Origin: an uncultured Lachnospiraceae bacterium | GTDB lineage: Bacteria > Bacillota > Clostridia > Lachnospirales > Lachnospiraceae | Length of the DNA: 64,000 nt | NCBI GenBank assembly: GCA_944381635.1 | Contig: CALWLY010000017.1 | Span: 15,026 to 79,025, forward strand | Direction of reading: 5' to 3' | Shown: piece after piece, positions 1 to 64,000 of the stretch | Layout: each line of letters begins with the position of its first letter | How positions within the stretch are numbered: position 1 is the stretch's first letter | Notes under the pieces: generated by a model | Seen by the model: only the letters and a program-made list of their open reading frames with translations | Databases searched by the model: none | What the model was told of the DNA's origin: nothing | Position numbers and translations under genes: made by a program

Positions 1-1
1 T

Positions 2-562
2 GCACTCTGGTCAGCAGTGTTGTATTTCTTCTTCCAGCTGGCGTCGGTTTCCGTTATGTATCAGCATATGGAACCTGTTACAGATAAAAAACAGATCAAT
101 CGGGCGGCAGTGGGAATGTTTGTCTGCAATTTCCTCGCCATGGAACTTTCTATTATAGGTCTTTTGGCAGTTGCTTTTTTACCGGCTCTTGCCACTGCTT
201 CGGTTCCCATGCTGATTCTGGTGGAAAACGGAGTTGGTGCATCCATACTGACGCCGATCATTTCATTGCTTATCATATTAGGAGCAGTATCTACTGCGGT
301 AAATATGATTTCCGGTATTGTCACCCGTTGTGTTAACGCTGTGGAGCGCAGGATTGCATCTGCAGAAAAGAGAAAAAAAGGACATTTGGCCCGCAATGCG
401 GTATTTACGCTGATCTTTACGTTTCTTGCATTTGCCATCGCACAGTTTGGTCTGATGGCAGTGGTAAGCAAGGGGTATGCATACCTTGGATATGCAGCTT
501 TCATTACGCTGTTTATTCCGTTCGTTATTCATGCCATTGCCACAAAAGGAAAGGAAATCTAA
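2..562 (+). CDS. integral membrane protein, C-terminal part (5' end lies outside the window)
   Basis: The reading frame is open from base 2. The translation is hydrophobic with several predicted TM helices, and a hairpin terminator follows. No confident family assignment. Confidence 0.55.
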   Translation, partial: ALWSAVLYFFFQLASVSVMYQHMEPVTDKKQINRAAVGMFVCNFLAMELSIIGLLAVAFLPALATASVPMLILVENGVGASILTPIISLLIILGAVSTAVNMISGIVTRCVNAVERRIASAEKRKKGHLARNAVFTLIFTFLAFAIAQFGLMAVVSKGYAYLGYAAFITLFIPFVIHAIATKGKEI

Positions 563-630
563 TGATGCCGGAGCCAAAATTATTTGTCCCAAATATCGTC
601 TGATTCAAAAACATTGTACACTTTAAATTA

Positions 631-676
631 AAAAAAAGTGCTGCCTGGAATGTGAATTTCTGGCAGCACTTTTTTT
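631..676. terminator. bidirectional intrinsic terminator between the membrane protein gene and gltD
   Basis: A-run, stem AGTGCTGCC ... GGCAGCACT, then T-run. It lies between convergent genes. Confidence 0.75.
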
Positions 677-2159
677 AAAGATTGCTGTAGCCCATGAGGG
701 ATTCGTCTATAGCTTTGGCGGCAGCCATTCCTTCTGAAACAGCCCATACCACAAGAGACTGTCCCCGGTGTGTATCACCGGCAGCAAAGACAGGTTCCAC
801 GTTCGTCTGGTAGGAATCCGGGAAGGTAAAAATGTTGCCTCTTTCGTTAAGTTTTACGCCGAAACTGTCTGCAAGATAAGCTTCGCTTCCAAGAAAGCCT
901 GCGGCGATCAACACAAGATCTGCAGGAATTTCCCGTTCGCTTCCTTCTACAGGTTCCATCAGAAGTCTTCCGGTTTTTTCATCTTTTCGGGGACTTAGAT
1001 TTACAAGTACGGCAGCACAGACTTTTCCGGAAGCATCTTTTTTAAATTCCTTTACGGTGGTCTGATAGATTCGGGGGTCTTCTCCGAAAACAGCGGCAGC
1101 TTCTTCCTGTCCGTAGTCGGTTTTTAAGACTTTGGGCCATTCCGGCCAGGGATTGGATTCGCTTCTCTTAACGGGTGGTTTCGGCATCATTTCCAGCTGT
1201 GTAACGCTGGCGGCATGAAGGCGAAGTGTGGTTCCCACGCAGTCATTTCCCGTATCGCCGCCGCCTATGACTACCACATGCTTATCTTCCGCAAGCTCAT
1301 AGGGAACTTTGGAAAAATCGCTGTCAAGCAGTGTTTGTGTCACCTGAGACAGGAAATCTACGGCAAAGAAAATACCTTTTGCGTCCCGGCCGGGAACTGA
1401 AATGTCTCTTGGCCTGGATGCTCCTGCTGCGAGAAGAATCCGGTCGAAGTCAGAAAGAAGTTCTTGTCCGGAGATATCTTTCCCTATATTGACGCCGCAG
1501 CGAAACGTAATTCCGGATTCTTCCATGAGACGGATTCTTCTTGCCACAATGGATTTTTCCAGCTTCATGTTGGGGATTCCATAGAGGAGAAGTCCTCCGG
1601 GGCGGTCGCTTCGCTCGTATACCGTCACAAGATGGCCGCGTCTGTTTAAACAGATGGCAGCAGCCAGACCTGCCGGGCCGCTTCCGATGACGGCGACACG
1701 TTTTCCGGTGCGTATTTTTGGCTTATCAGCCTTAACAAGTTCGTTTGCAAAGGCGTATTCTATCACTTTTCTTTCGTTTTCCTTTGTGGATACCGCAGAT
1801 TCGTGAAGACCGCAGGTACAGGCTGCTTCGCAGAGGGCGGGGCAGACTCTTGAGGTAAATTCCGGCAGGCAATGGGTTTTGGAAAGGCGAAGATAGGCCT
1901 GTTCCCAGTTTCCATGCCAAACCAGATCGTTGATTTCCGGCACCAGATTGTGAAGAGGGCAGCCGGAAGCCATGCCTGCAAGAAGCAGGCCGGACTGACA
2001 GAAAGGAATTCCGCAGTCCATACATCTTGCTCCCTGAAGGCGCTGTTCTTCATCAGAGAGCGTTCCATGAAATTCCTGAAAATTTTTAATTCGCTGCAGG
2101 GGAGGGAGAACTTCCCCGTTTTTTCTCTCATATTCTAAAAAACCTGTGGATTTTCCCAT
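675..2159 (-). CDS. gltD: glutamate synthase (NADPH) small subunit
   Basis: The translation has the GltD N-terminal Fe-S region (CMDCGIPFC ... CPLHN) and two dinucleotide-binding motifs (VAVIGSGPAGLAAA, VVVIGGGDTGNDC). I chose the start MGKSTGF at 2159, which has GGAG 7 nt upstream, over the ORF-track start at 2195. Confidence 0.93.
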   Translation of the reverse strand: MGKSTGFLEYERKNGEVLPPLQRIKNFQEFHGTLSDEEQRLQGARCMDCGIPFCQSGLLLAGMASGCPLHNLVPEINDLVWHGNWEQAYLRLSKTHCLPEFTSRVCPALCEAACTCGLHESAVSTKENERKVIEYAFANELVKADKPKIRTGKRVAVIGSGPAGLAAAICLNRRGHLVTVYERSDRPGGLLLYGIPNMKLEKSIVARRIRLMEESGITFRCGVNIGKDISGQELLSDFDRILLAAGASRPRDISVPGRDAKGIFFAVDFLSQVTQTLLDSDFSKVPYELAEDKHVVVIGGGDTGNDCVGTTLRLHAASVTQLEMMPKPPVKRSESNPWPEWPKVLKTDYGQEEAAAVFGEDPRIYQTTVKEFKKDASGKVCAAVLVNLSPRKDEKTGRLLMEPVEGSEREIPADLVLIAAGFLGSEAYLADSFGVKLNERGNIFTFPDSYQTNVEPVFAAGDTHRGQSLVVWAVSEGMAAAKAIDESLMGYSNL

Positions 2160-2227
2160 ATTCATCTCCATTCCGCCGCCTTTGGCTGGCGGCACAAATA
2201 GTAATAAAAGTTCTGCTTCCTTTCAAA

Positions 2228-5200
2228 CTAGTCTTCCTGTTTATTTTGGATGCTGGCGTAGAAGGCTTCGATCTGTGCTTCCTCGGGGCTCATTCCCTGT
2301 TCTTCAAACTGAGAGGAAAGAACCGTCAGACGTCTGTAATCTTCCGGAATGATTTTTTTAAATTTAGGCAGATAGTTTTCAAAATCAGCCAGAATTCTTT
2401 TTCCTTTTTCAGAACCTGTGTGAGTCACATGAGCCTGAATGAGGCGGTACAGCTCCTCCTTGTCGCAGCGGTTTTCCACTTTTTCCATGGAAACCATTTC
2501 TTTGTTCAGACAACGGTAAAAATGATTGTCCTCATCAAGTACATAGGCGATTCCGCCGCTCATGCCTGCGGCAAAATTTTTTCCGCAGGGACCGAGAACC
2601 ACCACGCGTCCTCCGGTCATATATTCACAGCCATGTTCTCCCACACCTTCCACAACGGCGGTAACTCCGGAGTTGCGGACACAGAACCGCTCTCCGCATA
2701 TGCCGTTGATATAGGCTTCTCCGGAAGTGGCGCCGTAAAGAGCCACATTTCCCACAATGATGTTATCTTCGGCCGGAAATAAGGATTTCGGGGAAGGATA
2801 CACAATGAGTTTTCCTCCGGAAAGACCTTTGCCGAAGTAATCGTTGCTGTCACCGCAGAGTGTGAGAGTAAGGCCTTTGGGGATGAACGCACCGAAACTC
2901 TGACCGCCGGAACCCTGGCAGGAGACGGTTATGGTATCATCGGGCAGTCCTTTTGGATAGTTTCTTGTAATCTCTGAACCGAGCAAAGTGCCGAAAGTTC
3001 GGTCCGTATTCGTCAGCGTGACTGAAATCTGGGATTTGCTGCCGTTTGCAAGGGAAGCCTGTATTTTTCTGTTTTTGAGCAAAATGGACTCGTCTTTTGT
3101 TTTTTCCAGTTCAAAGTCGTAGGCAAGAGCAGGGTCAAAACATACATTGCCTGTCTTTTTGGAAAATTCTCCGTCAAGAATACGGCTTAAATCCAGTTTG
3201 GCATGATCTTCTTTTAAATTCTCTTTTTTCTTTAACAGTTCGGAGTGTCCCACCATTTCATCCACAGTTGCAAAACCTAATTTTGCCATGTATTCCCGCA
3301 GCTGACGGGCAATAAAGCGCATGAAATTTTCTACATATTCCGGTTTTCCGGCAAAGCGTTTTCTCAGCTCCGGATTTTGGGTGGCAATACCTACAGGACA
3401 GGTATCCTGACTGCAGACGCGCATCATCACACAGCCCAGAGCTACCAAAGGAGCGGTGGCAAAGCCGAATTCCTCCGCGCCTAAGAGAGCCGCAATGGCC
3501 ACATCCCTGCCGCTCATAAGTTTGCCGTCAGCCTCTAATACTACCCGGTTTCTGAGTCCGTTCTGTAAAAGCGTCTGGTGAGTTTCTGCAAGTCCAAGCT
3601 CCCAGGGAAGTCCTGCGTTGTGTATGGAACTTAACGGGGCCGCGCCGGTTCCGCCGTCATAACCGGAGATTAAAATAACCTGAGCTCCCGCCTTGGCAAC
3701 ACCTGCGGCCACTGTGCCTACGCCGGTCTCCGAAACCAGTTTCACGGATATGCGGGCGTATTTGTTGGCATTTTTCAGGTCGTAGATCAACTGGGCAAGA
3801 TCTTCGATAGAATAAATATCGTGATGAGGCGGGGGAGAGATCAGACTTACGCCCGGCGTGGAATGTCTTGTTTTGGCAATCCAGGGATAAACCTTTTTGG
3901 CGGGAAGATGACCGCCCTCCCCGGGTTTTGCCCCCTGGGCCATCTTGATCTGAATTTCTTTTGCGCTTACAAGATAGCGGCTGGTAACACCGAAACGTCC
4001 GCTGGCAACCTGTTTGATGGCGGAGCTTTTGTCAAGGGCAGTGCCTGCGCTCTCAAGCCGTTCTTCACTTTCGCCGCCTTCCCCGCTGTTGGATTTGCCG
4101 TGCAGACGGTTCATGGCAATGGCCAGTGTCTCGTGGGCTTCCTGGGAGATAGACCCGTAAGACATAGCGCCTGTTTTAAAACGTTTTACGATAGAATCCT
4201 CGCTTTCCACAAGGGATAAGTCAATTCCTTTCCCGGGATAGGCAAAATCCATAAGGCTGCGCAGATAACCGGTATCTTCCCCGTCGACAAGGCGGGTGTA
4301 TTCTTTAAATTTCTCATAGTCACCCTCACGCACGGATTGCTGGAGAAGATGGATGGTCTGAGGATTGTAACGGTGTTTTTCTCCCTGGCTTCTCAATTTA
4401 TGACGTCCCATGGAGGAAAGAGTCAGGTCGCTGTCAAGTCCCAGCGGATCAAAGGCTTTGGAGTGCTGTGCATCTGCGGCCGCACCGATATCTTTTAAGG
4501 TAATGCCTCCTACGCGGCTTACGGTTCCGGTAAAATAACGCTCTGTCACGTCGCTGGAAATGCCCACAGCTTCAAAAATCTGGCTTCCAAGATAAGATTG
4601 GATCGTAGAGATTCCCATTTTGGAAGCAATTTTTACAATGCCGGAGAGAATAGCGTGATCATAATCGGAAACAGCGGCATAATAATCTTTGGCAAGCAGG
4701 CCTTCCCTGCAAAGCTGAGCTATGGAGGCATGGGCCAGATAGGGATTTACGGCGCAGGCTCCGTAGCCTAACAGTGTGGCAAAGTCATGAACCTCTCTGG
4801 GTTCTGCGGATTCCAGCAAAATGGAAAGAGCGGTTCGTTTCTTTGTTTTTACCAGATGTTTATGGACGGCGGACACTGCAAGCAGAGAGGGAAGAGCCAC
4901 ATGATTCTCATCTACGCCTCGGTCAGAAAGAATCAGTATGTTGGCGCCGTCCCGGTAAGCTTTGTCCACCTCCACAAAAAGATGTTCCAGAACTCTTTGA
5001 ATAGGCGTGCTTTTGTAGTAGAGAATGGAAACGCAGGCCGCTTTCAGGCCGGGCCGGTTTACATGTTTGATCTTGAGCATATCAAGGTCTGTGAGAATCG
5101 GATGATTGATTTTCAGTACCCGGCAGTTTTCCGGATTTTCCTGTAAAAGATTGCCGTCCTTTCCTACATACACGGTAGTTGAGGTCACAATTTTCTCACG

Positions 5201-6781
5201 CACCGCATCAATGGGAGGATTGGTAACCTGTGCGAAAAGCTGTTTGAAATAATAAAACAGAGGCTGGTATTCTCCGGAGAGAGCGGCAATAGGTGTGTCT
5301 ACCCCCATGGCGCCAATCTGTTCAGAGCCGTTTAAAGCCATGGAATAGATGCTGTTTCGGTATTCTTCATAGGTGTACCCGAAAGCTTTCTGCAAACGGG
5401 AACGCTGCTCGTCGGTAAAAACAGGTATTTTTTCATTGGGTATCTTCAAATCAGTTAAAGAAACCAGGTTGGTATCCAGCCATTCTCCGTACGGGGATTT
5501 TCCGGAATAGGTTTCTTTTACTTTTTCATCGTCAAGAACTTCTCCCTTTACCATATCTACAAGAAGCATTTTTCCGGGATGCAGTCTTTCTTTTTTCAGG
5601 ATATGTTCTTCCGGAAGGTTCAAAACGCCTACCTCGGAAGCAAGAATAAGCCTGTCGTCATCCATCAGATAATAACGGGACGGACGCAGACCGTTGCGGT
5701 CAAGCACAGCGCCCATAACTTCACCATCCGAAAACAGGATGGAAGCAGGGCCGTCCCAGGGCTCCATCATGGTGGCATAATACTGGTAAAAGTCTTTTCT
5801 TTCCTGAGAGAGCGTGTCGTTATGGCTCCAGGGCTCCGGAATGGCAATCATAACGGCCAGAGGCAGAGGAAGACCGCTCATCACAAGAAATTCCAGGGTA
5901 TTATCAAGCATGGCAGAGTCGGAACCTTCTGTGTTTACAACGGGCAGGATTTTGGTCATGTCTTCCGCACTGAAGGCGGACGTTTTCATTGTTTCTTCTC
6001 TGGCAAGCATCTTGTCGGCATTGCCTTTTATCGTATTTATCTCTCCGTTATGTACAATAAAACGGTTTGGATGAGCCCGTTCCCAGCTTGGGTTGGTGTT
6101 TGTGGAAAAACGGGAATGCACCATAGCCACAGCCGATTTATAGTCAGGATCCTGCAGGTCGGCAAAAAAAGTGCGGAGCTGATCTACCAGAAACATACCT
6201 TTGTAGACGATGGTGCGGCTGGAAAGAGAAGGCACATAGGTGTTGTCGTTGCTTTGTTCGAAAACCCGGCGCACAAGGTAAAGCTTTCGGTCAAAATCAA
6301 GACCTTTTCCGGTTGTTTCCGGTCTCTTTACAAATCCCTGGCAGATAACAGGCATACAGTCCTTTGCCTTCTGGCCTAAAACTTCCGGATGAACGGGAAC
6401 TTTCCGCCAGCCCAGAAACTGCATTCCTTCTTTTTCCACGATGATCTCAAACATTTTTTTTGCCTGGCTTCGTTTGAGTTCATTGGCAGGAAAGAAAAAC
6501 ATACCGACTCCGTAGTCCCCTTCTTCTCCGATGGAAATGGAAGATAGGGGACAGATTTTTTTGAAGAAATCATGAGAGATCTGTGTGAGAATACCCACGC
6601 CGTCTCCGGTTTTTCCTTCCGCATCTTTTCCGGCGCGATGCTCCAGATTTTCCACAATCTTAAGCGCGTCATCCACCACAGAGTGGCTCTTTATTCCTTT
6701 TATATTCACAACGGCTCCGATACCGCAGTTATCGTGTTCAAATGAAGGACTGTAAAGTCCGGATACCTTTGGTTGGCTCAT
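2228..6781 (-). CDS. gltB: glutamate synthase large subunit
   Basis: About 1517 aa with the N-terminal amidotransferase Cys (HDNCGIGAV), an FMN/Fe-S central domain and a C-terminal GXGXG domain. The start MSQPK at 6781 is 8 nt after AGGAGG. Confidence 0.95.
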   Translation of the reverse strand: MSQPKVSGLYSPSFEHDNCGIGAVVNIKGIKSHSVVDDALKIVENLEHRAGKDAEGKTGDGVGILTQISHDFFKKICPLSSISIGEEGDYGVGMFFFPANELKRSQAKKMFEIIVEKEGMQFLGWRKVPVHPEVLGQKAKDCMPVICQGFVKRPETTGKGLDFDRKLYLVRRVFEQSNDNTYVPSLSSRTIVYKGMFLVDQLRTFFADLQDPDYKSAVAMVHSRFSTNTNPSWERAHPNRFIVHNGEINTIKGNADKMLAREETMKTSAFSAEDMTKILPVVNTEGSDSAMLDNTLEFLVMSGLPLPLAVMIAIPEPWSHNDTLSQERKDFYQYYATMMEPWDGPASILFSDGEVMGAVLDRNGLRPSRYYLMDDDRLILASEVGVLNLPEEHILKKERLHPGKMLLVDMVKGEVLDDEKVKETYSGKSPYGEWLDTNLVSLTDLKIPNEKIPVFTDEQRSRLQKAFGYTYEEYRNSIYSMALNGSEQIGAMGVDTPIAALSGEYQPLFYYFKQLFAQVTNPPIDAVREKIVTSTTVYVGKDGNLLQENPENCRVLKINHPILTDLDMLKIKHVNRPGLKAACVSILYYKSTPIQRVLEHLFVEVDKAYRDGANILILSDRGVDENHVALPSLLAVSAVHKHLVKTKKRTALSILLESAEPREVHDFATLLGYGACAVNPYLAHASIAQLCREGLLAKDYYAAVSDYDHAILSGIVKIASKMGISTIQSYLGSQIFEAVGISSDVTERYFTGTVSRVGGITLKDIGAAADAQHSKAFDPLGLDSDLTLSSMGRHKLRSQGEKHRYNPQTIHLLQQSVREGDYEKFKEYTRLVDGEDTGYLRSLMDFAYPGKGIDLSLVESEDSIVKRFKTGAMSYGSISQEAHETLAIAMNRLHGKSNSGEGGESEERLESAGTALDKSSAIKQVASGRFGVTSRYLVSAKEIQIKMAQGAKPGEGGHLPAKKVYPWIAKTRHSTPGVSLISPPPHHDIYSIEDLAQLIYDLKNANKYARISVKLVSETGVGTVAAGVAKAGAQVILISGYDGGTGAAPLSSIHNAGLPWELGLAETHQTLLQNGLRNRVVLEADGKLMSGRDVAIAALLGAEEFGFATAPLVALGCVMMRVCSQDTCPVGIATQNPELRKRFAGKPEYVENFMRFIARQLREYMAKLGFATVDEMVGHSELLKKKENLKEDHAKLDLSRILDGEFSKKTGNVCFDPALAYDFELEKTKDESILLKNRKIQASLANGSKSQISVTLTNTDRTFGTLLGSEITRNYPKGLPDDTITVSCQGSGGQSFGAFIPKGLTLTLCGDSNDYFGKGLSGGKLIVYPSPKSLFPAEDNIIVGNVALYGATSGEAYINGICGERFCVRNSGVTAVVEGVGEHGCEYMTGGRVVVLGPCGKNFAAGMSGGIAYVLDEDNHFYRCLNKEMVSMEKVENRCDKEELYRLIQAHVTHTGSEKGKRILADFENYLPKFKKIIPEDYRRLTVLSSQFEEQGMSPEEAQIEAFYASIQNKQED

Positions 6782-6797
6782 TTTCATTTCCTCCTTG

Positions 6798-8435
6798 TTA
6801 TGGCAGTTTCGTTTTGGCCGGTTCTTCCTGTGTGTGTTCATTTTTCAAGGCTGCGGCAATAAAGCCCTGAAACAGCGGATGCGCCCGGTTGGGTCGGGAC
6901 TTAAATTCCGGATGCGCCTGCGTGGCGATAAAGAAGGGGTGACCGGAAAGCTCGGCAATTTCAGCAATCTTTCCATCCGGAGAAAGGCCCGACAATAAAA
7001 GACCGTACTCTGAAAATAGGCTGCGATAGGCGTTGTTGACTTCATAACGGTGTCTGTGACGCTCAAAAATAAGGTCTTTATGATAAAGTTCGCTGGCAAG
7101 GCTTCCTTTTCTCAAAACGCAGGGATAAGATCCCAGCCGGAGCGTGCCGCCGATGTCTGTAACGTCGTTTTGGTCGGGCATAAGGGAAATCACAGGGTGA
7201 GGGGTTTCCGGGCAGAATTCCGTGCTGTCTGCTTCTTTTAAGCCAATTACATTTCTGGCAAATTCTATTACGGCAAGCTGCATGCCAAGGCAGATGCCCA
7301 GAAAAGGAACGCCGTGCGTTCTTGCATAGGTGACAGCCAGCATCTTTCCGGCACAGCCTCTTATGCCGAAACCTCCGGGAACTAAAATTCCGTTCACATC
7401 GTGAAGATAGCTTTCTGTGTTTTCCGGCGTCAGTTCTTCAGCATCCACCCATCGGATATTGACGATGGTATGGTTGGCAATTCCGCCGTGCTTTAAAGCT
7501 TCCACTACGCTTAAGTAAGCATCGTGAAGGCTTACATATTTTCCTACAAGAGCAATGGTAACGCTTGCTTTGGGAGAATGCATGGCGTTTACCATGGAAA
7601 TCCAGTCGGAAAGTTCCGGAGCGGGGCAGGGAAGATGCAGGCACTCACAGGCGGCCTGTGCAAGCTTTTCTTTTTCCATCATAAGAGGCACTTCATAAAG
7701 CGAGGAGGCATCCAGGTTCTGAAGCACATGTTCTTTTTTTACATTGCAGAACAGTGAGATTTTTTCCCTGATATCATCATCAAGTTCTTTATCGGAACGA
7801 CAGACAAGAATATCCGGCCAAAGGCCCATACCCTGAAGCTCTTTGACGCTCATCTGTGTTGGCTTTGTCTTCATCTCGCCGGAGGCTTTGATATAGGGAA
7901 TGAGAGTGACATGGATCAAAATAGCATTTTCCCGACCCATTTCGTGCTGAAACTGACGTATGGCCTCCAGAAAAGGCTGGCTTTCGATATCGCCCACCGT
8001 TCCGCCTACCTCAATAATGGAAATAGTCTGTTCATCCGGGCTTTTTTCCCGATAAAACAACGATTTGATTTCGTTGGTAATATGGGGAATTACCTGAACG
8101 GTTCCACCGCCGTAATCCCCTCTGCGTTCCTTTGACAGGACACTCCAGTATATTTTTCCGGTGGTCACATTGGAATTATGGTCCAGATTTTCATCGATAA
8201 ATCTTTCATAATGTCCAAGGTCTAAATCTGTTTCCGTGCCGTCGTCCGTGACAAAGACTTCTCCGTGCTGGATCGGATTCATAGTTCCCGGATCCACATT
8301 AATGTAGGGGTCCAGCTTCTGCATGGTTACATGATACCCTCTGGCCTTTAAGAGCCGCCCCAGGGAAGCTGCGGTGATGCCTTTTCCCAGTCCGGAAACA
8401 ACTCCTCCTGTTACAAAAATATACTTTACTGCCAT
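6798..8435 (-). CDS. pyrG: CTP synthase
   Basis: [21 protein letters not shown]-terminus and a C-terminal glutamine amidotransferase domain (GICLGMQ). RBS is AAAGGAGAA. The stop lies only 16 nt before the gltB start, so the two are probably co-transcribed. Confidence 0.96.
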
Positions 8436-8454
8436 AGTTTTTCTCCTTTTCCTG

Positions 8455-8504
8455 TCAAATAAAAAAGGCGTCAGAAAGACTCTGATAAGTCTTCTGACGC
8501 CTTT
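8455..8504 (-). terminator. intrinsic terminator inside the pyrG-gltBD leader (attenuator)
   Basis: Minus strand reads AAAGGCGTCAGAAGAC-loop-GTCTTTCTGACGCCTTT followed by TTTATTT. It ends about 20 nt before the pyrG RBS. Confidence 0.7.
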
Positions 8505-8509
8505 GTCAA
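8494..8509 (-). promoter_or_regulatory. putative antiterminator hairpin TTGAC-AAAGGC-GTCAG (AAMGGC hexaloop family)
   Basis: 5-bp stem (one U.G pair) with hexaloop AAAGGC. The loop and 3' arm are the first 11 nt of the terminator's 5' arm. Confidence 0.55.
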
Positions 8510-8564
8510 CCTTATAAATTTAATCAGCGGAATACAAAATATTCCAAAGTCAAATACTTTTGCC

Positions 8565-8586
8565 CAGGTCAAATATATTTGACCTG
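8565..8586. promoter_or_regulatory. perfect 22-bp palindrome CAGGTCAAATATATTTGACCTG in the pyrG / GSIII divergent region (candidate operator)
   Basis: Read directly from the sequence. An extra direct half-site GTCAAATA lies at 8549-8556, 19 bp upstream of the one at 8568-8575. Confidence 0.3.
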
Positions 8587-8718
8587 TGATGCCGCCGGTT
8601 TTTTCATGTTTGTATGAAACACATAACCTTAAAACCTCAGCCTTTTAATATGCGTTTTACTATAAACCATGATTTGGCGGTTGTAAAGGGGTTTTTACCA
8701 AAAATTTTGGAAAACGGG

Positions 8719-8746
8719 TTGACAGGAAGAAAAAAAGGAGTATACT
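8719..8746 (+). promoter_or_regulatory. sigma-A type promoter of the GSIII-glmS operon
   Basis: TTGACA, 16-nt spacer, TATACT. The hairpin at 8757 starts about 4 nt after the expected transcription start. Confidence 0.55.
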
Positions 8747-8756
8747 ACAAAACCAT

Positions 8757-8772
8757 AAAGCAACGGCGCTTT
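8757..8772 (+). promoter_or_regulatory. putative antiterminator hairpin AAAGC-AACGGC-GCTTT (AAMGGC hexaloop family)
   Basis: 5-bp stem with hexaloop AACGGC. The loop and 3' arm overlap the terminator's 5' arm AACGGCGCTTTGG. Confidence 0.55.
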
Positions 8773-8801
8773 GGAGAAATCCGAAGTGCCGTTTTTTATT
8801 T
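8762..8801 (+). terminator. intrinsic terminator in the GSIII-glmS leader (attenuator)
   Basis: 13-bp stem AACGGCGCTTTGG / CCGAAGTGCCGTT (two G.U pairs), loop AGAAAT, then TTTTTTATTT. It lies about 120 nt upstream of the start codon. Confidence 0.7.
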
Positions 8802-8922
8802 CATTGAAAAGCTATGCTGCATTAAAGTGCAAAAGAGCTGCCTTTTCTATGAAATAAAAACGCTCCGCTGTGGATGCGCACTTTTTATACAGCAGGCGGC
8901 GGATAAAGAAAGGAGAATGAAT

Positions 8923-11022
8923 ATGGCAGTAAAAATTCCTCAGATGTATGGAAGTCTTGTATTTAACGATAAGGTTATGCGGGATAAACTTCCGAAAGAT
9001 ATTTACAAAGCATTGAGAAAAACCATTGAAAATCATACGCATCTGGAGCTGGATGTGGCAAATTCCGTAGCGGTAGCCATGAAAGAATGGGCCGTGGAGA
9101 ATGGAGCGACTCATTATACGCACTGGTTCCAGCCTATGACAGGGTTTACCGCAGAGAAGCATGACAGTTTTATTACGCCTGTGGGAGATGGTCAGATCAT
9201 CATGGATTTTTCCGGCAAAGAGCTGGTGAAGGGGGAGCCGGATGCATCCAGTTTTCCTTCCGGAGGATTAAGAGCCACTTTTGAGGCCAGAGGCTATACT
9301 GCCTGGGATCCCACCTCTCCGGCCTTTATCAAGGACGGCACTCTTTATATTCCGACCGCTTTCTGTTCTTACAGCGGGGAAGCGCTGGATAAGAAGACGC
9401 CTCTTCTTCGTTCCATGGAAACGCTGGAAAAAGAAGCTGTAAAAATCCTTCACTTGCTGGGAAATACGCAGGTAAACGGAGTTTCTGCAACGATAGGAAG
9501 TGAACAGGAATATTTTCTTGTAGATAAAAAGCTTTTCGAACAGAGAAAAGACCTTATTTTTACAGGAAGGACGCTGCTTGGCGCCATGCCTCCCAAAGGG
9601 CAGGAAATGGAAGATCACTATTTTGGCACATTAAAACCAAGAGTTTCCGCATATATGCATGAGCTGGATGAAGAGCTGTGGAAGCTGGGAATTCCCGCCA
9701 AGACCAAACATAATGAAGTGGCGCCTGCACAGCATGAACTGGCGCCGGTATTTGATACGGCTAACATAGCGGCAGATCACAACCAGCTTACGATGGAAAT
9801 TATGAAAAAAGTTGCCGATAAGCATGGAATGGTATGTCTGCTGCACGAGAAGCCTTTTGAGGGTATTAACGGATCGGGAAAACATAATAACTGGTCACTG
9901 ATTACCAATACCGGTGTCAACCTGCTGGATCCCGGACGCACGCCTGCAGAGAATGCACAATTTCTTGTCTTTTTGATGGCAGTGATCAAAGCAGTGGATG
10001 AATATGCAGATCTGATGCGCATTTCCGTGGCAACGGCAGGAAATGACCATAGACTGGGAGCCAATGAAGCGCCTCCGGCCATTGTATCGATATTTTTGGG
10101 GGATGAACTGACAGCAGTTCTTCAGGCTATCGAAAATGACAGATTTTTTGACAGTCAGGAAAAAGTACAGATGGAAACCGGGGCCACAGTGCTTCCTCAC
10201 TTTTTTAAGGACAACACAGACAGAAACCGTACCTCACCTTTTGCTTTTACCGGAAACAAATTTGAGTTCCGTATGCCGGGTTCTTCTCTTTCCGTGGCAG
10301 GCCCCAACATTATTTTAAATACAGCAGTGGCGGAAGCACTCAGACAGTTTTATAAAGAACTGGAAGGAACCCCTCAGGATCAGATGCTGGACGCTGTGAA
10401 GGCTCTGGTAAAAAGAGCAGTGAAGAAACATAAAAAGGTGATTTTCAATGGAAACGGCTACACGGACGAATGGGTGAAAGAGGCGGAAAAGAGAGGCCTT
10501 TACAACTTAAAATCCACACCGGAAGCATTGCCTCATTTTGTGGATGAGAAAAACATCAGACTGTTTACGGATCATCATATTTTTACCAGAGAGGAAATTT
10601 TCTCCCGGTATGAGATTTGGCTGGAAAGTTACAGCAAGACTCTTCGCATTGAGGCTAAGACTTTGCAGTCCATGATAAGCGCACAGTTCCTTCCGACATT
10701 GACAGAATCTATGACAAAAATCTGCGCTTCCATCAAAGGAAAGAGGGAAACCATTGCCGGAATTTCCTGCGGTGCAGAAGAAAAACTGTTAAAAGATATG
10801 GCAGATTGCTATAACAAAATAACGGATGCAAAAGAAAAGCTGGCAGAGGATCTGCTTTCCGCCGGGAAGATCCAGGATAAAAAAGAGGAAGCTTTCTATT
10901 ATCACGATGTGATTTTGAAGGATATGGAGGATATTCGTAAAATTGCCGACAAAGCGGAGGAGAATATTCCGGAAAAACTGATGCCTTATCCGTCCTATGA
11001 AAAACTTCTGTTTTCTATCTGA
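8923..11022 (+). CDS. glnN: glutamine synthetase, type III
   Basis: About 699 aa. The N-terminus MAVKIPQMYGSLVFNDKVMRDKLPKD ... THYTHWFQPMTG matches the GSIII N-terminal domain, and a GS catalytic core follows (NGSGKHNNWS). The start at 8923 is 7 nt after AGGAG. I treat the ORF-track start at 8614 as leader read-through. Confidence 0.9.
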   Translation: MAVKIPQMYGSLVFNDKVMRDKLPKDIYKALRKTIENHTHLELDVANSVAVAMKEWAVENGATHYTHWFQPMTGFTAEKHDSFITPVGDGQIIMDFSGKELVKGEPDASSFPSGGLRATFEARGYTAWDPTSPAFIKDGTLYIPTAFCSYSGEALDKKTPLLRSMETLEKEAVKILHLLGNTQVNGVSATIGSEQEYFLVDKKLFEQRKDLIFTGRTLLGAMPPKGQEMEDHYFGTLKPRVSAYMHELDEELWKLGIPAKTKHNEVAPAQHELAPVFDTANIAADHNQLTMEIMKKVADKHGMVCLLHEKPFEGINGSGKHNNWSLITNTGVNLLDPGRTPAENAQFLVFLMAVIKAVDEYADLMRISVATAGNDHRLGANEAPPAIVSIFLGDELTAVLQAIENDRFFDSQEKVQMETGATVLPHFFKDNTDRNRTSPFAFTGNKFEFRMPGSSLSVAGPNIILNTAVAEALRQFYKELEGTPQDQMLDAVKALVKRAVKKHKKVIFNGNGYTDEWVKEAEKRGLYNLKSTPEALPHFVDEKNIRLFTDHHIFTREEIFSRYEIWLESYSKTLRIEAKTLQSMISAQFLPTLTESMTKICASIKGKRETIAGISCGAEEKLLKDMADCYNKITDAKEKLAEDLLSAGKIQDKKEEAFYYHDVILKDMEDIRKIADKAEENIPEKLMPYPSYEKLLFSI

Positions 11023-11058
11023 ACAGCCAGGGAAAATTGATCAGCAGGGAGGAAAATT

Positions 11059-12885
11059 ATGTGTGGAATCACAGGATACATTGGAAGTATGCAGGCCGCT
11101 CCGGTGATTTTAGAAGGGCTTTCCAGGCTGGAATACCGAGGGTATGACTCTGCCGGAATAGCCGTCTTTGACGGTGAAAAAATCCGGATGGAAAAGGCTG
11201 CAGGCAGGCTGAAAGTATTGGAGGAACTGACAGATCACGGCAAAAATATGCCGGGAACCTGCGGTATTGGGCATACCCGGTGGGCTACTCATGGATGCCC
11301 TTCGGATATAAACGCACATCCCCATATGAATGAGGAGAATACCATAGCGGTAGTTCACAACGGAATCATTGAAAATTATGACATTTTAAAACAACGGCTG
11401 CTCAAAAAGGGCTATCACTTTTCTTCCGATACAGACACAGAAGTGCTGGTACATATGCTGACCGAATATTATCGGGGAAATCCGGTGGAGGCAATTGAAA
11501 AGGTGATGCACCGTGTGGAGGGTTCCTATGCTCTTGGCATTATGTTTAAAAATCATCCCCATCATATATACGCAGCCAGAAAGGACAGTCCCCTTATTAT
11601 CGGATTCAGCGATACGGGAAAGTATATCGCTTCCGATGTTCCGGCTGTTTTAAATCAGACAAGAAATGTTTATTATATGGAAAATGAGGAAATAGCCTGC
11701 CTTTCCTATGAGCATATCCGCTTTTTTAATATGGACAGCGAGCCTGTGGAGAAAACACCGGTGACGGTGGATTGGGATATTGATGCAGCGGAAAAAGGCG
11801 GTTACGAGCATTTCATGTTAAAGGAGATTTATGAACAGCCAAAGGCTTTCAGAGATACCATTTCTCCTCGTATTAAAAATGGGGAAATTGTGCTTGATGA
11901 ACTTAACATGAGTGATGAAGAACTGAGAAAAATACGGAAAATCTTCCTTGTGGCCTGTGGTTCCGCTTACCATACCGGGGCAGCGGCAAAATATATCATA
12001 GAACGCTTGGCAGGAATCTCTGCAGAAGCCGATCTGGCCAGCGAATTCCGCTATCGGGAGCCTGTCTATGAAGAAGACTCCATGGTTGTTATTGTCAGTC
12101 AGTCCGGGGAAACTGCAGATTCTTTGGCAGCGTTAAGGGATGCGAAGGCTCATGGATGCAGGGTGATAGCTATCGTGAACGTGGTGGGCAGTTCCATTGC
12201 AAGAGAAGCGGATGCGGTTCTTTACACATGGGCAGGGCCGGAGATTTCCGTGGCAACTACCAAAGCTTACAGCTGCCAGTTGGGCGTACTGTATCTGCTT
12301 GCTTTAAAGCTTGCCGGTGTAAGAGGCCGTCTTGCAAAGGAGCAGGAGAAAAAAATGCTGGATGCTCTGTGCAGGCTGCCTGAACAGATGGAGGAAATCT
12401 TAAAAAATAAAGAAAAGATTCAATACTTTGCCAATCATTACCTGGCTACAGAACACATTTTTTTCATGGGAAGAGGTATCGATTATGCCATTTCCATGGA
12501 AGCTTCTCTGAAACTGAAAGAGATTTCCTATATCCATTCCGAAGCGTATGCCGCCGGGGAACTGAAGCATGGGACAATTTCCCTGGTGGAACCGGGAACC
12601 CTGGTGGCAGCAGTGGCCACACAGGATAGACTTTATGCCAAAACGGTCAGCAATATTGTGGAAGTAAAGACACGAGGGGCTTTTGTGCTGGCACTCACAA
12701 CATGGAAACATAAGGAAATGGAAAAAGAGGCGGATTATGTAATCTTTATTCCGGAAACAGAGGATGTGTTTATGGCGTCTTTGGCAATTCTTCCTCTGCA
12801 GCTGTTTGCCTACTACGTATCGGTCGGAAGAGGACTGGACGTAGATAAACCGAGGAATCTGGCAAAATCTGTGACTGTGGAGTAA
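11059..12885 (+). CDS. glmS: glutamine--fructose-6-phosphate aminotransferase
   Basis: MCGITGYIG N-terminal nucleophile, two SIS domains and C-terminal KSVTVE. It starts only 36 nt after the GSIII stop. Confidence 0.96.
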   Translation: MCGITGYIGSMQAAPVILEGLSRLEYRGYDSAGIAVFDGEKIRMEKAAGRLKVLEELTDHGKNMPGTCGIGHTRWATHGCPSDINAHPHMNEENTIAVVHNGIIENYDILKQRLLKKGYHFSSDTDTEVLVHMLTEYYRGNPVEAIEKVMHRVEGSYALGIMFKNHPHHIYAARKDSPLIIGFSDTGKYIASDVPAVLNQTRNVYYMENEEIACLSYEHIRFFNMDSEPVEKTPVTVDWDIDAAEKGGYEHFMLKEIYEQPKAFRDTISPRIKNGEIVLDELNMSDEELRKIRKIFLVACGSAYHTGAAAKYIIERLAGISAEADLASEFRYREPVYEEDSMVVIVSQSGETADSLAALRDAKAHGCRVIAIVNVVGSSIAREADAVLYTWAGPEISVATTKAYSCQLGVLYLLALKLAGVRGRLAKEQEKKMLDALCRLPEQMEEILKNKEKIQYFANHYLATEHIFFMGRGIDYAISMEASLKLKEISYIHSEAYAAGELKHGTISLVEPGTLVAAVATQDRLYAKTVSNIVEVKTRGAFVLALTTWKHKEMEKEADYVIFIPETEDVFMASLAILPLQLFAYYVSVGRGLDVDKPRNLAKSVTVE

Positions 12886-12918
12886 TCCTGCATTGAAACG
12901 GCTTTTCAGAGACAGAGA

Positions 12919-12954
12919 TTGTCACGTTTTAAGGTTTTGTTTAAAATGTGACAA
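12919..12954. promoter_or_regulatory. inverted repeat TTGTCACGTTTTAA-N8-TTAAAATGTGACAA upstream of hcp (candidate operator)
   Basis: The 14-nt arms match at 13 of 14 positions. It sits about 125 nt upstream of the hcp start. An extended -10 (TGtTAGAAT) lies about 30 nt downstream. Confidence 0.3.
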
Positions 12955-13079
12955 ATGCAACAAAACGAAACATTCATCCATGTTAGAATCCTTTCATGTA
13001 AAGCACTTCGGCATGAAAAATGCCGCAGGAAAAAGTGAAATCCACCGGGTACGGTGGGAAAAATGAAAGGAGATTTCAG

Positions 13080-14738
13080 ATGGAAAATAAAATTCAGAAT
13101 CAGCCGGAAATGTTTTGCTTTCAGTGTCAGGAGACTGCAGGCTGCCGCGGCTGCACTCACGCAGGTGTATGCGGCAAAACTGCGCGCACTGCCAGGCTTC
13201 AGGATATGCTTCTTTATGTGACAAAAGGACTTTCACAGATTACTGCATCTATGAGAGAGGAAGGAAAAGAAATTCCCGACAGCATTAACGACAGAGTGAC
13301 AGAGAATTTGTTTGTCACGATTACCAATGCAAATTTTGACGACGAAAAGATTACAGAGCTTATTTTCCGGACTATGGATGAAGCAGTTTGGTTGAAAACT
13401 CAGTGCGGATGTGGAAAAGTTTTCGGCCCGGCGGCGGAGTATGTGGAAAAGGACCCTGAGAAATTGCTTGAAAAGGCAGGAGAGATAGGAATATTGTCCA
13501 CGGAAAATGAAGACATCAGAAGTTTGCGGGAGCTGATTACCTATGGTCTTAAAGGAATGGCCGCCTATCTAAAGCATGCTAACGCTCTTGGAAAGGACAG
13601 CAAAGAGATTCATGCCTTTTTACAGTCTGCACTTGCGGCAACTCTTGACGATACGCTTGGTGCGGATCAGCTTGTGGCATTGGCATTGGAAACCGGAAAA
13701 TACGGAGTAGATGTCATGGCGCTTTTGGATGAGGCCAATACTTCGCGCTTTGGAAATCCTGAGATCACAAAGGTAAACATCGGTGTGCGCAAAAATCCGG
13801 GTATTCTTATTTCCGGACATGACTTAAACGATTTGGAAATGCTTTTAAAACAGACAGAAGGAACGGGCGTGGATGTGTACACTCATTCGGAAATGCTTCC
13901 CGCACACTATTATCCGGCATTTAAAAAGTACAGTCATTTTGCAGGAAATTATGGAAATGCATGGTGGAAGCAAACAGAAGAATTTGAATCCTTCAACGGT
14001 CCCGTGCTTCTTACCACCAATTGTCTGGTGCCTCCGAAAGCGTCCTATAAAGACCGCGTATACACGACCGGAGCCGCAGGTTTTCCGGGCTGTAAGCACA
14101 TTTCGGCGGGAATCGGGGAAGAGAAAGATTTCAGTGAATTGATTGCCCATGCAAAAAGATGTCAGCCGCCTAAAGAAATTGAAACAGGAGAAATCATAGG
14201 CGGATTTGCGCATAATCAGGTTCTGGCTTTGGCAGACAAGATTGTGGAAGCCGTCAAGAGCGGGGCGATCCGTCGGTTCGTAGTGATGGCCGGCTGCGAC
14301 GGAAGAAGCAAATCCAGAGATTATTACACAGAATTCGCGAAAGCTTTGCCGAAAGATACGGTCATCCTGACAGCAGGCTGTGCAAAGTATAAATATAACA
14401 AACTTAATCTGGGTGATATCGGAGGAATTCCCAGAGTGCTGGATGCGGGACAGTGCAACGATTCCTATTCTCTGGCAGTGATTGCGCTGAAACTAAAGGA
14501 AGTATTCGGTCTTTCTGATATCAATGAGCTTCCGATAGTTTATAACATTGCCTGGTATGAGCAGAAGGCGGTTATTGTTCTGCTTGCCCTTTTGCATCTG
14601 GGTGTGAAAAACATTCACCTTGGCCCTACGCTCCCTGCCTTTTTATCCCCCAATGTGGCAAAAGTGCTGACAGAAAACTTTGGAATTTCCGGCATTACCA
14701 CGGTAGAAAAAGATATGGAACTATTTTTTCAGTCATGA
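13080..14738 (+). CDS. hcp: hydroxylamine reductase / hybrid-cluster protein
   Basis: N-terminal [21 protein letters not shown] cysteine motif and about 552 aa. The start MENKIQ at 13080 follows AAAGGAGA. Confidence 0.92.
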
Positions 14739-15706
14739 ATTTCTGCTTCCCGATGCAGAAATTCGGAAGGGGTACAGGCGGTAAACTGTCGGAAAACCGA
14801 GGTGAAATAGCTGCTGGTATTAAAGGACAGTTCCATGGCCGTATCGGTGATGGAGCTGCCGGAGAGCAGCAGTCGCTTGGCTTCCTCAATTTTTTGCTGG
14901 TTGATATAAAGGCGCGGCGATATGCCAAGCTGTTTCTTAAATTTCTGCTTGAACTGAGAGAGAGAAAGGCCGCTGAATGAGGCGATTTTTTCCAGCTCAA
15001 GCTCCTCGCGTATATGAAAATGAATATAGGAAAGGGCCGCTTCCATATCGGCAGTTATGGGAGCGGTTCTTTTTTCGTCGGAATCCGCAATCTGATAGAG
15101 AAGAGCGGACAGAAGGCTGGCAGCCATGCAGCGTCCCGAAGGGGTATCCTGGAGAATTGCCTGAAAAGCTCTGTTCAGGAAAAGAAAGCTTTTCTCGGAA
15201 TCAAAAGAAACGATACGAGTTCCGTTTTCGGTAAGCATGGAAAAAAGTATTTTTGCAGATTCCGAAGTCAGATAAAGGGGATTCTCACAGCAGGTTTCCA
15301 ACTGCAGCCAGTAAATTTTTCCGATGGAAAAAGGAAGCTTGTTGGTACTGTGTATCTCCCCGGGCGATGTGATAAGAATTTCGCCGGGACGCAGGGAATA
15401 GGAGCCTTTTTCGGTTTCAAAATGAAAGGAGCCTTCCAATATAAAGACAAACTCCGCCGCTTCTCTGTGAAAATGCTTCGGAATATCCGGAAAGGCGTGT
15501 ATATTGGTCTGAAAACCGAAGGTCCTAAGACCCGGAATCTGAATCTGTTTTTCTGTAAGCAGGATGCGGTGTCTTGTAAATTCATATTCATCCACGCAGT
15601 CTATGACGGTTTCCGGGAAAGCCGGGCCGTCACTTTTTTCTTTTTCAGGATAGCTTGGAATATGTCCCGGTATGATATAATAAGGTAAATCCTTTTTTTT
15701 CTCCAT
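14729..15706 (-). CDS. AraC family transcriptional regulator with cupin-like sensor domain
   Basis: Cupin-like N-terminal region ([15 protein letters not shown]) and a C-terminal AraC HTH ([34 protein letters not shown]). The start at MEKKKD is uncertain because the RBS is weak. The gene is divergent from the GH38 gene. Confidence 0.8.
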
Positions 15707-15858
15707 AAATAAATGGCTTGCTTTCAGGGTGAGACTATCAATTTTGTACGGGATACATAATTGATAGCAAATGAAATTGCTATATTGTAGGATACCAGAA
15801 GAAAAAGGAAAATGAAAGAATGACATAAAAATATTTCAAAAAACAAGGAGGAAACAAA

Positions 15859-18249
15859 ATGGGAAAACAGATCAAAGATGTGTACATCGTTCATCACTCC
15901 CATACAGACGTAGGATATACCGATTTGCAGGAGACGGTAATCTACAGTCAGATCCACAACATTAAGGCAGCAGTCAAAATCATCACAGAAGGAATCAAGA
16001 ACGGCACACCGGAAAAAGATTTCCGTTGGAACTGTGAGACTTACTATTGTGTAGAACGTTTCCTGGAAGCAGCCACAGAGGAAGAAAAAGAGCAGTTCTT
16101 TGAACTGGTGAAAAACGGAAACATCGGTATTTCCGCTACTTACTTAAACTTTAACGATCTGGCGGACTGCGAAGTGCTCGATGCCAGAACAAAAGAAATG
16201 AAAGAAATTTTTGCGGCTCACGGAATTGATATGAAGACGGCAATGAATGCGGACATCAACGGTATTTCTTTGGGACAGAGAGACGTTCTTATCCGCAACG
16301 GCATTGAATTTTTATACACAAATATCCACTGCCACCATGGCATGTATCCTCTCTATCAGAATCAGAAACCTTATTTCTGGGAGTCTGAGGACGGAAAACG
16401 CCTTCTGGTATGGAGCGGCGAACATTACAACCTGGGAAATGCACTGGGTATCGTATTTTCCAAGAATGTAAATTATGACATGGAAAATTACTTTGACCTG
16501 GATGCGTACAAAGAACCCCTGGAAAATCTTCATAAAAATTTGACCGAAAGCATTGAAGAATATGAGACAAGCGGTTATCCGTATGATTTCTATATTACCA
16601 GCGTATCCGGCGTTTTCAGTGATAATGCACCGGCAAACCCGGCAATTATTGCCACGGTAAATGCTTTCAACGAAGCTTACGGAGACGAAGTGAAGCTTCA
16701 TATGGTTTCCCTTCAGGAACTTTATGCAAATATCAAAGACAAAGTGCAGGATGCACCGGTATACCAGGGTGATCTGAATGACTGGTGGGCAAACGGTGTG
16801 GGAAGCACCCCCTATGTGGTAAAACACTACAAAGAGGCGCAGCGTTATAACCGTATCAGCGATAAACTGGAAAAGAAAACAGGCGTATCCAACCCGGCTT
16901 TAAAGAGAGTTGCCGAGGATAATCTGCTTTTGTACGCAGAACATACCTGGGGACATTCTTCTACAATCACAAACCCTTACGATACGATGGTAGTAAATCT
17001 GGATATCAGAAAAAACAGCTATGCTTCCAAAGCCCATGAAGCCGGAGCTATGAGAAAAAATGAGCAGTGCCATGCGATGGGTGATATTCTGCGCTATTAT
17101 AACTTAAGCGGAGAGGTAAAAGCAGTTTCCTTAAGCAGCCAAAAAGGTGTATATCCGGTAGAATTTTACGTGGAGACAATTTCTCTTCCCGGTGTAAAAA
17201 TTACAGATAAAAAGACAGGAGAGGAATGTAAAGTACAGCTTTCTCCTCATCCCAGAGGAGTACTGGTAAGCTTCCTGGCGGAGTTTGAGCCGGAAGAGGA
17301 AAAAACTTTCCTCTATGAACAGCAGCCTGCTCCTTCCGCAAAACCGTATACAAGAGCGGCTTATGTGGGAGTTGACAGAGTACGCGATATTGTCAACACT
17401 TACGACAGCGAAACCTATAAGCTTCCTTATCAGCTGGAAAATGAGTGGTTCTGCATCCGTTACGAAGTGGGAAAAGGCGTGGTTTCTTTCTACAATAAAA
17501 AATCCGGAACAGAAATGCTTCAGGACGGTGTTTCCACATTCTTTACACCGGTCTATGAAAGAACAGCCGCACGTGGCAATGTTTACGAAGAACGCCGCCT
17601 GCTGGGAAGAAATATCCGCGGTCTGCACGCAGAACAGTACCAGGCAGAATTAAAAGATGTGAAAATCTTAGAGCATGGTCCTGTTTTTGACAGCGTGGAA
17701 CTTATGTTTTCTCTGGAAGGAACTTACCACAGCAGCGTTGTGATTAAGATGTATCACAAACTGCCTAAGATTCTGTTTAAATATAAAGTGGCAAAAACGT
17801 TAAGCGAGGATATTGAAAGTCTGTTCCTGCCTCTGTGCTTAAATGTACCGGATTCTCAGATGTACATCCGCAAAGGCGGAGTAGCTATGCGTCCCGGTAT
17901 TGACCAGCTTCCCGGAACAAACATGGAATACTACATTGCCGATGAAGGTATCGTTTACCACAATGAAAAAGAAAGCATCCTGATCAACACGCTGGACACC
18001 TCTCTGATCTATCAGGGCGAAATGAAACATCATCCTGTTTTACTGTGTGACAACAAAGAGGAAAACAACAGCCGTCCGGTTTACAGCTGGATTATGAACA
18101 ATACCTGGGAAACAAACTTTAAAATGGATCTTTCCGGATTCTGTGAATTCTGCTACGAACTGGAATTGCAGGAAGGAAAAACGGTGGAAGAGGATTTTGT
18201 CCGCATGCAGGAAAATGACCTGGGTATGGTTACTTTCATGACAAAATAA
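15859..18249 (+). CDS. glycoside hydrolase family 38-like protein (alpha-mannosidase-like)
   Basis: N-terminal VHHSHTDVGYT motif typical of the GH38 catalytic domain. About 796 aa with no signal peptide. RBS is AAGGAGGAA. Confidence 0.7.
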   Translation: MGKQIKDVYIVHHSHTDVGYTDLQETVIYSQIHNIKAAVKIITEGIKNGTPEKDFRWNCETYYCVERFLEAATEEEKEQFFELVKNGNIGISATYLNFNDLADCEVLDARTKEMKEIFAAHGIDMKTAMNADINGISLGQRDVLIRNGIEFLYTNIHCHHGMYPLYQNQKPYFWESEDGKRLLVWSGEHYNLGNALGIVFSKNVNYDMENYFDLDAYKEPLENLHKNLTESIEEYETSGYPYDFYITSVSGVFSDNAPANPAIIATVNAFNEAYGDEVKLHMVSLQELYANIKDKVQDAPVYQGDLNDWWANGVGSTPYVVKHYKEAQRYNRISDKLEKKTGVSNPALKRVAEDNLLLYAEHTWGHSSTITNPYDTMVVNLDIRKNSYASKAHEAGAMRKNEQCHAMGDILRYYNLSGEVKAVSLSSQKGVYPVEFYVETISLPGVKITDKKTGEECKVQLSPHPRGVLVSFLAEFEPEEEKTFLYEQQPAPSAKPYTRAAYVGVDRVRDIVNTYDSETYKLPYQLENEWFCIRYEVGKGVVSFYNKKSGTEMLQDGVSTFFTPVYERTAARGNVYEERRLLGRNIRGLHAEQYQAELKDVKILEHGPVFDSVELMFSLEGTYHSSVVIKMYHKLPKILFKYKVAKTLSEDIESLFLPLCLNVPDSQMYIRKGGVAMRPGIDQLPGTNMEYYIADEGIVYHNEKESILINTLDTSLIYQGEMKHHPVLLCDNKEENNSRPVYSWIMNNTWETNFKMDLSGFCEFCYELELQEGKTVEEDFVRMQENDLGMVTFMTK

Positions 18250-18312
18250 ATCAACAGCACCATTTTATGGGGCGTCAGATGAGCGTTAGGGGAAACAGAG
18301 ATTTTTTCTGAC

Positions 18313-18366
18313 AAAAAAGTCGGGACACTGCGAAAATCAGCAAGATTCGCAGTGTCCCGTTTTTTA
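18313..18366. terminator. bidirectional intrinsic terminator
   Basis: 14-bp stem CGGGACACTGCGAA / TTCGCAGTGTCCCG flanked by an A-run and a T-run. It lies between convergent genes. Confidence 0.85.
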
Positions 18367-18430
18367 TGCTTTGTGCACAAAAAAGAGATTGGCTTCTGCG
18401 CACAGAGTATGAAAATGGTTTTGCTTATAT

Positions 18431-19300
18431 TTACTCTACAATCGTAAAGGTGCCGTCCGCATGCATGTCATAAGTAGTATCTCCGATTGTTACAAGACCT
18501 GTCTGCACGGCGCCGGTTTCTAAATCAAGGAAGAAAATCTGGTCACCGGTCTGAATGAATCCTTTTACAAGAGTGCCGTCCTGATTGCGGAAATAAATGC
18601 TGCCGTTTTCCTCGAACCAACCGTAGGAGACAGGAACCTTTTCCGTCTCATTTTCAGGACCAGAGACTGCAGTGTTGTCTGAAGTCTGGCTTTCTTCATC
18701 TGCATCGGGAGCAAAGAGAACGATTCTGTTTGCTACAGAAGCAGCGTCAGACCATACAAGGCAGGTGCGGCCTTCTGTGAGATTCTCCAGATATACCATG
18801 TTTCTGGTCAGATAAGGGATAATAATACAGTCTTTGGGAACCGTAAACTCCAGACCGTCCACGCTTGTCAGCAGATAGTTTTCGCCCTGATCTTCCAAAG
18901 ATTTTACGGTAATGTAATCAGGAACCTTATAGTCTGCAGGAATGTCTGTAAGAACCATGGGAGAAGTAGTCTGCGGAGGAAGACTCATTGTCATGATCGG
19001 ACCTACGTATGCGTAAGCAATTTCGCCGGGAGTGATGCTGTCCATACTTACAGGAAAACCATTTACAGCGTCCAGAATTTTTGTATCCTCAGACACATGA
19101 ATAATGATTTCGCCCGGAGTGCACTGGGGGCTTAAGTTGTTGTAAAGAAGAGTATCCTCATCCATCATGGCAATATTTCCCCAGGTTTTGTAAGGGGAAA
19201 GAGTAGTTTCCGGAGCAGCCTGCGCGGCCAGAGAACTTCCGGTAAAGACAATAGCAGCAGCGCACGCTGCCACTGCGGTTTTCTGAAACATTTTTTTCAT
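18431..19300 (-). CDS. secreted protein with C-terminal cell-wall-binding-like repeats
   Basis: Signal peptide MKKMFQKTAVAACAAAIVFTGSSLAAQA. The C-terminus GWFEENGSIYFRNQDGTLVKGFIQTGDQIFFLDLETGAVQTG resembles CW_binding_1 repeats. The start at 19300 follows AGGAGG. Confidence 0.6.
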   Translation of the reverse strand: MKKMFQKTAVAACAAAIVFTGSSLAAQAAPETTLSPYKTWGNIAMMDEDTLLYNNLSPQCTPGEIIIHVSEDTKILDAVNGFPVSMDSITPGEIAYAYVGPIMTMSLPPQTTSPMVLTDIPADYKVPDYITVKSLEDQGENYLLTSVDGLEFTVPKDCIIIPYLTRNMVYLENLTEGRTCLVWSDAASVANRIVLFAPDADEESQTSDNTAVSGPENETEKVPVSYGWFEENGSIYFRNQDGTLVKGFIQTGDQIFFLDLETGAVQTGLVTIGDTTYDMHADGTFTIVE

Positions 19301-19590
19301 TAGAAATACCTCCTGATAAAAATAAATCACGATGCAAAAAAGTCCGGTGCAGAATCATGATGTCCGCATCAGACGGACTTTTACTCTAAATTTACTATAA
19401 CAAAAAATATTAAAAATGAACAGAAACAGAAAATAAATCTTTTCTTAATTTTTTTTCGTATCCTTTTTTAACGAAGAATGAGCAGGGCAAATTCCTTTTT
19501 GAAAGAACTGTCCCTGCTCATTTTTTATCCTCTAAGTTTATCTTTTAACTTTTAATTTATAAGAGAGATTTTGTGACCCGTTTGAATCTG

Positions 19591-20577
19591 TCAGTCGTCA
19601 ATATCGTCAGCATCGTCATAGATATCGTCAGCGTCGTCGTAGATATCATCGGCATCGTCGTAGATATCGTCAGCATCGTCGTAGATATCATCAGCGTCGT
19701 CGTAGATATCATCGGCATCGTCGTAGATATCGTCAGCGTCGTCATAGACATCGTCAGCATCGTCGTAGATATCATCAGCATCATCATAGATATCATCGGC
19801 ATCGTCACGGATGTCGTCAGCATCATCAGCTCCGTCAACTTCTGCTTCCAGAACTTTTCCGCTGAATGCGTCTACTTCATATTCATATTCTTTATTGTCC
19901 AGAGTAAATTCGATTTCATAAACTCCATCGTCAATATCGTAATCTTTTTCCACGAACTGCAGGTCATCGGATTCCAGCTGTGCTTTCAGAATTTCTTCTG
20001 CGGTCTGAGCATTGATGTAGCCTTTTGCACGGTAGTTGTCGTCGTAATCATCAGAATCAATGGCAATAGGTTCAGAATCCATCTGACGTTCGGAAACAAG
20101 AGTGCGGACATCATCTGCAATATCTGTCAGAAAGTGGTCGTTAGGTAAAGCAGAGTCGGGATCCAGTTTCAGAATAATGTTTTTCTCATGGCCATCTACA
20201 GTTGCGTCGAAATAACCTGCCTCGTCAATGTCCGTCACGAGAGAGCGAACGGTTTCCTGAACCGGCTGGCCTTTGTAAGCCTGTGCATCCTGAATAATTT
20301 TTTTACCGTCATCGTTAAGACCTTCGATTTCCGTCACGTTTCCTGCGGAATCGTATTCGATTTCAATCTCCGGATTGACACTTAAAAGAAGAGAGCCGAT
20401 ACTTTCGGAATGATTGTCAGCGGTTGATGTTGTCTCCGGCTGTGTGGTTTCCACCGGAGCGCTGGTGGAGATGTTTGCTGTTTCCTGATTCTGGCATCCT
20501 GTCATGAGAGTCATTCCCATAAGAGCAGCTCCTGCAAAACTGATTGAAAATAATTTTCTGCCTAAGTTTTTTTTCAT
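19591..20577 (-). CDS. lipoprotein with RsgI-ectodomain-like region, PepSY domain and C-terminal (DDADDIY)n acidic repeat
   Basis: Lipobox LMTGC. The segment VNPEIEIEYDSAGNVTEIEGLNDDGKKII aligns by eye to RsgI INPSVQLDVSRSHRVVGITALNEDGASLI. PepSY-like segment DDGVYEIEFTLDNKEYEYEVDAFSGKVLEAEVD. About 11 heptads at the C-terminus. Confidence 0.75.
   Translation of the reverse strand: MKKNLGRKLFSISFAGAALMGMTLMTGCQNQETANISTSAPVETTQPETTSTADNHSESIGSLLLSVNPEIEIEYDSAGNVTEIEGLNDDGKKIIQDAQAYKGQPVQETVRSLVTDIDEAGYFDATVDGHEKNIILKLDPDSALPNDHFLTDIADDVRTLVSERQMDSEPIAIDSDDYDDNYRAKGYINAQTAEEILKAQLESDDLQFVEKDYDIDDGVYEIEFTLDNKEYEYEVDAFSGKVLEAEVDGADDADDIRDDADDIYDDADDIYDDADDVYDDADDIYDDADDIYDDADDIYDDADDIYDDADDIYDDADDIYDDADDIDD
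19594..19830 (-). repeat. 21-bp tandem coding repeat (about 11 units) encoding DDADDIY
   Basis: Period-21 units of the form GTCGTAGATATC(A/G)TC(A/G)GC(A/G)TC. Units differ mostly at synonymous third positions. Confidence 0.9.
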
Positions 20578-20634
20578 AAAATAGTATCCTCCTTTATCTT
20601 TGCCTGAAGAAATGATTTTGTTTTTCTGTTAACA

Positions 20635-20665
20635 GTATACGAAGCATTTTTTCTAAAAAGGGGGT
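20635..20665 (-). promoter_or_regulatory. sigma-I-like promoter ACCCC-N19-CGTATACT upstream of the acidic PepSY lipoprotein gene
   Basis: Minus strand reads CAACCCCCTTTTTAGAAAAAATGCTTCGTATACTG. It has the same spacing and the same CGTATACT element as the site upstream of sigI. Confidence 0.5.
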
Positions 20666-20685
20666 TGCGGAAAAAAATTTTAAAA

Positions 20686-21744
20686 TTAATCGTCGTCATC
20701 ATCCCCATCATCATCGTCTCCCTCATCATCATCATCGTCATCGTCGTCGTCATTATCATCATCGTCATCATCATCGGAATCTGCCGGGGGAGAAACCACA
20801 CTGCCGCCTGCAGCCGGAGCGGAGGGAAGTGTACTGTCATTTGGAGCCGGAAGCGATGAGGGGGCAGGAGTGCTGCCCGTATTGTCCGCAGGCACATTTA
20901 CACTGCTGCCTGCGGCAGGAATATCATCGTCATCCCTATCATCGATGTCGTCTTCTATATCATCCACGTCATCGTCCGTATCATCGTCATCTATATCACT
21001 GACGTCATCATCCATGTCATCACTGTCATCATCTGCATCATCATCGTCCTCATAGATATCATCCATATCGTCCGCATCCTCATAAGAATCGGCCGGCAAA
21101 GGAGCTGAGGGAGTATTGACGGCAGGCTGTGAAGAAGGATTCCGTGTTTCCGAAGAAGAATCCTCAGAGCTGCCGGGGGATACAACAATTACAATCGTGT
21201 AATCTTTTAAATGTTCTTCCAGGTTTTGAGACAACTGTTTTTCGGATTGTTCCTTCCACTGGCTGCTTCCTCCGGAAACGGAAATAACAATCTCTCCGCT
21301 GGGAGCAAGGAAGCCCATGGAAATAGCACGGTCCGCAAGCTCATCAGCTACGGTAGTGTAGTCTTTTCCGTGGTAGTCATAGTCGTCGATCAAAGAAGCT
21401 CCGTCTTCATTCAGAGCGGTAATGCCGACTACGCGGTGGGATCTGCTCACATCGAGTTGTACGCTGGGATTGATCTGCATTTGAATCTGTGCGTAGGAGG
21501 CAAAAACATAAAAGTACCGTTCTGTACCAATAAGCGCAAGAAATAAGCAGGCAGCGGCTGCGAGAACGGTTATGGATTTCGGAATCCGAAGTCCTTTTTT
21601 TCCGGAAGGAGTATCTTTCAGCAAAATTACGTCAGTTACGGTTTGACCTGTCTGATATCCACGGTTTGCAGCTTTCAGAAAGCAGCCTTTTTCATCCAAC
21701 ACGATCACATAGGCAGGATGTACTTCCATTACAAGATATTTCAT
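20686..21744 (-). CDS. rsgI: anti-sigma-I factor RsgI family, with highly acidic C-terminal ectodomain
   Basis: RsgI_N-like N-terminus (MKYLVMEVHPAYVIVLDEKGCFLKAANRGYQTGQTV), one TM helix, an extracytoplasmic domain, then two aspartate-rich blocks that end in a 31-aa near-pure Asp tail. Its ATGA start overlaps the sigI stop. Confidence 0.8.
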   Translation of the reverse strand: MKYLVMEVHPAYVIVLDEKGCFLKAANRGYQTGQTVTDVILLKDTPSGKKGLRIPKSITVLAAAACLFLALIGTERYFYVFASYAQIQMQINPSVQLDVSRSHRVVGITALNEDGASLIDDYDYHGKDYTTVADELADRAISMGFLAPSGEIVISVSGGSSQWKEQSEKQLSQNLEEHLKDYTIVIVVSPGSSEDSSSETRNPSSQPAVNTPSAPLPADSYEDADDMDDIYEDDDDADDDSDDMDDDVSDIDDDDTDDDVDDIEDDIDDRDDDDIPAAGSSVNVPADNTGSTPAPSSLPAPNDSTLPSAPAAGGSVVSPPADSDDDDDDDNDDDDDDDDDEGDDDDGDDDDD

Positions 21745-22481
21745 TGACTGTCACCGCCTTTCCTGTCCGGAGAAATTTTACATAAATGTCCCCGAATGAT
21801 TTCATAGCCGTTTGTATAAGCTATAAGAATGGCAACCAGATATTTTCTGTGTCGCTCAAGCGTCTTTTTTTCGACACCGGTATTATCGGATAATTCTGCA
21901 ATGGGAAGTTTTCCTGTCTGAGCAACGGCAGACAGAACAGCGGAATGCGACTTTGCATAAGCCAGAATTTTTCCGCAGGCCTGAAGGGTGCGTTCCTGTT
22001 TGGGACAGTTATCTGCTACATCGGAAAAAGAGATGCCAAAATTTTGAAGCTGTTTCCCGTATTCCTCAATTTCTTCTGCGGCAGCAGTTCTGTGATGAAA
22101 GGTTTCCACGTCGTTGTGTGTGTCCTCGATTTTATCAAGAAGCGTTGTATGGCCGTCGTCGTCTCCGGCAGGTTCATACAGAGAAATCGAGGAAGAATGT
22201 CGTTTTTCTTTCCGATAGTGGTCAATCAGACGATTTTTGATGTTCCTGGCAGCAAGGGAAAGAAAGTTTCCCTTTTTCACGTCATAGCCTAAAATAGACT
22301 CGTAAAAGGCAAACATGGCAATGCTCAGTTCATCATCCATTCCGTCCTGAGGAAAACGATGAATGAATTTGGCTGTTTCGGAACGGATAAATCCCATATA
22401 TTTTTCTATCAAAGCGTCTGCGGCCTGGGTATCCGTTTTTGCAGCATGAATTAAATTGACAATTTCATGTTGTTCATGCAT
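21741..22481 (-). CDS. sigI: RNA polymerase sigma factor SigI
   Basis: By-eye similarity to B. subtilis SigI along the full length (FGISFSDVADNCPKQERTLQACGKILA; VEKKTLERHRKYLVAILIAYTNGYEIIRGHL). It is translationally coupled to rsgI. Confidence 0.85.
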   Translation of the reverse strand: MHEQHEIVNLIHAAKTDTQAADALIEKYMGFIRSETAKFIHRFPQDGMDDELSIAMFAFYESILGYDVKKGNFLSLAARNIKNRLIDHYRKEKRHSSSISLYEPAGDDDGHTTLLDKIEDTHNDVETFHHRTAAAEEIEEYGKQLQNFGISFSDVADNCPKQERTLQACGKILAYAKSHSAVLSAVAQTGKLPIAELSDNTGVEKKTLERHRKYLVAILIAYTNGYEIIRGHLCKISPDRKGGDSQ

Positions 22482-22515
22482 GACAGAATAATCCTTTCTT
22501 TACATTCCTGTTAAA

Positions 22516-22546
22516 GTATACGCAGGAAAAAAATTTTTTTTGGGGT
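22516..22546 (-). promoter_or_regulatory. sigma-I-like autoregulatory promoter ACCCC-N19-CGTATACT upstream of sigI
   Basis: Minus strand reads TGACCCCAAAAAAAATTTTTTTCCTGCGTATACTTT, about 35 nt upstream of the sigI ATG. Confidence 0.5.
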
Positions 22547-22732
22547 CATACGTAAGTTTCCCGTAAAATGTATCATAAAAGAAGGAAAGATGGATAAAGG
22601 AGAGGTTATATATGTGTTAAATGTATGTTAAATATCGGATCATAAGGGTAAAGATGTGAAAGAACGGAAAATTGTGGACGGTAATACGAAAGTTTAATAA
22701 AAATCAGGGAAGAAAAAGGGAAAAGAAAATAA

Positions 22733-22896
22733 GTAATAGTTCAGCCCGCGCCATTCGAAAAACCGCACTGACGTGCTTACTGCGGCTGCGCCGCTGTTTT
22801 CCTCATTGACTGGCGTTTAGTTCATCTGCGCATCGGCGGCAGGATTTTTATGCGAGCATAAATCCAGCCACCGATGACAGATGGCTGAACTGTTAC
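22733..22896 (+). mobile_element. MITE-like structured repeat, copy A (164 bp)
   Basis: Terminal inverted repeats GTAATAGTTCAGCC / GGCTGAACTGTTAC. It is flanked on both sides by the direct repeat GAAAATAA (22725-22732 and 22897-22904). It is near-identical over half its length to copy C in inverted orientation. Confidence 0.7.
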
Positions 22897-22925
22897 GAAA
22901 ATAATAATAAAAATGGAAGAAATGA

Positions 22926-23248
22926 TTGACAAAAAAAAATCGAGAGACTATGATGTAAGCATATTTATAAAAAAAGCGTTGACAGGAAGAGTATGGCATT
23001 GGAAGCGGACAGAGAGAAAGGCATATGGTGGAAGCCTTTTGCGCAGGAAAATGCAGGAAGACCACCCTGGAGCGTCCCTTAATCGGGAACGGTGATTCCG
23101 TTATCATCACAGATGAGAGGCATGCAGGTCAGGATTTTGTTTCCGTTGATTTCATAGGTCTGAAAGCTATGCATGCAAGCAGGGTGGAACCGCGTGAACA
23201 GACGTCCCTTCAGAAAGCATTTAACCATGTTTTCTGGAGGGTTTTTTT
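22926..23248 (+). promoter_or_regulatory. T-box riboswitch (Thr, specifier ACC) with its promoter and terminator, controlling thrS
   Basis: Promoter TTGACA-17-TATGAT (22926-22954). AGAGAG box, specifier-loop context GAAG-ACC-A at 23061-23063, T-box sequence AGCAGGGTGGAACCGCG at about 23179-23195, and terminator CCCTTCAGAAA ... TTTTCTGGAGGG plus T7 (23206-23248). Confidence 0.85.
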
Positions 23249-23311
23249 ATACGGTAGGCTGCCGTATAAAAAAGAAGAACCGGACAAGCAGAAAAAGGAG
23301 GAAAACAGCAC

Positions 23312-25240
23312 ATGAACATCATATTAAAAGATGGAAGTCATAAGGAGTACAGCCAGCCAATGACAATTTTGGAAGTGGCAAAAGATATCAGCGAAGGTTT
23401 GGCAAGAGCAGCCTGTGCAGGAGAAGTGAATGGAGAGGTGCAGGATTTGCGGACAGTACTTTCCGAGGACTGCCACCTGAATATTTTGACAGCAAAGGAT
23501 GAGAGCGGTCTGGCAGCTCTGCGTCACACAGCCAGCCATGTGATGGCACAGGCAATCAAACGCCTTTATCCGGAAACAAAGCTTGCAATTGGACCGTCCA
23601 TTGCAGATGGTTTTTATTATGATTTTGAATTTGCATCTCCGCTTACCAGCGATGACTTTGGAAAAATCGAAGCAGAAATGAAAAAGATTATCAAAGAAAA
23701 TCTTCCGATTGAACGCTTTGTACTTCCCAGAGAAGAAGCAATCAAACTGATGCAGGAAAGAAACGAACCTTACAAAGTGGAACTGATTGAAGACCTGGAG
23801 GAAGGCGAAGAGATCAGTTTTTATAAACAGGGTGAATTTGTGGATCTGTGCGCAGGCCCTCATCTGATGAGCACCAAATACGTAGGAAAGGCATTTAAGT
23901 TAATGAGCCTTGCAGGCGCTTACTGGAGAGGCGATGAGCACAATAAGATGCTGACTCGTATCTATGCAACAGCTTTTGGCACAAAAGAAGAGCTGGAAGC
24001 TTATGAAACTATGATGGAGGAAGCAAAAAAGAGAGACCACAGAAAACTGGGAAAAGAACTGGGACTGTTCATGATGCATGAAGCAGGACCGGGATTCCCG
24101 TTCTTCCTTCCTAAAGGAATGGTATTAAAAAACGTTTTGCTGGATTACTGGAGAGAAGTCCACAGAAAAGCCGGCTATGTGGAAATTTCCACACCTGTTA
24201 TATTAAACCGCAGTCTCTGGGAGACATCTGGTCACTGGGCTCACTATAAAGACAATATGTATACTACGGTAATCGACGGAGAAGATTATGCAGTCAAACC
24301 GATGAACTGCCCGGGCGGCGTGCTTGTGTATGCTTCAGAGCCCCGTTCGTATCGTGATCTGCCGCTGAGAATGGGAGAACTGGGACTGGTTCACAGACAT
24401 GAGAAATCCGGACAGATGCACGGACTGATGCGTGTTCGCTGCTTTACACAGGACGATGCTCATATTTTCATGACACCGGAGCAGATCAAAGAGGAAATTA
24501 AAAATGTGGCAAAGCTTATCGATGAAGTATATTCCCTGTTTGGTTTCCGTTATCATGTAGAACTTTCTACAAGACCGGAAGACAGCATGGGAAGTGATGA
24601 AGATTGGGAACTGGCAACAGATGCGCTCAGAAACGCCCTGGATGAGCTGAACCTTCCTTATGTAGTCAACGAGGGAGACGGAGCTTTCTATGGACCTAAG
24701 ATTGATTTCCATCTGCAGGACTCCATCGGACGTACCTGGCAGTGCGGAACGATCCAGCTTGATTTCCAGCTTCCTCAGCGTTTTGAACTGGAATACACAG
24801 GCGCAGACGGAGAAAAACATCGCCCGATTATGATCCACCGTGTAGTATTCGGTTCTATCGAGCGTTTCATCGGAATTTTAATCGAGCATTTTGCAGGAGC
24901 ATTTCCGACATGGCTTGCGCCCGTTCAGGTAAAAGTTCTTCCAATCTCCGACAAGTATGCGGATTATGCTGAAAAAGTATGCTGCGAGCTTTGCGATACA
25001 GGAATCCGTGCGGAGACAGATATGCGCTCCGAGAAAATCGGCTACAAGATCCGTGAAGCACAGACTTCTAAAATTCCGTACATGCTGATCGTCGGTCAGA
25101 AGGAAGAGGAAGAAGGCAGTGTATCCGTAAGAAGCCGTTTTGCCGGTGATGAAGGAAGCATGGAACTTCAGGAGTTTGTCGGCAGAATAAAGGAAGAAAT
25201 AGACGGCAAAATCCAACGCCAGACAGAGAAAAAAGATTGA
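23312..25240 (+). CDS. thrS: threonine--tRNA ligase
   Basis: 642 aa with a TGS N-terminus (MNIILKDGSHKEY), a class II core and an anticodon-binding domain. It lies directly downstream of a Thr T-box. Confidence 0.96.
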   Translation: MNIILKDGSHKEYSQPMTILEVAKDISEGLARAACAGEVNGEVQDLRTVLSEDCHLNILTAKDESGLAALRHTASHVMAQAIKRLYPETKLAIGPSIADGFYYDFEFASPLTSDDFGKIEAEMKKIIKENLPIERFVLPREEAIKLMQERNEPYKVELIEDLEEGEEISFYKQGEFVDLCAGPHLMSTKYVGKAFKLMSLAGAYWRGDEHNKMLTRIYATAFGTKEELEAYETMMEEAKKRDHRKLGKELGLFMMHEAGPGFPFFLPKGMVLKNVLLDYWREVHRKAGYVEISTPVILNRSLWETSGHWAHYKDNMYTTVIDGEDYAVKPMNCPGGVLVYASEPRSYRDLPLRMGELGLVHRHEKSGQMHGLMRVRCFTQDDAHIFMTPEQIKEEIKNVAKLIDEVYSLFGFRYHVELSTRPEDSMGSDEDWELATDALRNALDELNLPYVVNEGDGAFYGPKIDFHLQDSIGRTWQCGTIQLDFQLPQRFELEYTGADGEKHRPIMIHRVVFGSIERFIGILIEHFAGAFPTWLAPVQVKVLPISDKYADYAEKVCCELCDTGIRAETDMRSEKIGYKIREAQTSKIPYMLIVGQKEEEEGSVSVRSRFAGDEGSMELQEFVGRIKEEIDGKIQRQTEKKD

Positions 25241-25264
25241 CAGACATTTTAGGACTGTTATAAT
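25237..25264 (+). promoter_or_regulatory. sigma-A promoter of the glnA leader
   Basis: TTGACA (overlapping the thrS stop codon), 16-nt spacer, extended -10 TGtTATAAT. Confidence 0.6.
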
Positions 25265-25374
25265 AAAAGCAGATTTCAAAACAGCAGTGCCTCTGGTATG
25301 GGCATAGATGCTGCATACAGGCAGACCGTATGGTTCGGGATGTTTTTCCTGTATACCTACACTGGCATGAAGTA

Positions 25375-25390
25375 AGAACAAAGGCGTTCT
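25375..25390 (+). promoter_or_regulatory. putative antiterminator hairpin AGAAC-AAAGGC-GTTCT (AAMGGC hexaloop family)
   Basis: 5-bp stem with hexaloop AAAGGC. GGCGTTCT is also the start of the terminator's 5' arm. Confidence 0.55.
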
Positions 25391-25427
25391 AAACTGAGGT
25401 ACCTCAGTTTAGAGCGCCCTTTTTTTA
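25383..25427 (+). terminator. intrinsic terminator in the glnA leader (attenuator)
   Basis: 17-bp arms GGCGTTCTAAACTGAGG / CCTCAGTTTAGAGCGCC (one G.U pair) followed by CTTTTTTT. Confidence 0.8.
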
Positions 25428-25509
25428 CTCAATATGAGTAAAAAAGGGCATAAATGCACATGATGCGCGAGAAGAAAATGCTGCCAAAAGCAGCTGCGCT
25501 TCGGCGCGA

Positions 25510-25534
25510 TAGTCCGCAAGCGGACTATTATTTT
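25510..25534 (+). terminator. second, weaker terminator-like hairpin in the glnA leader
   Basis: TAGTCCG-CAAG-CGGACTA followed by TTATTTT, about 30 nt before the glnA start. Confidence 0.35.
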
Positions 25535-25562
25535 AATACCGATACGAAAAGGAGAGGATGGA

Positions 25563-26843
25563 ATGTATACAAAACAGGAAATACTGAGAATGGTGGAAGA
25601 GGAGGATGTGGAATTTATAAGACTTCAGTTTACGGATGCGTTCGGAACACTGCGGAATATAGCCGTGCCGGCAGGGCAGTTGGATAGGGCTCTTTCCAGG
25701 CAATTTCGCATCGAAGGTTCTTCCATCCGTGAATTTTTGTGGAATGAGGATGAGGATGTGTATCTTTATCCGGATCCGGATACTTTTACGATTCTTCCCT
25801 GGAGACCCCAGCAGGGGAAAGTGGCAAGACTTTTGTGTGATATCTACCGTTCGGACGATACGCCTTTAAGCGAAAGCCCCAGATCGATTTTAAAGAAGGT
25901 ATTATGCCGGGCAGACAAACTTGGTTATACCTTTCAGGTAAAACCGGAATGTGAATTTTTCCTGTTTCATACGGATGAAAACGGGATTCCCACCACATTG
26001 ACCCATGAACAGGCGGGATATCTGGATATCAGCCCTTTGGATCTGGGAGAAAACGCCAGACGGGATATGATCCAGACACTGGAGGAAATGGGATTTGAGA
26101 TAGAATCTTCCCACCACGAACTGGCTCCGGCTCAGCATGAGATTGATTTTCATTACGCAGACGGGATCAGCACCGCAGACCGGATTGTTACCTTTAAATC
26201 GGCGGTGCGTTCCATTGCCAAAAGGCATGGGCTGCACGCCACCTTTATGCCGAAGCCGAAAGCAGGGACGGCAGGTTCCGGCATGCATATTCATATGAGC
26301 CTTTGGAAAGACGGAAGAAATATTTTTGAAGATGCCGACAGGGAAAACGGACTGAGTGTGGAGGCGGAATATTTCATCGGAGGAATCTTAAAGCATATCA
26401 AAGGAATGACAGTGATTGCCAATCCTCTTGTAAATTCCTATAAACGGCTGATATCGGGTTTTGAGGCGCCGGGAGAGATAAACTGGTCTGTGAAAAGTTC
26501 CAATGTGCTGATCCGGGCGGTAAGGCGAAGAGAGGAGACGGTGATTGAGCTTCGCTCTCCGGATCCTTCTGCCAACCCTTATCTGCTGCTCGCTTTGTGC
26601 TTAGAGGCAGGACTTTGGGGAATGGAGAAAAAAATACTGCCCTCAGAAGCCGTAAATGGAAGAGATTTCCTACCTCAGACGCTCAAAGAGGCTGTAGCTG
26701 CATGCAGAGAGGATGAGTTTATAAAAGACGTGCTGGGCGAAAAATTTCTGGAGCCTTATCTTGCTGCCAAGGAAAAAGAATGGCTGGAATATATGACACA
26801 GGTTACAGACTGGGAAATTCAGGAATATCTTTACCGCACTTGA
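25563..26843 (+). CDS. glnA: glutamine synthetase, type I
   Basis: 426 aa with a GS beta-grasp N-terminus (VEFIRLQFTDAFGTLRNIAV) and a catalytic domain (HHELAPAQHEIDF, GSGMHIHMSL). RBS is AAAGGAGAGG. Confidence 0.93.
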   Translation: MYTKQEILRMVEEEDVEFIRLQFTDAFGTLRNIAVPAGQLDRALSRQFRIEGSSIREFLWNEDEDVYLYPDPDTFTILPWRPQQGKVARLLCDIYRSDDTPLSESPRSILKKVLCRADKLGYTFQVKPECEFFLFHTDENGIPTTLTHEQAGYLDISPLDLGENARRDMIQTLEEMGFEIESSHHELAPAQHEIDFHYADGISTADRIVTFKSAVRSIAKRHGLHATFMPKPKAGTAGSGMHIHMSLWKDGRNIFEDADRENGLSVEAEYFIGGILKHIKGMTVIANPLVNSYKRLISGFEAPGEINWSVKSSNVLIRAVRRREETVIELRSPDPSANPYLLLALCLEAGLWGMEKKILPSEAVNGRDFLPQTLKEAVAACREDEFIKDVLGEKFLEPYLAAKEKEWLEYMTQVTDWEIQEYLYRT

Positions 26844-26879
26844 GAAAACGCGCCGTTTGCCGCGTGGAAGGGAGGTGCT

Positions 26880-27431
26880 ATGAGCAGCATTGTCATTACA
26901 TTGCCCAAAATTGAAAATGCCAGACAGATTCGGGATATTCTGGTTCGCCATGGTTTCACCGTGGATGCTCTCTGCACCACCGGAGCCGGTGCACTGATTG
27001 AAATGAACCGTCTGGACTGTGGAATTGTGATCTGCGGCTATCGCTTTTCGGATATGTATTACACACAGCTTGCGGAAAGTATGCCGGAAAGCTTTGAAAT
27101 ACTGTTGATTGGCTCTGCGCAGGCAGTTGCGGATTGTCCCTCCGGGCTGGTTTCTCTCACAATGCCTTTAAAATCCTATGAACTGATAAACACGGTGCAG
27201 ATGATGCTGGTTCAGAATGCCCGCCGTTATAAAAAACGCAAAGCGCGGCCAAAAGTTCGGGATGAAAAGGAAAAAAACTATATTCAGAACGCAAAGAGGC
27301 TGCTTATGGAAAGAAATCATATGAGTGAGGAAGATGCATACCGGTATATTCAAAAATGCAGTATGGATTCCGGCACCAATATGGTGGAGACCGCCCAGAT
27401 GATTTTGATGCTTATCTATGAAGAACTTTAA
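26880..27431 (+). CDS. ANTAR-domain RNA-binding antiterminator with pseudo-receiver domain (NitR/AmiR-like)
   Basis: C-terminal ANTAR signature (IQNAKRLLMERNHMSEEDAYRYIQKCSMDSGTNMVETAQMIL). The N-terminal receiver-like fold lacks the acidic pocket: IVITLPK replaces the DD pair, and GIVICG replaces the phospho-Asp strand. Confidence 0.8.
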   Translation: MSSIVITLPKIENARQIRDILVRHGFTVDALCTTGAGALIEMNRLDCGIVICGYRFSDMYYTQLAESMPESFEILLIGSAQAVADCPSGLVSLTMPLKSYELINTVQMMLVQNARRYKKRKARPKVRDEKEKNYIQNAKRLLMERNHMSEEDAYRYIQKCSMDSGTNMVETAQMILMLIYEEL

Positions 27432-27446
27432 AAGGAGAAAAACGAA

Positions 27447-28664
27447 ATGGTGACTGTAAATGAAAATTATCTTAAACTGCCCGGAAACTATCTGTTTTCC
27501 GAAATTGCTCACAGAGTGGAGGCTTTCCGGGAAAAAAATCCGGGAGCGGCCATTATCCGCCTGGGAATCGGCGATGTGACACAGCCTATTGCACCTGCCA
27601 TTTTAAAAGCGATGCACAAAGCAGTGGATGAGATGGGAGACAGCCGTACATTTCACGGTTATGGACCGGAGCAGGGGTACGAATTTCTGAGAAATGTGAT
27701 CGCAAAGGAAGATTTTTTGAGCAGAGGATGTCAGATTGAGGCAGATGAAATTTTTGTTTCCGACGGTGCGAAATGTGATGTGGGAAATATACAGGAAATT
27801 TTCAGTCTTGGCAATAAGGTGGCTGTCTGCGATCCGGTTTATCCGGTTTATGTTGATACCAATGTTATGGCGGGAAGAAGCGGAAACTACAACGAGAAGA
27901 CAGGAAGATTTGAAGGTATCCTCTATATGCCATGCACAAAGGAAAACGGATTTGTGCCGGAAATACCGAAAGAAACGGCAGACTTGATTTATCTTTGCTT
28001 CCCAAATAACCCTACCGGTGCTGCTGTGACAAAAGAGCAGCTTCAGGCGTGGGTGGATTATGCCAACAAAAACGGTTCGGTGATCCTTTACGATGCGGCC
28101 TATGAGGCCTATATTGAAGGGGATGAAATTCCTCACAGTATTTTTGAGTGTGAAGGGGCAAGAACCTGTGCCGTGGAAATGCGCAGCTTTTCCAAGAACG
28201 CCGGATTTACCGGGGTACGGCTTGGATATACAGTCATTCCCAAAGAGCTGGTGCGAGGCAAAGTTTCTCTTCATGCTTTGTGGAATCGCCGTCACGGAAC
28301 CAAATACAACGGGGCACCCTATATTGTTCAGAGAGCCGGCGAGGCCGTATACAGCCCGGAAGGAAAGGCACAGCTGAGGGAGCAGATTCAGTATTATAAA
28401 AGCAATGCAGCCATGATCTTAAACGGACTTACCCAGGCGGGATTTGAAGTTTACGGCGGAGTGCATGCTCCTTATATCTGGATGAAAACACCGGATGGCA
28501 TGTCATCCTGGAAGTTTTTTGACTATCTTCTCTCAGAAGCACACCTGGTAGGAACGCCGGGCTCCGGTTTTGGTGCCTGCGGAGAGGGCTATTTCAGACT
28601 CACTGCTTTTGGCAGTCATGAAAATACACTGGAGGCAGTGGAGAGACTGAAAGAACTGCGCTGA
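27447..28664 (+). CDS. dapL: LL-diaminopimelate aminotransferase
   Basis: N-terminus [23 protein letters not shown] ... [12 protein letters not shown], a class I aminotransferase fold and the [10 protein letters not shown] lysine motif. It starts 15 nt after the ANTAR gene. Confidence 0.85.
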
Positions 28665-28680
28665 CAAAAATAAGGTAAAG

Positions 28681-28738
28681 AAAAAGGAGCAGACGGTTGA
28701 GGAATCCATATTTCCTCGATCGTCTGCTCCTGTTTTTT
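28681..28738. terminator. bidirectional intrinsic terminator between dapL and carB
   Basis: AGGAGCAGACG ... CGTCTGCTCCT flanked by an A-run and a T-run. Confidence 0.8.
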
Positions 28739-28745
28739 GTTGTTA

Positions 28746-31700
28746 TCATACCCTTGCTTTTGAGGAAAGGCGGCATATATCTACCAGTTCCACGTTGTTC
28801 AGATGATAATCCTGTGAAAGAATATCCGCAAGGGCGTCTGCTGTGTCTAAGGATGTCAGGCAGGGGATGCCGTGTTCTACGGCAATACGGCGGATTTTAA
28901 CGCTGTCCCTGGCGGGAGTGCGTCCTTTGGCGGAGGTGGAAATAATATATTGAATCTTTCCGCTTTCCAGCATTGTCTTGGTGTTTTCCCCTTCTTCTGC
29001 CATTTTGTTGATGGCAGTCACGGAAAGTCCCAGCTGTCTGAGTATACGGGCAGTTCCCTTTGTGGCGTAGAGGGAAAATCCCAGTTCTGCGTATTTGGAG
29101 GCGATGGAATCGATTTCCGCCTTGTCAGAATCTCTTACCGTAATGAGAACTCCGCCTTTTTTGGCCATAGTATAACCGGCGGATACCAGTCCTTTGAAAA
29201 GAGCTTCTTTTCTGTCGCGGGCAATACCCAGGACTTCGCCGGTAGATTTCATTTCCGGACCAAGCTGTGTATCCAGGCCTGACAGCTTTTCAAAAGAAAA
29301 CACAGGAACCTTTACGGCATAATAGCCCGGGGCAGGGAAAAGACCCGGCAAAAAGCCCATCTGCGAAAGAGACTCTCCCAACATAATGCGGGTTGCCAGA
29401 TCTACCATGGGAATTCCGGTTACTTTGCTGATGTAGGGAACTGTGCGGGAAGCGCGGGGATTGACTTCGATCACATAAAGTTCACCCTGATGGATCACAT
29501 ACTGAATATTGATAAGGCCTTTTGTGTGAAGGGAGAGAGCCAGCAGCCGGGAACAGGAAACAATTCGGTCGGTCTGTTCCCTGGTCAGGTTCCAGGCGGG
29601 ATAGACAGCGATGGAATCCCCGGAGTGAACGCCTGCCCGCTCAATATGTTCCATAATACCGGGAATGAGCACGTCCTTTCCATCACAGATGGCATCCACC
29701 TCAAGTTCCGTGCCCATCAGATATTTGTCGATCAGCACCAGATTGTTCTTTTCGTGGGAAAGGATAATTTTCATATATTCCCGGATATCGTCATCGGAAA
29801 AAGCAATGATCATATTCTGGCCGCCAAGAACATAACTTGGCCGCATGAGAACCGGGTAACCAAGGCGGCGGGCGATGCAGAGAGCTTCCTGTGTATTTGT
29901 GGCTGTGTCACCGGAAGGTCTTTTGATATTCAGCTTTTCCAACAGAGCTTCAAAACGACCCCGGTCCTCTGCAGCATCGATGCTGTCGGCACAGGTTCCA
30001 AGAAGCGGAACTCCCTTTTGAGTCAGGAAGGAAGCCAGACGGATGGCAGTCTGCCCTCCGAATGCGGTCACTACGCCCATGGGCTTTTCAATACGGATAA
30101 CATCCATCACATCATCCGGAGTCAAAGGTTCGAAATAAAGACGGTCGGCAGTATTAAAGTCTGTGGATACGGTTTCCGGGTTGTTGTTGATAATGACAAC
30201 TTCACAGCCTGCCTTTTTCAGGGACCATACACAGTGAACACAGGCGTAATCAAATTCGATGCCCTGACCGATACGGATCGGGCCGGATCCAAGTACGATA
30301 ACGACAGGTTTTTTGGACCGATGAGTGTCAATGAAGGAAGAAGCTTCGTCCTCTTTGTCATAAGCTGCATAAAAATAAGGAGTCTCCGCTTCGAACTCAG
30401 CGCCGCAGGTATCCACCATTTTGTAGGAGGCCGGAATATGAGGAATTTCCTCCTTGCCGCAAAGACGGCGGATTGCGCTGTCTGGAAAACCGTATTTTTT
30501 GGCCTCCAGAAGAAGTTCATGATCCAGAGAGGAGGTTTTCAGTTTTTCCTCTATGCGGCAGATATTTTTCAGTTTGTACAAAAACCACTCGTCCACCATT
30601 GTCATGGAATGGAGAGTTTCCACACTTACGCCTCTGCGAAGCGCTTCATAAAGAGCGAAAATACGCTCATCGTCCTCGGCCAGTATTTTATCGGTAAGTT
30701 CCTGATCGCTTTTTTCTTCCATTTCCGGCATGGAAAGGCTGTCCAGAGACAGTTCTGCTCCCCGCACAGCTTTTAAGAGAGCCTGTTCGAAATTCTGGCC
30801 GATTGCCATCACTTCTCCGGTGGCTTTCATTTGAGTTCCCAGTTTTCGCTTTGCATACACAAATTTGTCAAAAGGCCATTTGGGGAATTTTACGACCACA
30901 TAGTCAAGGGCAGGTTCAAAGCAGGCTCTGGTCTTTCCGGTGATTTCATTTTTGATTTCATCCAGACGATATCCAATGGCAATCTTGGCAGCCACTCTTG
31001 CAATGGGATAGCCGGTGGCTTTGGAAGCCAGGGCGGAAGAGCGGGATACGCGGGGATTTACTTCAATAACCGCATATTCAAAGCTTTCCGGATTCAGGGC
31101 AAACTGACAGTTGCACCCGCCCTCAATACCCATGGCATTTATAATATTTAAAGCCGCACTGCGCAGCATCTGGTATTCTCTGTCTGCAAGCGTTACCGCC
31201 GGAGCAATGACGATGGAATCTCCGGTGTGAATGCCTACGGGATCAAAATTTTCCATAGAGCAGACCGTAATACAGTTTCCGGCTCCGTCCCGAATTACTT
31301 CAAATTCAATTTCTTTCCATCCGGCAATACATTTTTCTACAAGAATCTGTGTGATGGGAGACTGCCGGAGACCGTTTTCTGCAATCTCTTCCAGTTCTTT
31401 TTCGTCTGACGCAATACCGCCGCCGGATCCGCCCAGAGTAAAGGCAGGACGGACAATGACAGGATAACCGCATTCCTTTGCAAAAGAGAGAGCTCCCTGT
31501 ACCGTTTCCGTTACCGAAGAGGGGATGACAGGCTCTCCGATCGCTTCCATAGTGTCTTTAAAAAGCTGCCTGTCCTCCGCTTTGTCAATGGTCTCGGGAT
31601 CTGCGCCAAGGAGAGTGACGCCATGTTCCTTTAAAAAGCCTTCCCTGGCCAGTTCCATAGAGAGCGTCAGTCCGGTTTGCCCTCCCAGAGTGGAAAGAAT

Positions 31701-31955
31701 GCTGTCCGGTTTTTCTTTCAAAATGATGCGCTTTAACACATCGGTGTTAAGGGGCTCTAAATAAACACTGTCAGCCATGGCGGAATCTGTCATGATGGTT
31801 GCAGGGTTGGAATTTACCAAAACTACAGAAAGACCTTCTTCTTTCAGGGCGCGGCAGGCCTGGGTACCGGCGTAGTCAAATTCTGCGGCCTGGCCGATGA
31901 CAATAGGGCCGGAGCCGATTACCATAATTTTTTTCAGGCTTTTGTTCAAAGGCAT
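28746..31955 (-). CDS. carB: carbamoyl-phosphate synthase large subunit
   Basis: 1069 aa with duplicated ATP-grasp modules and an MGS-like C-terminus. N-terminus is KKIMVIGSGPIVIGQAAEFDYAG. Confidence 0.96.
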   Translation of the reverse strand: MPLNKSLKKIMVIGSGPIVIGQAAEFDYAGTQACRALKEEGLSVVLVNSNPATIMTDSAMADSVYLEPLNTDVLKRIILKEKPDSILSTLGGQTGLTLSMELAREGFLKEHGVTLLGADPETIDKAEDRQLFKDTMEAIGEPVIPSSVTETVQGALSFAKECGYPVIVRPAFTLGGSGGGIASDEKELEEIAENGLRQSPITQILVEKCIAGWKEIEFEVIRDGAGNCITVCSMENFDPVGIHTGDSIVIAPAVTLADREYQMLRSAALNIINAMGIEGGCNCQFALNPESFEYAVIEVNPRVSRSSALASKATGYPIARVAAKIAIGYRLDEIKNEITGKTRACFEPALDYVVVKFPKWPFDKFVYAKRKLGTQMKATGEVMAIGQNFEQALLKAVRGAELSLDSLSMPEMEEKSDQELTDKILAEDDERIFALYEALRRGVSVETLHSMTMVDEWFLYKLKNICRIEEKLKTSSLDHELLLEAKKYGFPDSAIRRLCGKEEIPHIPASYKMVDTCGAEFEAETPYFYAAYDKEDEASSFIDTHRSKKPVVIVLGSGPIRIGQGIEFDYACVHCVWSLKKAGCEVVIINNNPETVSTDFNTADRLYFEPLTPDDVMDVIRIEKPMGVVTAFGGQTAIRLASFLTQKGVPLLGTCADSIDAAEDRGRFEALLEKLNIKRPSGDTATNTQEALCIARRLGYPVLMRPSYVLGGQNMIIAFSDDDIREYMKIILSHEKNNLVLIDKYLMGTELEVDAICDGKDVLIPGIMEHIERAGVHSGDSIAVYPAWNLTREQTDRIVSCSRLLALSLHTKGLINIQYVIHQGELYVIEVNPRASRTVPYISKVTGIPMVDLATRIMLGESLSQMGFLPGLFPAPGYYAVKVPVFSFEKLSGLDTQLGPEMKSTGEVLGIARDRKEALFKGLVSAGYTMAKKGGVLITVRDSDKAEIDSIASKYAELGFSLYATKGTARILRQLGLSVTAINKMAEEGENTKTMLESGKIQYIISTSAKGRTPARDSVKIRRIAVEHGIPCLTSLDTADALADILSQDYHLNNVELVDICRLSSKARV

Positions 31956-33100
31956 ACAGTTTCCTCCTTTTGTTTCTGGCGATTGTCGTGCATCAGTTTT
32001 AAGAATCGGTCAAAAAGAAATTCGGTATCCTTCGGTCCTGCGCAGGCTTCCGGGTGAAACTGCACGGAAAAGGCAGGGATATGAGTATAGGAAATTCCCT
32101 CGCAGGTCAAGTCATTGAGATTTAAGAAGTTTACCTGTGCATTTTCAGGAAGAGAGGCGCTTTTTACAGCATAACCGTGATTCTGGCTGGTCATATAGAT
32201 TTGTCCGGTTTCAAGGTCTTTCACCGGCTGGTTTGCTCCACGGTGACCGTATTTTAATTTTTCCGTCTCGCCGCCCTGAGAAAGAGCCAGAAGCTGGTGG
32301 CCTAAGCAGATTCCGAAAGTGGGAATGGAGCAGGATACAAGTTTTTTAAGCTGGCGGATGATTTCCGTATTTTCCTTTGGATCGCCGGGACCGTTGGAAA
32401 GAAGGATTCCGTCAGGGGAAAGAGAAAGAATTTCTTCTGCGTCTGCAAAAGCAGGAACTTCTGTCACCACACAGCCTCTTTTTAAAAGTTCTCTTACAAT
32501 ATTCTGCTTTGCTCCAAAGTCCCACACGGCTACATGAAATTTCTCATCCCAATACAGGGAGGACGATGAATTTTTGCTGGCTTCGCAGGGCTCGTATCGG
32601 GTCACCTTGCTGCAGGTGGAGGCGGATACGGCGTTTTGAATGCGAAAGCTTTGGATTTCTTTCCGTTCTCTGTCAGAGTAGGGAGGCGCCTTTCGGGTAA
32701 GTCTTGCATTCATGGTACCGTACTGACGGATCTGCTTGGTCAGGCTTCGGGTATCCACACCGCAGATTCCGGGAATGTTTTGTCGTTTCAAGAAAAAATC
32801 CAGTGTTCCGGCGCTGCGGAAATTGGAAGGATTCTGACACCACTCCCTGCAGATCAGCGCAGAAAGATGAATTTCCCTGCTTTCAAAATCCGAAGGAATC
32901 ATGCCGTAATTGCCGGCAAGAGGGAAAGTCTGGATGACCATCTGTCCATAATAGCTTGGGTCGGTAAGCATCTCAAGATAACCGGTCATGGCAGTGGTAA
33001 ATACCATTTCGGCGTCCACATCCTCTTTAAGAGGAGCGCCGAAGGGAATTCCTTCCATATACTCGCCGTTTTCCAGCACTAAATATACTTTTTCGTCCAT
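31946..33100 (-). CDS. carA: carbamoyl-phosphate synthase small (glutamine amidotransferase) subunit
   Basis: CPSase small-chain N-terminal domain plus a class I GATase (GICLGHQLL). It overlaps the carB start by 10 nt. Confidence 0.95.
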   Translation of the reverse strand: MDEKVYLVLENGEYMEGIPFGAPLKEDVDAEMVFTTAMTGYLEMLTDPSYYGQMVIQTFPLAGNYGMIPSDFESREIHLSALICREWCQNPSNFRSAGTLDFFLKRQNIPGICGVDTRSLTKQIRQYGTMNARLTRKAPPYSDRERKEIQSFRIQNAVSASTCSKVTRYEPCEASKNSSSSLYWDEKFHVAVWDFGAKQNIVRELLKRGCVVTEVPAFADAEEILSLSPDGILLSNGPGDPKENTEIIRQLKKLVSCSIPTFGICLGHQLLALSQGGETEKLKYGHRGANQPVKDLETGQIYMTSQNHGYAVKSASLPENAQVNFLNLNDLTCEGISYTHIPAFSVQFHPEACAGPKDTEFLFDRFLKLMHDNRQKQKEETVCL

Positions 33101-33135
33101 TTTTACCTCACTTTCGCCCGGATAAAAGGGCTGTC

Positions 33136-33167
33136 GTATAAAATAGAATCTCGCTTTGCGAGATTCT
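33136..33167 (-). terminator. second terminator-like hairpin in the carAB leader
   Basis: Minus strand reads AGAATCTCGC-AAA-GCGAGATTCT followed by ATTTTAT, about 35 nt before the carA start. A 9-bp hairpin CTGCGGCGG ... CCGCCGCAG (33172-33213) precedes it. Confidence 0.45.
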
Positions 33168-33264
33168 CCGCCTGCGGCGGGTCGCTCTGCGATTTATTTC
33201 CTTTCCGCCGCAGTGCGATTTATCATCTTTTTTATACGGCAGGGAATAAAATTTCCTGCCGTAT

Positions 33265-33338
33265 AAAAAAGGCGTTCATGAGAAAAACGATTTCAGGGAA
33301 TAGTATTCCTTAAATCAGTCTTTCTCATGAACGCCTTT
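33265..33338 (-). terminator. intrinsic terminator in the carAB leader (attenuator)
   Basis: Minus strand reads AAAGGCGTTCATGAGAAA ... TTTCTCATGAACGCCTTT (18-bp arms) followed by TTTATAC. Confidence 0.7.
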
Positions 33339-33344
33339 GTTCAT
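33327..33344 (-). promoter_or_regulatory. putative antiterminator hairpin ATGAAC-AAAGGC-GTTCAT (AAMGGC hexaloop family)
   Basis: 6-bp stem with hexaloop AAAGGC. The loop and 3' arm are the first 12 nt of the terminator's 5' arm. Confidence 0.6.
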
Positions 33345-33351
33345 CCGCATA

Positions 33352-33380
33352 AGTATAGCAAAAAGAAAAAAGGCGGTCAA
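33352..33380 (-). promoter_or_regulatory. sigma-A promoter of carAB
   Basis: TTGACC, 17-nt spacer, TATACT. The predicted start site is about 0-2 nt from the base of the hairpin. Confidence 0.6.
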
Positions 33381-33480
33381 GAAGAAAATCCCTCTTTTGC
33401 CCGTTTTCACAGAAAACATCGTCCGGGCGGCGATACAGACACCTTCCCTTAGCCTCTCCCTACACGGATGCTATATTTCG

Positions 33481-33509
33481 TTGACGAACAAAGCCCTTTC
33501 CTGTACAAT
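33481..33509 (+). promoter_or_regulatory. sigma-A promoter upstream of the exonuclease gene
   Basis: TTGACG, 17-nt spacer, TACAAT. Confidence 0.45.
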
Positions 33510-33562
33510 TTATTTGAAAAGTGCGACAGAAGTGAGCAGGGAAGAGAAGAAGCGAGAATATC

Positions 33563-34516
33563 ATGAATTGTATTATTTTAGATCTGGAATGGAACCAGGC
33601 CGGAGACAGCCGGGATGAACGGCTTCGGCAGCTTCCGTTCGAGATTATCGAAATAGGAGCTGTAAAACTGAATGAAGAGCGGGAAATCTGCGACACATTT
33701 CACGAGCTGGTACATCCTCAGATTTATCTGGAAATGCATCATATTACAGAAGATCTGATCCATCTGTCTATGGAGGAGCTGGATCATGCAAGACCTTTTG
33801 AGGAAGTAGCAGCTGATTTTTTGAAATGGTGCGGAAAAGATCCCATGTTTGGAACCTGGGGGCCTCTTGATCTGACGGAGCTGCAGAGGAATCTGAGCTT
33901 TTTTGGTTTGCCGGCGCTGGCGGATAAGCCGATAGCCTTTTACGATATCCAGAAGCTGTTTTCCATTGCCTTTGAAGATTCCAAAGTGAGAAGAAGTCTG
34001 GAATATGCGGTTGATTTTTTAAAGATTTCCAAAGACATTCCTTTTCACAGGGCATTGAGCGACGCGGTATATACTGCCAAAGTTTTTCAGTGTATTAAGG
34101 AACAAAGGGTGCTTGAAAAAGTTTCTTTTGACACTTACCATCTGCCGGGGACGAGAAAAGAGGAAATTCATATTGTTTTTGACAACTATGCCAAATTTAT
34201 TTCCAGGGGTTACGAGGATAAGGCTGCACTTTTTTCGGACAGGGAAGTCATTTCCACAAAATGCTATATCTGCCGCCGCAACGTGAAAAAAAAGATTCGA
34301 TGGTTTACGCCAAACGGCAAACATTATTACAGTGTTTCTTACTGCGAAAAGCATGGTTACATGAAAGGGAAGATTCGAGTAAGAAAATCGGAAAACGACC
34401 GGGTATATGCGGTAAAAACGCTGAAGTTTATCCGGGAAGAGGAAGTGCAGGACATTCTGCAGAAGAAAGAAAAAGCCAGGGAGTTAAGAAGAATCCGGCG
34501 CCATAAGGAAAAATAA
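33563..34516 (+). CDS. 3'-5' exonuclease domain protein (DEDDh / KapD-ERI-like)
   Basis: Exo I motif ILDLEWN ... EIIEIGAV and Exo III motif HRALSDA. The C-terminal region is Cys-rich and basic. Confidence 0.7.
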   Translation: MNCIILDLEWNQAGDSRDERLRQLPFEIIEIGAVKLNEEREICDTFHELVHPQIYLEMHHITEDLIHLSMEELDHARPFEEVAADFLKWCGKDPMFGTWGPLDLTELQRNLSFFGLPALADKPIAFYDIQKLFSIAFEDSKVRRSLEYAVDFLKISKDIPFHRALSDAVYTAKVFQCIKEQRVLEKVSFDTYHLPGTRKEEIHIVFDNYAKFISRGYEDKAALFSDREVISTKCYICRRNVKKKIRWFTPNGKHYYSVSYCEKHGYMKGKIRVRKSENDRVYAVKTLKFIREEEVQDILQKKEKARELRRIRRHKEK

Positions 34517-34541
34517 AGGAAGGTTTCCCAGGGGGAGTATC

Positions 34542-36959
34542 ATGAAAAAGAAGACAATCGTAAATATCTACAATTTTGTGCGCATGGCTCATGAAGAGCC
34601 CAGCCGGTTTATCAAGGATGATTTTGATACGGTAAAAAACCAGCTGATCACGGTAAAACAATACGGGCTTCCTGCCACATGGGCATTAAAGTATGACGCT
34701 TTGATGAACCCGCAGTACCAGGAACTTTTTTTAGATTATACGGATGACTCCGATGAGATTGGGGCCTGGTGGGAAATTACCGGCGAATTGTGCCGGAAAG
34801 CCGGGGTGAAATTCAGAGGGGCCTGTTCGGAAGAATTTGACGAGAGAGTAGACAGTGCCTACAGCATCGGCTATGAGCCGGAGGAGAGAAAAAGACTGGT
34901 GGACGCCTATATGGAGGACTTTTACGGCGTTTTCGGTTTTTATCCCAAAACCATAGGCTCCTGGGTGCTTGATACTGTTACGCTTTCCTATGCACAGGAA
35001 AAATATAAGATTTTGGCAGGGGCAATCTGCAGAGACCAGATCGGAACCGACGGATTCACCCTTTGGGGCGGTTTTCCCGGCATTTATTATCCGGCAAAAA
35101 AGAATGAAAATATGCCGGCTCAGACGCTGGAAGAACAACTTCCGGTGACGATGTTCCGTCTGCTTTCCCCGGATCCTGTCTATAGTTTTGAGCAGGAAGT
35201 AAGATCGGGGCTGTATGGCGTCTATACGTTGGAGCCCTGTTGTGAGAACGGAAGAGATAAAAACAGAATTTCCTGGTATTTTGACTGCCTGACCAAAGAG
35301 GATTCTCATGGCATCGGTTATGCCCAGGTAGGCCAGGAAAACAACTTTTTATGGGAAAATATAAGACCCGGATTTGCTCCGCAGCTGGCTGAGATCCGCA
35401 CCCGATGGGAAAAGGGAGAGCTTTTGATCGAAACGATGGAAGAAACGGCGCGCCGTTTTCAGAAAAACTACCGGCTGACGCCGCCCCTTGGCTGGCAGGC
35501 TTCCAAAGACTGGGATACAAAAAAAAATCTGTCCGCTCAGTGGTATGCCGGAAGACATTACAGGCTTGGACTTTTAGGGGAAGCAGGCAAGCTTCGCATC
35601 CGGGATTTCTTTGTATACCGCCAGGAGTATGCATCCCGGTATTTACAGGCCGGAATGAAAAACAACAAAAGTAACTTTGATGCGCTGCCGCTTTTATTTG
35701 CACAGCTTTGGAAAGAAGCGTTCGGAAAAAGACCGTTTATCCGATTTCTGGATGAGAACGGGGAGGAAGTGCAGGGAAAAATCACTTTTTATTCCCCGGA
35801 TGCGTTTACATCCGCTGCGTCTTTAAAAGAAAAAACTCCGGAGGAAAAAGAACTCTTAACCTGTCTGATGAGCGAAGAACGTCTTGTGATTCGCGGCGGT
35901 GTGTCCATGCATTTTGATTTTCTGCCCGTATGGAAAAAGACGGAGGAGAATCGTATTGTGATGGAACATGAAAACTTTTCCTATTCCGTTCTCGTGGAAA
36001 AAGGACTCTTCAGGAAATTATCCGATACAGAATTTCAAATCCAGCCGGAACAGGGAGAGATCAGCATTCTGCTGGCAGACGAAGAAGTGTACGGGCAGGA
36101 ATGCCAAAAGGACAGAGAGGAATTGCTGTATACTTCCACGTATTTCAAGGAGGGAAAAACGTGGGATAAGGCAGGAAACTGCCGCAAAGATCAGGAAACG
36201 GAAATTGCGGGAAAACGGAAAGGAAGAAAGTTTCAGATTCCTCTTCCCCAGCCGTATTTTGAGCCTGCGGAAAGTGTGTTTGAGGTGGGGCAGACGCGGG
36301 AAATTTCTATTTTCTCTCCTGCCGGAGGAACCATTTATTATACTCTTGACGGCAGCGAGCCGGATACATCGTCCCTGCGTTACGAAAAGCCGCTGCCAAT
36401 CTGCAAAGATACCTGCATTAAGGCAAAAGTCTTTGACGAAACCGGCAAAAGCAGCCTCTTATCTGCCGCCAGCTACTTGTTTGGAAGAAAAGATGTGCAG
36501 CTTTTCAGTGACACCGTGTGGGATCCCCGCCCCGTATTTTACAGAAACGGAGTGAGTGATCTGTTAAAAGAAGAAAGGGGAAGTCTGGATTATCAGGACG
36601 GAAAATGGCTGGGCACGCTGGATGATTTCAAAGTGACGGCAGTATTTGAGAAAGAAGAATTCATATCGGAGGTCTCTGTGGGATTCCTGTCCCATCACCG
36701 CTCCGGTATTGTCTATCCTGACTATGTGGAACTGTTTGGGGGAGAAGATAAGGAACATATGCAGCTTCTGGATATCTGCCGGCTGCCCTGCGAACCTGCG
36801 GAAAGAGAAATTGCCAAAAAAGACGTCACGTTCCATCCCAATCAGAACATGAAATGTTTAAAAATAATAGCGCACCGTTATAAAAAAATGCCGGCCTGGT
36901 GCTGCTATAAAGGTGTGGAAGCAGTCTTCACCATGGCCGACAACCTGATCATAAAATGA
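34542..36959 (+). CDS. large uncharacterised protein, putative carbohydrate-active enzyme with C-terminal chitobiase/Fn3-associated and discoidin-like modules
   Basis: 805 aa with no signal peptide. The segment GGTIYYTLDGSEPDTSSLRYEKPLPI ... IKAKVFD resembles the CHB_HEX_C_1 motif. The catalytic family was not recognised. Confidence 0.5.
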   Translation: MKKKTIVNIYNFVRMAHEEPSRFIKDDFDTVKNQLITVKQYGLPATWALKYDALMNPQYQELFLDYTDDSDEIGAWWEITGELCRKAGVKFRGACSEEFDERVDSAYSIGYEPEERKRLVDAYMEDFYGVFGFYPKTIGSWVLDTVTLSYAQEKYKILAGAICRDQIGTDGFTLWGGFPGIYYPAKKNENMPAQTLEEQLPVTMFRLLSPDPVYSFEQEVRSGLYGVYTLEPCCENGRDKNRISWYFDCLTKEDSHGIGYAQVGQENNFLWENIRPGFAPQLAEIRTRWEKGELLIETMEETARRFQKNYRLTPPLGWQASKDWDTKKNLSAQWYAGRHYRLGLLGEAGKLRIRDFFVYRQEYASRYLQAGMKNNKSNFDALPLLFAQLWKEAFGKRPFIRFLDENGEEVQGKITFYSPDAFTSAASLKEKTPEEKELLTCLMSEERLVIRGGVSMHFDFLPVWKKTEENRIVMEHENFSYSVLVEKGLFRKLSDTEFQIQPEQGEISILLADEEVYGQECQKDREELLYTSTYFKEGKTWDKAGNCRKDQETEIAGKRKGRKFQIPLPQPYFEPAESVFEVGQTREISIFSPAGGTIYYTLDGSEPDTSSLRYEKPLPICKDTCIKAKVFDETGKSSLLSAASYLFGRKDVQLFSDTVWDPRPVFYRNGVSDLLKEERGSLDYQDGKWLGTLDDFKVTAVFEKEEFISEVSVGFLSHHRSGIVYPDYVELFGGEDKEHMQLLDICRLPCEPAEREIAKKDVTFHPNQNMKCLKIIAHRYKKMPAWCCYKGVEAVFTMADNLIIK

Positions 36960-36996
36960 GCTAAGGGACAAATGGACATAAAATGATGCCAATGTT

Positions 36997-37041
36997 AAAA
37001 GGTCATAACCCACATACGTGTTATGTGAGTTATGACCTTTT
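36997..37041. terminator. bidirectional terminator between convergent genes
   Basis: AAAAGGTCATAAC ... GTTATGACCTTTT. Confidence 0.75.
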
Positions 37042-37065
37042 GATTCTGGCATTTTTGTATAATGA

Positions 37066-38610
37066 TTAAAGTTCAGGTCCGTCGTCGTAGCGGTCAAAGT
37101 TGATTTCATCATCTCTGCGGCTTCGGCGGCGTTTCATGATTTCCTTGCGGTGTTTCGCCTTCGTATAGTCTGTGATGGCAGACCGCACGAATAGAAGAAT
37201 GATGAGCAGAACGGCAATTCCAAGAATAGCCAGGACTACGTTTTTCACATTTACAAAGATAACAGATTCTTCAGAAGTGCTCTCCGCATCCGCATCTGCA
37301 GGTGCTTCAGTCGTAATGTCTTTCATCTCTCCGGATTCAGTCTCAGCCACAGCGGGCGCTTCCGCATTTTCAGAAGCATTTTCCGCAGGAGCGGCGGTTT
37401 CCTCTTCAAAAGCAAAGGCGGAAGAATTGGAGGAAAGCCGGATGGAGGCGGTTCCCACATCCGTACCGTTGTAGGTGTAATGGACTAACGCAGCTTCATC
37501 GGCATTTTCGGTATCATAGGTCATAGAAGATTCTGTGTCCGCGTAATCGGCATCAGCGGGAAGAATAATATAGTCATCCTCATCTATGGAGAGGATTGGT
37601 TCCGAACTTCCGAAAATGTCGGTATTGGTCTTAAAGAATGTGTTGTTTCCCACCTGATAACGGTCATCCACGCTAGATACGTTTACTGCCTTAAAATTAT
37701 TAAAACCGTAATCAAACAGCTCAATGGTATCTGTAAACTGATTAGGGGTCTCTTCCTTCATAATGACACAGACCAGCTTCATACCGTCTTTCTGGGCGCA
37801 GGATACAAGGGTCTGTCTTGCTTCGGAGGTGTAACCGGTCTTGCTTCCCACCAGGTAATCATAGCCGTAAGTGCCTCCCAGAACCAGCTTGTTTTTGGTG
37901 TGAAGGATCAGCTCATCCGGCTGGGTACTGCTGGGCGGAATCGTATAGGTGGATGTATTTGCTATTTTGCAGAGCGTGTCATTTTTGAAATATTCACAGG
38001 CAATCAGGGCAAGGTCATAAGGTGTGGTGTAGTGCTCCTCATCAAAGAGTCCGTTGGTCGTCACAAAATGAGAATTTTCACATCCGAGCTCCTTAGCCCG
38101 CTCATTCATTAGATTCACAAATTCTTCGGTGCTGCCGCTGATATGCTCGGCGATGGCATTTCCCGCCTCATTGGCGGACTGTACCATGAGTCCGTAAAGA
38201 CTTTGTTCCATGGAAATAACGCTTTCGGGTTTGATTCCCATGTTGGAATCTTCCCTCCAGTTGATACTCGTCACTGCCTCGTTGGAATAGTAGACTTCCT
38301 CATCCATGGAGGAATTTTCTGCGGCAATTAAAGCAGTCAGTATTTTTGTGGTACTTGCAGGGTAGAGTTTTTCATGGATATTTTTCGCATACAGAATGGT
38401 TCCTGTATTGACTTCCATTAAAATGGCGCCTTCCGCTCCGATAGCGGGACCCTGAGGCCAGTTTTCAATGGAATTGGTTTCCACGGGCAGAGATTTCCGA
38501 GTCTCCGCCTGTGCATGATAGTCGATAGTTTCGGCTTTTACAGTTGTGGAAAATGTGGCAAGAGAGGTGGAAACCAAAATGACGGAAAGAAGTATTTTAA
38601 ACAGTTTCAT
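37066..38610 (-). CDS. D-alanyl-D-alanine carboxypeptidase (PBP5 family) with C-terminal membrane anchor
   Basis: Signal peptide. SxxK motif (ASTTK), SxN motif (SAN) and KTG motif (KTGYT). C-terminal TM helix followed by a basic tail. Confidence 0.88.
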   Translation of the reverse strand: MKLFKILLSVILVSTSLATFSTTVKAETIDYHAQAETRKSLPVETNSIENWPQGPAIGAEGAILMEVNTGTILYAKNIHEKLYPASTTKILTALIAAENSSMDEEVYYSNEAVTSINWREDSNMGIKPESVISMEQSLYGLMVQSANEAGNAIAEHISGSTEEFVNLMNERAKELGCENSHFVTTNGLFDEEHYTTPYDLALIACEYFKNDTLCKIANTSTYTIPPSSTQPDELILHTKNKLVLGGTYGYDYLVGSKTGYTSEARQTLVSCAQKDGMKLVCVIMKEETPNQFTDTIELFDYGFNNFKAVNVSSVDDRYQVGNNTFFKTNTDIFGSSEPILSIDEDDYIILPADADYADTESSMTYDTENADEAALVHYTYNGTDVGTASIRLSSNSSAFAFEEETAAPAENASENAEAPAVAETESGEMKDITTEAPADADAESTSEESVIFVNVKNVVLAILGIAVLLIILLFVRSAITDYTKAKHRKEIMKRRRSRRDDEINFDRYDDGPEL

Positions 38611-38970
38611 GGTAATCATCCTTATCTGGTAATTTTATATGGCAGCATGGACTCTGCCTGAATTTATTCTGAAAGGAACCGGAATCAGGGGCCTGCATAT
38701 TTTCCCCTAAAACCCGGCATTGGACAGTTAGATTCAAAGTAAATTAGAACTAATTATATATCATACACTATTTCGATGCAAAACTTAAGACCTGAGATAA
38801 AAAATTCATATTTTCTTAAGAGAAACGGACCGGACAGCCCTTAGCGGGGCCGGGGAAACGGCAGGCACGATAAAACCTTGGTTTTACGGGTTCCTTTTTT
38901 GCGGCAGCTATTGTAAAATACGGGATAGACATAAAACCAGAGAGAAAACAGATAGAAAAAGGAGAATGTT

Positions 38971-39609
38971 ATGAGACTGCGCAACATTGCGGGAAGCAGA
39001 GAAGTGATTAAGGAAAGCCCTTTTGTGGTACAGGATGCGGAGACAAAAAAAGGAATGTGGAATCATGTTTTCGGAAACGATCATCCCATTCAGGCAGAGA
39101 TAGGTATGGGAAAGGGCCGGTTTTTGATGGAACTGGCGGCGAGAAATCCCCAGATCAATTATATCGGAATTGAAAAATACAGCAGCGTGCTGCTGCGTGC
39201 TATCCAGAAGATGGAAGAGTTAAACCTTCCCAACGTGCGTTTTATCCGCATGGATGCCGAGGATATTACGGAGTTTTTTGCCCAGGGAGAGCTGGATAAA
39301 ATTTATCTCAATTTTTCCGATCCATGGCCCAAGGACCGCCATGCGAAACGTCGTCTTCCTTCCAGACAGTTTCTGGAAAGATACGATAAAATTCTGAAAA
39401 GGGATGGAAGACTGGAGTTTAAAACAGATAACAGGGATCTGTTTGATTTTGCACTGGAGGAACTGGAACCCGCGGGCTGGAAGGCGGAAGCGGTTACTTT
39501 CGATCTTCATCACGATGAAAAAATGTGTGAAGGAAATATCATGACAGAGTATGAGGAACGTTTTTCCTCTCAGGGCAATCCCATCTGCAAATATATTATT
39601 TATCGTTAG
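38971..39609 (+). CDS. trmB: tRNA (guanine-N7)-methyltransferase
   Basis: 212 aa. Contains EIGMGKGRFL ... YIGIEK ... NFSDPWPK motifs. Confidence 0.9.
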   Translation: MRLRNIAGSREVIKESPFVVQDAETKKGMWNHVFGNDHPIQAEIGMGKGRFLMELAARNPQINYIGIEKYSSVLLRAIQKMEELNLPNVRFIRMDAEDITEFFAQGELDKIYLNFSDPWPKDRHAKRRLPSRQFLERYDKILKRDGRLEFKTDNRDLFDFALEELEPAGWKAEAVTFDLHHDEKMCEGNIMTEYEERFSSQGNPICKYIIYR

Positions 39610-39633
39610 AAATTTACGGAAACGGCGGTTTTT

Positions 39634-40731
39634 ATGAAAGAAAATCAGATACTGATGATTTACGGACTTAACTATAAGGAAATGACGAAGAAACTTCTGA
39701 CAGAGGCTGCTCTTGAAGAGCGCATTGCGGATAAGAGTATGCGTATCGGGATCAAGCCGAATCTGGTTTCTCCTTCGGAAGCTTCTCAGGGGGCGACTAC
39801 CCATCCGGAGGTGGTGGCGGGAATCATCGAATATTTAAAGGAGCATGGCTATTTTAATCTGGTCATGCTGGAGGGCTCCTGGGTGGGAGACAACACCCGG
39901 GAGGCTTATCATGTGTGCGGTTATGATAAAATCTCCGAACAGTACCAGGTACCGTTTTTGGATATGCAAAAGGACAGTTTTCATGAGCATGACTGCGGCG
40001 GTCTTTCTCTGAAAATCTGCGATGAGGCAAAAAAGCTGGATTTCCTCATCAATGTGCCTGTGATGAAAGGACATTGTCAGACTAAGATTACCTGTGCGCT
40101 GAAAAATATGAAAGGGCTTATTCCCAATGGAGAAAAAAGACATTTTCATGCTATGGGTCTGCATCGTCCCATCGCTCACCTTGCGCTTGGTTTGAAGCAG
40201 GATTTTATTGTGGTGGACAATATATGCGGTGATTGGGATTTTGAGGACGGCGGAAATCCGGTTGTTCTAAATCGCATTATGGCAGCGGCGGATCCTGTGC
40301 TCTGCGACGCCTGGGTGGCTCATCTTATGGGGTATGAGATTTCGGAAATTCCTTATATCGGCATGGCGGAGGAACTTGGGGCCGGCTGCGGAGATTACCG
40401 AAAGGCCGAAGTCAGAGAGCTGAATCAGCCGGATGGCGAATTGGAACTGCCCAAAGTCAGAAAGGTTGTAGAACTTCAGGACGCTGTGGAGGAGGTGGAA
40501 TCCTGCTCTGCCTGCTACGGTTACCTGCTTCCGGCGCTGGATCGGCTGAAAGAAGAGGGGCTTTTTGAAAAGCTTGACTGCAAAATCTGTATCGGACAGG
40601 GATATCGGGGAAAGAGCGGCAAGCTTGGCGTGGGCGCCTGCACATCACAGTTTGTTCATTCCTTAAAGGGCTGTCCTCCTACGGAAACGGAAATTTATGA
40701 GTTTTTAAAAGAATACTTGGAAACATGTTAA
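39634..40731 (+). CDS. DUF362 domain-containing protein
   Basis: GIKPNLVSP ... THPEVVAGIIEYL ... MKGHCQT pattern typical of DUF362. Confidence 0.65.
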   Translation: MKENQILMIYGLNYKEMTKKLLTEAALEERIADKSMRIGIKPNLVSPSEASQGATTHPEVVAGIIEYLKEHGYFNLVMLEGSWVGDNTREAYHVCGYDKISEQYQVPFLDMQKDSFHEHDCGGLSLKICDEAKKLDFLINVPVMKGHCQTKITCALKNMKGLIPNGEKRHFHAMGLHRPIAHLALGLKQDFIVVDNICGDWDFEDGGNPVVLNRIMAAADPVLCDAWVAHLMGYEISEIPYIGMAEELGAGCGDYRKAEVRELNQPDGELELPKVRKVVELQDAVEEVESCSACYGYLLPALDRLKEEGLFEKLDCKICIGQGYRGKSGKLGVGACTSQFVHSLKGCPPTETEIYEFLKEYLETC

Positions 40732-40789
40732 ACCGCATGGCGGCGAAAGATAACGATTGCTTTCAGCCGGGAAAGAGAGGTATCAGGGA

Positions 40790-42523
40790 ATGAGTATAGA
40801 AATAGTAAACCCGCTTCTTCCGGGATTTTATCCCGATCCGTCGATTGTCCGAGTGGAGGATGACTTCTATATGGTTACATCTTCCTTTTCCTATTTTCCG
40901 GGAGTGCCTGTTTTTCACAGCAGGAATCTGGCACACTGGGAACAGATCGGTCATGTGCTGGACCGGCCGTCGCAGCTTCCCCTTGGAGCGGATAATATTT
41001 CAGGGGAAATTTTTGCGCCCACCATTCGTTATCATGAGGGAATTTTTTATATGATTACCACAAATGTGGACCATGGCGGCAATTTTATTGTGACAGCCAA
41101 AGATCCTGCGGGCCCCTGGTCGGATCCCCACTGGTTGGAGGATGCGCAGGGAATTGATCCGTCGCTTTTCTGGGATGATGACGGGAAGGCTTACTACACG
41201 GGAACAGCCCCCGGTAAGGACGGCAGACATCAGCATATCTGGATTTGTGAAATCAATCTGGAAACCTTCCGATTTGTGGGAGAAAGAAAGCTGATCTGGG
41301 CGGGAGCTATGACTGGCGCCTGGTGTCCGGAGGCGCCGCATCTTTACAAGAAGGACGGCTGGTATTATCTGATGATCGCCGAAGGGGGAACCGAGTATTA
41401 TCATGCGGTGACGATAGCCAGAAGCAAATCGGTCATGGGAGAATACACAGGCTTTGACGGAAATCCTATACTGACTCACAGACACCTGGGAATGTGCGCG
41501 GATATCTGCAATACCGGTCATGGTGATTTGGTGGAGTGCAGGGACGGGAGCTGGTATATGGTGCTGCTGGCATCCAGGCCTTACGGCGGGTATCACAAAA
41601 ATATGGGAAGGGAAACCTTTATTGTCCCTGTAATATGGGAAAACGGCTGGCCTGTGGCGGCGCCCGGTACAGGAAGGATTCCCTGGAAATTTCAGGGACC
41701 CGATCTTCCGGAATTTCCGGTAAAAAAGGATGCTTCTCTGACAGGATTTAAAGAAGGAAAGCTGCCATTGTGCTTTAATTTTCTTGGCACTCCCGGAGAA
41801 GAAGATTTTCAGCTGGCAGATGGGAAACTGAAAATACGAGCTGTAGAGAGACCTTTCATGGCAGGATGGAAACAGGAAAAACAGCCGGATTCAAGAGAAG
41901 AAGAAAAGAAAGAGGCGCATATGGGCAAAAAAGACCCGGAGGAGAGAGCATATACACAGATTTCTCCGGTAAATTGCGCCGGTTTTGTGGGAAGGCGACA
42001 GCAGCATAAAAGTTATCAGGCAAGAATTTCCTTTACTTTCGCGCCGGAGAAAAAAGAAGCGGCAGGGCTGATAGTCCTGCAGCATAATTATCACTCGTTC
42101 AGAATGGAAAAAATTCTTGTGGACGGCAAAGAAGTGGTGAGAGTGGCAAAAGGGTATGTGACCCTGGAACCCTCTTTGATGCTCCGGGGAGTCGACGGTC
42201 CCTGGCAGCAGGAAATCTGCGGACAGATTCCCTGCCCGGAAGGCGAACTGACTTTTGAACTGACTGCAGAAGAGCAGAAAAATACGTTTGCGGTCCTTTT
42301 GCAGGACGGAAAACGAATTGTCGTAGCAGAAAATCTGGACGGCGGATTTTTAGGCTCCGAAACCGCGGAAGGATTTGTGGGAGCCTACGTGGGAATGTTT
42401 GCCACGGCAAATGGAGACAAAAGCGGCAATTTCGCAGAATTTTCCTCTTTCTTCTACGAAGGAAAGGAAGAAGGATTCCCTGAATCCAGCCAGGAAAGCA
42501 TGTTTTTGAAAATTTCCACGTGA
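40790..42523 (+). CDS. glycoside hydrolase family 43 (beta-xylosidase / alpha-L-arabinofuranosidase type)
   Basis: NPLLPGFYPDPSIVRVEDDFYMVTSSF ... HSRNLAHWE N-terminal propeller and a C-terminal beta-sandwich. I chose the start MSIEIV at 40790. Confidence 0.88.
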   Translation: MSIEIVNPLLPGFYPDPSIVRVEDDFYMVTSSFSYFPGVPVFHSRNLAHWEQIGHVLDRPSQLPLGADNISGEIFAPTIRYHEGIFYMITTNVDHGGNFIVTAKDPAGPWSDPHWLEDAQGIDPSLFWDDDGKAYYTGTAPGKDGRHQHIWICEINLETFRFVGERKLIWAGAMTGAWCPEAPHLYKKDGWYYLMIAEGGTEYYHAVTIARSKSVMGEYTGFDGNPILTHRHLGMCADICNTGHGDLVECRDGSWYMVLLASRPYGGYHKNMGRETFIVPVIWENGWPVAAPGTGRIPWKFQGPDLPEFPVKKDASLTGFKEGKLPLCFNFLGTPGEEDFQLADGKLKIRAVERPFMAGWKQEKQPDSREEEKKEAHMGKKDPEERAYTQISPVNCAGFVGRRQQHKSYQARISFTFAPEKKEAAGLIVLQHNYHSFRMEKILVDGKEVVRVAKGYVTLEPSLMLRGVDGPWQQEICGQIPCPEGELTFELTAEEQKNTFAVLLQDGKRIVVAENLDGGFLGSETAEGFVGAYVGMFATANGDKSGNFAEFSSFFYEGKEEGFPESSQESMFLKIST

Positions 42524-42996
42524 ATTTCCTCATCCAGAATAATGCGTCTTAGCACATCGCAGATATGACAATCCTGGATCAGAGACATCTGCCTTTTGTA
42601 TTTGCGGATGGTATCCTCCTCTCCCCGAAGAGCATTTAAGATCAGGTCCCGGATTTTCTGAGAATAATGGTTGCAGGAGGGAGACCAATAACCAAGACCG
42701 TTCCTTCCATAACTCCAAAGTCTCGGGTCTGCGCCCAGAAGACAGGCAAGTTCGGAAAAAATGTCCAGATGCTGCATTTCTACCATACTGATTTTATGAA
42801 AACACTGCGCAAAGGCAGGGAAGTCTCTTTTTAAAATCTGATTGTTGTAGATATAGAGACTGACGGCCGACATTTCGGAATTGCAGGAGCCGATATTGCT
42901 CAGCATCTCCGCGGCATACGTGCGGCTTATTCCCTGCACGCGCACAGGAGGATAAGGAGAGGAATCCGCAAATTTTTGTGGTGGAAAAAAATCCAT
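42454..42996 (-). CDS. ferritin-like / manganese-catalase (CotJC-like) family protein
   Basis: SAVSLYIYNNQIL ... VEMQHLDIFSELACLLG ... GEEDTIRKYKRQ ... DEEIHVEIF helix motifs. Confidence 0.6.
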   Translation of the reverse strand: MDFFPPQKFADSSPYPPVRVQGISRTYAAEMLSNIGSCNSEMSAVSLYIYNNQILKRDFPAFAQCFHKISMVEMQHLDIFSELACLLGADPRLWSYGRNGLGYWSPSCNHYSQKIRDLILNALRGEEDTIRKYKRQMSLIQDCHICDVLRRIILDEEIHVEIFKNMLSWLDSGNPSSFPS

Positions 42997-43065
42997 AAAA
43001 AAACCCTTTCATATCTTCTTAGAAAATTATATGCAGACAGAAAAGGGCTATGCCTGTCTGGCAGT

Positions 43066-43108
43066 TTCAAAAAAGAAAAAGCGATTAAATCTCAAAGGAT
43101 TTAATCGC
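43066..43108 (-). terminator. intrinsic terminator after tRNA-Pro
   Basis: Minus strand reads GCGATTAAATC-loop-GATTTAATCGC followed by TTTTTCTTTTTT. Confidence 0.8.
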
Positions 43109-43120
43109 TTTTATAGTTAG

Positions 43121-43194
43121 TCGAAGCGACAGGATTTGAACCTGCGACCTCTGCGTCCCGAACGCAGCGCTCTACCAAGCTGAGCCACGCTTCG
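43121..43194 (-). tRNA. tRNA-Pro (anticodon CGG)
   Basis: I folded the cloverleaf by hand: acceptor CGAAGCG/CGCTTCG, anticodon arm CTGCG-TTCGGGA-CGCAG and T-loop GGTTCAAATCC. CCA is not encoded. Confidence 0.9.
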
Positions 43195-43217
43195 ATATTG
43201 TGCCTGTCAGCTTTATT

Positions 43218-43246
43218 ATAATACTAAAAAATCGAAAAGAAGTCAA
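43218..43246 (-). promoter_or_regulatory. sigma-A promoter of tRNA-Pro
   Basis: TTGACT, 17-nt spacer, TATTAT, about 20 nt upstream of the tRNA 5' end. Confidence 0.55.
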
Positions 43247-43266
43247 TCCCTATTTAAAATTTTTTT

Positions 43267-43430
43267 GTAACGGTTCAGCTCGCGCCATTCGTAAAACCGC
43301 ACTTTGTGCTTATTGTGGCTTTCGCCACTGTTTTACTCATTGACAGGCGCTCAACGCATAGGTCTGCCTGGTCAAAAAATCATGCAAGCATGATTTTCTC
43401 TCCCGGGCAGTCCTATGGCTGAACTGTTAC
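43267..43430 (+). mobile_element. MITE-like structured repeat, copy B (164 bp, diverged)
   Basis: Ends GTAACGGTTCAGCT / GGCTGAACTGTTAC. The left half is collinear with copy A. The right-half hairpin has a different sequence but the same nested-stem architecture. Confidence 0.65.
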
Positions 43431-43440
43431 AACATTAGTA

Positions 43441-43480
43441 TTGACAGAAGTGAGTATACTGTATATACTGAGTATATACA
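43441..43480 (+). promoter_or_regulatory. promoter of the GntR-ABC operon overlapped by GTATA(TA)C repeats (candidate YtrA-type operator)
   Basis: TTGACA, 17-nt spacer, TATACT. GAGTATAC (43452-59), GTATATAC (43461-68) and GAGTATATAC (43470-79) tile the spacer, the -10 and the start region. Confidence 0.45.
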
Positions 43481-43522
43481 GATGAAACACATATAACAGA
43501 AAAGAAAGATTATGGATAAGAG

Positions 43523-43906
43523 GTGAGAGAACTGGAAATTTTCATTGCCAATAACGGAAACCAGCCCATCTATGAACAGATTTATACGCAGATTAAAAAC
43601 CAGATTATCTCAGGATCAGTAAAAGAAGGGGAGGCTCTTCCTTCCATAAGGACACTTGCCAAGGACCTGCGCATCAGTGTCATAACTACCAAAAGAGCTT
43701 ACGAAGAACTGGAGCGGGAAGGCTATATCTACACGGTAGCCGGTAAAGGCTGCTTTGTGGCAGAGAAGAATTTGGAGATTATCCGGGAAGAAAATCTAAA
43801 GAAGATGGAAGAACACATGAAGCAGGCCTGGGAGCTGGCTTCCAGCTGCGGAATCAAAGAGCAAGAGCTTATCGAAATGTTTATATTTTTAGGAAAAGGG
43901 GAGTAG
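43523..43906 (+). CDS. GntR family transcriptional regulator (YtrA subfamily)
   Basis: 127 aa. Winged HTH PIYEQIYTQIKNQIISGSVKEGEALPSIRTLAKDLRISVITTKRAYEELEREGYI. GTG start. Confidence 0.85.
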   Translation: MRELEIFIANNGNQPIYEQIYTQIKNQIISGSVKEGEALPSIRTLAKDLRISVITTKRAYEELEREGYIYTVAGKGCFVAEKNLEIIREENLKKMEEHMKQAWELASSCGIKEQELIEMFIFLGKGE

Positions 43907-43908
43907 TT

Positions 43909-44772
43909 ATGACAGGGGAAAATGCACTGGAATTAAACAATGTGACAAAAAAATACGAAGGTTTCTGCCTGCAGAATATTGATCTTAAACTTCCAGCCGG
44001 CTGTATTATGGGGCTGATCGGTGAAAACGGCGCCGGGAAAAGTACAACTATGAAACTGCTTACCGGTGCAGCCAGACCGGATGAAGGGCAGATTTGTGTA
44101 CTCGGCGTTGACAATCGCACCAGAGAATTTGATGCAGTCAAAAATCAAATCGGAGTTGTGCTGGATGAAGCCCGCTATTCGGATTATCTGACGCCAAAAC
44201 AGGTCAACAGGATGATGAAGGGGATTTATGAAAACTGGGATGAAAAACAGTTTGTCGAGTACCTGAAAAAATTTGATCTGCCTGTGGATAAAAAGCTGAA
44301 GGATTTTTCCAGAGGAATGAAAATGAAATTCGGAATTGCAGCGGCCTTATCCCATGAAGCAAAGCTGCTTCTTCTGGATGAGGCTACCAGCGGACTGGAC
44401 CCGGTGGCCAGGGATGAAATCGTAGATATCTTCTACGAATTTACAAGAGAGGAAGACCATAGTATTTTAATCTCCTCACATATCGTCAGTGACCTGGAGA
44501 AGCTTTGTGATTATATTGCCTTTCTTCACAAAGGAAAACTGTATTTCTGTGAGGAAAAAGATGCTTTGAAAGAAAAATACGGAATTCTCTCATGCACAAA
44601 AGAAATGTTTGAAAGTCTGGACAGGGAGGCAGTAGCCGGATACCGGACGTCGCCCTATGGCATGGAAGTTCTGGTGGAAAGAGAAAAGGTACCTTCTTCT
44701 TTTTCACTTTCACCGGCAGGAATTGAAGATATTATGGTGTATATGGTAAGAGGAGAGCAGACACAGGCGTAA
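43909..44772 (+). CDS. ABC transporter ATP-binding protein
   Basis: Walker A GENGAGKST, signature SRGMKMK, Walker B LLLLDE. Confidence 0.9.
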   Translation: MTGENALELNNVTKKYEGFCLQNIDLKLPAGCIMGLIGENGAGKSTTMKLLTGAARPDEGQICVLGVDNRTREFDAVKNQIGVVLDEARYSDYLTPKQVNRMMKGIYENWDEKQFVEYLKKFDLPVDKKLKDFSRGMKMKFGIAAALSHEAKLLLLDEATSGLDPVARDEIVDIFYEFTREEDHSILISSHIVSDLEKLCDYIAFLHKGKLYFCEEKDALKEKYGILSCTKEMFESLDREAVAGYRTSPYGMEVLVEREKVPSSFSLSPAGIEDIMVYMVRGEQTQA

Positions 44773-44801
44773 GCGTTTCTCCCACAGAAAGCGAGGATAA
44801 T

Positions 44802-45449
44802 ATGAAAGGTTTGTTGTATAAAGACGGTTATCTGACATGGAAGTATGGAAAATCAATTCTTTTATTTACTCTGATCTGGATGGTAATGATGGTTTGGACG
44901 GACAGTCTGTTCTGGGGAATTTTTCCGTTTCTGTTTGCAGTCATGAACACGAGGATGACGTTCTCCTACGATGAACAGACAAAATGGAACAGTTTTCTTG
45001 TCACCATGCCGGTATCCAGAAAACAGATGGCAGAGGAAAAATATCTGCTTGTGTTTCTGAATATTGCTGCGATTGCAGTGTTGGAAATTATGATTGGATT
45101 AGCGGCAGCGCTGTTTTCAAAAGAAGTCTGGCTGACTGCAGATACGCTGTTGATTTTGGGAACAGGAATCGGCGCGGCTTTTCTCTACAGTGCCATTGAA
45201 CTTCCCATGATTTTTCGTCTGGGCGTAGAAAGAAGCAGAATTTGGCTGTTTGGTATGACCATTCTGGTCTTTGCACTGGTAGGCGGGGGAGCAGCCATTA
45301 CACAATCTGCATTTCTTTCTGAAAGCGGAATGGTGCAGAACGAAGGTGCTTTTTATACAGCTATCGTGTCTGTTCTGGCAGTGGGGATTGCAGCTTATGT
45401 GATTTCCCTTTTCATCAGTGCCCGCATTATGGAGAGCAAAGAATTTTAG
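44802..45449 (+). CDS. ABC-2 type transporter permease
   Basis: 215 aa with about six hydrophobic helices. It is in an operon with the ATPase and the YtrA-like regulator. Confidence 0.7.
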   Translation: MKGLLYKDGYLTWKYGKSILLFTLIWMVMMVWTDSLFWGIFPFLFAVMNTRMTFSYDEQTKWNSFLVTMPVSRKQMAEEKYLLVFLNIAAIAVLEIMIGLAAALFSKEVWLTADTLLILGTGIGAAFLYSAIELPMIFRLGVERSRIWLFGMTILVFALVGGGAAITQSAFLSESGMVQNEGAFYTAIVSVLAVGIAAYVISLFISARIMESKEF

Positions 45450-45687
45450 ACATGTGGATGTGAGGACAGAATTCGTCCAGATATTCATCCCCCTGCGCAG
45501 TATATCCGTTTTTCTCATAAAACAGTTTGACTCTTTTCTGGGCGGATAAAGTGATCTTAGTCCCGCCGTCGGCTAAGATCATCTGCTCGGCGGTTTCTAA
45601 AATTTCTTTTCCAAGGTGCTTTCCCCGGTATGGGGGAAAGCACTGCTTCTTTATACGGTTCGGGTGGTCCATCTGGTGCAGTCCCAC
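45427..45687 (-). pseudogene. GNAT acetyltransferase C-terminal remnant (N-terminal half missing)
   Basis: The translation contains motif A (YRGKHLGKEIL) and the C-terminal YEKNGY. The frame is closed upstream, and the ORF overlaps the ABC-F 3' end (37 nt) and the permease 3' end (23 nt). Confidence 0.45.
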
Positions 45688-47207
45688 ACATCTGTGGCAA
45701 GCCCTTCGTAAAATTCCGGTTCATGGCATACCATCAGAATACTTCCCTTATAAGCTTTCAGAGCGCGTTTCAGTTCGTCTTTGGCGTCCACATCCAGATG
45801 GTTGGTTGGCTCGTCCAGAACCAGGATATTGGATTCTTTGTTGATCAGTTTGCAGAGACGGACTTTTGCCTGTTCTCCTCCGCTTAATACTTTTACAAGG
45901 CTTTCGATGTGCTTTGTAGTCAGACCGCATTTTGCAAGGGCGGAGCGTACCTCGTATTGGGTGAATCCGGGAAATTCCTTCCAGATTTCTTCAATACAGG
46001 TAGTGGAAATATTCTGATCCATTTCCTGCTCAAAATAACCGATATGCAGGTAATCTCCCTGCTCCACGCTTCCGGAGAGAGGCGGAATCAATCCCAGAAT
46101 ACTTTTTAAAAGAGTGGTCTTACCGATACCGTTGGCTCCGGTAAGGACGATTTTACTTCCCCGCTCCATTTCAAGATTTAAAGGAGAGGAGAGCGGTTCG
46201 TCATAGCCGATGACAAGATCGTGGGTCTGGAAAATATAACGGCCAGGCGTTCTTGCTTCTTTGAAATGAAATTCCGGTTTCGGTCTCTCGGCTGCCAGCT
46301 CGATCACATCCATTTTGTCCAGTTTTTTCTGACGTGACATTGCCATGTTTCTCGTGGAGACACGGGATTTATTTCTTGCCACAAAATCCTTCAGATCTGC
46401 GATTTCTTTCTGCTGACGGTTGTAAGCGGCTTCAAGCTGAGCTTTCTTCATGGCATAAACTTCCTGGAACTTATCATAATCCCCTACATAGCGGTTTAAT
46501 TCCTGATTCTCCATATGATAGATCAGATTGATGACACTGTTCAAAAAGGGAATATCGTGGGAAATCAGAATAAAAGCGTTTTCGTAATCGTTCAGATACC
46601 GTTTCAGCCATTCGATATGTTCTTTGTCCAGGTAGTTGGTAGGCTCGTCCAAAAGCAGAATATCCGGTTTTTCCAAAAGCAGTTTTCCCAGAAGGACCTT
46701 GGTTCTCTGACCGCCGGAAAGCTCTGTCACATCTTTATCCAGGCCTATTTCCACAAGGCCCAAAGCACGTCCTACTTCCTCCACCTTGGCGTCGATCATA
46801 TAGAAATCGTGCATGGTCAGAAGATCCTGCAAAGTTCCGGATTCCTCTAAAAGTGCATCCAGCTCCTCCGGGGAAGCTTCCCCCATTTTTTCGTAAAGCG
46901 CATTCATCTGCGCTTCCATCTCCAGAAGGAAGTCAAAAGCTGAGGTGAGTACCTGACGGATGGTCATTCCCTTTTCAAGTACGGTGTGCTGGTCCAGATA
47001 TCCTACACGGACATTTTTTGCCCATTCAACCTTTCCCTCATCCGGCATCAGCTTTCCGGTTATGATATTCATAAAAGTGGATTTTCCTTCGCCGTTAGCC
47101 CCGATCAGACCGATATGCTCGCCCTTTAACAACCGGAAAGAAACGTCATGAAAAATGGCTCTGTCTCCGAATCCGTGAGAAAGATGTTCTACATTTAAAA
47201 TACTCAT
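45651..47207 (-). CDS. ABC-F family ATPase (translation-factor type, two ABC domains)
   Basis: Two Walker A motifs (GANGEGKST, GANGIGKTT), two signature motifs (LSGGQ, LSGGE) and an inter-domain linker. The start MSILNVEHL at 47207 follows GGGAG. Confidence 0.9.
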   Translation of the reverse strand: MSILNVEHLSHGFGDRAIFHDVSFRLLKGEHIGLIGANGEGKSTFMNIITGKLMPDEGKVEWAKNVRVGYLDQHTVLEKGMTIRQVLTSAFDFLLEMEAQMNALYEKMGEASPEELDALLEESGTLQDLLTMHDFYMIDAKVEEVGRALGLVEIGLDKDVTELSGGQRTKVLLGKLLLEKPDILLLDEPTNYLDKEHIEWLKRYLNDYENAFILISHDIPFLNSVINLIYHMENQELNRYVGDYDKFQEVYAMKKAQLEAAYNRQQKEIADLKDFVARNKSRVSTRNMAMSRQKKLDKMDVIELAAERPKPEFHFKEARTPGRYIFQTHDLVIGYDEPLSSPLNLEMERGSKIVLTGANGIGKTTLLKSILGLIPPLSGSVEQGDYLHIGYFEQEMDQNISTTCIEEIWKEFPGFTQYEVRSALAKCGLTTKHIESLVKVLSGGEQAKVRLCKLINKESNILVLDEPTNHLDVDAKDELKRALKAYKGSILMVCHEPEFYEGLATDVWDCTRWTTRTV

Positions 47208-47302
47208 AAATAACTCCCTTGAAAATAAAAGTGAACTTGTGTTTTTGTCAGGTATCAAAGGCTGAAAGGTCCGGCATATCCGGCACAAACAGCCTGTCTC
47301 TG

Positions 47303-47331
47303 ATTATAGCCGAGAATATTTTTTTCGGCAA
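47303..47331 (-). promoter_or_regulatory. sigma-A promoter of the ABC-F gene
   Basis: TTGCCG, 17-nt spacer, TATAAT. An approximately 95-nt structured leader follows, with no obvious terminator. Confidence 0.5.
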
Positions 47332-47483
47332 CCGGTTTTGCTTTTGTCAGGATATTTTCCGAAACTATTTGGAAATGGAAGAAACAAAGTTCACGTTGAC
47401 ATGCAGAATGAATTTATATATAAACAAAAGAAGACGCAGGACATGCTGTTTTGGGACAAATTCATGAATAAAGAGGAAAACTT

Positions 47484-48257
47484 ATGGAGAGAAAACATAC
47501 CTTTGAAAATAAAGCCGATATCCGACGTCATCTGGAAGAGCTTGCAGAGCCGGACTATCAGAAATTTGCAGTGGGACTTTTGAAAAAGCCGGATTCGGCA
47601 ATTTGGAAGCAGGAAGAACAAGATGTACCAGACACAGAAGAACCCCCCGAGCTTTTGGGAGTACGTCTTCCCATGCTCCGTGACCTGGCCAAAAAACTGG
47701 CAAAGGAAGATCTGAATTTTTACCTGGAGATTTCAGGGGGTGACAGCTTTGAAGAAATCATGCTTCAGGGATTTCTTTTAGCGCTGCGCCCGGTAAAAAA
47801 GAAAGAAGATTTTCAGCTTCTTTTGCAGGACATAACGGAGCATGTGCCCAAAATCAGCAACTGGTCTTTATGTGACAGTTTCTGCACTTCCCTGAAATCC
47901 GTGTCCAAATACCCGGATGAATTTTTTGCCTTTCTGAAAAACTATCTCACATCAGAAAAGGAGTATGAGGTTCGGTTTGCCGTAGTCTGCCTTTTGGATT
48001 TTTATATCAAAGAAGAATATATTGACAGGCTGTTTCCCATATGGGATCAAATCAGCCATCCGGGCTATTATGTAAAAATGGCCATTGCCTGGGCAGTTTC
48101 CATGTGCTTTGTAAAATTTCCGGAGAAAACATGGAACTACCTTTCAGACAATAGGCTGGATGATTTTACTTATCAGAAAGCCCTGCAGAAGATTACAGAG
48201 TCAAACCGGGTGGATGGGGAGACAAAAAAACGGATACGCGCTATGCGTACCCGTTGA
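47484..48257 (+). CDS. DNA alkylation repair protein (AlkD-like HEAT-repeat family)
   Basis: 257 aa. LGVRLPMLRDLAKKL and repeated helical motifs typical of PF08713-like proteins. Confidence 0.7.
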   Translation: MERKHTFENKADIRRHLEELAEPDYQKFAVGLLKKPDSAIWKQEEQDVPDTEEPPELLGVRLPMLRDLAKKLAKEDLNFYLEISGGDSFEEIMLQGFLLALRPVKKKEDFQLLLQDITEHVPKISNWSLCDSFCTSLKSVSKYPDEFFAFLKNYLTSEKEYEVRFAVVCLLDFYIKEEYIDRLFPIWDQISHPGYYVKMAIAWAVSMCFVKFPEKTWNYLSDNRLDDFTYQKALQKITESNRVDGETKKRIRAMRTR

Positions 48258-48276
48258 CGGTGATCTATCTGAGAGT

Positions 48277-49479
48277 TTACAGTTCCTCGCACACCTGGAA
48301 AATGTAAAATTTCAGGTAATAGGACTCGTCGGCAGCCCAGAGAATAGGATGGTCGCTTGCCTGGGTGCGGAATTCCACCTGCCGAAGTCGTTTATGGGCT
48401 CCTTTTGCCGCCTCGCGGATGGTTTTGGCAAAAAGATCAGGATCCATAAAATGAGAGCAGGAACAGGTGACGAGGAAACCGCCGTCATGTACCAGCTTTA
48501 ATCCTCGAAGGTTGATTTCCCGGTATCCCTTCACCGCGTTTTTGATGGAACTTCTGGATTTTGTGAAGGCCGGGGGATCCAGGATAACCACATCAAAAGT
48601 TTCCCCGGCAGCTTCCAGTTCCGGAAGCAGATCAAAAACATCCGCACACTTAAATGTTACCCGGTCGGACAGATTGTTTAAGCGGGCGTTTTCTTCTGCC
48701 TGCAGCACGCCGGTCATGGAAGCGTCCACGCCAAGCACAGAGGCTGCTCCTGCAATACCCGCATTCAGGGCAAAAGAGCCGGTATGGGTGAAGCAGTCCA
48801 GCACCTTTTTGCCGGGACAGAGCTTATGGATAGCCGCGCGGTTGTATTTCTGATCCAGGAAAAATCCGGTCTTCTGTCCATCCTGCACATCCACGATATA
48901 TTTTACTCCGTTTTCGCAGATTTCAACCTTGGTATCAAAGGGTTCCCCCAGGAAGCCCTTGAATCGCTCCATGCCTTCCTGAAGGCGGACTTTGGCGTCA
49001 CTTCTTTCATAGATGCCGCGGATGTGAATGCCGTCTTTGGCCAGCACTTTTTTTACCTTGTCAAGAATCACGGGCTTTAAGCGGTCAATGCCAAGTGCCA
49101 GAGATTCCACTACCAGCACATCGGAAAATTTATCCACGACAAGACCGGGAAGCCAGTCTGCCTCCCCGAAAATCAGACGGCAGCTGTCGGTATCCACGGT
49201 GCTTTTGCGGTATTCCCATGCATTCTGTACTCTTTTTTCCAGAAAATCTTCTGTAATTTCGTGTTCTTTTTTTCGCGCCATAAGTCTGACGCTGATTTTG
49301 GAGTTGGTGTTTAAAAAACCGTACCCCATAAAAAAGCCGTCAAAATCCTCCACATTCACAAGGTCTCCGTTGGTGAAATCTCCCTGGATTTTGTCGATTT
49401 CATTGTCAAATACCCACATACCTCCGGCTTTTAAAGTGCGTCCTTCCCCTTTTTTCAGAACTACTGTTGTCTGATACAT
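48277..49479 (-). CDS. class I SAM-dependent rRNA (cytosine-C5) methyltransferase, RlmI-like
   Basis: PUA-like N-terminus and a SAM-binding fold (VLDCFTHTGSFAL ... ILDPPAF). Confidence 0.8.
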   Translation of the reverse strand: MYQTTVVLKKGEGRTLKAGGMWVFDNEIDKIQGDFTNGDLVNVEDFDGFFMGYGFLNTNSKISVRLMARKKEHEITEDFLEKRVQNAWEYRKSTVDTDSCRLIFGEADWLPGLVVDKFSDVLVVESLALGIDRLKPVILDKVKKVLAKDGIHIRGIYERSDAKVRLQEGMERFKGFLGEPFDTKVEICENGVKYIVDVQDGQKTGFFLDQKYNRAAIHKLCPGKKVLDCFTHTGSFALNAGIAGAASVLGVDASMTGVLQAEENARLNNLSDRVTFKCADVFDLLPELEAAGETFDVVILDPPAFTKSRSSIKNAVKGYREINLRGLKLVHDGGFLVTCSCSHFMDPDLFAKTIREAAKGAHKRLRQVEFRTQASDHPILWAADESYYLKFYIFQVCEEL

Positions 49480-49523
49480 AAATTCCTCCGTTACTTTTTC
49501 TGATAGCCTGTTCCGATTGTTTG

Positions 49524-50558
49524 TCAGAACAGGTAAGCTTTCAACAATTCAAACGTGTTTTCCATGCCTTTGATATGGCTTCTCTCGTAGCCGTGGGAAG
49601 CATAGACTCCCGCGCCGATCAGACCGTGTTTTACATCATGGCCGGAACGAAGGGCAGCCTCCGCATCAGATCCGTAATGAGGATAAACATCGATGGCAAA
49701 GTCAACATTGGCTTTTTTTGCAGCTGCGATCAGTCCGCTGACTACATCATAGTGATAAGGACCTCCGCTGTCTTTGGCGCAGATCGATACCTGATGTTCC
49801 TTGCAGCCAAGTCCGTTTCCCACACAGCCCATATCCACCGCCAGAACTTCCTTTACATCAGAAGGGATGGATGAGGAGCCGCCGTGACCCACTTCTTCAA
49901 ACACAGTGATGTGCTGATAAATTCTGCGGGAAGGTTTCACATCGCTTTCCTTCACATATTTTGCAAATCCCAAAAGGATTCCCACACTTAATTTATCATC
50001 CAGAAACCGGCTTTTGATATAACCGGATTCGGTAATCACCGTGCGGGGATCAAAGCACACAATATCTCCGGGAAGAATGCCCAGAGCCAGCACATCTTCT
50101 CTGGAGGAAACCATTTCATCGATCACAACTTCCATGCTGTCATAGGAACGTTTTGTTTCGTTGTAATCCCCGTTTACATGGATGGAAGCATTTTGAAGCT
50201 GAAAAGTACCGGTATAGATTTTACCTTCTCTTGTGATGATCCGCACATTTTCTGCTTCTCCGTTGTTGGGATTCATACCGCCTAAAGGGGTGAGAGAAAG
50301 ACGACCGTCAGCCCTGATTTCTGTGACCATTCCTCCCAGTGTGTCCAGATGAGCCTCCAAAAGAATCGGCTCTTCCTCTTCTTTTCCTTCGTTGATGCAG
50401 ACAAAAACACCGCCTTTGGTGGTAAGGCAGGCTTCATAGCCAAGAGCCTGATACTGTGACAGTACGTATTCCGCCGCTTTTTTTGTGTAGCCGGTAGGGC
50501 TGTCAATTCCCAGAACGGCGGTAGTCTGGGAAAGCATATATTCGCTGTATGGATTCAT
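49524..50558 (-). CDS. M42 family metallopeptidase
   Basis: 344 aa. Contains LGIDSPTGY, EAHLDTLG and FEEVGHGG metal-ligand motifs. Confidence 0.75.
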   Translation of the reverse strand: MNPYSEYMLSQTTAVLGIDSPTGYTKKAAEYVLSQYQALGYEACLTTKGGVFVCINEGKEEEEPILLEAHLDTLGGMVTEIRADGRLSLTPLGGMNPNNGEAENVRIITREGKIYTGTFQLQNASIHVNGDYNETKRSYDSMEVVIDEMVSSREDVLALGILPGDIVCFDPRTVITESGYIKSRFLDDKLSVGILLGFAKYVKESDVKPSRRIYQHITVFEEVGHGGSSSIPSDVKEVLAVDMGCVGNGLGCKEHQVSICAKDSGGPYHYDVVSGLIAAAKKANVDFAIDVYPHYGSDAEAALRSGHDVKHGLIGAGVYASHGYERSHIKGMENTFELLKAYLF

Positions 50559-50596
50559 CTTTGTTACCTCCTGAAAAGTGATTGGTTTATTCGCTT

Positions 50597-51421
50597 TTAT
50601 TTTTCCATAAGCTCTTTGGTAATGGTTCCTACATTTTCAAAAATCCAGGTAGGCTTTACATTTCCGTTTTCTATATCAGAAAGAGTTGCTTCTCCGGAGA
50701 GAACACAGATGGTGTCCACACCGGCGTTCTCTCCAGTTTTTATATCGGTATAGAGACGATCCCCCACAATGACCGTTTCTTCTCTGGAAAAGCCTGTATT
50801 TTTCAGGCAGCAGTTTACCATGATGGGCTCCGGTTTTCCGATAAAGAAAGGCTCTTTGCCTGTGGCATTTTTGAGCATAATACTCATAGAGCCGCAGTCC
50901 GGAATGTAGCCAAAGCTCACAGGACAGACAAGATCCGGATTGGTGGCAAGATAGGTTACATCCCGTCCAAGCATGATACAGGTATTGCGTACTTTTTCCG
51001 ATGTGTTTTCTGTGTCAAAGCCAATCAGCACTACGGAGGCTTCATCTTCCGGCTTAACAGTAACCCGGATATCATTCTCGGCAAGTTCTTTTATCAGGGA
51101 AGCGGTTCCCATACAATAGACAAGTTCTCCCGGATGGTGTTCTTTCAAGTACATGGCAGTGGCCTGGCTGGATGTGTAAAAGTGGGAGACGTCTGCATCG
51201 ATTCCCATATTTTTTACTTTTTCCACATAGTCGGTTACGGATTTAGAGGAATTGTTGGTAATGAAAATATAAGTGCCTCCGTTTCTTTTTATGTAATCAA
51301 GAAAAGAAAGAGTGCCGTCAAAAATTTTATTTTCGTTGTAAATCGTACCGTCCATGTCCAGAAGCCACAGCTTTTTTTCTTTCAGACTATCTGCGGGCTT
51401 TCCCATATAATCTACAGCCAT
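50597..51421 (-). CDS. HAD-IIA family hydrolase (NagD-like)
   Basis: LLDMDGTIY motif I, ITNNSS motif II and GDRLYTDI motif IV. Confidence 0.8.
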   Translation of the reverse strand: MAVDYMGKPADSLKEKKLWLLDMDGTIYNENKIFDGTLSFLDYIKRNGGTYIFITNNSSKSVTDYVEKVKNMGIDADVSHFYTSSQATAMYLKEHHPGELVYCMGTASLIKELAENDIRVTVKPEDEASVVLIGFDTENTSEKVRNTCIMLGRDVTYLATNPDLVCPVSFGYIPDCGSMSIMLKNATGKEPFFIGKPEPIMVNCCLKNTGFSREETVIVGDRLYTDIKTGENAGVDTICVLSGEATLSDIENGNVKPTWIFENVGTITKELMEK

Positions 51422-51459
51422 AAAGGTATCTCCTTGTTTTTATTTGCAGTCCGCCGGTT

Positions 51460-52596
51460 TTATTTTTGGCCGAGCAGAATGTTGTCCACCCGTTTTAATT
51501 CTTCGCGGATGTTCAGATGCTGGGGACATTTTTTTTCACACATACCGCAGTTCAGACAGTCGTGAATGGTTTTCTTTCCATCTTCTGTAAGCTTTTTGTA
51601 TGCGTTTCTGGAATGTTCTTTCAGCCCGTAAACGTTGTACTGGGTGTAAAGATTAAAAATATCCGGAATTTCAATGCCCGCCGGACAGGGCTGGCAGTAT
51701 TTGCAGCCGGTGCAGTAAAGTTCGCTGAATTTTTTCAGCTGTTCCATGGCATCGCCCAGATTTTTCCATTCCTCTTCACTCATAGCGGCGTCGTCTGCGA
51801 TAGCGGTGTTGCTTTTTACCATTTCAAGAGTCTGCATACCGGAGAGGGCACAGTTTAAAGAAGGATTTCCCAGGACAAATTTAAAGGCCAGTTCGTAAGT
51901 GGCAATGGGTGGCTTGCCGGTGAGTCTGCTGTACAGATCCGTAGGCGCAGCCAGACGTCCGCCTCCCACCGGACCCATAGCGACAGTGCCCAGACCGTTT
52001 TCATGGGCGTAAGCCAGCATTTCTTCGTTGCTTCGATCGATGAGATTGTACTGAACCAGCATACTTTCCATGGGAACGCCGTGTTCCTTAGCCGTCTCGA
52101 TAATATAGCGGATCACGGAAGGGTCATCGTGGAAAGAGAAGGAAATGTGACGGATCAGCCCTTCCTCCTTGGCTTTTGCCGCTTCTTCAAGAAGATCATA
52201 TTTCAAAATATAGTTGTCGAATTTATCCCGGTTGGTTGCCCAGAAATGATAAAAATCGATGTATTCCGTATCCAGTTTTTTCAGGCTGCCTTCCAGAAAA
52301 CGGCGGAAATCCCCTCTTTCATGGCAGTTTTCGGAAGGAAGCTTGGTAGAAAGCAGAATTTTATCACGAAAAGGTTTTACAGCCTTTCCGAGTGCAGCTT
52401 CACTGTTGTGATTGCAATAGTAAGGTGCGGTGTCAAAGTAGTTGACTCCCAGTTCGTAGGCAGTACACAGCATATCCTGCGCTTTGTCTTCGTCAATGTA
52501 CCAGGTTTCATTTTCCTGATATTCGGGCAGACGCATGCAGCCGAATCCAAGAGCGGAGATTTTTTCTCCGGTTGCTCCAAAATCACGATATTTCAT
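51460..52596 (-). CDS. aldo/keto reductase with C-terminal 4Fe-4S cluster domain
   Basis: AKR N-terminus MKYRDFGATGEKISALGFGCMRLP. C-terminal CTGCKYCQPCP and CLNCGMCEKKCP motifs. Confidence 0.8.
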   Translation of the reverse strand: MKYRDFGATGEKISALGFGCMRLPEYQENETWYIDEDKAQDMLCTAYELGVNYFDTAPYYCNHNSEAALGKAVKPFRDKILLSTKLPSENCHERGDFRRFLEGSLKKLDTEYIDFYHFWATNRDKFDNYILKYDLLEEAAKAKEEGLIRHISFSFHDDPSVIRYIIETAKEHGVPMESMLVQYNLIDRSNEEMLAYAHENGLGTVAMGPVGGGRLAAPTDLYSRLTGKPPIATYELAFKFVLGNPSLNCALSGMQTLEMVKSNTAIADDAAMSEEEWKNLGDAMEQLKKFSELYCTGCKYCQPCPAGIEIPDIFNLYTQYNVYGLKEHSRNAYKKLTEDGKKTIHDCLNCGMCEKKCPQHLNIREELKRVDNILLGQK

Positions 52597-52643
52597 ATCC
52601 AATCCCCTTATCTGTTTTAACTTTTTCTCCTGCACAGCTCTGT

Positions 52644-52657
52644 GGCTGAACTGTTGC
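52644..52657 (+). repeat. solo end remnant GGCTGAACTGTTGC of the MITE-like family
   Basis: 13 of 14 positions match the right terminal repeat. It lies in the 68-bp spacer between the two AKR genes. Confidence 0.45.
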
Positions 52658-52664
52658 ATGTGGG

Positions 52665-53585
52665 TTAAGGCAGCATATGTCCGGCGGAGAGGTAAATTTC
52701 ATACCATTCTTCCCGTGTTAAAGTAATATCTGCAGCTGCACATACTTCTTCCAGACGTTTCTCGTTCATAGTTCCTGCGATCAGCTGCATATGGGCAGGG
52801 TGACGCAGAATCCAGGCGGAAGCGATAGTGGTGTTTGTAACGCCGTATTTTTCGGCAATCTCATCAATCTTCTGATTCAGTTTCGGAAATTTTTCGCTGC
52901 CCAGGAACACGCCTTCAAAAAATCCGTACTGGAACGGAGACCAGGTCTGGATAGTGATATCATGGATGCGGCAGTAGTCCAGAACGCTTCCGTCCCGGTC
53001 AACAGCTCCCGGAGTGGTCATGTTTACTTCCATTCCGCTTTCTATCATGGAAGAATTGGTAACGGAAAACTGAAGCTGATCTGTCACAAGGGGATATTCC
53101 ACATATTTTTGAAGAAGCTCAATCTGAGAAGGTTTGTGGTTGGAAACGCCGAAATGGCGGACTTTTCCGCTTTCTCTCAGCTGAGTAAAAGCTTCCGCCA
53201 CTTCTTCAGGCTCCATGAGAGCGTCCGGGCGGTGGAGTACCAGCACATCCAGATATTCGGTCTGAAGACGTTTTAAAATACCGTCCACACTTTTTAAAAT
53301 GTGTTCTTTTGAAAAATCATACATTTTTCCGGAAACAATGCCGCATTTGGACTGTAAAATAATCTTTTCACGGACAGAAGGATTCATGCCGATGGCTTTG
53401 GAGAAAATTTTTTCACATTCCCCTCCTCCGTAAATATCCGCGTGTTCAAAAAAATTAACGCCAAGAGATAAAGCCTTATCCACAAAGGAAGCGGCCTGTT
53501 TTTCGTCCAGGTTATTGATGCGCATGCAGCCGGATGCAATGACAGGCACCTGCATGCCGCTTTTTCCAAGTTCAATAGTTCTCAT
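52665..53585 (-). CDS. aldo/keto reductase
   Basis: MRTIELGKSGMQVPVIASGCMRI N-terminus and an AKR fold. The start at 53585 follows AAGGAG. Confidence 0.85.
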   Translation of the reverse strand: MRTIELGKSGMQVPVIASGCMRINNLDEKQAASFVDKALSLGVNFFEHADIYGGGECEKIFSKAIGMNPSVREKIILQSKCGIVSGKMYDFSKEHILKSVDGILKRLQTEYLDVLVLHRPDALMEPEEVAEAFTQLRESGKVRHFGVSNHKPSQIELLQKYVEYPLVTDQLQFSVTNSSMIESGMEVNMTTPGAVDRDGSVLDYCRIHDITIQTWSPFQYGFFEGVFLGSEKFPKLNQKIDEIAEKYGVTNTTIASAWILRHPAHMQLIAGTMNEKRLEEVCAAADITLTREEWYEIYLSAGHMLP

Positions 53586-53873
53586 AGTAATCTCCTTTCC
53601 CTGTATCTTAAAATCGGGGGCTGCTTTCTTTTTCATTTTTCCAAATAAAAGAGAATCAAAAAAAGCAGCCTGACAGCTGAAAAATATTTACAGCTAAAAA
53701 CAGTATCCGCTTGCGGGAATCTTTTCGTCAAGCAATTTTGAAAAAAATATGTAACAAAAAATCGTTGCTTTTTTTGGCTCTCTGTATAATTGACGGTATA
53801 TCGTTATAAGTCTATACTGGAAAAGTAACGAATAACCGGAAATAAACTATCTTTTTCAAACAAGGAGGACACT

Positions 53874-56648
53874 ATGAGAAAGACAGGAAAAAAGATGATG
53901 GCGGCAGCTCTGATGGCAGCTCTCACACTTGGCTGCGCAGTGCCGGTATCTGCCAGTGACACCCTTCCCTATCTGGGAGAAAGCGCAAGAGGAGAAAATC
54001 AGCCTTATCAGCATGGCTACAGAGCGGAAGATTTTCTCAGCTGGAACCCGGCAAAGGACCCTTATGCAGAATATCTGAGAGCGAAGGTTCCGCTTCAGGA
54101 AAGGAATGAAGCTTTTGCCCCTACCCAGGCAAATCCCAATTTAAGCCCTGAGACGCAGTGGTTTACATTGGCAGGGGATTATGGAAACGCGTTCTTTGAC
54201 AGCTATCCTTACACCAATGAATTCAGCCAGTATGTTTTTAACTTCTGGCAGTATACAGATTTTTACGGTTCCTGGCACGGAATGCCCACAGAGGAAGTTC
54301 CTTATGAAATGTATCAGAGTGAGAGAGGCGTGACAGATGCGTGGAAGAACCGCAAATTTGAGTTCGGTCTGGTAAACATGCCCAATCCCGGCTATACCAA
54401 TGCGGCTCATAAAAACGGAGTTCTCTCCATCGGCTGTATTTTCCTTCCCCGTACCGGTTTAAAACATACAGTACTTCTTACACAGGATGAAAACGGAAAC
54501 TTCCCTTATGCACAGAAGCTTATCGAAGTATGCCGTTATTTTGGATTTGACGGCTGGTTTATCAATCAGGAAGAGGATATACCCGCATCCGATATTCCTC
54601 TTTACAAGGAATTTATGAAGCAGTTAAGAGATGCCGGTCTCTACGTGCAGTGGTATGACTCTGTGGTGGATACTACCGGAGAAGTAGATTATCAGAATGA
54701 ATTCAATGAATTGAATTCTTCTTTTGTATCTGATGGAACAACACAGTATTCCGACTCTATTTTCTTAAACTACTGGTGGGATAATTCCATGCTTGTAGAT
54801 TCCGGAGAACATGCCAAAGAACTGGGGCTGGATCCTTTGGAAACCGTATTTGCCGGAATTGAGGCAGGCGGTGACCGCTGGGGACAGAAATATGACCTTC
54901 GGTTCAACCTGGGACTCGACGGAAAACCGATAAACTCCATAGCGTCTCTTGGAAGTGAGTTTGTCCATGACGGACTGGATGAAGACTTAGACGGCGGAGC
55001 AAACAATAATGTTGCTATGCGCCGGGAAAAGGATGAATTCCAGTGGATGACTTTTGAGCGTGAGAGAAGATGGTGGTCAGGTCCTTTTGAAGATCCTTCC
55101 ATGGCAAGCTATATTATGGATCGTTCTCTTTATCCGCAGGCAGAAGAAATCGGTATTGGAACCAATGAAAACCAGAACTTTGACGGTGTGGCTGCCTATA
55201 TCACAGAGAGATCTGTTATCAACGGAGATACATTTGTTACGGACTTTAATACAGGACACGGTCTGGAATACAGAGTTGACGGTGCCGTATCCAATGAACA
55301 TGAGTGGTCTAACATAAATATTCAGGATATTCTTCCCAGCTGGCAGTGGTGGGTTGAAACAGAAGGAAGCAAAAAGCTGAATGTGGACTTTGACTACGGC
55401 CAGAACTATAAGAAAAACTATGACAACGGTCAGGAAGACGTGCTGGGAAATCCGGGAAGCTTTGACTTTAACCTGGTGGGCGCTTACAACGGCGGTTCTT
55501 CTCTTGTAGTATACGGCGATCTGGATGCAGAAAACTTTCTGCATTTATATAAGACAGATCTGGATGTGACTAAGGAAAGCAAAATGCAGATAACTTTTAA
55601 AAAGACGTCTGCAGACGATGTGAACATGAAGCTGGGTCTGATTTTTGAAGGTGCGCCGGATCAGACAGTGAAGGTGGAGATCTCTGATCTGCAGGATGCA
55701 GGAAACGGATGGGTTACCGGTGTGGCAGACTTTTCTGAACATGCAGGAGAGCAGATTGTAGCAATTGGTCTGGTATTTGAGGGAAATGCAGAAAACTATC
55801 AGATAAATATCGGACGTATGGCTTACACATCAGGAGAAGCGCAAAAACCCGCAGCGCCTTCGGGACTGACTATCGACAGTGTATTTGACACCGGAGAAAT
55901 GTATCTTTCCTGGAATCTGGACGATTACAGTGAAGTAAAACAGTACAATGTCTATGCCGAGATCAACGGCAGAGAAATGTATATGGGCGGCGTATACGAT
56001 GATGTATTTTATATCAAAGATCTGTATGATGCAGCCGGAACTGTAACCATCAAAGTCAGAGCAGTATCCGAGGACGGCACAGAGAGCGAAGCGGCAAGCG
56101 TATCCTGTGATCTTTCTAAAGCAGTTTCCAATGTGACGGTACAGGAAGAAGCAGGAAAGCTGCTTGTATCCTGGACGCCGGCAGCAGGAAATACAGGTAA
56201 AACGTATGTGAAAGTGACAGAAAAATATACAGGAGAAAAGAATCCTGCCAAGTATACGGCTGAAGCACAGGAAGGACAGAACAGCTGTGTTGTAGAAATT
56301 CCGGTACAGGAAAAAGATTATGGATATTACACCATGAAAATAACTTCCGAAAATGGGGAAACCATCACTCATGACGGACGTCTGGCAGATACGTTCTGCA
56401 GCGCTTACACACCTGCCCTGGATGCAGGCATTGACTCAAAACGTCTTGCTGTTCCCGCTGCAAAAGACTGGTATCGTATGCTGGTGGCAACCTCAGACGG
56501 CAAAGAAGAGATTATCACAAGATACAGTGACGAAATGCCGGAAATCACATCTGCCACCAATGCTGTTTACACAGTAGTTCTTCAGGACTACAGCGGCAAC
56601 AGTTCCGAGCCGGTTGTGTTCACAGTTGAAAACGGGGAAATAAAATAA
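53874..56648 (+). CDS. secreted endo-beta-N-acetylglucosaminidase (GH85) with C-terminal Ig/Fn3-like modules
   Basis: Signal peptide. GH85 motifs FNFWQYTDFYGSWHG and GFDGWFINQE. 924 aa. Confidence 0.8.
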   Translation: MRKTGKKMMAAALMAALTLGCAVPVSASDTLPYLGESARGENQPYQHGYRAEDFLSWNPAKDPYAEYLRAKVPLQERNEAFAPTQANPNLSPETQWFTLAGDYGNAFFDSYPYTNEFSQYVFNFWQYTDFYGSWHGMPTEEVPYEMYQSERGVTDAWKNRKFEFGLVNMPNPGYTNAAHKNGVLSIGCIFLPRTGLKHTVLLTQDENGNFPYAQKLIEVCRYFGFDGWFINQEEDIPASDIPLYKEFMKQLRDAGLYVQWYDSVVDTTGEVDYQNEFNELNSSFVSDGTTQYSDSIFLNYWWDNSMLVDSGEHAKELGLDPLETVFAGIEAGGDRWGQKYDLRFNLGLDGKPINSIASLGSEFVHDGLDEDLDGGANNNVAMRREKDEFQWMTFERERRWWSGPFEDPSMASYIMDRSLYPQAEEIGIGTNENQNFDGVAAYITERSVINGDTFVTDFNTGHGLEYRVDGAVSNEHEWSNINIQDILPSWQWWVETEGSKKLNVDFDYGQNYKKNYDNGQEDVLGNPGSFDFNLVGAYNGGSSLVVYGDLDAENFLHLYKTDLDVTKESKMQITFKKTSADDVNMKLGLIFEGAPDQTVKVEISDLQDAGNGWVTGVADFSEHAGEQIVAIGLVFEGNAENYQINIGRMAYTSGEAQKPAAPSGLTIDSVFDTGEMYLSWNLDDYSEVKQYNVYAEINGREMYMGGVYDDVFYIKDLYDAAGTVTIKVRAVSEDGTESEAASVSCDLSKAVSNVTVQEEAGKLLVSWTPAAGNTGKTYVKVTEKYTGEKNPAKYTAEAQEGQNSCVVEIPVQEKDYGYYTMKITSENGETITHDGRLADTFCSAYTPALDAGIDSKRLAVPAAKDWYRMLVATSDGKEEIITRYSDEMPEITSATNAVYTVVLQDYSGNSSEPVVFTVENGEIK

Positions 56649-56695
56649 TGAAGAATTGAATCCGTAAATTGAATTGGTAAACTAAAGAAATGTAG

Positions 56696-56739
56696 GTCGG
56701 TGTACAGGGCTGAGGCGTATTGTTCCCCTGTACACCGAC
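56696..56739 (+). terminator. 14-bp perfect stem hairpin after the GH85 gene (no U-tract)
   Basis: GTCGGTGTACAGGG ... CCCTGTACACCGAC, about 48 nt after the stop codon. Confidence 0.4.
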
Positions 56740-56800
56740 GCTGTAAGAAAAGGATATCCGAAAAGTATCATAAGGCATCTGCCGAATCTTTCCGGGTATC

Positions 56801-56842
56801 TTTTTACATGATAGGAAACTTCATTTCCTATCATGTAAAAAA
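56801..56842. terminator. bidirectional terminator-like hairpin
   Basis: TTTTTACATGATAGGAAA-CTTC-ATTTCCTATCATGTAAAAAA. Confidence 0.55.
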
Positions 56843-57061
56843 GAATAAAAAATCGCACTTCGCGCTTGAGGAAAATAGTTGCTGATGCAACCGCGCTCCG
56901 GCGCGAGTGTGCGTCCGGACGCACACTTGTTATACGATAAGAAACTTCCTTTTTTCGTGTAAAAATAGACACTTTGTTGTGGGTGCTTTTATTAAAAAAG
57001 GATTTTGAGCAATAAAAAACACCGTCCCCAAGGATCCAAGTCCTCAAAAACAGTGCTTTCA

Positions 57062-57134
57062 TGCGCCTTCAGGGGCTCGAACCCTGGACACCCTGATTAA
57101 GAGTCAGGTGCTCTACCAACTGAGCTAAAGGCGC
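57062..57134 (-). tRNA. tRNA-Lys (anticodon CUU)
   Basis: I folded the cloverleaf by hand: acceptor GCGCCTT/AAGGCGC, anticodon arm CCTGA-CTCTTAA-TCAGG and T-loop GGTTCGAGCCC. Confidence 0.9.
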
Positions 57135-57224
57135 TTATTTATTGATTTGCCTTAACGCAAAAATTATTATATTATAGACCCTAAAAAAAAGCAATACTTT
57201 TTTTTATAAAATTTTCAGATTTGT

Positions 57225-57389
57225 ATAACAGTTCAGCCATCTGCGTATCGGCGGCAGGATTTATGCCCGCATAAAAATTCTGCCGCTGACACGCAGATGA
57301 GTTAAGCGCCAGTCAATGAGGAAAACAGCGGCGCAGCCGCAGTAAGCACGTCAGTGCGGTTTTCCGAATGGCGCGGGCTGAACTGTTAT
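57225..57389 (-). mobile_element. MITE-like structured repeat, copy C (165 bp; inverted relative to A and B)
   Basis: Ends ATAACAGTTCAGCC / GGCTGAACTGTTAT. The inverted repeat extends to 23 bp (57216-57238 and 57376-57398). About 80 bp are near-identical to the reverse complement of copy A. Confidence 0.7.
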
Positions 57390-57397
57390 ACAAATCT

Positions 57398-57443
57398 GTA
57401 ACAGTTCAGCCATCTGCCATCAGGAGACGGATTTATGCGGGCT
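57398..57443 (+). repeat. truncated copy C' of the same element, abutting copy C
   Basis: GTAACAGTTCAGCCATCTGCCATCAGGAGACGGATTTATGCGGGC matches the first 45 nt or so of the element. Similarity is then lost. Confidence 0.6.
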
Positions 57444-57514
57444 CAATTTACTTCCAAAGGAATTATCTTCTGTGCTATAATACTTCCAGAGAAAACAAAG
57501 GAGGAAAGAATCCT

Positions 57515-58300
57515 GTGATATTTGAAAGCCATGCCCATTATGATGATGAGGCGTTTGATGAAGACAGACGGGTTTTACTTACGGCTATCCATGAAAGTGG
57601 AGTTTCTCGTATTATCAATGTTGGTTCCAGTCTGGAGAGCTGCAAGACTACGATAGAACTGACTAAGGAGTATCCGTTTATCTACGGTGCTCTGGGAGTA
57701 CATCCCAGCGAGACTGCACAGTTAACGGAAGAAAGCTTCGCCTGGCTAAAAGAACAGCTTTCTCTTCCCAAGATTGTGGCGGTAGGAGAAATCGGTCTGG
57801 ATTATTACTGGGATGAACCGGAGAGAGAGATACAGAAAAAGTGGTTTGCAAGACAGCTGGAGCTGGCAAGAGAAGTGCGAAAGTCTGTCATTATACATTC
57901 CAGGGAGGCGGCAAAAGATACGATTGATCTGATGAGGGCAGAAAAAGCCCATGAGCTTTCGGGCGTGATTCACTGCTATTCTTATTCCAAAGAAAGCGCC
58001 AGAGACTATCTGAACATGGGGTATTATTTTGGAATCGGCGGTGTTGTAACTTTTAAAAATGCCAGAAAACTGGCAGAAGCGGTGGAATATATTCCGCTTT
58101 CCCATATTTTGTTGGAAACAGACAGCCCCTATCTTGCACCGGTGCCGAATCGTGGAAAAAGAAATTCTTCCCTGAATTTGCCGGATATTGCAAGAGCGAT
58201 TGCGGACATTAAAAAGGTCAGCTTCGAAGAGGTTGTGAAAGTCACCTATGAAAATGCGGAAAAGCTGTTTGGAACAGATGAAACGCAGGATAAATTTTAA
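57515..58300 (+). CDS. tatD: TatD family metal-dependent hydrolase
   Basis: VIFESHAHYDDEAF (HxH motif), then the GEIGLDYYW and HCYS motifs and the final D motif. The GTG start at 57515 is 5 nt after AAGGAGGAAAG. I reject the ORF-track start at 57368 because it lies inside the repeat. Confidence 0.88.
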   Translation: MIFESHAHYDDEAFDEDRRVLLTAIHESGVSRIINVGSSLESCKTTIELTKEYPFIYGALGVHPSETAQLTEESFAWLKEQLSLPKIVAVGEIGLDYYWDEPEREIQKKWFARQLELAREVRKSVIIHSREAAKDTIDLMRAEKAHELSGVIHCYSYSKESARDYLNMGYYFGIGGVVTFKNARKLAEAVEYIPLSHILLETDSPYLAPVPNRGKRNSSLNLPDIARAIADIKKVSFEEVVKVTYENAEKLFGTDETQDKF

Positions 58301-58315
58301 ACGGAAAGGAAATTT

Positions 58316-59182
58316 ATGGCGACATTAGGCATACCCGCAAATACCATTGCAGTATTACAAAAATATAATTTTACATTTCAGAAAAAATTCGGTCAGAATT
58401 TTCTCATCGATACACATGTTCTTGACCGTATTATCAGTGCAGCCGAAATAACAAAAGAAGACTGTGTCATTGAAATCGGCCCCGGAATCGGAACTATGAC
58501 ACAGTATCTGGCAGAAAATGCCAGGGAAGTCATTGCTGTGGAGATCGATAAGGCGCTGATTCCTATTTTGCAGGATACTCTGTCTTCCTATGACAATGTG
58601 ACAGTCATCAACGAAGACATTTTAAAAGTGGATATTCAGAAACTGGCAGAGGAACATAATGGGGGGAAACCGATCAAGGTGGTGGCAAATCTTCCCTATT
58701 ATATTACGACACCTATCATCATGGGACTGTTCGAAAGTCATGTGCCCCTTGCCAGCATTACCATCATGGTACAGAAAGAAGTGGCAGACCGCATGCAGGT
58801 AGGCCCCGGAACCAAGGATTACGGCGCTCTTTCTCTGGCTGTTCAGTATTATGCAAAACCGGAGATTGTGGCTAACGTTCCTCCCAACTGTTTTATTCCG
58901 AGACCGAATGTGGGAAGTGCGGTAATCAGACTGACACGCTATCAGAACCCTCCGGTACAGGTAGCAGATGAAAAATTTATGTTTGCCCTGATTCGAGCAT
59001 CGTTTAACCAGAGACGTAAAACGCTTGTCAATGGCCTTTCAAATGCCACAAATATATCCGTAGGAAAAGAGCAGGTAAAAAAAGTTCTTGCGGATATGGG
59101 GCTTTCGGAAACGATACGCGGAGAAGCGCTTACGCTGGAGCAGTTTGCGGATTTGGCTGACCGCCTGTCCGGGAAAAAATAA
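58316..59182 (+). CDS. rsmA: 16S rRNA (adenine1518/1519-N6)-dimethyltransferase
   Basis: KKFGQNFLID ... EIGPGIGTMT ... ANLPYYITTPI motifs. Confidence 0.95.
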   Translation: MATLGIPANTIAVLQKYNFTFQKKFGQNFLIDTHVLDRIISAAEITKEDCVIEIGPGIGTMTQYLAENAREVIAVEIDKALIPILQDTLSSYDNVTVINEDILKVDIQKLAEEHNGGKPIKVVANLPYYITTPIIMGLFESHVPLASITIMVQKEVADRMQVGPGTKDYGALSLAVQYYAKPEIVANVPPNCFIPRPNVGSAVIRLTRYQNPPVQVADEKFMFALIRASFNQRRKTLVNGLSNATNISVGKEQVKKVLADMGLSETIRGEALTLEQFADLADRLSGKK

Positions 59183-59217
59183 GAGAAAGCTGCGGGAGAG
59201 AAAGGGGATTATTGGAA

Positions 59218-60324
59218 ATGGGAAAATCTAAGGTTTATTACACAGACATGCACACATCGTTCAGCGAAAATCTGCCTCAGAAGCTGGAACGTCTCATAAA
59301 AACAGCCGGAATCGGACAAATTGACTTTGATAAAAAATACGCGGCAATAAAGATTCATTTCGGAGAACCCGGAAATCTTGCCTATTTAAGGCCTAATTAT
59401 GCGGCTGTAGTTGTAAAGGTCATCAAAGAACTGGGAGGAAAAGCTTTTCTTACCGACTGCAATACATTGTATGTGGGAGGGAGAAAGAATGCGCTGGATC
59501 ACCTGGATGCCGCTTATCAGAATGGCTTTTCACCTTTTTCCACGGGCTGTCATGTTCTGATCGCAGACGGGTTAAAAGGCACAGATGAGGCCCTTGTTCC
59601 CGTTTCCGGCGGAGAGTATGTAAAAGAAGCAAAGATTGGACGTGCCATTATGGATGCGGATATTTTCATATCTTTGAATCATTTTAAAGGCCATGAAGCA
59701 ACCGGTTTCGGAGGCGCTTTGAAAAATATAGGAATGGGCTGCGGTTCCCGTGCCGGAAAAATGGAAATGCACAGTGCGGGAAAACCTCACGTTGACCAGA
59801 AAAACTGTATCGGATGCGGACGTTGTATAAAAATCTGTGCTCACGATGCTCCATCCATCACAGATGGAAAGGCTTTCATTGATCACGATAAGTGTGTAGG
59901 CTGCGGCAGATGTATCGGCGTTTGCCCCATGGACGCGGTTTGCGCGGCGGGAGACGAAAGCAACGACATTTTAAACCGCAAGATTGCAGAATATTCCAAG
60001 GCAGTATTGGACGGCAGACCGCATTTCCACATCAGCCTGGTCATTGATGTTTCTCCTAACTGCGACTGCCATTCGGAAAACGATATTCCTATTGTGCCGG
60101 ATGTGGGAATGTTTGCTTCCTTTGATCCGGTAGCACTGGACGTAGCATGTGCAGATGCCGTTAACCGTCAGCCTGTCATTGCGGACAGCCAGTTAGACCA
60201 TATGCCGCATATCCATAATGACCACTTTACAGACTCTGCTCCGGCCACAAACTGGAAATCCTGTGTAGAGCATGCGGTAAAGTTAGGACTTGGAAATGCA
60301 GAATATGAACTGATTAAAATCTGA
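59218..60324 (+). CDS. DUF362 domain protein with 2x[4Fe-4S] ferredoxin insert
   Basis: CIGCGRCIKICAHDA and CVGCGRCIGVCPMDA motifs within a DUF362 scaffold. Confidence 0.7.
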   Translation: MGKSKVYYTDMHTSFSENLPQKLERLIKTAGIGQIDFDKKYAAIKIHFGEPGNLAYLRPNYAAVVVKVIKELGGKAFLTDCNTLYVGGRKNALDHLDAAYQNGFSPFSTGCHVLIADGLKGTDEALVPVSGGEYVKEAKIGRAIMDADIFISLNHFKGHEATGFGGALKNIGMGCGSRAGKMEMHSAGKPHVDQKNCIGCGRCIKICAHDAPSITDGKAFIDHDKCVGCGRCIGVCPMDAVCAAGDESNDILNRKIAEYSKAVLDGRPHFHISLVIDVSPNCDCHSENDIPIVPDVGMFASFDPVALDVACADAVNRQPVIADSQLDHMPHIHNDHFTDSAPATNWKSCVEHAVKLGLGNAEYELIKI

Positions 60325-60412
60325 TAAGATACCGGCATATTGGCTGTTCGAGCTAATACAGAGCGCTGTGGATACCTTCCGGACTTTGTTCATAAAGTTT
60401 TTAGAAATGGAA

Positions 60413-60455
60413 TTAGCACTCACCTCTTGACAGTGCTAATAAAACGTTATATAAC
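60413..60455 (+). promoter_or_regulatory. CIRCE operator (HrcA site) overlapping the hsp20 promoter
   Basis: TTAGCACTC-N9-CAGTGCTAA matches the consensus TTAGCACTC-N9-GAGTGCTAA at 17 of 18 positions. TTGACA (60427-32), 17-nt spacer, TATAAC (60450-55). Confidence 0.7.
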
Positions 60456-60508
60456 GTATATAACAGATAAATCAAAGCGAAATGATTTGGTTTGAGGAGG
60501 TAATCAAT

Positions 60509-60946
60509 ATGGCATTCAGAAAGAGCAGATACGATATGTTTGATGATTTTTTTTACGATATGTTTGACGATCCGTTTTTTACAAGGCAGACAGAAAGGAA
60601 TATTCCCCAGCTGATGAGGACGGATATTCTGGAAAAAGACGGCCATTATCTTCTGGAGATTGAGCTGCCTGGTTATACGAGGGATGACATAAAAGCAGAA
60701 TTAAAGGACGGTTATCTGACGATTCTGGTTCAAAAACAGGAGGCTCTGGAAGAAAAAGAAGAGAAAACACGTTTTGTCCGCAAAGAAAGATATACGGGAA
60801 GCATGAAGAGAAGCTTCTATGTGGGAGAAAAAGTTACAGAACATGATATTCAGGCCGGATTTCAGAACGGTATTTTAAAAGTTATAGTCAATAAACCGAA
60901 GCCGAGAGAACTGGAAGACGGCAGAAAACTGATACCGATCTTGTAA
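60509..60946 (+). CDS. Hsp20 / alpha-crystallin family small heat-shock protein
   Basis: Alpha-crystallin domain (DILEKDGHYLLEIELPGYTRDDIKAELKDGYLTI ... GILKVIV). The start at 60509 follows GAGGAGG. Confidence 0.9.
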   Translation: MAFRKSRYDMFDDFFYDMFDDPFFTRQTERNIPQLMRTDILEKDGHYLLEIELPGYTRDDIKAELKDGYLTILVQKQEALEEKEEKTRFVRKERYTGSMKRSFYVGEKVTEHDIQAGFQNGILKVIVNKPKPRELEDGRKLIPIL

Positions 60947-61180
60947 AATCTTTGTATTTCATGCGGGTCATGCAGGCATGAAACGCAGAGCCTGTGAATT
61001 TTGGTATCTTTTCCATAAATAAAACAACGGGACGCTGCAAAAATCAGAGAGATCAAATTTGTAACATTACATTTATTTGTAAGCATCAAGTACTTACGAA
61101 ACAGGATGTTGCAAACAGAGGATTAAAGATTTTGCCAGTGCCCCGTTTTTCATGCTCGGAAATGAAAAAGGCTCGAGAAA

Positions 61181-62050
61181 TCAGAGACTTACTTTATGCT
61201 GTACCAGCGGAGACATTTTGCCATCGGGTATCGATGCGGTACTGTTTTGGGGGAGAAATCCCTCAAAAATAAAAAGGGCAAATTTTTTTCTCAGTTTTTT
61301 TTGCTGTTCCGGTCGACGCAATACCCATCCTACGGATAGCGCGCCGAAGAGACTGCAGCAGATACGCCGGGAAAGATCTCTGTGAAACCTTACATTAAAA
61401 GAGATAAAATCCGGACGGCTGACCACATTGAAGATCATTTTGCCCATCAGATAATAAAAGGGATTTACCGTCTGGTTTTCAATATTGAAATTGGTGGAAA
61501 GCTGACCGCGCACGATTTGAGGGCGGTAACGGCGAAACCACCAAAGGGCAGCAGGATGAAAGGACTCTACAAAATAATGTCCTTGGTAAGAGTCCAGCAT
61601 GGTTCCTATTTTTTCAGGAATCATCATACGGAACCGATCCATTTTGATTTCAATCAGCAGAGGGACCCTTCCATCCACCAGGCGGAGCACTTCCTGCAAA
61701 GAAGGGATGGTTTCTTTTGTATTTAACAGTGTCAGCTGCTTTAACTCCTCGTAAGTCAGTTCCCAGACAGGACGGTCAATAGAGCACATTCGACTTAAGG
61801 TGGCATCATGAAATACCACGGGAATACCGTCAGAGGACAGCTGAACATCCAGCTCAATTCCATAACCGTGGCGCACTGCCTCTGCAAAAGCAGGCAGAGA
61901 GTTTTCGGGGATGCCTTTTTCTATATTATGAAGACCCCTGTGTGCGTAAAAGTAGGAGAGAAAGGGAGAAAAATCCGGTCGCTTCATTCGCGGATGTATC
62001 AGATAAAGATAAAGCAGGGCGATGCCGGCTGCCAGCAAAATCCATTTCAT
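61181..62050 (-). CDS. membrane-anchored glycerophosphodiester phosphodiesterase family protein
   Basis: N-terminal TM helix, then the GDPD motif HRGLH ... ENSLPAFAEAV ... GIELDVQLSSDGIPVVFHD. I prefer the ATG at 62050 (AGGAAG RBS) to the GTG at 62101. Confidence 0.8.
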   Translation of the reverse strand: MKWILLAAGIALLYLYLIHPRMKRPDFSPFLSYFYAHRGLHNIEKGIPENSLPAFAEAVRHGYGIELDVQLSSDGIPVVFHDATLSRMCSIDRPVWELTYEELKQLTLLNTKETIPSLQEVLRLVDGRVPLLIEIKMDRFRMMIPEKIGTMLDSYQGHYFVESFHPAALWWFRRYRPQIVRGQLSTNFNIENQTVNPFYYLMGKMIFNVVSRPDFISFNVRFHRDLSRRICCSLFGALSVGWVLRRPEQQKKLRKKFALFIFEGFLPQNSTASIPDGKMSPLVQHKVSL

Positions 62051-62365
62051 AACGATCTTCCTTTTTGATATCTGTTTGTTCTTTCTATGATCCGCATTCA
62101 CTATATAGATAGCAAAAGGTGCACAATGACCAAATCCATATGGAAAACGGGAGATTTTGTCACAATAGATATTTTTTCATTCTGTTCTCAGTATAGGACT
62201 TTTTTGACGGAAAGTCATGAGTTTTATAGAAAAAGAAAAGTAAAATTTTCTTAAGTACACAGAGAACCGGTTCGGTGCAGTACTGGACTTTGTTTAAAAT
62301 ACGATGTAAAATAAAAAGCAGTGAGATTATCCCTGACGAAAAGAAAAAGAAGGAAAATTTGAGCC

Positions 62366-63208
62366 ATGAGGACGATAAAAACAGATGAAATTACACAAAA
62401 TATAAAGGAAATGTGTATACAGGCAAACCATTTCCTTACAGAAGACATGTGCCAGGTTATGAAAGAAGCGGAAGAAAAAGAAGCTTCTCCGCTTGGGAAA
62501 CAGATTTTGGGACAGCTTCTGGAAAATCTGGATATTGCTGCAGAAGATACAATTCCAATCTGTCAGGACACAGGAATGGCAGTTGTATTTCTGGAAATAG
62601 GCCAGGATGTACACCTGGAAGGACAGCCTTTGGAGGATGCAGTAAACGAAGGAATCAGACAGGGCTACGTACAGGGGTATTTAAGAAAATCTGTAGTAGA
62701 AGATCCCCTTCAGAGAAAAAACACCAACGATAATACACCTGGTGTTATCCATACATCCATTGTGCCGGGAGATCATGTAAAAATTACAGTGGCGCCAAAA
62801 GGATTCGGAAGCGAAAATATGAGCCGGATCTTTATGCTCAAACCTGCCGACGGAATGGAAGGAGTGAAAAAAGCGGTTCTGACAGCGGTAAAAGATGCGG
62901 GGCCAAACGCCTGCCCGCCTATGGTGGTAGGTGTGGGAATAGGAGGAACTTTTGAGAAATGTGCGGTTATGGCGAAACAGGCTCTGACCCGTCCTGTGGA
63001 TCAGCGTTCCCACATTCCCTATGTAAAGGAGCTGGAAGAAGAACTGTTGGAAAAAATAAATAAAAGCGGCATAGGTCCCGGAGGCCTTGGCGGAACAACA
63101 ACAGCTCTCGCTGTCAATATAAACACTTATCCCACTCATATCGCAGGACTTCCGGTAGCAGTAAATATATGCTGCCATGTTAACAGACACGCAGTAAGAG
63201 TTCTGTGA
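62366..63208 (+). CDS. class I (Fe-S) fumarate hydratase / tartrate dehydratase family, alpha subunit
   Basis: IPICQDTGMAVVFLEIG and the downstream Cys ligands. 280 aa. Confidence 0.85.
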   Translation: MRTIKTDEITQNIKEMCIQANHFLTEDMCQVMKEAEEKEASPLGKQILGQLLENLDIAAEDTIPICQDTGMAVVFLEIGQDVHLEGQPLEDAVNEGIRQGYVQGYLRKSVVEDPLQRKNTNDNTPGVIHTSIVPGDHVKITVAPKGFGSENMSRIFMLKPADGMEGVKKAVLTAVKDAGPNACPPMVVGVGIGGTFEKCAVMAKQALTRPVDQRSHIPYVKELEEELLEKINKSGIGPGGLGGTTTALAVNINTYPTHIAGLPVAVNICCHVNRHAVRVL

Positions 63209-63311
63209 TTTATTTGACAATCAGTGCGCAGAGGAAAGCCATACATCCTGTACTCGCACGGAAAAGTATGCGTTTTTTGGCAAAGTGGAAATTAAAACCA
63301 GGAGAACTACT

Positions 63312-63872
63312 ATGGAATACAGAATGCAGGTTCCTTTTTCAAAGGAAGACAGAGAAAAATTAAGATCCGGAGATTATGTGTATCTTACCGGAACTATTTA
63401 TACGGCAAGAGATGCCGCCCACAAACGGATGCAGGAAACCTTGGAAAGAAAGGAAGCGCTTCCTATTGACATAGAAGAACAGGTGATTTACTATATGGGA
63501 CCTTCACCCGCCAGGGAAGGAAGACCCATCGGCTCAGCAGGACCGACTACAGCCAGCAGAATGGATAAATATACACCGGCTCTTCTGGATTTGGGGCTGG
63601 GAGCCATGATAGGAAAAGGAAAGAGAACGGAAGAAGTAAAAGAGGCTATTGTCCGCAACCATGCAGTTTACCTGGCAGCAGTGGGAGGTGCAGGAGCACT
63701 TCTGTCAAAAGCGATAAAGCATGCAGAAGTAGTCGCCTATGATGATTTGGGAACAGAAGCGATTCGGAAACTGGAAGTGGAAAATTTCCCGGCTATCGTA
63801 GTCATTGACAGCGAAGGACATGACCTTTACCAGACCGCGATAAAAGAATATTGTACTGAGGAGAAAAAATAA
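63312..63872 (+). CDS. class I (Fe-S) fumarate hydratase / tartrate dehydratase family, beta subunit
   Basis: GDYVYLTGTIYTARDAAHKR ... GPTTASRMD ... MIGKGKR motifs. The start at 63312 follows AGGAG. Confidence 0.85.
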   Translation: MEYRMQVPFSKEDREKLRSGDYVYLTGTIYTARDAAHKRMQETLERKEALPIDIEEQVIYYMGPSPAREGRPIGSAGPTTASRMDKYTPALLDLGLGAMIGKGKRTEEVKEAIVRNHAVYLAAVGGAGALLSKAIKHAEVVAYDDLGTEAIRKLEVENFPAIVVIDSEGHDLYQTAIKEYCTEEKK

Positions 63873-63873
63873 A

Positions 63874-64000
63874 ATGCACAGAATTGTTTATATGGTATTA
63901 TCCCACCCTTTGAAAGCAGCCTATCTGTTTTCCAGAATTTGGTGGTGCAGCGTACAGAAAAAGAAAGACTATGCGGAAAGCTTCAAATGGGCCAAAAAGA
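63874..64000 (+). CDS. 5' end of an uncharacterised ORF running out of the window
   Basis: The ATG is 2 nt after the preceding stop, and the frame is open to the window end (MHRIVYMVLSHPLKAAYLFSRIWW...). No family call is possible. Confidence 0.3.
   Translation, partial: MHRIVYMVLSHPLKAAYLFSRIWWCSVQKKKDYAESFKWAKK

Follow-up and report, generated by a model that had tools for sequence, protein, structure and literature searches.

ERIC/IRU, Correia (NEMIS), RUP and BOX are structured bacterial MITEs: short intergenic elements, non-coding and multi-copy, that are bounded by terminal inverted repeats. Their transcripts form stable hairpins and can influence how an mRNA is processed or how stable it is. 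The IS200/IS605, REP/RAYT and PATE-type elements are not known to have either terminal inverted repeats or target duplications and are served by Y1/HUH enzymes. Closer to the locus described here are the ISBst12 group of IS66-family insertion sequences, which includes ISDge4 with its end GTAACTGCTCAGCA and 8-bp duplication (PMC12898284), and Clostridiales-1 (Rfam RF01699), an orphan candidate structured small RNA motif (Weinberg et al. 2010, PMC2864571).

The element at our locus is a non-coding MITE of about 164 bp, a hitch-hiker transposon common in gut Lachnospiraceae, and we put the probability that it is a MITE whose fold is under selection at roughly 80%. The window, by which we mean the whole 64-kb stretch of DNA analysed, contains three full copies (A, B and C) and two fragments (D and E); their parts are collected in Table 1. 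Eight sites in the window match the terminal repeat, where 0.2 would be expected by chance. Fragment D lies head-to-tail with copy C, 8 bp after it, and fragment E is 78% identical to copy B. Copy B lacks a clean target duplication, its flanks matching at only 3 of 8 positions. Copy B is given in the orientation in which the conserved half comes first; the RNA-like motifs discussed below are those of the complement strand.

Table 1. Copies of the element in the 64-kb window and the parts of copy B
Feature	Position	Strand	Description
Copy A	22733-22896	+	164 bp; full copy; covariance-model score 147.4 bits
Target duplication of copy A	22725-22732 and 22897-22904		GAAAATAA, perfect 8 bp
Copy B	43267-43430	+	164 bp; full-length MITE; covariance-model score 169.5 bits
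Left terminal inverted repeat of B	43267-43280	+	GTAACGGTTCAGCT; matches ISBst12-group insertion-sequence ends
Conserved half of B	43282-43350	+	Holds P1-P4
P1 of B	43282-43286 with 43346-43350	+	GCGCC with GGCGC
TC/TC mismatches of B	43289-43290 and 43337-43338	+	Tandem G·A when read on the complement
P2 of B	43291-43297 with 43330-43336	+	GTAAAAC with GTTTTAC
P3 of B	43299-43302 with 43306-43309	+	GCAC with GTGC
P4 of B	43315-43319 with 43324-43328	+	GTGGC with GCCAC
Long hairpin of B	43357-43417	+	CATAGG...CCTATG
Apex loop of B long hairpin	43385-43388		CAAG; CUUG on the complement
Right terminal inverted repeat of B	43417-43430	+	GGCTGAACTGTTAC; exact match to family consensus
Fragment E	52622-52658	+	Right hairpin arm and right terminal repeat of a B-type copy, its last 37 nt
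Copy C	57225-57389	-	165 bp; full length; covariance-model score 156.2 bits
Extended terminal repeat of copy C	57213-57238 with 57376-57401		26 nt
Fragment D	57398-57438	-	Terminal repeat and one hairpin arm; weak covariance-model match, 11.9 bits

The family to which these copies belong comprises more than 100 copies in Mediterraneibacter, Blautia, Dorea and related genomes, at no fewer than 115 dispersed loci and with several per genome; Mediterraneibacter hominis NSJ-55 (NZ_JACOPF01), for instance, carries at least 4. Full copies span 161-169 bp, and the 14-bp terminal inverted repeats GTAACAGTTCAGCC (other end GGCTGAACTGTTAC) were found in 94 extracted copies. Among the 61 copies with clear ends, the 8-bp flanks match at all 8 positions in 16 and at 7 of 8 in another 8, while none of 244 shifted controls reached 7/8; the mean flank match was 5.54 in copies versus 2.32 in controls. 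Perfect target duplications are 85% A+T. We also observed many internal-deletion derivatives of 55-140 bp that retain both ends and their duplications, and the long hairpin is regularly lost by deletion at short direct repeats. One identical 100-bp hairpin-less derivative resides at two loci of one genome (L042 and L074) with separate duplications, which indicates that the hairpin may be dispensable for transposition. Other MITE families carry the same repeat around different interiors.

The element's only open reading frame is a micro-ORF on the complement of the conserved half (MSKTAAAAAISTKCGFTNGAG and a stop). It is not conserved among copies and was rejected as a gene, since many copies contain stops and frameshifts in it and its covarying positions are non-synonymous. 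A retron-like reading of the closing repeats, small hairpins and long hairpin was likewise dropped, as the element is dispersed in many copies that have duplications and, on inspection, none of the ORFs beside truncated copies looked like a reverse transcriptase. A scan of plasmid and phage collections yielded two partial matches, both in unannotated faecal phage contigs, and none in the plasmid collection. Scanning viral contigs for the 14-mer repeat returned mainly chance single matches, plus other small MITE families.

Ten contigs encode an ABC-transporter protein identical to the one beside copy B; all of them have the copy at this site, and in one (L274) it is chimeric. Copies also serve as substrates for recombination that alters gene order, as seen in L274. 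Contigs break at copies, and among the 14 contigs encoding the window's own proteins we found filled sites or contig ends and no empty site. The copies in the window sit between divergent promoter-like sites, outside obvious transcripts, and no conserved internal promoter was detected. In tandem gene contexts, the orientation relative to flanking genes was 24 versus 14, a difference that is not significant and leans against sense transcription of the complement.

The ends of the element match those of insertion sequences in the ISBst12 group (IS66 family), one of them from a Lachnospiraceae. In this group (ISBst12, ISDge4, an ISGka4-family element of pHTA426 and a 1826-bp Lachnospiraceae element) the repeats begin GTAAC..TTCAG(C), as in the MITE, and are 11/14 to 13/14 identical to the MITE repeat. 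The pHTA426 element has the ends GTAACTATTCAGCCCG and the 8-bp duplication GACGAGTT; the 1826-bp insertion sequence, which encodes protein P0208, has GTAACTGTTCAGAACCCC at both ends and the duplication AAAAAGAT. Insertion sequences in viral contigs, also with 8-bp duplications, show the end GTAACTGTTCAGCC, identical to the MITE repeat at 13 of 14 positions, and further gut insertion sequences likewise have ISBst12-type ends and 8-bp duplications. The group shares with the MITE both its duplication length and its presence in Lachnospiraceae and gut metagenomes. In contrast, ISBst12-group elements are 1.6-1.9 kb long and encode a DDE_Tnp_IS66 transposase of about 480-490 amino acids, whereas the MITE is 164 bp long and contains no gene, and is thus not itself an insertion sequence. 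Repeat position 6 is A in the MITE and T in all ISBst12-type insertion sequences examined, none of which carries the MITE's exact repeat, and the MITE interior has no similarity to the ISBst12-type ends examined beyond the repeats. No ISBst12/IS66-type transposase was present in the 115 MITE loci examined, and a search of these loci for a parent insertion sequence (repeat pairs 0.3-4 kb apart, ORFs beside truncated copies, IS66 catalytic motifs) found none. The element is at most a derivative or parasite of an ISBst12-group insertion sequence. A DDE transposase of this group, encoded elsewhere, would move it in trans by binding the terminal repeats.

Between these repeats lie a compact four-helix module and the long hairpin. 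For copy B the folding energy is -75.3 kcal/mol with the plus strand (z = -9.6) and -72.6 kcal/mol with the minus strand (z = -8.1); none of 200 shuffles was as good in either case. In the consensus fold, P3 and P4 are nested inside P2, and the helices GNAAAAC/GTTTTN'C and GYGGC/GCCRC come in addition to those of an earlier note on this DNA, which also lacked the target duplication of copy A and fragments D and E. The lengths (164, 164 and 165 bp) and common layout that this note gave for copies A, B and C were borne out, and the hairpin strings that it quoted are accurate. Copies A and B share 95% identity over the retrieval-pattern block, a 21-nt pattern that imposes invariance on its own columns, 78% over the remaining conserved half and 44% over the long hairpin; nevertheless, the long hairpins of A, B and C each fold.

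Covariation was analysed in sets of 74-102 copies, with shuffled and slid partners as controls. Among 102 covariance-model matches, 95.8% of cells pair compared to 86.6% in shuffles, and 22 pairs changed on both sides compared to 11.9, values that 0 of 500 shuffles reached. This alignment was fitted to the model; moreover, since the copies are mutually related, these shuffle controls overstate significance. The covariation score was 0.205, compared to 0.008-0.029 for slid partners. Several pairs show three or four Watson-Crick types, and whole stem segments differ among subfamilies with complementarity intact. The variable P2 pair is UA in 51, GC in 20 and CG in 19 cases, the P4 pair is CG in 64 and UA in 32, and in the helix of the long hairpin all 9 scored pairs changed on both sides. 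The proposal that structure is kept while sequence changes thus held beyond both kinds of control, with compensatory changes supporting maintenance of the structure rather than mere decay. In contrast, the suggestion that the sequence of copy B itself had changed in place did not hold up, because B belongs to a widespread subfamily: its type of hairpin occurs in about 20 of the 74 aligned copies, in many genomes.

The chemistry of loops and mismatches points to the complement of the reported orientation as the strand that folds. The complement was more stable as RNA for 61 of 74 hairpins and for all 74 conserved halves, and the reported orientation has 48 A·C mismatches versus 26 G·U pairs. 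Read on the complement, the loops are of the GNA/GNNA and CUUG types, with apex loops of CUUG in 33 copies, CUCG in 27 and CCUG in 6, and the TC/TC mismatches, which are invariant, become tandem G·A. An intrinsic-terminator scan flagged P4 followed by TGTTTT in each copy; the stem has 5 pairs and the tract only 4 U, and the tract forms the 3' strand of P2, which covaries. The long hairpin lacks a U run.

The same strand resembles Clostridiales-1. Six family copies matched RF01699 significantly on the complement with full model coverage at 24-38 bits, the best being L104 with 37.9 bits (E = 8.9e-5); copy B scored 17.8 bits, and copies A and C gave no match. The gathering score of 48 bits was reached by no family copy tested, and at gathering threshold there was no match in the window or in 18 loci. 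Sequence-only nhmmer searches against Clostridiales-1 gave weak collinear same-strand matches (11.9 bits, E = 1e-4 in an eight-sequence database). Against miRNA models, generic hairpins reach about 35 bits as well, and the miRNA and other Rfam matches of 15-35 bits were treated as generic hairpin noise. Conserved nucleotides and helix order are common to the MITE and Clostridiales-1. Both are about 165 nt long and occur in gut Clostridiales/Lachnospiraceae with many copies per genome, and in both, CAG comes after a closing helix and leads to a long first hairpin, whose apex is GCUUGC (CUUG), and then to CGCC. Both have small hairpins with GNRA-like and GNA loops and a tandem G·A motif, which reads UGAGC...GCGAA in Clostridiales-1 and AUGAGU...ACGAAU in the MITE. 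They differ in the 3' domain, where the two small hairpins are nested in the tandem-G·A helix (P1/P2) in the MITE but lie side by side in Clostridiales-1. They also differ in their ends, which are GTAACAGTTCAGCC in the MITE and GATRCCAGGGTCAAAAG in canonical Clostridiales-1, where the second repeat lies outside the Rfam motif; the MITE family's repeat is absent beside canonical Clostridiales-1 copies. The MITE module resembles the Clostridiales-1 motif below threshold and is probably related to it, and the evidence suggests that canonical Clostridiales-1 copies are MITEs themselves, with different ends.

That compensatory substitutions keep the pairing among subfamilies argues for selection on it, which would act in lineages that keep spreading. 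The covariation signal is, admittedly, dominated by long near-perfect palindromes, and hairpin deletions at short direct repeats show instability at the DNA level. Together with the relatedness of the copies and the significance it inflates, this would fit an account without selection on structure, in which quasi-palindromes keep their arms complementary through self-correction, by intrastrand template switching or gene conversion, and the majority of copies descend recently from a few palindromic masters. We regard this account as unlikely, since P2 and P4 also covary; both helices are short, with separations of 37 nt and about 4 nt, and lie outside any long palindrome. Furthermore, the conserved asymmetric internal loops (tandem G·A and the B-type loop) persist uncorrected, loops are biased to G..A on one strand, and Clostridiales-1 has this same architecture built from other sequences. 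For a selected fold, the role that we rank highest, still tentatively, is that of an RNA formed when a neighbouring promoter reads through a copy. Such an RNA could form a closed domain, resistant to nucleases, with an effect on how the transcript is processed or how stable it is, or could bind a protein at the tandem G·A motifs, and either would make insertions tolerable or useful. The earlier note's suggestion of a functional RNA gains from the probable relationship to a candidate RNA and from the strand-specific chemistry, although the RNA-like motifs lie on the complement of the strand it described. Ranked next, and somewhat doubtful, is a role of the fold at the DNA level, single-stranded or extruded, in bringing together the two ends of so short an element. 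Hairpins would shorten the roughly 140 bp between the repeats, which would let a transposase synapse the ends although the element is below the DNA persistence length, or they would act in a single-strand step of copy-out transposition. The structure is indeed conserved along element lineages rather than by host setting; orientation shows no significant bias, and the copies in the window are not inside obvious transcripts. In DNA, too, tandem G·A pairs and GNA triloops with a closing C-G pair are very stable, as in d(GCGAAGC)-type mini-hairpins. The probably homologous core also occurs with two kinds of ends, which suggests a role independent of any one transposase. However, the hairpin-less derivative at L042 and L074 speaks against such a DNA role, a cruciform requires both strands to fold while the loop chemistry favours one, and ISBst12-group transposition has no known single-strand step.

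Two further explanations question the element's nature as a MITE. It might be an independent gene for a small RNA of the Clostridiales-1 kind, with the apparent terminal repeats as its closing helix and its copies made by duplication rather than transposition. Repeated sub-threshold RF01699 matches cover almost the whole element, the outer stem of the model aligns with the inner repeats, and the fold is very stable. We nevertheless consider this quite improbable, since the 8-bp target duplications directly abut the repeats, the repeats match ISBst12-group ends and flank unrelated interiors, deletion derivatives lose the presumed RNA and retain the ends, and there is no conserved promoter or terminator. 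The other explanation, which the earlier note had raised beside a functional RNA, is a hairpin element of the IS200/IS605, REP/RAYT or PATE kind; as such it would be processed as single-stranded DNA by a Y1 (HUH) transposase. Stable hairpins do adjoin one end and the fold is strand-specific, but the assignment is contradicted by the terminal inverted repeats, the 8-bp duplications and the match of the ends to DDE-type ISBst12/IS66-family elements, and no Y1 or RAYT gene was found in the flanks examined; we give it hardly any weight. The same note judged that a decaying MITE fits less well. Given its DDE-type ISBst12/IS66 ends, the element is a MITE after all, and its fold, kept by compensatory changes, is not merely decaying.

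This analysis defines a widespread, previously unannotated repeat family of gut Lachnospiraceae, a well-defined kind of element though not an unprecedented one. At threshold the family is missing from Rfam, and full-text literature searches found nothing on the family sequence or on Lachnospiraceae MITEs. Left unannotated, the family confuses assemblies, promoter annotation and RNA-motif searches. Its ends connect it with one particular group of transposases, that of ISBst12 in the IS66 family, and its interior links it to the orphan Clostridiales-1 motif, a listed candidate small RNA. Since its structure is kept while the sequence is replaced, and its chemistry is strand-specific, the family is well suited as a natural test of whether selection acts on MITE folds at all and, if so, on the RNA or on the DNA.

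Compared with known systems, the family shares with IS200/IS605, REP/RAYT and PATE-type elements the conservation of hairpins by shape over sequence, but those elements lack repeats and duplications, whereas the MITE family has both, together with DDE-type ends. A looser analogy is to the RNAs that serve IS110 or IS605 elements. It would apply if the structured core were a functional module in its own right, probably homologous in two MITE families with unrelated ends (ISBst12-type and GATRCCAGGGTCAAAAG) and captured or retained because its fold, as RNA or single strand, promotes spread or retention of the element. We think this a long shot; such a fold might recruit a host K-turn or G·A-binding protein, or a transposase. 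ERIC/IRU, Correia, RUP and BOX are similar to the MITE in being short, non-coding and multi-copy, with terminal inverted repeats. They reside in other hosts (Proteobacteria and streptococci), with other partner transposases and duplications (TA for Correia), and the MITE stands apart from them in its interior, where several helices make up a fold that has RNA-type motifs and for which Rfam lists a probable relative.

Three full copies of the element (A, B and C) and two fragments were located in the window, and both the copy lengths and the hairpin strings quoted in the earlier note proved accurate. The terminal repeat GGCTGAACTGTTAC occurs at eight sites in the window, compared to 0.2 expected by chance. 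Identity between A and B varied strongly along the element, from 95% in the 21-nt block used as retrieval pattern to 78% in the conserved half outside this block and 44% in the long hairpin, and folding of the long hairpin was kept in all three copies. Folding energies of copy B were -75.3 (plus strand, z = -9.6) and -72.6 kcal/mol (minus strand, z = -8.1), and no shuffle equalled these values.

Features in the window and, where a contig handle (L) is given, in contigs retrieved for comparison
Feature	Position	Strand	Remarks
Copy A, full	22733-22896		164 bp
Copy B, full	43267-43430		164 bp
Copy C, full	57225-57389	minus	165 bp
Fragment of the element	52622-52658
Fragment D of the element	57398-57438		starts 8 bp past C; head-to-tail pair 57225-57438
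P4 hairpin, then TGTTTT (A)	22782-22804		terminator-like
P4 hairpin, then TGTTTT (B)	43315-43338		terminator-like
P4 hairpin, then TGTTTT (C)	57318-57340		terminator-like
T-box leader	22970-23212		98.6 bits; upstream of threonyl-tRNA synthetase gene (23312-25240)
tRNA-Pro(CGG)	43120-43194	minus	B just upstream of its promoter region
tRNA-Lys(CTT)	57062-57134	minus	C just upstream of its promoter region
Ten 21-bp tandem repeats and GAT/GAC-rich repeats	19552-19848, 20673-21096		in long minus-strand ORFs (19591-20577, 20686-21744)
Near-perfect inverted repeat	33265-33341		38-nt arms, 1 nt apart; intergenic, unrelated to element
Near-perfect inverted repeat	36978-37060		39-nt arms, 5 nt apart; intergenic, unrelated to element
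Chimeric copy in a related contig	L274:790-1015		compared with window 43230-43450
Small viral-contig elements, 105-260 bp, unrelated interiors	L176:2671-2808, L177:4302-4406, L185:1621-1725, L217:406-665, L230:11812-12066		GTAACAGTTCAGCC-type repeats; 8-bp duplications such as CACTGTAG, CAAAATTG
HEPN/nucleotidyltransferase gene pair	L253:2993-3713		toxin-antitoxin-like; directly adjoins the 1826-bp insertion sequence, several contigs

With a 21-nt query pattern taken from the conserved half, a scan of species-representative genomes yielded at least 115 loci, often several in one genome; hosts among the matches listed were Mediterraneibacter, Blautia, Dorea, Lachnoclostridium, Lacrimispora, Acetatifactor and unnamed Lachnospiraceae. 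From the matches listed we extracted 94 copies with both repeats, 76 of them 161-169 bp long, and aligned the 74 distinct sequences among these 76. A covariance model built on the 74 copies gave 102 hits in 0.78 Mb, some without the retrieval pattern. Head-to-tail loci include L004, L063, L087 and L092, and some loci consist of conserved-half tandem arrays or two successive full copies.

RNAalifold, applied to the MAFFT alignment, predicted a repeat helix, P1 (GCGCC with GGCGC), P2 (GNAAAAC with GTTTTN'C), P3 (GCAC with GTGC), P4 (GYGGC with GCCRC) and the long hairpin. In the 102-hit alignment, which was fitted to the covariance model and is thus biased towards structure, the variable P2 pair was UA in 51, GC in 20 and CG in 19 copies, one P4 pair was CG in 64 and UA in 32, pairing cells amounted to 95.8% (86.6% in shuffles), and 22 pairs were altered on both sides (11.9 in shuffles); none of 500 shuffles reached the observed pairing values. 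Several hairpin pairs occurred as three or four Watson-Crick types (e.g., UA 30, GC 28, CG 19, AU 5). The covariation score was 0.205, compared to 0.008 to 0.029 for slid partners. All these values come from mutually related copies, with 21 alignment columns fixed by the retrieval pattern. Folded singly, the hairpins had a conserved CAT...ATG base and an ATGC-RR-GCAT apex, and the stem segments in between still paired although their sequences were wholly different. The hairpin subfamily of B (CATGG/CATAGG...CGAAAAATCATGC) accounts for some 20 of the 74 aligned copies and spans many genomes, so that the divergence between A and B is, judging from the alignment, a difference between subfamilies. 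The earlier proposal that structure is retained through paired substitutions was borne out by the 102-hit covariation against shuffled and slid controls, which argues that the fold is kept by compensatory change. An A tract ahead of the small hairpins and a T tract behind them resemble a weak bidirectional terminator.

The same note had held that a decaying MITE fits less well. The repeats, 8-bp duplications, deletion derivatives and nonconserved ORF nevertheless mark the element as a MITE, and we consider it likely (probability of about 0.8) that it is a MITE with a selected fold. Among 61 clear-ended copies, the 8-bp flanks matched at 8/8 positions in 16, at 7/8 in 8 and at 6/8 in 12, compared to 0/244 shifted controls reaching 7/8, and the perfect duplications were 85% A+T. 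Copy A is bounded by GAAAATAA on both sides; the flanks of B agree at 3/8 only, with no perfect duplication, and the flanking repeat of C is inverted, not direct. Deletion derivatives of 55-140 bp retain both ends and the duplications, and the sole ORF, which lies opposite the conserved half on the complementary strand, is broken in many copies. The copies are intergenic, in divergent contexts 20 times versus 4 convergent, with only two inside long ORFs.

In one related contig, the copy at the B site is a chimera: its right arm and flank match those of B at every position, its left part derives from another copy, and the upstream gene is FKBP instead of the tRNA-Pro and rubrerythrin found at B. 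This points to recombination between copies having rearranged the locus, which may also be why B lacks a target duplication. Copy A lies 30 bp upstream of the promoter-like site of the T-box/threonyl-tRNA synthetase gene, and a copy is followed by a T-box in a similar arrangement at L094. Elsewhere in the window, the two repeat-bearing ORFs probably encode acidic, Asp-rich repetitive proteins.

An enzyme of the IS200/IS605, RAYT or PATE type had been suggested, but this class turned out to be wrong, since the ends are of the ISBst12/IS66 type with 8-bp duplications. ISDge4 of Deinococcus has repeats GTGACTACTCAGCA and GTAACTGCTCAGCA and an 8-bp duplication (PMC12898284), and an ISGka4-family element on plasmid pHTA426 has GTAACTATTCAGCCCGTAC/GTATCTATTCAGCCCAGTAC and the duplication GACGAGTT. 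Transposase relatives on viral contigs carry GTAACT[AG]TTCAG... repeats, with perfect 8-bp duplications in six elements; in one of these, L238, the repeat GTAACTGTTCAGCC agrees with that of the MITE at 13/14 positions and the duplication is CATAATTT. An 1826-bp Lachnospiraceae element has GTAACTGTTCAGAACCCC at both ends, the duplication AAAAAGAT in one copy and a transposase of 491 aa annotated 'IS66 family transposase [Lachnospiraceae bacterium]'. Repeats on the same theme bound further gut elements, mostly without a duplication (AATAATTT in one, L266), and the exact MITE repeat with 8-bp duplications is also found on other small elements with unrelated interiors. From these likenesses, the MITE ends are assigned to the ISBst12 group of the IS66 family. 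Since no insertion sequence among those examined has A at repeat position 6, no ISBst12-type transposase lies at the MITE loci among the matches listed, and the interior has no similarity to the examined insertion-sequence ends, the link is one at the family level, and we infer mobilization in trans.

Stability, loops and mismatches point to the complement of the reported orientation (conserved half first) as the strand that folds. Modeled as RNA, this complement was the more stable strand for all 74 conserved halves and for 61 of the 74 hairpins. Most single mismatches of the reported orientation are A·C or C·A (48) and turn into G·U when the complement is read, whereas the reported orientation itself has 26 G·U pairs. 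On the complement, loops are GAA (22), GCA (14) and GUCA (7) in P3 and GGCA (19), GCA (12) and GUCA (6) in P4, the apex is CUUG (33), CUCG (27) or CCUG (6), and the invariant TC/TC mismatches beside P2 become tandem G·A (AUGAGU...ACGAAU). Such features are classic for structured RNA, but DNA, too, forms stable tandem G·A pairs and G·A-closed loops, and the motifs would fit either molecule.

As to what the fold does, action as RNA is our leading, if tentative, reading. A role in host transcripts is disfavored by the lack of a significant orientation bias relative to neighboring genes (24 versus 14 in tandem contexts) and by the position of the window copies between divergent promoter-like sites (at B, TTGACT-17-TATTAT towards tRNA-Pro and TTGACA-17-TATACT towards a GntR operon). 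Promoter-like sites able to read the complement adjoin A and C, which leaves room for an RNA role. A strict role in transposition is disfavored by a 100-bp derivative that lacks the hairpin and occurs in identical form at two loci, each with its own duplication, although recurrent deletion at TTACAG microhomology could be an alternative source of it. Action of the fold as DNA ranks second and seems fairly unlikely, and absence of selection on the fold is less probable still.

At the gathering threshold, neither the window nor any of 18 loci had an Rfam match. At permissive thresholds, B scored 17.8 bits on the complement against Clostridiales-1 (RF01699), and six other copies matched with full model coverage, always on the complement (L104, 37.9 bits, E = 8.9e-5; L107, 34.6, 7e-4; L089, 32.1, 3.3e-3; L038, 30.7, 7.8e-3; L026, 28.4, 0.033; L014, 24.3, 0.4). 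We rejected membership in Clostridiales-1, since all scores lie below 48 bits, the topology of the 3' domain differs, and generic hairpins reach ∼35 bits against miRNA models. In the alignments, element and motif share CAG past the closing helix, a UGCUYGCA apex, CGCC, UGAGCA and UGCGAA, and nhmmer, using sequence only, found matches that are weak but collinear and on the strand of the RF01699 hits; distant homology between the two cores is probable, at roughly even odds.

Canonical Clostridiales-1 copies of accession ABOU02, seen with their flanks in the 2010 supplement (PMC2864571; e.g., RF01699 seed records NZ_ABOU02000032.1/102367-101800 and NZ_ABOU02000033.1/1630-2197), extend past the Rfam motif, where a conserved hairpin, GUCGGGGGCUUUUGACCCCGAC, follows. 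The two ends of these copies form a repeat agreeing at ∼16/18 positions (GATGCCAGGGTCAAAAGG versus GATGTCGGGGTCAAAAGC), written GATRCCAGGGTCAAAAG, the second repeat lying inside this hairpin outside the Rfam motif, and direct repeats of 7-8 bp flank them (UUAUAUUU/UUAUAUUU, AUUUGUA/AUUUGUA, ACAUAAA/ACAUAAA). These copies thus appear to be MITEs themselves, and since the repeat of the 164-bp MITE is absent from them, one structured core may be common to two MITE families whose ends differ. Overall, we place the element within known kinds, as a new and structured variant, namely an ISBst12/IS66-type MITE with a Clostridiales-1-like core.
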